This document shows positions 1 through 24,000 of a stretch of 24,000 nt of DNA, piece after piece (the stretch's first letter is position 1; each line of letters opens with the position of its first letter). The notes below the pieces were generated by a model that saw only the letters and a list, made by a program, of their open reading frames with translations, did no database searches and was not told the origin of the DNA. The translations under genes and the position numbers were made by a program. The stretch comes from Turicibacter sp. TJ11 (lineage in GTDB: Bacteria; Bacillota_I; Bacilli_A; MOL361; Turicibacteraceae): the NCBI RefSeq assembly GCF_021497505.1, contig NZ_CP069349.1:2173780-2197779 (forward strand), written 5' to 3'.

Positions 1-145
1 TTTTAGTTTCATCAGGTTATATCCAGCTACCGAGTGAGATTTCTAATCTTTTAAACCTGGGGATGAGTTTCACACATATTTCACATTTTTTTCTAATATA
101 AGTAGTTATTTTAAGTTATAATAGTTTTGTAAAGGAGTAATAGTT

Positions 146-730
146 ATGAAGAAAATATTAATCGTCTTAGTTGCAGTCGTTTTGATTGCAGTTGGAGCAA
201 ACTTTTTATTCCCTTCAGTGAATTCGATAACTGATTTTAAGCATATTAATTATACAGAGACTTTTGATCAGGCAGAGTCTGAGTATTATGTTTATTTCTA
301 TCAGGAATCATGTCCGATTTGTTTACAGTTTGGACCTGAACTAGTAGAGGCACATAATCAGAATAATGTCCCTATTTATGTGGTGGATGCTGCAGCTGAA
401 GAAAATTTAGATGCATGGTATGACTGGACTGCTCACAATAAGGAATACACAAAAGTGATTGGTAAAGTTGAAAATGGCGTACAGGTTTTCAATGAAGGAG
501 AGTCGAATGCAAAATATCCGACAAACGAGGGTTGGAAGATTTCAGTTAATCAGAATAATGAAATTGTAGCTTATTTAGATAAAGCATTTAATAATGAATC
601 ACCGCAAACAGCAGAAGAAATTGAGATTTCTGGAACACCAGCTTTAATTAAAGTTAAAGATGGTAAGTTAGCTGGATATGGTGAAGGAATGGATGAAGAT
701 CGTGCATTATTAGCGACTTATGGACAATAG
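146..730 (+). CDS. membrane-anchored thioredoxin-fold protein (CxxC)
   Basis: RBS AAGGAG at 132-137, 8 nt before the ATG. N-terminal hydrophobic anchor MKKILIVLVAVVLIAVGANFLF. Redox motif SCPIC. cis-Pro-type loop SGTPALI near the C-terminus. Confidence 0.7.
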   Translation: MKKILIVLVAVVLIAVGANFLFPSVNSITDFKHINYTETFDQAESEYYVYFYQESCPICLQFGPELVEAHNQNNVPIYVVDAAAEENLDAWYDWTAHNKEYTKVIGKVENGVQVFNEGESNAKYPTNEGWKISVNQNNEIVAYLDKAFNNESPQTAEEIEISGTPALIKVKDGKLAGYGEGMDEDRALLATYGQ

Positions 731-733
731 ATA

Positions 734-766
734 AAAAAATCTTGCTTCTTTAAGCAAGATTTTTTA
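734..766 (+). terminator. intrinsic terminator after the thioredoxin-fold gene
   Basis: Stem AAAAAATCTTGCTT / AAGCAAGATTTTTT with a 5-nt loop, followed by a T-run. Confidence 0.75.
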
Positions 767-790
767 AAACATTAAAATGAGGTGTAGTAG

Positions 791-1483
791 ATGAAACATA
801 TTTTTGTAATTGATGATGATGCAAATATTAGACAATTAATTTTAAGATATTTAGAGAAAGAAGGTTATAAAGTCACAGCTTTTGAAAATGCTGATTCTGT
901 TTTAGAAGCGTTTAATGTGATGCAACCGGATGCACTGGTACTTGATATTATGATGCCGGGAAGTATGGATGGCTTAGACTTATGTAAAAAAATTCGTGCT
1001 GTGAGTCAAGTTCCGATCATCTTTGTTTCAGCAAAAGATGAAGCTGTTGATCGTATTATTGGATTAGAGCTTGGAGCAGATGATTACTTATCAAAACCAT
1101 TTAGTCCACGTGAATTATTAGTTCGCTTAAAGATTATTTTCCGTCGTATTGAACCTGTGATGGTCACAGAACAAGAAACATCTGTTTATCAAATTAAAGA
1201 TTTAAAAATTGATGATTCAAAACGTGTTTGTACAGTAAAAGAGACTGAGGTTCCATTAACGAATAATGAGTATATGTTACTGTCATATTTAGTGAAAAAT
1301 AAAAATATTTCATTTACACGTGAAAATTTAATTCAAAATATTTGGGGTTATGATTATGTAGGAGAATCACGAATGATTGATGATTTAGTCAAACGTCTAC
1401 GTAAGAAATTAAAAAGTGCAGATGCTAGTGTCGAAATTACAACAGTTTGGGGATATGGATACCGAATTGATGATAATTTATAA
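791..1483 (+). CDS. OmpR-family response regulator
   Basis: Receiver domain motifs (VIDDD, DALVLDIMMPG, SAKD, KPF). C-terminal winged-helix motif (LTNNEYMLLSYL, VWGYGYR). RBS GAGGTG upstream. Confidence 0.9.
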   Translation: MKHIFVIDDDANIRQLILRYLEKEGYKVTAFENADSVLEAFNVMQPDALVLDIMMPGSMDGLDLCKKIRAVSQVPIIFVSAKDEAVDRIIGLELGADDYLSKPFSPRELLVRLKIIFRRIEPVMVTEQETSVYQIKDLKIDDSKRVCTVKETEVPLTNNEYMLLSYLVKNKNISFTRENLIQNIWGYDYVGESRMIDDLVKRLRKKLKSADASVEITTVWGYGYRIDDNL

Positions 1484-1490
1484 TTAGGTT

Positions 1491-2831
1491 ATGAGTATGA
1501 GATTAGATCGTAAATTATTTTGGAGCTATATTGTTATTATTTTAATCGCGATTTCAACATCGTTTACTTTATTTACGGTAGCCTCAAATCAGTTTTTAAC
1601 GTATCGCTTAGTTGATACGATGAAAAAAGAGTTAAGCTTAATTGAAGAAAACTTTGGTTTTTATTCGGATAATTCACAAATCGCCCCGTTTATTACTCAA
1701 AATATCATGAGTTTAGTAGAATCTAATTTGATTATTATTGTAGATGGGGATACGGTCTTTACTCAATCTAATACGAGTAAAGAGTTAACAGAACACGCGA
1801 TGGATCTTTCTTATTTGGATAAGCATTATATTAGAGTCTCTACTCGAGTGATCATTGGTTCTCGAACGTTTGATATTATGTTACTTAGTGAAAAAGGGTC
1901 AATTAGTGAGCTAAATCAGTTAAATCTAAGTATTTTATTTATTACTTCGTTAGTAAGTATGTTGATTGCAGCCTTTTTTGGAGTTTACGTTCAAAATAAT
2001 ATTTCTCGTCCGATTCATTTATTAAGAAATAAAGTTCGAGCGTTTCAAGAAAGTTTAGAAGTACCAGAGGTCACGATTTATACGGGAGATGAAATTCAAG
2101 AGCTTGATGAAGATATTGTTCGAATGGCGAAGTCCATTGTTAATAACGATCGTAAACGAAAAGCCTTTTTTGAAAATACTTCGCATGAGTTAAAAACTCC
2201 ACTGATGAACATTCGGGGATACGCAGAAGGTTTAAAGGATGGGATTTTCTCGATTGATGAAGCAGCAGAAGTTATTTCTCAAGAAAGTGAGTCACTTCGT
2301 ACCTTAGTTGAATCTATTTTATATTTATCTAAACTAGAAGATGCCACTCACGATCGTTATCAGCTTCAATTAGTTGATTTAAATGAATTTTTACAAGGAT
2401 TTTATGATAAAATGGCTGGAATTATCGCGGATAAAAATCTTCAATTCAACTTGAATCTGGATAAAACGGTCCAAGTTCAAATGGATGATGATAAAATGAT
2501 TCGAGCATTATCAAATATTATTACGAATGCGATTCGTTATGCTAAAGAAAAGATTTCAATTCAAACGGTTGTGGATCAATCCATGGTAGAGATTCGTTTG
2601 TTTAATGATGGACCTCAAATTTCTGAAGCTGATTTGCCATATTTATTCGATCGTTTTTATAAAGGCGATAAAGGTCAATCAGGTCTTGGATTATCGATTG
2701 TTCAAAGTATTATTAACGCACACAATGGGACAGTCGAGGCATTAAATGTTGAAGAAGGGGTATGTATGAGTATTAAGTTACCGTATGTGGCATCTTCTAG
2801 TAAATGGCGATTAAATGAAAAGAAAAGCTAA
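1491..2831 (+). CDS. sensor histidine kinase (two TM segments, HAMP-like linker, HisKA, HATPase_c)
   Basis: H-box SHELKTPL, N-box ITNAIRYA, DRFYKGD, and G-box GLGLSIV. Hydrophobic segments lie near residues 10-30 and 145-165. The start is 8 nt after the regulator stop, which suggests an operon. Confidence 0.9.
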   Translation: MSMRLDRKLFWSYIVIILIAISTSFTLFTVASNQFLTYRLVDTMKKELSLIEENFGFYSDNSQIAPFITQNIMSLVESNLIIIVDGDTVFTQSNTSKELTEHAMDLSYLDKHYIRVSTRVIIGSRTFDIMLLSEKGSISELNQLNLSILFITSLVSMLIAAFFGVYVQNNISRPIHLLRNKVRAFQESLEVPEVTIYTGDEIQELDEDIVRMAKSIVNNDRKRKAFFENTSHELKTPLMNIRGYAEGLKDGIFSIDEAAEVISQESESLRTLVESILYLSKLEDATHDRYQLQLVDLNEFLQGFYDKMAGIIADKNLQFNLNLDKTVQVQMDDDKMIRALSNIITNAIRYAKEKISIQTVVDQSMVEIRLFNDGPQISEADLPYLFDRFYKGDKGQSGLGLSIVQSIINAHNGTVEALNVEEGVCMSIKLPYVASSSKWRLNEKKS

Positions 2832-2857
2832 ATCAGTTGACTGATTTAGCTTTTTTG
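2826..2857 (+). terminator. intrinsic terminator after the kinase gene
   Basis: Stem AGCTAAATCAG / CTGATTTAGCT followed by TTTTTT. Confidence 0.8.
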
Positions 2858-3017
2858 TTTGAAAGGAACAATGATTTAGTCACAAAATTGAAGTTTAAAA
2901 TTATCTCTTTTTATTTAGACAGAGACTGCCAAAAAATTTAAATAAAGATTTGTTAGAATGGAAAAGTTAAGTTAAAATAAAAGGGTAAGTAAAAATGGAT
3001 AAGGTGGGAGACTAGAC

Positions 3018-4313
3018 ATGATTGAACGTTATTCGCGCCCTGAGATGGCAGCTATTTGGACAGAACAAAACAAGTTTGAAGCGTATTTAAAAGTTGAGAT
3101 TTTAGCTTGTGAAGCTTGGGCTCATTTAGGACATATTCCAATGGAAGATGTTGAAAAGTTATGGAAAAATGCTTCATTCGATTTAAATCGTATTTACGAA
3201 ATTGAGCAAGAAACACGTCATGACGTGGTTGCTTTTACACGTGCTGTCAGTGAAACTTGTGGTGACGAGAAGAAGTGGGTTCATTATGGATTAACATCGA
3301 CAGACGTTGTTGATACAGCAAATGGATATTTATTAAAACAGGCGAATGATATTTTACGCGCGGATATTGAACGTTTTATTAATGTATTAGGTGAGAAGGC
3401 TAAAAAGTATAAACATACAGTACAAATGGGGCGTACACATGGTGTTCATGCTGAAATCACAACATTTGGATTAAAACTAGCTTTATGGTATGAAGAAATG
3501 AAACGTAATCAAGCACGTTTTGAAGAAGCAGCTCGTGCCGTAGAGTGTGGAAAAATTTCAGGTGCAGTTGGAACGCATGCAAACATTCCTTTCTTTGTTC
3601 AAGATTATACTTGTGAGAAATTAGGAATCGAGTCTGCTAAAATTTCAACTCAAACGTTACAACGTGATCGTCATGCTGCATATATGTCAGCGATTGCTTT
3701 AATTGGAGCATCAATTGAAAAAATGGGAGTTGAAGTGCGCCACTTACAACGTACTGAGGTTCGTGAAGCAGAAGAGTTCTTCCGTAAAGGACAAAAAGGA
3801 TCTTCAGCCATGCCACATAAACGTAATCCAATCGGATCTGAAAATATGGCAGGATGTGCTCGTGTGTTAAGAGGATATATGGTTACAGCATATGAAAATA
3901 TTGCACTTTGGCATGAACGTGATATTTCACACTCATCAGCAGAACGTATCATTATGCCAGATGCAACCATTTTATTAGATTATATGTTAAATCGTTTTAC
4001 TAATTTAATTGATAACCTAACAGTTTACGAAGAAAATATGTTAGAAAATATTAATAAAACACATGGGGTTATTTTCTCTCAACGTGTCATGTTAAAATTA
4101 ATTGAAAAAGGTTTTGTTCGTGAACAAGCTTACGATTTAGTTCAACCTAAGGCGATGCAAGCATGGGAAAATCGTCAATCTTTCCGTTCATTATTAGAGT
4201 CAGATGAAACAGTTATGAATCATTTAACGATGGAAGATTTAGATGATTGCTTTGATCACACATACCACTTAAAATCAGTGGATGGAATTTTTGAACGTTT
4301 AGGTTTAGTTTAA
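3018..4313 (+). CDS. purB: adenylosuccinate lyase
   Basis: 431-aa full-length ORF. It begins with the characteristic [11 protein letters not shown]-terminus and carries the fumarate-lyase signature [22 protein letters not shown] upstream. Confidence 0.95.
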
Positions 4314-4382
4314 TTAAAGTGAACTCATTCATTCTAAATCAGAAAAGTTTCGATTAACTAGGTGATAATAAATGATGAAGTT

Positions 4383-4421
4383 GTGGATAACTATAAGACA
4401 TAGTTATCCACATTTTTATTT
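4383..4421 (+). terminator. intrinsic terminator after purB
   Basis: Stem GTGGATAACTA / TAGTTATCCAC followed by ATTTTTATTTT. Confidence 0.7.
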
Positions 4422-4470
4422 TCGAGTCTTGATAAGAGGTTGAGTGATCCTTTATATAGTGTTGGAATAT

Positions 4471-4496
4471 AAAAAAAGAGCCTTAGGCTCTTTTTT
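4471..4496. terminator. bidirectional terminator next to the rubrerythrin stop codon
   Basis: AAAAAAAGAGCC-TTA-GGCTCTTTTTT: a perfect stem flanked by an A-run and a T-run. Confidence 0.8.
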
Positions 4497-5037
4497 AGTA
4501 GTTTTCTGAATGGATTTCAAAGTGAGCTTGATCGTAAGAACATACTGGGCACACTTTTGGTGCTTTTTTACCGTAGTGAATGTGTCCACATTCTTGGCAA
4601 ACCCATGCTACTTCTTCTTCACGTTCAAATACTTTTCCTTCTTCAATATTTTTTAATAATTGTAAATAACGTGCTTCATGTTCTTTTTCGATTTTTCCAA
4701 CCATTTCAAATAAAGCAGCGATACGATTGAATCCTTCTTCACGAGCTTGTTGTGCGAATGTTGCATACATATCTGTCCACTCACCGTTTTCACCAGCTGC
4801 AGCATCACGTAAGTTTGTCATTGTATCAGCAACTTCACCTTCATGTAAGAACTTGAACCATAATTTAGCGTGTTCCATTTCATTACGTGCTGTTTCTAAG
4901 AAGATGTTAGCAATTTGTTCATATCCTTCTTCTTTAGCTTTTGCCGCATAATAAGTATATTTGTTGCGTGCCATTGACTCCCCAGCAAAAGCATGCATTA
5001 AATTTGCTTCAGTTTTAGTACCTTTTAAGTTACTCAT
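4495..5037 (-). CDS. rbr: rubrerythrin
   Basis: Four-helix diiron ferritin-like part with E..E..H motifs (GESMARNKY, NEMEHAKL, GENGEWTDMY, IEKEHEARY). C-terminal rubredoxin-like CQECGxxxxxxxxPxVCPVC. RBS GGAGAGAG upstream. Confidence 0.9.
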   Translation of the reverse strand: MSNLKGTKTEANLMHAFAGESMARNKYTYYAAKAKEEGYEQIANIFLETARNEMEHAKLWFKFLHEGEVADTMTNLRDAAAGENGEWTDMYATFAQQAREEGFNRIAALFEMVGKIEKEHEARYLQLLKNIEEGKVFEREEEVAWVCQECGHIHYGKKAPKVCPVCSYDQAHFEIHSENY

Positions 5038-5088
5038 TTAAACTCTCTCCTTCATGACTATCTATTAAATTTAATCTCTGATAATAGC

Positions 5089-5103
5089 TTATAATATTTA
5101 TAG
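5089..5103. promoter_or_regulatory. candidate PerR/Fur-type box in the rubrerythrin promoter region
   Basis: TTATAATATTTATAG matches 13 of 15 positions of the 7-1-7 box TTATAATNATTATAA as I recall it. It lies about 50-65 nt upstream of the rbr ATG. Confidence 0.3.
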
Positions 5104-5207
5104 TTGAAAATCAATAACAATTACTACTTTTCTTTAAAAACATTCATTCAATGATATTTATTATCATTTAAAAGATACTAAAACCTAATTTACTATCTTT
5201 TAAAATT

Positions 5208-5585
5208 TTACGAATATCCAATAACTTTCCAGTCTGTTTGATATGTATCATTTTCATATTCATAAGTAAAACTTGATGGATTCCCCATCTCATTAATAAA
5301 GTTATCCATAAATAGCTTAAGATAGTGATAGCTATAGTCGCATTCTTCTTCATACCATTTCGTATGAACCAATCCAATCAGTGTACAGTCCACGGTATCA
5401 ATCGTGACAAACATAGATTTTTCTGTTGATACCATTTTGTCTAGTAACATTTCAATTTGTGTCGTCGAGATCCCTTCTTGAGTGTTAACTTTTAAGAAAA
5501 TACCGATCGGACCTTCATAAGGACATTTATGATCATAATCATAATTCTCTTGATTTGATTTAAATAAATTTGTTAAAAATCCCAT
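5208..5585 (-). CDS. hypothetical cytoplasmic protein, 125 aa
   Basis: Strong RBS GAAGGAGA 7 nt upstream of the ATG. No signal peptide or TM segment, and no motif I recognise. Confidence 0.6.
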   Translation of the reverse strand: MGFLTNLFKSNQENYDYDHKCPYEGPIGIFLKVNTQEGISTTQIEMLLDKMVSTEKSMFVTIDTVDCTLIGLVHTKWYEEECDYSYHYLKLFMDNFINEMGNPSSFTYEYENDTYQTDWKVIGYS

Positions 5586-5883
5586 ACGATGATCTCCTTC
5601 ATTTGTTACGGAAAACAGCTAGATTTTTTAAATGATATAGCACTAGATGGTTCTCTAGTGTTAAATAGCTTTTACAGTAGCTTTAAATTTTTATTATTTT
5701 TGTATAAGACTGAGTAAATGAGCCATTATATTAGTGAGGGTTGAAGTGGTGTTTACCGATAATCCCACTATAATCATTAGAATCGGTCGTAGCGTGGCGT
5801 TTGTGAATCGCCCACGATAAAAAGTAAGTATCTGAAAAAGTTTATAAATGACAGTTATCAAACTTTGAAGCTCTCAAAAAAAG

Positions 5884-5928
5884 AATGCCTGGTGATAGAA
5901 ATTAGTTTCTATGCCAGGCATTTTTTAA
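5884..5928. terminator. bidirectional intrinsic terminator in an ORF-poor region
   Basis: Stem AATGCCTGG...CCAGGCATT with an inner stem ATAGAAA/TTTCTAT. Flanked by AAAAAAAA on the left and TTTTTT on the right. Confidence 0.65.
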
Positions 5929-5951
5929 TACATTTATTTAAAGTTAAAACT

Positions 5952-5980
5952 AAAAAAAGTGCGACATAATCGTCGCACTT
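5952..5980 (-). terminator. intrinsic terminator of the 55-aa peptide gene
   Basis: On the minus strand: AAGTGCGACGATTATGTCGCACTTTTTTT. Confidence 0.7.
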
Positions 5981-6146
5981 AATTTATGGATAATTTTATA
6001 AGTAAACAATAGACTAAAAAAATGATAAGTAATGCAGTTAATACTGCCCACTTTTTTAGTCTTTTTTGGCCAATTTCAGAACTGAACCAAAATAGTTGAT
6101 CAATCACATTAAATAAGTTTTGAATTAAATCATCTAAAAAATTCAT
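5979..6146 (-). CDS. small tail-anchored membrane peptide, 55 aa (below the ORF-track cutoff)
   Basis: My own translation is MNFLDDLIQNLFNVIDQLFWFSSEIGQKRLKKWAVLTALLIIFLVYCLLIKLSIN. SD AGGGGGA sits 5 nt before the ATG, and the gene has its own terminator. The C-terminal TM segment is preceded by KRLKK. Confidence 0.5.
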   Translation of the reverse strand: MNFLDDLIQNLFNVIDQLFWFSSEIGQKRLKKWAVLTALLIIFLVYCLLIKLSIN

Positions 6147-6229
6147 TTCTTCCCCCTAATTTTGATGAAAACTCAATTTATTATATGAGAAAAAAATTTA
6201 AAAAAATGTCGGAATTCAGGATAAAACCT

Positions 6230-6441
6230 AAAAAGATGGGTATTGTATTAATGTAGAGTCGAATATGGTTTTTGCTAGTGTTCCCATCTAAAAAAGAATA
6301 TTAGCTTGGAGTAGTGTATCAAATCACTATTTTCAATAGTCATTATCTCAATGATATCCAGTTGTTAAAACTCGATACGAAAGGCTCTACTATATAAATG
6401 TCTAGTTATAGAATGATGATTCTGTAACTAGACATTTTTTA
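6230..6441 (+). ncRNA. candidate structured RNA or leader ending in a terminator, family unknown
   Basis: Terminator at 6397-6441 (AAATGTCTAGTTA...TAACTAGACATTTTTT). Upstream pairings: GATGGG/CCCATC, GTAGAG/CTCTAC, ACTATT/AATAGT, ATCATT/AATGAT. No ORF with an RBS. The 5' end is not defined. Confidence 0.25.
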
Positions 6442-6530
6442 TTTTCTATCAGAAATTAAAAGTCATACTAAACACTTCCTCTAAAAAATCCAATGATACC
6501 AATCCTTTTGATTAGGTATTTATTATAAAA

Positions 6531-6557
6531 TTGTGTTATTATTCATTAATAACACAA
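6531..6557. promoter_or_regulatory. perfect 10-bp inverted repeat upstream of glyA (candidate operator)
   Basis: TTGTGTTATT-N7-AATAACACAA, about 107 nt upstream of the glyA ATG. Confidence 0.3.
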
Positions 6558-6663
6558 ATGATTGTCAATTTGCATATATATTATTAACTATAGGTAAATT
6601 GAATGGGTATTCGATGGATTTATGTCAAAATAACGAAATGAAACTTTGTTAGGAGTGTTTTTT

Positions 6664-7896
6664 ATGAAAGATCAGGCAGTTTTTGAGGCGTTACAATTAG
6701 AATTAAGACGTCAACGTGAAAATGTAGAGTTAATTGCATCAGAAAACTATGTGTCAGAAGAAGTCATGAGGGTTCAAGGATCTATTTTAACGAATAAATA
6801 TGCAGAAGGATACCCAGCGAAACGTTATTATGGTGGTTGTGAATTTGTTGATACGATTGAAGAGATTGCAAGAGATCGTGCAAAACAATTATTTGGTGCT
6901 AAATTTGCGAATGTTCAACCTCATTCTGGATCTCAAGCTAATATGGGAGCTTATCGCGCCTTATTAAATCCAGGTGATAAAGTCTTAGGGATGAATTTAA
7001 GTCATGGAGGTCATTTAACACATGGTCATCCTCTAAACTTTTCGGGTAAAGATTATGAATTTTATGAATATGGAGTCAGTCAAGAAACTGAGATGATTGA
7101 TTATGAGGCTATTTTTGAAATCGCAAATGAAGTGAAGCCAGCTTTAATTGTAGCGGGAGCATCTGCTTATCCACGTGCGATTGATTTTAAAAAATTTAGA
7201 GAGATTGCGGATAAAGTGGGTGCTTACTTGATGGTTGATATGGCCCATATTGCTGGCCTTGTTGCAGCAGGGTTACATCAAAATCCAGTCGATTATGCTC
7301 ATATTGTGACAACAACGACACATAAGACATTACGTGGTCCTCGCGGTGGAATGATTTTAACTAATGATGAAGAGATTGCAACGAAGTTAGATAAAGTGAT
7401 TTTCCCAGGGATTCAAGGTGGACCATTAATGCATGTCATTGGAGCCAAAGCAGTTGCTTTTGGAGAAGCGTTAACGCCTGAATTTGTGGAGTATCAAAAG
7501 CAAGTGATTAAAAATGCACAAGTGTTAGCTGACGAGTTAACAAAACAAGGACTGCGAATTGTATCAGGTGGGACAGATAATCATTTAATGCTAGTAGATG
7601 TAAAATCAACCTTTGGATTAACAGGTAAAGTAGCAGAAGCTGTGTTAGATGAAGTTGCAATTACATGTAATAAAAATACGATTCCATTTGATGCAGAAAG
7701 ACCGTTTATTACAAGTGGAATTCGATTAGGAACTCCGGCTGTGACAACCCGAGGATTTAAAGAAAAAGAAATGGTTGAATTAGCGACTTATATTGCAGAA
7801 GCATTAAAATCTCACGAAGATAAAGATAAATTAGCTAACATCCGAGAAGCTGTTTTATCTCTAACTTCAAGATTCCCCCTATATGAAAATGAATAA
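6664..7896 (+). CDS. glyA: serine hydroxymethyltransferase
   Basis: Conserved LIASENY, the PLP site [14 protein letters not shown], and full length. I place the start at ATG 6664 (RBS AGGAG 6651-6655) rather than at the ORF-track TTG at 6646. Confidence 0.95.
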
Positions 7897-7996
7897 TTAA
7901 AGAAGTCATTTGAGAACTTATTTTTAATCAGCTAATGATGATATAATATAAGTTTTCAAATGAGGAAAAATAAGATCCATTAAAGGAGGAATCATC

Positions 7997-8863
7997 ATGA
8001 CGAAGTTAATGGATGGAAAATTAGTTTCATCACAAATCAGAGCAGAAATTTCCCAGGAAACGGAAGAATTTATAAAAGAAATGGGGATCACACCTCATTT
8101 ACTTGTTATCATTGTTGGAAACGATCCAGCATCGATGACCTATGTAAAAAATAAGAAAAAAGCCTGTGAAGCCGTCGGCTTTAAGTCAACGGTCATTGAA
8201 TTGCCGGTTGAAACGACCGAGAATCATTTAATTGAATTAATTCAACAATTAAATGAAGATAACTCTGTTCATGGAATTTTAGTTCAACTGCCATTACCAA
8301 AACACATCAATGAAGAAAAAATTATCGAAATGATTTCTGTCAAAAAAGATGTCGATGGATTTCATCCGTATCAAGTAGGATGTTTAGTTTCGGGGATGGA
8401 TTGCTTAAAGCCATGTACTCCTTCAGGTGTCATCGAGTTATTAAAATATTATGATATTGAATTAAAAGGTCGTCACGCAGTTATCATCGGTCGTAGTCAT
8501 ATTGTTGGAAAACCATTAATTCAATTACTTTTAGATGAAAATGCGACGGTAACGATTTGTCATTCTCAAACGAAGGATTTATCTCAATTGACAAAATCAG
8601 CAGATATTTTAATTGTAGCGATTGGAAAACCTAACTTTATTAAAGCTGATATGGTAAAAGATCAAGCAGTTGTTGTAGATGTTGGGATTAATCGTCTAGA
8701 GACAGGGCGTTTAGTTGGGGATGTTGCATTTGATGAAGTCTCAACAAAAGCGAGTTATATGACACCAGTTCCAGGTGGAGTAGGGCCGATGACGATTACG
8801 ATGTTACTTCGTAATACGTTGAAGGCAGCAAAAGACTTACAGTCATCGAGCTTATCTATTTAA
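7997..8863 (+). CDS. folD: bifunctional methylenetetrahydrofolate dehydrogenase/cyclohydrolase
   Basis: Motifs YVKNKKKACE, GILVQLPLP, GRSHIVGKP and PVPGGVGPMT. RBS AAGGAGG upstream. Confidence 0.95.
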   Translation: MTKLMDGKLVSSQIRAEISQETEEFIKEMGITPHLLVIIVGNDPASMTYVKNKKKACEAVGFKSTVIELPVETTENHLIELIQQLNEDNSVHGILVQLPLPKHINEEKIIEMISVKKDVDGFHPYQVGCLVSGMDCLKPCTPSGVIELLKYYDIELKGRHAVIIGRSHIVGKPLIQLLLDENATVTICHSQTKDLSQLTKSADILIVAIGKPNFIKADMVKDQAVVVDVGINRLETGRLVGDVAFDEVSTKASYMTPVPGGVGPMTITMLLRNTLKAAKDLQSSSLSI

Positions 8864-8900
8864 AATCTTTTAGTTTTTATGAAATTTTAAACAATAAAAT

Positions 8901-8931
8901 AATAAAACCAGTCGAGTAGACTGGTTTTATT
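8901..8931. terminator. bidirectional terminator between folD and the TSCPD gene
   Basis: AAAACCAGTC-GAGTA-GACTGGTTTT flanked by A-rich and T-rich runs. Confidence 0.8.
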
Positions 8932-9175
8932 ATTGATTTAGATAGCTTTCAAGTGCTTGAGCTAACTGATCAGGACATGAAGTTTCTTTAGTTTTACATG
9001 AGATCCCCTTTAATTTAGCAATGGCAGTTTCTATCTCCATCTCTTTAACTAAATGAGTAATACCAATTAAATTTCCTGGACATCCTCCAATAAAGTTAAC
9101 ACTTTTAATTTTGTTGTCTTCAATATCAAATTGAATTTCTTTAGCGCATACGCCAGTAGTTTTAAAGGTTTGCAT
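8930..9175 (-). CDS. TSCPD-domain small protein (TIGR03905-like)
   Basis: 81 aa with the literal TSCPD motif (KETSCPDQLA) and GGCPGN. RBS AAGGAGGGAG upstream. Confidence 0.8.
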   Translation of the reverse strand: MQTFKTTGVCAKEIQFDIEDNKIKSVNFIGGCPGNLIGITHLVKEMEIETAIAKLKGISCKTKETSCPDQLAQALESYLNQ

Positions 9176-9211
9176 CTAACTCTCCCTCCTTTGCTTCCAT
9201 TAATTTGAAGT

Positions 9212-9240
9212 TATTATATCAACTAGGTTAAATGAAAACA
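9212..9240 (-). promoter_or_regulatory. sigma-A-type promoter for the TSCPD gene
   Basis: Minus strand reads TTGTTT, a 17-nt spacer, then TATAAT. Confidence 0.55.
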
Positions 9241-9276
9241 AGTAAATGAATGAATTGTGACCGCTTCCTTCTAGGT

Positions 9277-9305
9277 CTTGTTTTTTAATTAACTTCATTT
9301 TATAA
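9277..9305 (+). promoter_or_regulatory. sigma-A-type promoter driving a short terminated transcript
   Basis: TTGTTT (9277-9282), a 17-nt spacer, then TATAAT (9300-9305). Confidence 0.55.
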
Positions 9306-9311
9306 TGAGTA

Positions 9312-9417
9312 GTGAATAACTACAAAGTATTGGGCGATGAAGCGTGTGAGTTTTTGAGGTTAAGTGGTTATTTATTTGAGGAGCGGGTAGTGTTACGGTT
9401 TAACACTCCCTTTTTTA
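9312..9417 (+). ncRNA. candidate ~105-nt sRNA or attenuator upstream of lysS
   Basis: Bounded by the promoter above and a terminator at 9385-9416 (GGGTAGTGTTA/TAACACTCCC plus TTTTTT). It contains the hairpin GTAG-N7-CTAC. No T-box or L-box consensus is present. Confidence 0.35.
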
Positions 9418-9422
9418 TATGA

Positions 9423-11012
<1,590 letters not shown>

Positions 11013-11016
11013 TAAT

Positions 11017-11051
11017 AAAAAAGTTTAGGTTATTAGCCTAAACTTTTTTTA
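11017..11051 (+). terminator. intrinsic terminator after lysS
   Basis: AAAAAAGTTTAGG / CCTAAACTTTTTTT. Confidence 0.8.
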
Positions 11052-11233
11052 TTTTACTTTTAGTTTATCTTAAGGATAGAAAGGATGATAAAAGTATTCA
11101 TTTATCTCGTTATGTTATTAATTAATCACTCCTAAAATTTAGTTAACGGGTTACAGTAAAGGAATCCCTTTCATTTTATAAAGGATTGTGTTATTATGAG
11201 GCAAAACTTAGTAAAGTCTTAAGGGGGATTAGG

Positions 11234-11605
11234 ATGTTAGGTTTAGTTATTTTTCCAATCTTATTTTTTATCGTTGGTTTTTTATTTAAGGTCATCAGAC
11301 CATATTATACAAAAATAGAATTTGTTTTATTTAATGTCATTGTATCTGTGATCGCTTTAATCATAGCAAATGCATCCATGTTGTTTCTAACATTTTCATT
11401 TTTTGTTCAGATGATGTTTCTTCATGTAGGGATTTATTTGTTTTTTTCTTTTATGGGATTAGGGACACAAATCATTTATTCTTGGATGAAAGAAAGATTT
11501 CCTTTGATTAGTGGAATAACAGGTGGTCTGACGATGTTAGCTTTAGTCAGTGTGATGATGACAGCATGTTTTTCCATTCAATATCTTTTAACGTTAATTT
11601 ATTAG
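11234..11605 (+). CDS. hypothetical integral membrane protein (about 4 TM segments)
   Basis: RBS AAGGGGGA 5-6 nt upstream of ATG 11234, which I prefer to the ORF-track start at 11186. The protein is almost entirely hydrophobic helices. Confidence 0.6.
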   Translation: MLGLVIFPILFFIVGFLFKVIRPYYTKIEFVLFNVIVSVIALIIANASMLFLTFSFFVQMMFLHVGIYLFFSFMGLGTQIIYSWMKERFPLISGITGGLTMLALVSVMMTACFSIQYLLTLIY

Positions 11606-11685
11606 GAAATGAATATCGATTAATATTAGTCTGATAAAAACTTGTGGATAATTTGATTAAGATTAATGATTAGCAGATTTTATAG

Positions 11686-11711
11686 AACTCGGAAATATTT
11701 CGAGTTTTTTC
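11686..11711 (+). terminator. intrinsic terminator after the membrane protein gene
   Basis: AACTCGGAA-ATA-TTTCGAGTT followed by TTTTT. Confidence 0.6.
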
Positions 11712-11818
11712 TTTTGTTTAATGTGGAATCGGATACAATTGAAGTCAATGATTTTTCATTCTTATTTTAAAAGGACGAGAATATATTAGAAGTAGAGTTC
11801 ATTAATGGGGGGATCAAG

Positions 11819-13120
11819 GTGGCGTTAGATACAAATTTATCATTACGGCAATCAGTGATTTATCAGGTTTATAACCGAAATCATAATCATACTGGAACGT
11901 TTAGAGAACTAATTTATGATTTAAAGCGAATTAAAGAGCTAGGGGTAGACATTGTTTATTTATTGCCGATTCATCCAATTGGAAAGAAAGATAAAAAAGG
12001 TAGCTTAGGGTGCCCTTATTCTATACAAGATTATCGTGAAGTAAATCCTGAGTATGGAACGCTTGAAGATTTTAAAGACTTAATTAAAGCGACCCATGAA
12101 CATGGGATGAAATTAATGATTGATGTCGTTTATAACCATACTTCACGCGATTCCGTTTTATTAAAAACACATCCTGAGTGGTTTTATAAAAATGATGAAG
12201 GTGAGTTTGCGAATCGAATAGGTGATTGGTCTGATGTCACAGATTTAGACTATACGAAAGATGTTGCCTTATGGGATGAACTGATCGATATCTTAAAGTA
12301 TTGGGCAGCGCTTGGAGTGGATGGTTACCGTTGTGATGTCGCTTCTTTTATTCCAATCAAGTTTTGGATAAAGGCTCGAAGTGAGGTTGCTAAGATTAAT
12401 CCTGATTTTATTTGGTTAGCAGAGAGTGTCGATGGTGGATTTATTAAAGGCGTACGCTCATTAGGATATGAGGTTTGTAGCGACAGTGAGTTATATCAAG
12501 CATTTGATATTTGTTATGACTATGATGTTTATTGTTACTTTAAAGATTATCTATTAGGAAAATCATCTTTAGCTGAGTATGTGAAGCGAGTTCAACTACA
12601 AGAGTACATTTATCCAGGTAATTATGTAAAATTACGTTGTTTAGAAAATCATGATCAAGCACGTATTGCTTCGCTCGTTCAATCTAAAGAGCAATTAAAC
12701 ATGTGGACAGCCTTTAATTATTTACAAAAAGGTGCAACCATGATTTATGCAGGTCAAGAAGCGAGTTGTCAACATCAGCCAAGTCTATTTGATGTGGATA
12801 AAGTTGATTGGTCTCATTATAATGAAGCGGGAATGGCTGATTTAATGAAACAATTGGCTATCATCAAGAAAGATCCTGTCATGAGTGAGGGGTATTACGA
12901 AATTGAATTAGGTACGGTTGGTGATACTGTTTACTTAAGTTATGAAAGTTCTGTAAAACAACGACTTGCGATTTTTAATTTTAGTTTAAAAGCAGGAGAT
13001 CTTTTCATGGACGTAGCTGATGGTACGTATAAAAATTTACTCACTCAACAAGATGTTATCGTTAAAAATAAAACAGTCACTCTATCAAACGAACCGATTA
13101 TTTTTGATATTAATAAATAA
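11819..13120 (+). CDS. GH13 alpha-amylase-family glycosidase, cytoplasmic
   Basis: GH13 conserved regions DVVYNHT, GYRCDVA, WLAES and LENHD. No signal peptide. GTG start with RBS GGGGGGA upstream. Confidence 0.85.
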   Translation: MALDTNLSLRQSVIYQVYNRNHNHTGTFRELIYDLKRIKELGVDIVYLLPIHPIGKKDKKGSLGCPYSIQDYREVNPEYGTLEDFKDLIKATHEHGMKLMIDVVYNHTSRDSVLLKTHPEWFYKNDEGEFANRIGDWSDVTDLDYTKDVALWDELIDILKYWAALGVDGYRCDVASFIPIKFWIKARSEVAKINPDFIWLAESVDGGFIKGVRSLGYEVCSDSELYQAFDICYDYDVYCYFKDYLLGKSSLAEYVKRVQLQEYIYPGNYVKLRCLENHDQARIASLVQSKEQLNMWTAFNYLQKGATMIYAGQEASCQHQPSLFDVDKVDWSHYNEAGMADLMKQLAIIKKDPVMSEGYYEIELGTVGDTVYLSYESSVKQRLAIFNFSLKAGDLFMDVADGTYKNLLTQQDVIVKNKTVTLSNEPIIFDINK

Positions 13121-13146
13121 AATCTACTCTAGGAGTAGATTTTTTA
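13119..13146 (+). terminator. intrinsic terminator after the GH13 gene
   Basis: AAATCTACT-CTAGG-AGTAGATTTTTT. Confidence 0.8.
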
Positions 13147-13246
13147 TTTTTCTGTTAGATTTATAAAATTCGTTTGAATATTGTAAAACTGACAAATAGT
13201 TTTTATTAATTTAGAGTATCCTAATAGAAAAGATGAGTTAGGTGAA

Positions 13247-13786
13247 ATGATGAAACGTTTATTTATTGGTATAGGTTTTACAGATGAACTTAAAGATTAT
13301 TTTAAAGAACATCAACAAATCGTTGAAAAATATTGTGAAACTGCTAGATATACAGCATACGATAATTTTCATCTAACACTTAAATTTCTTGGGATGATGA
13401 ATGATTCAGATATTGTAAAAGTAATTGATGTGATGAAATCGATTAAGTTTGAAAAAATTTATCTGGTGTTTGATCATCTTGGTTATTTCAAAAAGAAGAA
13501 TCGATATATTGTGTATGTAGGTCCGGAGTCTAACGAAAAATTAACTCATTTAGCGAAAAATCTACAACTTGGCTTAGTTCAAGCCAATCTAGTGAAAGAT
13601 GAGGATTTTGTTTATCGCCCTCATGTCACCTTATGTAGAAATGCAAAATTACTCGCTTCACCTGACGAGTTATCACAAAAATTGAAAATCAAAAAGGAAG
13701 AAACGATTAATCATATGATTTTATATGAAAGTTTGAGTATTAATGGAAAATTAACGTATCAGCCATTATATATTTTGGAGGTATAA
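13247..13786 (+). CDS. thpR: 2H-superfamily RNA 2',3'-cyclic phosphodiesterase (ThpR/LigT-like)
   Basis: Both HxT/S motifs are present at the expected spacing (FHLTLKF and PHVTLCR). The size of 179 aa is typical. The start could be 13247 or 13250. Confidence 0.8.
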   Translation: MMKRLFIGIGFTDELKDYFKEHQQIVEKYCETARYTAYDNFHLTLKFLGMMNDSDIVKVIDVMKSIKFEKIYLVFDHLGYFKKKNRYIVYVGPESNEKLTHLAKNLQLGLVQANLVKDEDFVYRPHVTLCRNAKLLASPDELSQKLKIKKEETINHMILYESLSINGKLTYQPLYILEV

Positions 13787-13788
13787 AG

Positions 13789-14502
13789 ATGACAGAACAA
13801 GCAGGTTATTTAGAATTCATTGAGTCATTTAATCATATACATAAATATCTAAAGAAATATACCAATTCAGATGATAATGTCTCATTTAGCGATTTGCTTT
13901 ATAAAGCTAAGAAACATCCAATGATTCATCTTTATTTAGATGAGCTGCATTTATTCCGAAAATTACGTAATATTATTGTTCATCAAACGGATGATTTTGA
14001 ACAATTGATTGCTTATCCAAGCGATGAAGTCGTTGAGCGAATGAAATTTATTGAACAACAGCTAGTGGATCCTTCAACAGTGATTGTTTTTAAAACGGAA
14101 GTGATTAAATTTAATGCTGCTGATGCGATTGCGGATGTTTTAAAAGTTTCAGGAGAAAAAGAAATATTAAAACTTCCGATTTATGAAAATGATAAATTTG
14201 TGGGACTCGTTACTTCAAGAGGAATCGCAAAATGGTTACAAAAACATATTGAAAACAACACCATCGAGCTTTCAGGAAGTGTGAAAGATCTATTAGAATA
14301 TGAAAAAAAATCTCAGTATGAGTTTATCGCCCAATCTATGACTGTTTATGGAGCTTGGAATTTATTTCAATCCTCACCAAATAAATTAGATGCTTTATTA
14401 TTAACAGAAAGCGGTCGTCCAGATGATCGGATTGAAGCAGTAATTACGTATGATGATGTTTTAAAATACATTTATACACATGATCAATATGTGTTTAATT
14501 AA
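13789..14502 (+). CDS. HEPN-like (RNxxxH) N-terminal region fused to a CBS-domain pair
   Basis: The ATG is 2 nt after the thpR stop, with GGAGG inside the thpR 3' end. LRNIIVH (R60..H65) sits in a helical N-terminal 90 aa. Residues ~95-235 have a CBS-pair pattern (PIYENDKFVGLVTSRGIAKWL and AVITYDDVLKYI). Confidence 0.7.
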   Translation: MTEQAGYLEFIESFNHIHKYLKKYTNSDDNVSFSDLLYKAKKHPMIHLYLDELHLFRKLRNIIVHQTDDFEQLIAYPSDEVVERMKFIEQQLVDPSTVIVFKTEVIKFNAADAIADVLKVSGEKEILKLPIYENDKFVGLVTSRGIAKWLQKHIENNTIELSGSVKDLLEYEKKSQYEFIAQSMTVYGAWNLFQSSPNKLDALLLTESGRPDDRIEAVITYDDVLKYIYTHDQYVFN

Positions 14503-14511
14503 AGATATATA

Positions 14512-14555
14512 AGTGGCGATAAATTTTTCATTATTGAAAAAATTTTAACGCCACT
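14512..14555. other. long imperfect hairpin after the CBS gene, without a T-run
   Basis: AGTGGCG...CGCCACT enclose AAATTTTTC/GAAAAAATTT. It may act as a terminator or a stability element. Confidence 0.4.
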
Positions 14556-14607
14556 ATAGTTAGTCTTTATACCAATCAAATTAATCAACTAGGCCTGTTT
14601 TATTGTA

Positions 14608-14634
14608 TATGAAATCTTTTCCTCTTTATATATA
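14608..14634. repeat. degenerate solo copy of the IS630-type right inverted repeat
   Basis: TATGAAATCTTTTCCTCTTTATATATA matches TATGAAATACATTTCTGTTTCTATATA (17721-17747) at 21 of 27 positions by my alignment. It abuts the MITE left end. Confidence 0.4.
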
Positions 14635-14849
14635 TATAAGTCCAGATAAGTTTTTCATATCGGAAAACTTTTATGCCCTACTAACGGTAGATACATTTTC
14701 CTAGAAAATGGTAGGTGGCCTGTACCCTACCAAAGGAGGAGACATGCTGCGCATGGTAGGTGACCCCTGGACGATAGTCTACCTCAGTATTAAAGTAATT
14801 GTTTAACTAAGACTGACATACAATGATGAAATACATTTCTGTTTTTATA
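14635..14849. mobile_element. MITE (~215 bp) carrying the terminal inverted repeats of the neighbouring IS630-family element
   Basis: The left end TATAAGTCCAGATAAGTTTTTCATA matches the IS left IR at 20/25. The right end ATGAAATACATTTCTGTTTTTATA matches the IS right IR at 23/24. The arm-specific variants are preserved. TA flanks both ends (14633-14634 and 14850-14851). There is no transposase inside. Confidence 0.6.
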
Positions 14850-14851
14850 TA

Positions 14852-15094
14852 GACCATCACGCCTGGAGGGCACCACAATAAACGAAAATAAACGGTGCAT
14901 TGAATGTTATTTTTAGAATCGTCCACAATACGTTGTACAATCAAGGACGATGTTTCTTGGATCGAATAGACCGATATATAGACTGTCCTGACAACTTCTC
15001 TTTGAACCACATTTTGTCCCTGAGGACGCATAGTAGAATAACAATCATGAAGTTGATATTGTACGTCAATTATATTCAAAGGAGAATTTAAACG
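14852..15094 (+). ncRNA. candidate bridge/seek guide RNA region in the 5' non-coding arm of the IS110-family element
   Basis: The arm is non-coding and 243 nt long. Visible hairpins: GCACC...GGTGC, CGTCC[ACAA-TACG-TTGT]...GGACG, and GTCC-CTGA-GGAC. There are internal copies of the junction motifs (TATATAGAC and ATAGACC at 14966-14983). The assignment rests on family knowledge and not on a model fit. Confidence 0.3.
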
Positions 15095-16321
15095 ATGGAT
15101 GTTGTTTACCAAACGTGTTGTGGGATTGATGTGCACAAGATGAAATGGGTGGCTTGTTTGTGTAAAGGCCATAAGCAAGAAATCAAGGAGTTTAGTGCCA
15201 AAACAAAAGATATCAAAGCGATGGTTGATTGGCTTGAAGGAAACAAATGTGAAATGGTTGCGATGGAGTCGACTTCTGTTTATTGGAAACCTCTTGTCAA
15301 TATTTTTGAAATGCGCGGATTAAAGTATATGGTTGTTAATGCCAAAGACTTTAAAGCTGTTCCTGGCCGAAAGACAGATGTATTGGATAGTGCTTGGTTA
15401 GCTGATTTACTCCGTCACGGTTTACTTAAATCAAGTTTTATCCCAAGTCGTGAACAACGCGAATTAAGAGAAGCGACACGTTATCGGAAGGCAATAACTG
15501 AAGAAAGAGCCCGCGCCCTTAACAGGCTTCAAAAAATGTTAGAAGGTGCCAATATTAAAATCAGTTCGATTCTTTCAACGATAACAGGTAAAACAACCAT
15601 GAATCTATTAGATTATGTTTTAAACAATGATGAAATGATGGATGAAAAAACAGCTGAAACCTTAATAATCAGTCGGATATCAGCTTCTGTTAAAGAGGTG
15701 ACAGAGGCGATGGAAGGAATAATAACCCCTTTTCAAAAAACGATGATGAAACAAGTTCTCACACATCTTCGCGAATGATCCGAAAGAATTGAAGAGATGG
15801 ACATCATCATTGATACGTATATGGCAGAGTATTGGGAAGCCATTAAGAAACTTGAACAAATTCCTGGCATCGGAAAGAAGAGTGCAGAAATTATTTTAGC
15901 TGAAATTGGATTGGATATGAATCAGTTTCCCAGTGCAGGACATCTCGCTTCATGGGCAGGTGTAGCTCCTGGAAATAATGAAAGTGCGGGCAAAAGAAAA
16001 AGCGGGAAAACCCGCAAAGGAAACAAGATACTGACATCGACACTCGCTCAAGTTGCGAAATCAGCCTCTAAAAATAAAAATAGCTTTTTTCATGCCCAAT
16101 ATCAACGAATCGCTGTCAAAAGAGGAAAAAATAGAGCCACCTTAGCGGTCGCTCATTCTATTTTAATAGCCATCTATCATATGTTGAAAGATGGCCAGGA
16201 ATTTATTGATTTAGGATCCGACTACTACCATCAATTTAATACCGAGAAAAAAATTAACTCATACCTGAAAAAGTTAGCTGCTTTAGGATATAGAGTTGAT
16301 GAACATTCAACGGTAAAGTGA
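15095..16321 (+). pseudogene. IS110-family recombinase interrupted by a single in-frame TGA (15776-15778)
   Basis: The ORFs 15095-15778 and 15797-16321 are in the same frame, and 15779-15796 is also open. The N-terminal part has CCGIDVHK and AMESTSVYW. The C-terminal part has IPGIGKKSAEIILAEIG and the SGKTRKGNK tail. The combined length of ~408 aa is typical of the family. Confidence 0.85.
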
Positions 16322-16590
16322 GTCGGATAATTTATTATCGTAAAAAATAAGGAATTTAAAACAGCTAAAGACAAACAAATATTGTCGAAGGTCGCCTTTC
16401 TTTTGACGGTATTTTATGATAAGATTCGAGGCCTACAAGGGAGGTCTTTTCAAAGCTGCCTTCGTGGAGGGAGTTTGTATTTATTTTCATAGTAGAAGAT
16501 AAAATTTTAATTTGGAGATTATTTTTTTATTATGCATTTTTTTGAAGGATGATAAATATTATGACTTATATATAGAAACAGATAAGTTTT

Positions 16591-17623
16591 TCACATTTTT
16601 TCGCAGAGTCTTTGGATCACTTCCGAAGGTCTTTCATTGATATGTTGAATAAATCCTTGAACAGCGTTTCTAATCTCATTTATATTTTTATAAAAGACGT
16701 TATGAATCACAGATTGTTTTAACCATTTCCATAATCCTTCAATTAAGTTTAATTCTGGACTATATGGTGGTAAAAAGATTAACCTTAATCTATTTTTGTG
16801 TTCGTTTAAAAAAGGTTGGATGAGTTTAGCGTGATGAATTCTTGCGTTATCTAAAATCATGACAATCTTTCCCGTTGGATATTGTTTCAGTACTTTTTTG
16901 AGGAATTCTAAAAAGATATCTGCTGTATAACGTTCTTCCTCCTGGACATAAACATGACCTGTCTCATAGTTAAGGATTCCTATTAATTTGACACTTTTAT
17001 TATTTCCGTAAGTAGGAATAATCCGTTGTTTTCCTTTAGGAAACCAATTGTTGACTAATGATTGATAATCTCTGATAGAACTTTCATCTTGAAACAATAA
17101 ATGATCAATCTCTCCACGAATCAAAATTTTTTAATTGTTCAAATTCCTGTTTAAATCCCTCTTGTTTTTCTTGACTAGCTCTCGCTAATGAGTAAGTCGG
17201 GCGTGTGTAGCTAAAACCTAAGCGTAACAACATGTCACGCATTCCCCCTTTAGAGAATGAAATTCCAAAGGTTTGCTTCACCCAGATGCATAATAGCTTA
17301 CAATCCCAAGTCATGTACGGTTCAATCCCAACATCAGCGGGCGTTTTATGGATGAGAGTATGGATTAACTCAGCTTCTTGCTCAGGTGAAAGTTTCTTCG
17401 GGCAGCCTGATTTTGGGCGTGGGTTTAATCCCTCAAGTCCATATTTTTTATAATTTCTAACATGTGTTCCGATGGTCTGAGCAGTAAAGGGAACTATCCT
17501 AGCGATTTCTACATTTTTATATCCTTGTAAGTGTAAATAGATGACTTGATAACGAGTATAAAGTTGTTTCGATGATGTTTCACGCATCGCTGTTTCAATT
17601 AATTTTAATTCTGTCTGATTCAT
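16591..17623 (-). pseudogene. IS630-family DDE transposase split into two frames at an A6T4 tract
   Basis: orfA (17105-17623) holds HTH domains. orfB (16591-17124) holds the DDE domain (QDESS, ILDNARIHHA, PPYSPELNLIE). The two overlap by 20 nt. orfB lies in the +1 frame relative to orfA at the minus-strand sequence TTAAAAAATTTTG. Confidence 0.85.
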
Positions 17624-17644
17624 AGTTGCCCCAATTTCTATCCT

Positions 17645-17684
17645 AAAATGTATGTTTAATATCTACTATTTTAACATACATTTT
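17645..17684 (-). other. 12-bp perfect inverted repeat in the IS630 transposase leader
   Basis: AAAATGTATGTT-N16-AACATACATTTT, located between the right IR and the transposase ATG. Confidence 0.5.
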
Positions 17685-18055
17685 AACGAATTTTGACCAC
17701 AAGTATTTGAATTAAAAAACTATGAAATACATTTCTGTTTCTATATAATGATAATTTTTAAGAAATCATCGGAAGATATAAGTTTGAGAGGAATGAGTCT
17801 AGAAAAAATGACGATGACTTAATAATTAAAAAGATTAGTCTGTTTAAACAGCCTCAAAGAAACAATCCTATTTGCTTATCAAAAAGAGGAGATTGATGAG
17901 ATATTTTATCGGCTTAAGTAGAAGAACTCGGTAAAAACACTTTATAGGAAATTAATTCGTGGTAATCTCACAATATATCCTATGTATTTTTAAAGGGCTA
18001 ATTAGTATAATTAGCTTTATGTGAAAGCGTTTAACTGAGGTAGGGGGAAATCTAA

Positions 18056-20287
18056 GTGGAGGAAATTGTATCAAGAGAACAATTAATTGATTACTTCATA
18101 GAATCATGTGATCTTTTACAAAATTATAAAAGCATTAAACAAGTATTATATGAGGAGCTTGAAAAAGAAGAATCAAATGTTGAAGAACTTTTAACGGATT
18201 ATCGTGAAAATCAGAAGTTTGACTATTTAGTACCTGTATTAATTTTAACGGCTCGCTATTATTTCGAACATGAATTTTATAGTTTAGCTGCGATTTATTT
18301 AGTGGAATGTCATTGTGCCTTAGAGTACTTAGATGAGAATCATTTATTAAAAGGCTATGTTTTAGGGGAATTAGGTTATGTTTATGAATGCATGGGAGAG
18401 TTGCAACAAGCCAATCATTACTATACAACAGCACTTTCTTTTAGTCGAGAGAAGCAAATTCCTTTACTGGCCATCTATAGCTTAGATCATTTAGTTCATA
18501 TGATGTTAATTTTATGTCAGCGAAAAGGTTTTAAGAAAATTAAACAATTTGTTATGGACTATCGGTATGAATCAACCTTTAATCAGTGTAAAGGTAAAAT
18601 TGATTTATTGAATGCTTATATTATAGGAGACTATAAATCTGTCATTAAGTTATGCGAAGAATCTGTTGATTTTAAAAATAAAGAAGATAAACTAGCCATG
18701 TATAATCACTCAATGTATCAATTAGGGAAAGCTAAAGAAATTAAATGGAATTTGAATTTAGACGAGTCGAATTTACACGATCAAACCGGCATCTATTCGT
18801 TAATTAATCTTTTAACCTACCACTTAATTGAAGATAATGACGAGCAATTATCTAGCTATCTTAAGGAACTCTTTCAGTCGTTAGCTGAGAAAAATCTTCA
18901 TCATTTGATGAGATTTGGTTATCATTTTTTATGTCAGGACATACGAATTCGTTCAAGTTTAGAATGGGCGAGTGATTTTGAAGAATTATTAAGTCAAACC
19001 TATGATTTAATACACTCTCAAGAACAACATTTAAAGCAACGAACTGAAAGTATTTATCACAGTTACCGAGAGTATTATCAACGTTTAAATAAACTAAAAG
19101 CTCAACAAAAATATAAATTAGTTCACTTTAATCAATTGTCGGATTATTACCAACAGGAGTATACTCCAAAAACAGTGTTAAGCTACTTAAAGTTAGATCA
19201 CTGTTTCTATGGTGAGTTTAATAATCAGATTTTAAATCAGGTCATTGAAACTATTAATGAATGGATGGGAGAAAGCATTACTTTCTCAGTTGAAAACGAA
19301 GGAATTTGGTTTTACTTTAATGCTTGTCACAAAGAAGTAAAACTGAAACAAAAATTAAATCACTTAGTTGAACTATGGTATGAAAAGATTAAACAAACAT
19401 ATTATGTTTCTTTTTTATTGCCACGATATACGACTACTTCATTTGAAGAAACAGCGATGCGCGTTAAAAGTGATTTTTGCAGTCTAATCTTAAAGTCTAA
19501 TGTTCGTTTACCTTATGACGTGAGTTTTTGTCAGGAACTTTCTTGGAGCCATAATATTTCATTGAAAATTCGTCAATTACTAGATGCTACTTATCAAACT
19601 GGAGAGTTTAACTTGGCTTATACTCCTCTTTATTATCGAGAAGGAACACAGTTATTTGGCGTGGAGTGTCATCATCAACTAGATGACCATGTCATTTTGA
19701 ATCGTTTATCTTCAGAAGAACGAGCAGAAGCATCACATATTTTGACAATGGAAAAAGAGTTTTATCAATTTGAAGCTGGATGTCGATATGTTCATGAAAA
19801 AAATCAAAGCACCGATGAGCCTTTATCATTATTTATTAAACTGTCTCGAGAAACCGTGTTGAATAAGCTCTTACCTTCAAGAATTTTAAATTGTTTACAA
19901 AAGTATGAAATTCAACCGAATCAATTGATTATTAGTATAAATGAAGATGTTTTATTTGAACAAAATACACTCATTCAAAAGGGAATTAAACGATTGCGAG
20001 AATTAGAAATTAATATTGCCTTAGATGAGTATGGAGCAGGTGCTTTAACGGGATCTATTCGTAATTTAAATATTGATTATTTACGAATTAGCTCTTGTCT
20101 CATTCAATACTTAAAAAATTCAAATAATTGCCTTCATATGATGAAGTCTTTATTAAGTGTTTGCTCAAGTAAGGACGTAAAGATTTGTTGCTCAGAAATT
20201 GAAAATGAATCAAGTCTACATTTAATTAGTGATTTTGGAATTGATGTCGTAAGTGGCAGCTATTATCAAAGAAATTTAGTTGTTTAA
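18056..20287 (+). CDS. TPR-like N-terminal region fused to degenerate GGDEF-like and degenerate EAL-like domains
   Basis: GTG start with RBS TAGGGGGA. TPR-like repeat LGELGYVYECMGELQQANHYYTTALSF. GGDEF positions read LKLDHCFYGEFNN and SVENEGIWFYF. EAL positions read FGVECHHQL (expected EAL), SINED (ExTE), LDEYGAG (DDFGTG), LRIS (KxD), CSEIE (AEGVE) and SGSYY (QGY). Confidence 0.75.
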   Translation: MEEIVSREQLIDYFIESCDLLQNYKSIKQVLYEELEKEESNVEELLTDYRENQKFDYLVPVLILTARYYFEHEFYSLAAIYLVECHCALEYLDENHLLKGYVLGELGYVYECMGELQQANHYYTTALSFSREKQIPLLAIYSLDHLVHMMLILCQRKGFKKIKQFVMDYRYESTFNQCKGKIDLLNAYIIGDYKSVIKLCEESVDFKNKEDKLAMYNHSMYQLGKAKEIKWNLNLDESNLHDQTGIYSLINLLTYHLIEDNDEQLSSYLKELFQSLAEKNLHHLMRFGYHFLCQDIRIRSSLEWASDFEELLSQTYDLIHSQEQHLKQRTESIYHSYREYYQRLNKLKAQQKYKLVHFNQLSDYYQQEYTPKTVLSYLKLDHCFYGEFNNQILNQVIETINEWMGESITFSVENEGIWFYFNACHKEVKLKQKLNHLVELWYEKIKQTYYVSFLLPRYTTTSFEETAMRVKSDFCSLILKSNVRLPYDVSFCQELSWSHNISLKIRQLLDATYQTGEFNLAYTPLYYREGTQLFGVECHHQLDDHVILNRLSSEERAEASHILTMEKEFYQFEAGCRYVHEKNQSTDEPLSLFIKLSRETVLNKLLPSRILNCLQKYEIQPNQLIISINEDVLFEQNTLIQKGIKRLRELEINIALDEYGAGALTGSIRNLNIDYLRISSCLIQYLKNSNNCLHMMKSLLSVCSSKDVKICCSEIENESSLHLISDFGIDVVSGSYYQRNLVV

Positions 20288-20382
20288 TTAGATGAAATAG
20301 GTCATAATAGAGATTATAAGCAACTAGGCAGTTAGTTCATGCGTATACAATGATAATCTTTAGTTTGAAGAGGAGACATAAG

Positions 20383-20712
20383 ATGAAGCAAGATATGAAT
20401 ATGGATTTGGGGCTTGAGTCATTTTTAGAGCCTGACTCTGATTTTATAGAAGAACTATGTGATCACTTAGAAGCAGAAGGGATTCACTTAACGAATGAGT
20501 TATTAGTTCAGATTCTTTCAAAATATGAAGATCATAAATTTAATTTCTTTAAAGAGTTAATTGAGCAATTAGTCGGCCCAGATCAAATGGGCTTATCAAC
20601 TGACGGTAATCCAGCAGTGATTCAAGTGGTGATGGATGGAAAACGTCATAAAAAACAAAAAAATAAAGAGGAAGATCCATTAATTGATATGGATTCAACT
20701 CTGTTATCGTAA
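20383..20712 (+). CDS. hypothetical small acidic protein (109 aa) with a basic patch near the C-terminus
   Basis: RBS GAGGAG at 20370-20375, 7 nt before ATG 20383, which I prefer to the ORF-track start at 20350. No signal peptide. No terminator separates it from the upstream gene. Confidence 0.6.
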   Translation: MKQDMNMDLGLESFLEPDSDFIEELCDHLEAEGIHLTNELLVQILSKYEDHKFNFFKELIEQLVGPDQMGLSTDGNPAVIQVVMDGKRHKKQKNKEEDPLIDMDSTLLS

Positions 20713-20723
20713 GTTTAAATAGT

Positions 20724-20753
20724 AAAAGCGACTCATTAAAGAGTCGCTTTTTT
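20724..20753 (+). terminator. intrinsic terminator after the small acidic protein gene
   Basis: AAAAGCGACTC-ATTAAA-GAGTCGCTTTTTT. Confidence 0.8.
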
Positions 20754-20868
20754 GAATAAAAAGATTAAAAATTGATTTTATCTGTCTATTTTTTAGTTAT
20801 AATTTAGTCAGTAATATGGGAGTGAAATAACAAGACGAAACGTCTAATGTATGAAAGAGGTGAAATGA

Positions 20869-21390
20869 GTGAATTCAAACACCCATGAACCAATTGAGCA
20901 GGTAGTGGAAAGACTTATTGAAGACTACGGACAAGAAGTATATAGAATTGCTTATTTTTATATTAAAGACCGACAATTGGCTGAAGATGTATTTCAAGAA
21001 GTTTTTTATAAGGTGATGAAAAACTATCATAAATTTCAACATCAAAGTAGTGAAAAAACGTGGTTAACTCGAATTACGATTAATACGTGTAAAGATTTAT
21101 TAAGAACAAATTGGATAAAACGTGTCACGACATTTAGCACTTGGCAAGAGCCACAATCAGATTATGAAGCTCCTTTTGATATTGAAAAACAGGAAGAATA
21201 TCAAGAGTTGTATCAGATGATTCAGAAACTTCCAACGAAATATAAGGATGTCATCTTATTATTTTATTATAAAGAGCTATCCTATGAAGAAATCTCTCAA
21301 ATACTCGGCATTCCTGAAGGAACCGTTCGAAGCCGTTTAGCACGTGCGCGCACAAAATTAAAGAAAATGATAAGTGAAAGAGAGGTGTGA
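20869..21390 (+). CDS. ECF (sigma-70 group 4) RNA polymerase sigma factor
   Basis: Region 2 motifs EDVFQEVFYKV and WLTRITINTCKDLLR. Region 4 HTH motif LSYEEISQILGIPEGTVRSRLARARTKL. GTG start 6 nt after AAAGAGGTG. Confidence 0.9.
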   Translation: MNSNTHEPIEQVVERLIEDYGQEVYRIAYFYIKDRQLAEDVFQEVFYKVMKNYHKFQHQSSEKTWLTRITINTCKDLLRTNWIKRVTTFSTWQEPQSDYEAPFDIEKQEEYQELYQMIQKLPTKYKDVILLFYYKELSYEEISQILGIPEGTVRSRLARARTKLKKMISEREV

Positions 21391-21394
21391 TACG

Positions 21395-21949
21395 ATGGAT
21401 GATGGGCGTATTAAATCAGCAATAAAGTCACAACTCGATTCGATTGAACTCAATCAACAGTTGAAAGAAAAGACGATTCAATCAATCAAACAGCAGTCAA
21501 ATCAATCCCGCTTTCGAACAAACTATTTATTAGGTGGTGGTATCGGTTTAGTGATGACGTGTCTAGTTGCTATTGTTTTAATTAATCCATTCAAACCATT
21601 AGAGCAATCACCAAACCCGATTGCTATGCTAGAAGAAGAGTCTGCTGTACAACTTCGTGGTATCAAGACGCCTTTTGAGCAATTAAAGCAACTATTTAAT
21701 CAACTAAATCTAACTTATGAAATACAATCCATCCAAATAGAGTCAGATTATCAAGTGACTCCAATTGAAATGGAACAAGACAAAAGCTATTATGTTGAGT
21801 TATCCACAATGATGAATCCTGATGATTTTTGTGTCGATTCTTCTTACTTAGTGATTCAATTAGATGAAAAAAATTTCTTCTTTTATAAGGGATCAAATGA
21901 AGACGTCATAAAAACATTAACCCATACAGGCAAAATAATTTGTAAATAA
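21395..21949 (+). CDS. single-pass membrane protein, putative cognate anti-sigma factor
   Basis: It starts 5 nt after the sigma stop, with RBS AGAGAGGTG. One TM segment (YLLGGGIGLVMTCLVAIVLI). There is no HxxxCxxC zinc motif. The functional call rests on genomic context alone. Confidence 0.55.
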   Translation: MDDGRIKSAIKSQLDSIELNQQLKEKTIQSIKQQSNQSRFRTNYLLGGGIGLVMTCLVAIVLINPFKPLEQSPNPIAMLEEESAVQLRGIKTPFEQLKQLFNQLNLTYEIQSIQIESDYQVTPIEMEQDKSYYVELSTMMNPDDFCVDSSYLVIQLDEKNFFFYKGSNEDVIKTLTHTGKIICK

Positions 21950-21967
21950 AGTATCCACGAGTTTAGC

Positions 21968-21999
21968 AAAAAACCACTCAAGTTAGTTGAGTGGTTTTT
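21968..21999. terminator. bidirectional terminator overlapping the hflX stop codon
   Basis: AAAAAACCACTCAA-GTTAG-TTGAGTGGTTTTT. Confidence 0.75.
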
Positions 22000-23248
22000 C
22001 CTTATACTGATTAAATCGTTCAATATCGTGTTCTGAACACTCTGCCGTAATAAGTGTTCCGTTATCTAAATACTGAGTTTCTAAAATATTAGCATGTTCA
22101 TTTAAATAAGAAACAATATTTCCACGATCGTATGGAATTAAGAAAGTTACTTTTTGATAATTTTTGAAAAGATGTGATTTGATACAATCAATTAGTGTCT
22201 CAATATTCGTTAAGTTTTTCGCTGAAATACGAACAGCTTCTTTTGTACTCGGTGTGAACTCGTCATCTATTAAATCAGCTTTGTTGTAAACATAAACCAT
22301 TGACGTTTCTTTTACCCCTAGTTCCTCAAGAACTTTATTGGTAATCTCGATTTGAGTTTGAAACTCTGGATGGGATAAATCAACGACGTGAAGTAAAAGA
22401 TCAGCTTCTGTTACCTCTTCTAGTGTTGAACGGAATGCTTTGACTAACTGGTGAGGCAGTTTACTAACGAATCCAACCGTATCTGTTAATAAAAATTGTT
22501 TATTATCTGGTAGTTGAATGTGTCGAGTTGATGTTTCAAGTGTCGCGAACAGCATGTTTTTCTCGAAAACAGATTTTTCTGATTGAGCATTTGAAACAGT
22601 CAGTAAAGCATTCATTGTTGTTGACTTACCGGCATTCGTATAACCAACTAAAGCAACGACTGGCGTTGAGTTGCGTTTACGAAGTTTACGTTGATTTTGA
22701 CGGGCAAGAACGAGAGAGTCTAATTCTTTGTTTAGTTTATGAACTTGTTCTTCAATACGACGACGATCAAGTTCTAATTTCTTTTCCCCTGGCCCTTTCG
22801 ATCCGATTCCACCGGCTTGTCGCGATAAGGAAGCATTAAGTCCAATTAAACGAGGCATCATATATTTAAGTTGGGCCACTTCAACTTGAAGTTGTGCTTC
22901 ACGCGTTTTAGCACGGCTTGCGAAGATATCTAAAATTAAAATCGTACGATCGATGACTTTACATTGTAGTCCATGCTCAAGGTTACGAATTTGCGATGGG
23001 GATAATTCATCATTAAAGATGACAAGATTAGCATCATTTTGTTCAACAAGTAAAGCAACCTCGTCAACTTTTCCTGTTCCAATATAGCAAGCTGGGTTCA
23101 CACGTTCAAGTTTTTGCGTTAGAACGCCAACGACTTGAACGGAGCATGCTTCAGCTAGATTTTTTAATTCTTCCACGCTATAGTCGAAATTTTTATCATT
23201 ATTTAAATCGACTCCAACTAAGATGGCGCGTTGAATGATTTCTTCCAT
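21983..23248 (-). CDS. hflX: GTPase HflX
   Basis: The HflX N-terminal domain is followed by G1 GYTNAGKST, G3 DTVGF and G4 NKAD. The length of 421 aa is typical. Confidence 0.9.
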   Translation of the reverse strand: MEEIIQRAILVGVDLNNDKNFDYSVEELKNLAEACSVQVVGVLTQKLERVNPACYIGTGKVDEVALLVEQNDANLVIFNDELSPSQIRNLEHGLQCKVIDRTILILDIFASRAKTREAQLQVEVAQLKYMMPRLIGLNASLSRQAGGIGSKGPGEKKLELDRRRIEEQVHKLNKELDSLVLARQNQRKLRKRNSTPVVALVGYTNAGKSTTMNALLTVSNAQSEKSVFEKNMLFATLETSTRHIQLPDNKQFLLTDTVGFVSKLPHQLVKAFRSTLEEVTEADLLLHVVDLSHPEFQTQIEITNKVLEELGVKETSMVYVYNKADLIDDEFTPSTKEAVRISAKNLTNIETLIDCIKSHLFKNYQKVTFLIPYDRGNIVSYLNEHANILETQYLDNGTLITAECSEHDIERFNQYKEKPLN

Positions 23249-23480
23249 TTCATCACCTCAGGTCATATTTTCAAAAACTACTATAAGTTTACTAGAAAAA
23301 AGGTAAAATAGAAATATTATCGTAAATTTAAGTGAGTTTACTAGTCCTCATATAGTTTGATATCGCTCTATTATATTGTATGCGTCTGGATGAAAAAGAT
23401 TTATCTCTTGCTAGGATATCTGATTGAGTTATGTGATAATTAAAGATAGAAATTAATATAGTTTATAAGGAGGGCATTTT

Positions 23481-24000
23481 ATGGCGAAAGCAAGAACAAA
23501 AACATCATTTTTCTGTCAGCAATGTGGGACAGAAAGTTTAAAATGGGTCGGAAGATGTCCAGGTTGTGGCGAATGGAATACGATGGTGGAGGAATTAAAG
23601 CCCACAAAGGCAGAACAGCGCCGTGGCTTTGTAGCAAGTGAAAGTATGGCAAAACCTCAACGTCTACAAGAGATAGAAACAAAAGAGGAAGCACGTATTC
23701 AGACATCAATGAGTGAGCTTAACCGTGTTCTTGGTGGTGGAATTGTTCGTGGATCACTTGTTCTGTGTGGGGGTGAGCCTGGGATTGGGAAATCAACACT
23801 ACTTTTACAAACGGCACAAGATTTAGCGCATAAAAATGTTCAAGTATTATATGTTTCAGGAGAAGAATCTGCTCGTCAAATTAAACTTCGTGCTGAGCGT
23901 TTAGGAGTAAGTAGTGAGCACTTATATATTTACGCAGAAACAGATTTAACTTTAATTGAACGTCAAATTCAACAGTTAAAACCAGAGTTTGTCATTATCG
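23481..24000 (+). CDS. radA: DNA repair protein RadA/Sms (5' partial, runs off the window)
   Basis: My own translation is MAKARTKTSFFCQQCGTESLKWVGRCPGCGEWNT (zinc finger). It continues to Walker A GGEPGIGKSTLLLQ. RBS AAGGAGGG at 23467-23474. It is absent from the ORF track because there is no stop codon in the window. Confidence 0.9.
   Translation, partial: MAKARTKTSFFCQQCGTESLKWVGRCPGCGEWNTMVEELKPTKAEQRRGFVASESMAKPQRLQEIETKEEARIQTSMSELNRVLGGGIVRGSLVLCGGEPGIGKSTLLLQTAQDLAHKNVQVLYVSGEESARQIKLRAERLGVSSEHLYIYAETDLTLIERQIQQLKPEFVII

Follow-up and report, generated by a model that had tools for sequence, protein, structure and literature searches.

The toxin HepT is a stand-alone protein of about 130 amino acids that is neutralised by an adjacent MNT adenylyltransferase in the type VII toxin-antitoxin system HepT-MntA, and ThpR enzymes hydrolyse the 2',3'-cyclic phosphate ends of RNA. 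Fusions of HEPN with CBS domains were predicted in 2013 by Anantharaman et al. (PMC3710099); the HEPN-CBS(-HD) examples given there (alr3009 and gi 118580987), from cyanobacteria and Pelobacter, also carry HD domains, and the text of that survey contains no mention of a 2H/LigT association. A one-protein CBS plus HEPN system, DS-11 (WP_000257686.1; NF053863, "CBS domain-containing anti-phage protein"), was described with DefensePredictor (Science 2026, PMC13092281); its protection of E. coli against phage has been validated, and function is lost in the CBS mutant Y157A and in the HEPN mutants R330A/H335A. The earlier note on the locus studied here knew of no described system of its composition; this was too broad for the combination of HEPN and CBS, which both papers cover, but it stood for the pairing of HEPN with a 2H enzyme (ThpR), of which no description was found in the literature searched.

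The pair under study lies at positions 13247-14502 of the window, the 24,000-nt stretch of Turicibacter sp. TJ11 DNA that was analysed and whose numbering is used throughout; all the features given below are on the plus strand. The first gene, thpR (13247-13786), encodes a 179-aa 2H-family RNA 2',3'-cyclic phosphodiesterase that exceeded the cut-offs of the TIGR02258, LigT_PEase, 2_5_RNA_ligase2 and AKAP7_NLS models (99.5 bits for TIGR02258, with an equivalog cut-off of 65.7), and the two 2H motifs claimed for it, HLTL and HVTL, were both present, as H42-L-T-L (13370-13381) and H126-V-T-L (13622-13633). Judged from these matches, its product is a bona fide ThpR-type 2',3'-cyclic phosphodiesterase. 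Like ThpR/LigT proteins such as E. coli ThpR (PMC4201822), it passes the TIGR02258 equivalog cut-off and has both HxTx motifs. The protein itself is ordinary, and what is unusual is its lineage-specific place 5' of the second gene (13789-14502), which encodes a 237-aa protein, hereafter the HEPN-CBS protein.

The geometry of tight coupling described in the earlier note was recovered in full: the thpR stop codon TAA occupies 13784-13786 and the ATG of the HEPN-CBS gene starts at 13789, leaving a gap of 2 nt, and a GGAGG Shine-Dalgarno sequence (13777-13781) is located within the 3' end of thpR, 7 nt 5' of that ATG. A terminator-like hairpin with an 11-bp stem and a T-run (13119-13143), which overlaps the 3' end of the upstream alpha-amylase-family gene, appears to mark the 5' boundary of the transcription unit; three terminator-like sites were found, against 0.5 expected in shuffles, and none on the coding strand between thpR and the HEPN-CBS gene. 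The candidate sigma-70-like promoter CTGACA-17-TAGAGT (13189-13217), 30 nt 5' of thpR, is a consensus match only, in a region where promoter-like sites were not commoner than in shuffles. From this arrangement the two genes look co-transcribed in Turicibacter sp. TJ11, and the HEPN-CBS gene is probably translationally coupled to thpR in the Turicibacter lineage.

[quoted passage not shown] The putative catalytic Rx4H motif R60-N-I-I-V-H65 (13966-13983), in the context L59-R60-N-I-I-V-H65, closes helix 50-65 and is followed by a loop (66-78) and the last helix, a position that equals the published one, since the 2013 HEPN survey places the motif at a helix end ahead of a loop and a final helix (PMC3710099). 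Both the helical N-terminus and the location of R60 to H65 given in the earlier note were thereby confirmed. In a single sequence such a motif is at chance level, R[polar]x3-5H arising in 25% of shuffles of the HEPN-CBS protein, and its significance therefore derives from its conservation across the family. R60, N61 and H65 were invariant in all 23 Turicibacter-type homologues, and they were the sole invariant columns among 103 representatives taken from 50%-identity clusters, each less than 50% identical to the others; RN(A/I/V)xxH occurred in 145 of the 147 matches listed. The conservation of R60 and H65 that the earlier note had wanted checked thus extends from close to diverse members.

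In the comparison with known domains, no curated HEPN model from Pfam or NCBIfam reached threshold for the N-terminal domain or for family members. When the isolated domain of 40 family members was compared with Pfam, sub-threshold matches were obtained to RiboL-PSP (21/40), HepT-like (14/40), Cthe2314 (5/40), Apea (4/40) and DUF4145 (4/40). Weak, recurrent matches of the domain to Pfam DUF6548 and DUF5452 were also observed. In the PDB profile search the top three matches (E 0.015-0.036) were all to the HepT toxin of Shewanella, the alignment pairing LRNaivH with LRNIAVH, and hhalign against a HepT fragment yielded P = 1.4e-4 and a probability of 52%. HepT (PDB 5yep, 6m6w and 7bxo) is the closest solved relative of the domain by sequence profile, with about 70 residues aligned and LRNxxVH matched. 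Foldseek searches of the isolated domain against the PDB returned only E values above 1, with a best TM-score of 0.48; the best TM-scores, non-significant as they were, fell on the HEPN structures 4nqf and 7bxo_F, HepT being among them. The HEPN assignment proposed for residues 1-95 is supported by the invariant R60, N61 and H65, by the position of the motif in the model, and by the sub-threshold HEPN-family and top-ranking HepT profile matches; the structural search alone was non-significant.

The helical domain is followed by a CBS pair (Bateman module) at residues ~98-237 (14080-14499), as had been claimed. The first repeat (residues 103-151) scored 27.5 bits with Pfam CBS (cut-off 24), and Foldseek aligned this half over ~140 columns (E ~3e-6, probability 1.0) with many Bateman modules, including some bound to AMP, ADP, ATP or Ap4A. 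Across the wider family, the profile matched numerous PDB chains with a CBS pair, at E values down to 1.3e-29, and Pfam CBS was found in 100 of 103 members. NCBIfam holds no family for the HEPN-CBS protein, its weak PrdR and pyrophosphatase matches covering the CBS region only. The ribose motif of adenosine-binding CBS domains, present in one repeat or in both, is G-h-h-T/S-x-x-D/N; the second repeat of the HEPN-CBS protein reads A217-V-I-T220-Y-D-D223 and the family consensus is G-I-I-T-x-x-D (G217 82%, T220 84%, D223 94%), a sequence that fits the usual adenosine-ribose binding motif.

Sequence and structural model make it very probable that the HEPN-CBS protein joins a HEPN domain to a CBS pair, and it is therefore plausible that it is an RNase which needs no metal and is gated by a ligand. 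Dimers are formed by HEPN RNases as well as by CBS pairs. In the most likely mechanism, the HEPN-CBS protein would likewise form a dimer, in which the two Rx4H motifs would build a composite metal-independent RNase site, and an adenine-containing ligand at the CBS pair would turn this site on or off; regulation would thus pass through the fused CBS pair, where the stand-alone HepT has none. The 2',3'-cyclic phosphates that such an RNase would leave on its products could, in Turicibacter, serve as substrates for ThpR. The account that we favour, and hold to be rather probable, is that of a HEPN-CBS family of Bacilli, a predicted CBS-gated RNase that is chromosomal and partner-less and for which thpR is an optional companion in Turicibacter.

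A profile search with the N-terminal domain retrieved 511 representatives, nearly all of ~230-245 aa and with the domain at the N-terminus, and wherever it occurs it is followed by a CBS domain. The family is found mostly in Bacilli, its members including Enterococcus faecalis, Listeria monocytogenes and Turicibacter. Loci of the wider family were collected by searching DNA for a degenerate pattern that encodes LRNAIVH-x8-IAEP, giving at least 120 loci from genera other than Turicibacter; this set comprises members with the exact motif and spacing and leaves out the Turicibacter-type LRNIIVH members. Neighbours in these loci were heterogeneous (LspA, MurB, an ABC-2 transporter, amidase, HAD, AzlC and metallophosphoesterase proteins), and in enterococci the gene order was fhs, the HEPN-CBS gene, lspA, pyrR and pyrP. 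Full-length family matches were found in only 2 of 72,556 plasmids, and the two full-length "phage" matches were both unannotated records, of which the one inspected was chromosomal DNA. The HEPN-CBS gene is vertically inherited and chromosomal, without a fixed partner. The downstream EAL protein was considered as a true partner and rejected, being conserved within the Turicibacter lineage only and not recurrent in the wider family. Membership in the HepT-MntA toxin-antitoxin system was likewise rejected because an MNT neighbour is absent: ThpR lies upstream and IS elements downstream (LUD and EAL genes in relatives), and no MNT-like gene appeared among the recurring neighbour clusters of the at least 120 wider-family loci. 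The corresponding models, PF01934 and NF047751, were both below cut-off.

These data also bear on a reading in which the HEPN-CBS protein would be an anti-phage (abortive infection) effector encoded by a single gene, comparable to DS-11, and a phage-induced adenine nucleotide bound at the CBS pair would unleash the RNase. Both are single polypeptides with a CBS pair and a HEPN Rx4H motif (R330/H335 in DS-11, R60/H65 here), and the logic proposed for DS-11, a CBS-bound adenine nucleotide gating a dimeric HEPN RNase, is the same as that proposed here. DS-11 needs both a CBS tyrosine and the HEPN R and H residues, and it was found by a method aimed at systems outside defence islands (PMC13092281); in addition, 42 of the 103 family members weakly matched the DS-11 NCBIfam model. 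Those matches, however, were limited to the CBS region (profile positions 78-188) and scored 20-26 bits, far from the cut-off of 260, and the HEPN-CBS protein itself gave none at E <= 10. The domain order is reversed, DS-11 having CBS before HEPN in 365 aa and the HEPN-CBS protein HEPN (1-95) before CBS (98-237) in 237 aa. Compared through the NF053863 model and the published domain order, the HEPN-CBS protein is not an orthologue of DS-11. Moreover, DS-11 belongs to the accessory genes of E. coli, with no ThpR neighbour reported, whereas the HEPN-CBS family occupies conserved chromosomal positions of Bacilli, such as that between fhs and lspA in enterococci, has housekeeping genes as neighbours and is hardly ever found on plasmids or in phages; a PADLOC scan gave no match for ThpR or the HEPN-CBS protein. 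An anti-phage role of this kind is, on balance, unlikely.

Another alternative concerns thpR, which would form with the HEPN-CBS gene a dedicated two-component system, ThpR being an obligate partner that heals the cleaved ends or degrades the activating nucleotide. In its favour are the tight spacing and the shared transcription unit in TJ11 and several relatives, and the fact that ThpR acts on the kind of ends, 2',3'-cyclic phosphates, that HEPN RNases leave (PMC3710099). The two genes are 2-3 nt apart in Turicibacter sp. TJ11 and in the Turicibacter-type contigs L002-4, L008 and L009/10, the relatives with tight spacing being 61-98% identical. In L011/12, however, they are uncoupled by a gap of 233 nt, and in the subclade of L001 and L005-7 a deletion has removed thpR from its place after DUF1398 and before the HEPN-CBS gene, which is intact and keeps its motif. 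Adjacency is thus confined to one narrow lineage, in which synteny by descent is expected anyway, and no 2H enzyme was detected within the 8-kb stretch around the HEPN-CBS gene in any of the at least 120 other-genus loci listed, even at E <= 50; nor, as noted above, is such a pairing described in the literature searched. The co-conserved two-gene module claimed in the earlier note does not hold on these grounds, the conservation of the thpR-CBS neighbourhood failing outside the Turicibacter relatives, and we regard the dedicated system as quite unlikely. Since the pairing is lineage-specific and dispensable, the best reading is one of co-expression, with a functional link that is optional at most, and not of a dedicated module. 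A variant, in which HEPN(N)-CBS(C) would be a core nucleotide-gated RNase of Bacilli that couples RNA turnover to an adenine-nucleotide signal, for instance the AMP/ATP ratio, Ap4A or c-di-AMP, and ThpR would have been recruited in Turicibacter as a co-translated end-healing partner, is in our judgement quite improbable; if true, it would provide the first case of a natural operon in which a HEPN nuclease is combined with the enzyme that heals the ends it makes.

The surroundings of the pair had been described as a three-element IS nest typical of an accessory island. Two IS elements were verified near it, one of the IS110 type and one of an IS630-like type, and the flanks (amylase, thpR and CBS gene on one side; EAL protein, sigma factor and GTPase on the other) were syntenic in relatives without IS elements. 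The elements are a strain-specific insertion in a syntenic core genome, and the accessory-island context was not upheld. An origin of the pair in a mobile or defence island, considered for the IS elements, was rejected because of this synteny in IS-free relatives.

Small CBS proteins of Bacilli, DarB among them, act through protein-protein contacts. With DarB/CbpB and CcpN as parallels, the N-terminal domain might be a HEPN-like bundle that no longer cuts RNA, part of a nucleotide-sensing regulator that binds a partner protein or nucleic acid, in line with the sub-threshold HEPN models, the non-significant fold search and the use of inactive HEPN domains as binding modules (PMC3710099), but this is very unlikely, given that the sole invariant residues of the family are the HEPN catalytic triplet R, N and H, placed where HEPN active sites are, and that an inactive HEPN domain would be expected to lack conserved charged and polar residues (PMC3710099).

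The HEPN-CBS family, which we favour as a predicted CBS-gated RNase, is widespread in Bacilli and unstudied. If the prediction is true, many Bacilli, among them enterococci, Listeria and gut Turicibacter, would carry a chromosomal RNase set by a small nucleotide, which would tie nucleotide and energy signalling directly to RNA decay in Gram-positive bacteria and would place another example, with the domain architecture inverted, alongside the anti-phage protein DS-11. The pairing with thpR in Turicibacter hints at 2',3'-cyclic phosphate products, for which the ThpR-plus and ThpR-minus lineages would offer a natural handle.

The two open reading frames lay on the forward strand at 13247-13786 (thpR, 179 aa) and 13789-14502 (237 aa, the HEPN-CBS gene), as placed in the earlier note, and the signals it described were found: the thpR stop TAA at 13784-13786, a GGAGG at 13777-13781 and the next ATG at 13789. 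A terminator-like hairpin closing the upstream amylase-family gene (13119-13143) and a promoter-like site (13189-13217) were detected, and the coding strand between thpR and the HEPN-CBS gene had no terminator-like site, so that the two look like a single bicistronic unit. The thpR product scored 99.5 bits against TIGR02258 (cut-off 65.7), exceeded the cut-offs of three Pfam 2H models and carried both 2H motifs already noticed (H42LTL and H126VTL); by sequence it is an ordinary ThpR.

The HEPN motif proposed for the second protein, L59-R60-N-I-I-V-H65 (nt 13963-13983), was present. The pattern R[polar]x3-5H alone carries little weight, since shuffling this protein produces it 25% of the time, and conservation decides. 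R60, N61 and H65 did not vary among 23 homologues (52-98% identical, each of Turicibacter-type origin), and when 103 full-length representatives were aligned (mean column identity 29%) no other column was invariant, bearing out the conservation expected of R60 and H65. A profile of the N-domain (residues 1-97) retrieved 511 proteins at E <= 0.001 from 1.84 billion cluster representatives; among the matches listed, nearly all were of ~225-250 aa with the domain N-terminal, and 145/147 had RNxxxH, or a close variant of it, at position ~58-62. AlphaFold2 (pLDDT 86 for the whole protein, 85 for residues 1-97) placed N-domain helices at 2-24, 33-39, 44-48, 50-65 and 79-91, the R60..H65 motif ending helix 50-65 with a loop next in the models, which is the position given for the HEPN motif in the 2013 survey (PMC3710099).

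Curated HEPN models gave no match to the N-domain at threshold, and the sub-threshold matches of 40 isolated N-domains were concentrated on HEPN families, namely HEPN_RiboL-PSP (21/40), HepT-like (14/40), HEPN_Cthe2314 (5/40), HEPN_Apea and DUF4145 (4/40 each) and Abi_2 (2/40). The Shewanella HepT toxin ranked first in a PDB profile search (E 0.015-0.036), with ~70 residues aligned and LRNaivH falling on LRNIAVH; hhalign of the N-domain against a fragment of this toxin gave P 1.4e-4. No Foldseek match to the N-domain model was significant (all E > 1), the best TM-scores being those of HEPN structures (4nqf, 0.47-0.48; HepT 7bxo_F, 0.39). With motif conservation weighed alongside these profile and model comparisons, the N-terminal region very likely belongs to HEPN. 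Weak matches to Pfam DUF6548 and DUF5452 also recurred over the N-domain (window 13789-14079) in 14/17 and 13/17 Turicibacter members, respectively, and to DUF6548 in 14/40 wider-family members; both may be HEPN-like families so far unrecognised.

Behind the N-domain, where a CBS pair had been reported, Pfam CBS matched residues 103-151; the same Pfam model matched 100/103 family members. The family profile found many CBS-pair chains of known structure (PDB, best E 1.3e-29), and the full-length model matched solved Bateman modules (E ~3e-6, probability 1.0); AMPK gamma, CBSX2-AMP and AcuB were among these, with AMP, ADP, ATP or Ap4A as bound ligands. The CBS2 motif A217-V-I-T220-Y-D-D223 (family consensus G-I-I-T-x-x-D, with D223 conserved at 94%), a candidate binding site, fits the ribose-binding pattern of CBS domains that bind adenosine. 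The N-domain and CBS pair look like a stable unit: of ten variants of greater or lesser length, nine had CBS after the N-domain, and P0059 matched no Pfam model whatever.

On balance, we favour a ligand-gated HEPN RNase belonging to a widespread, vertically inherited family, co-expressed with ThpR in Turicibacter with no obligatory partnership. The protein would dimerise, its predicted RNase activity would leave 2',3'-cyclic phosphates, an adenine nucleotide would gate that activity, and ThpR might make some use of the resulting ends.

Fusions of HEPN to CBS, some with an added HD domain, were listed by Anantharaman et al. 2013 (PMC3710099), who proposed that they sense nucleotides and regulate RNA stability. 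Anti-phage activity has been validated for DS-11, an E. coli protein that combines CBS and HEPN in one chain (DefensePredictor; bioRxiv 2025; Science 2026, PMC13092281); its defence is abolished by the CBS-domain change Y157A and by either of the HEPN-domain changes R330A and H335A (PMC13092281). The claim that no such system had been described is thus mostly removed; the part that stands is the HEPN-2H pairing, for which, as for this Bacilli HEPN-CBS family, no paper was found in the literature searched. Identity of the family with DS-11 was rejected, because DS-11 has 365 aa with CBS before HEPN, the opposite order, its NCBIfam model did not match the window's protein, and relatives matched it through the CBS region only, at 20-26 bits for a cut-off of 260. 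By sequence, the family is an inverted-order analogue of DS-11, and a DS-11-like anti-phage effector is an unlikely reading. PADLOC returned no match. Members of the wider family are encoded on the chromosome, in enterococci between fhs and lspA-pyrR-pyrP; full-length copies occurred on 2/72,556 plasmids and in two 'phage' records, one from Listeria (2.2 kb, unannotated) and one from Enterococcus. The latter (OR846607.1, 'Enterococcus phage Efs 1-1-1', an UNVERIFIED_ORG contig) carries fhs, the HEPN/CBS gene, lspA, pyrR and pyrP, an enterococcal chromosomal block, and is therefore probably bacterial DNA, not phage.

A dedicated thpR/HEPN-CBS module, as first envisaged, is less likely still. 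Among Turicibacter-type contigs, thpR lay directly upstream, 3 nt off, in L002-4 (91% identity), L008 (77%) and L009/10 (61%), and upstream with a 233-nt gap in L011/12 (56%). In L001 and L005-7 (59-61%) thpR was gone, the HEPN-CBS gene retained its motif and was directly abutted by the divergent DUF1398 gene, which in L011 lies upstream of thpR. At least 120 loci outside this lineage were collected with a degenerate DNA motif pattern, mostly from Enterococcus, Bacillaceae, Planococcaceae, Erysipelotrichaceae, Paenibacillus and Exiguobacterium, with a few from other phyla. The 120 loci listed had one family member each and no ThpR-like ORF (phmmer; a Turicibacter-ThpR HMM; the same HMM unfiltered at E <= 50), and their neighbours were heterogeneous and lineage-specific (LspA, calcineurin-like phosphoesterase, amidase, MurB, ABC-2 transporter, HAD, AzlC). 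Given this loss, absence and variety, the co-conservation that the earlier note set as a check did not hold, and the pairing is both local and dispensable; adjacency kept inside one narrow lineage is expected from descent alone. At six wider-family loci (L092 5163-5966 and five similar ones, e.g. L019; examples from Chryseomicrobium, Planococcaceae), the HEPN-CBS gene was followed ~35 nt downstream, on the same strand, by a gene for a calcineurin-like metallophosphoesterase, an enzyme of another phosphoesterase type than ThpR.

The accessory island suggested for the region gave way to synteny, the flanks (amylase gene, thpR, HEPN-CBS gene, EAL protein, small ORF, sigma factor, HflX-type GTPase) being shared with IS-free relatives. 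The block at 14854-17720, between the HEPN-CBS and EAL genes, is a strain-specific insertion of an IS110-type and an IS630-like element, absent from L002 and L008, where its flanking sequences are contiguous. Both transposases were split in two ORFs: the IS110-type gene (15095-16321, forward) into 15095-15778 (DEDD_Tnp_IS110) and 15797-16321 (Transposase_20), and the IS630-like gene (16591-17623, reverse) into 17105-17623 (HTH) and 16591-17124 (DDE_3), whose 20-nt overlap may reflect either a site of frameshifting or a disrupted gene. Intergenic 14630-14853, downstream of the HEPN-CBS gene, matched L002 1376-1524 and 7454-7725, both intergenic, at 77-90% identity, and looks like a repeat dispersed among Turicibacter intergenic regions. 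An EAL-domain protein (645-744 aa; 18056-20287 in the window) and a small ORF (~105-120 aa), together spanning 18056-20712, came after the HEPN-CBS gene in 8/8 Turicibacter-type contigs long enough (L001-L008), including the thpR-less subclade; the EAL link did not recur at the 120 listed loci. L002-L004 had two genes missing from the window and L008 (regions 1723-5313 and 6798-7439), one, located between the amylase gene and thpR, encoding a Metallophos/5'-nucleotidase protein of 1196 aa, and the other a LUD_dom gene between the HEPN-CBS and EAL genes.

A non-catalytic sensor is the least probable reading. This experimentally untouched family is a broad one that extends to well-studied pathogens.
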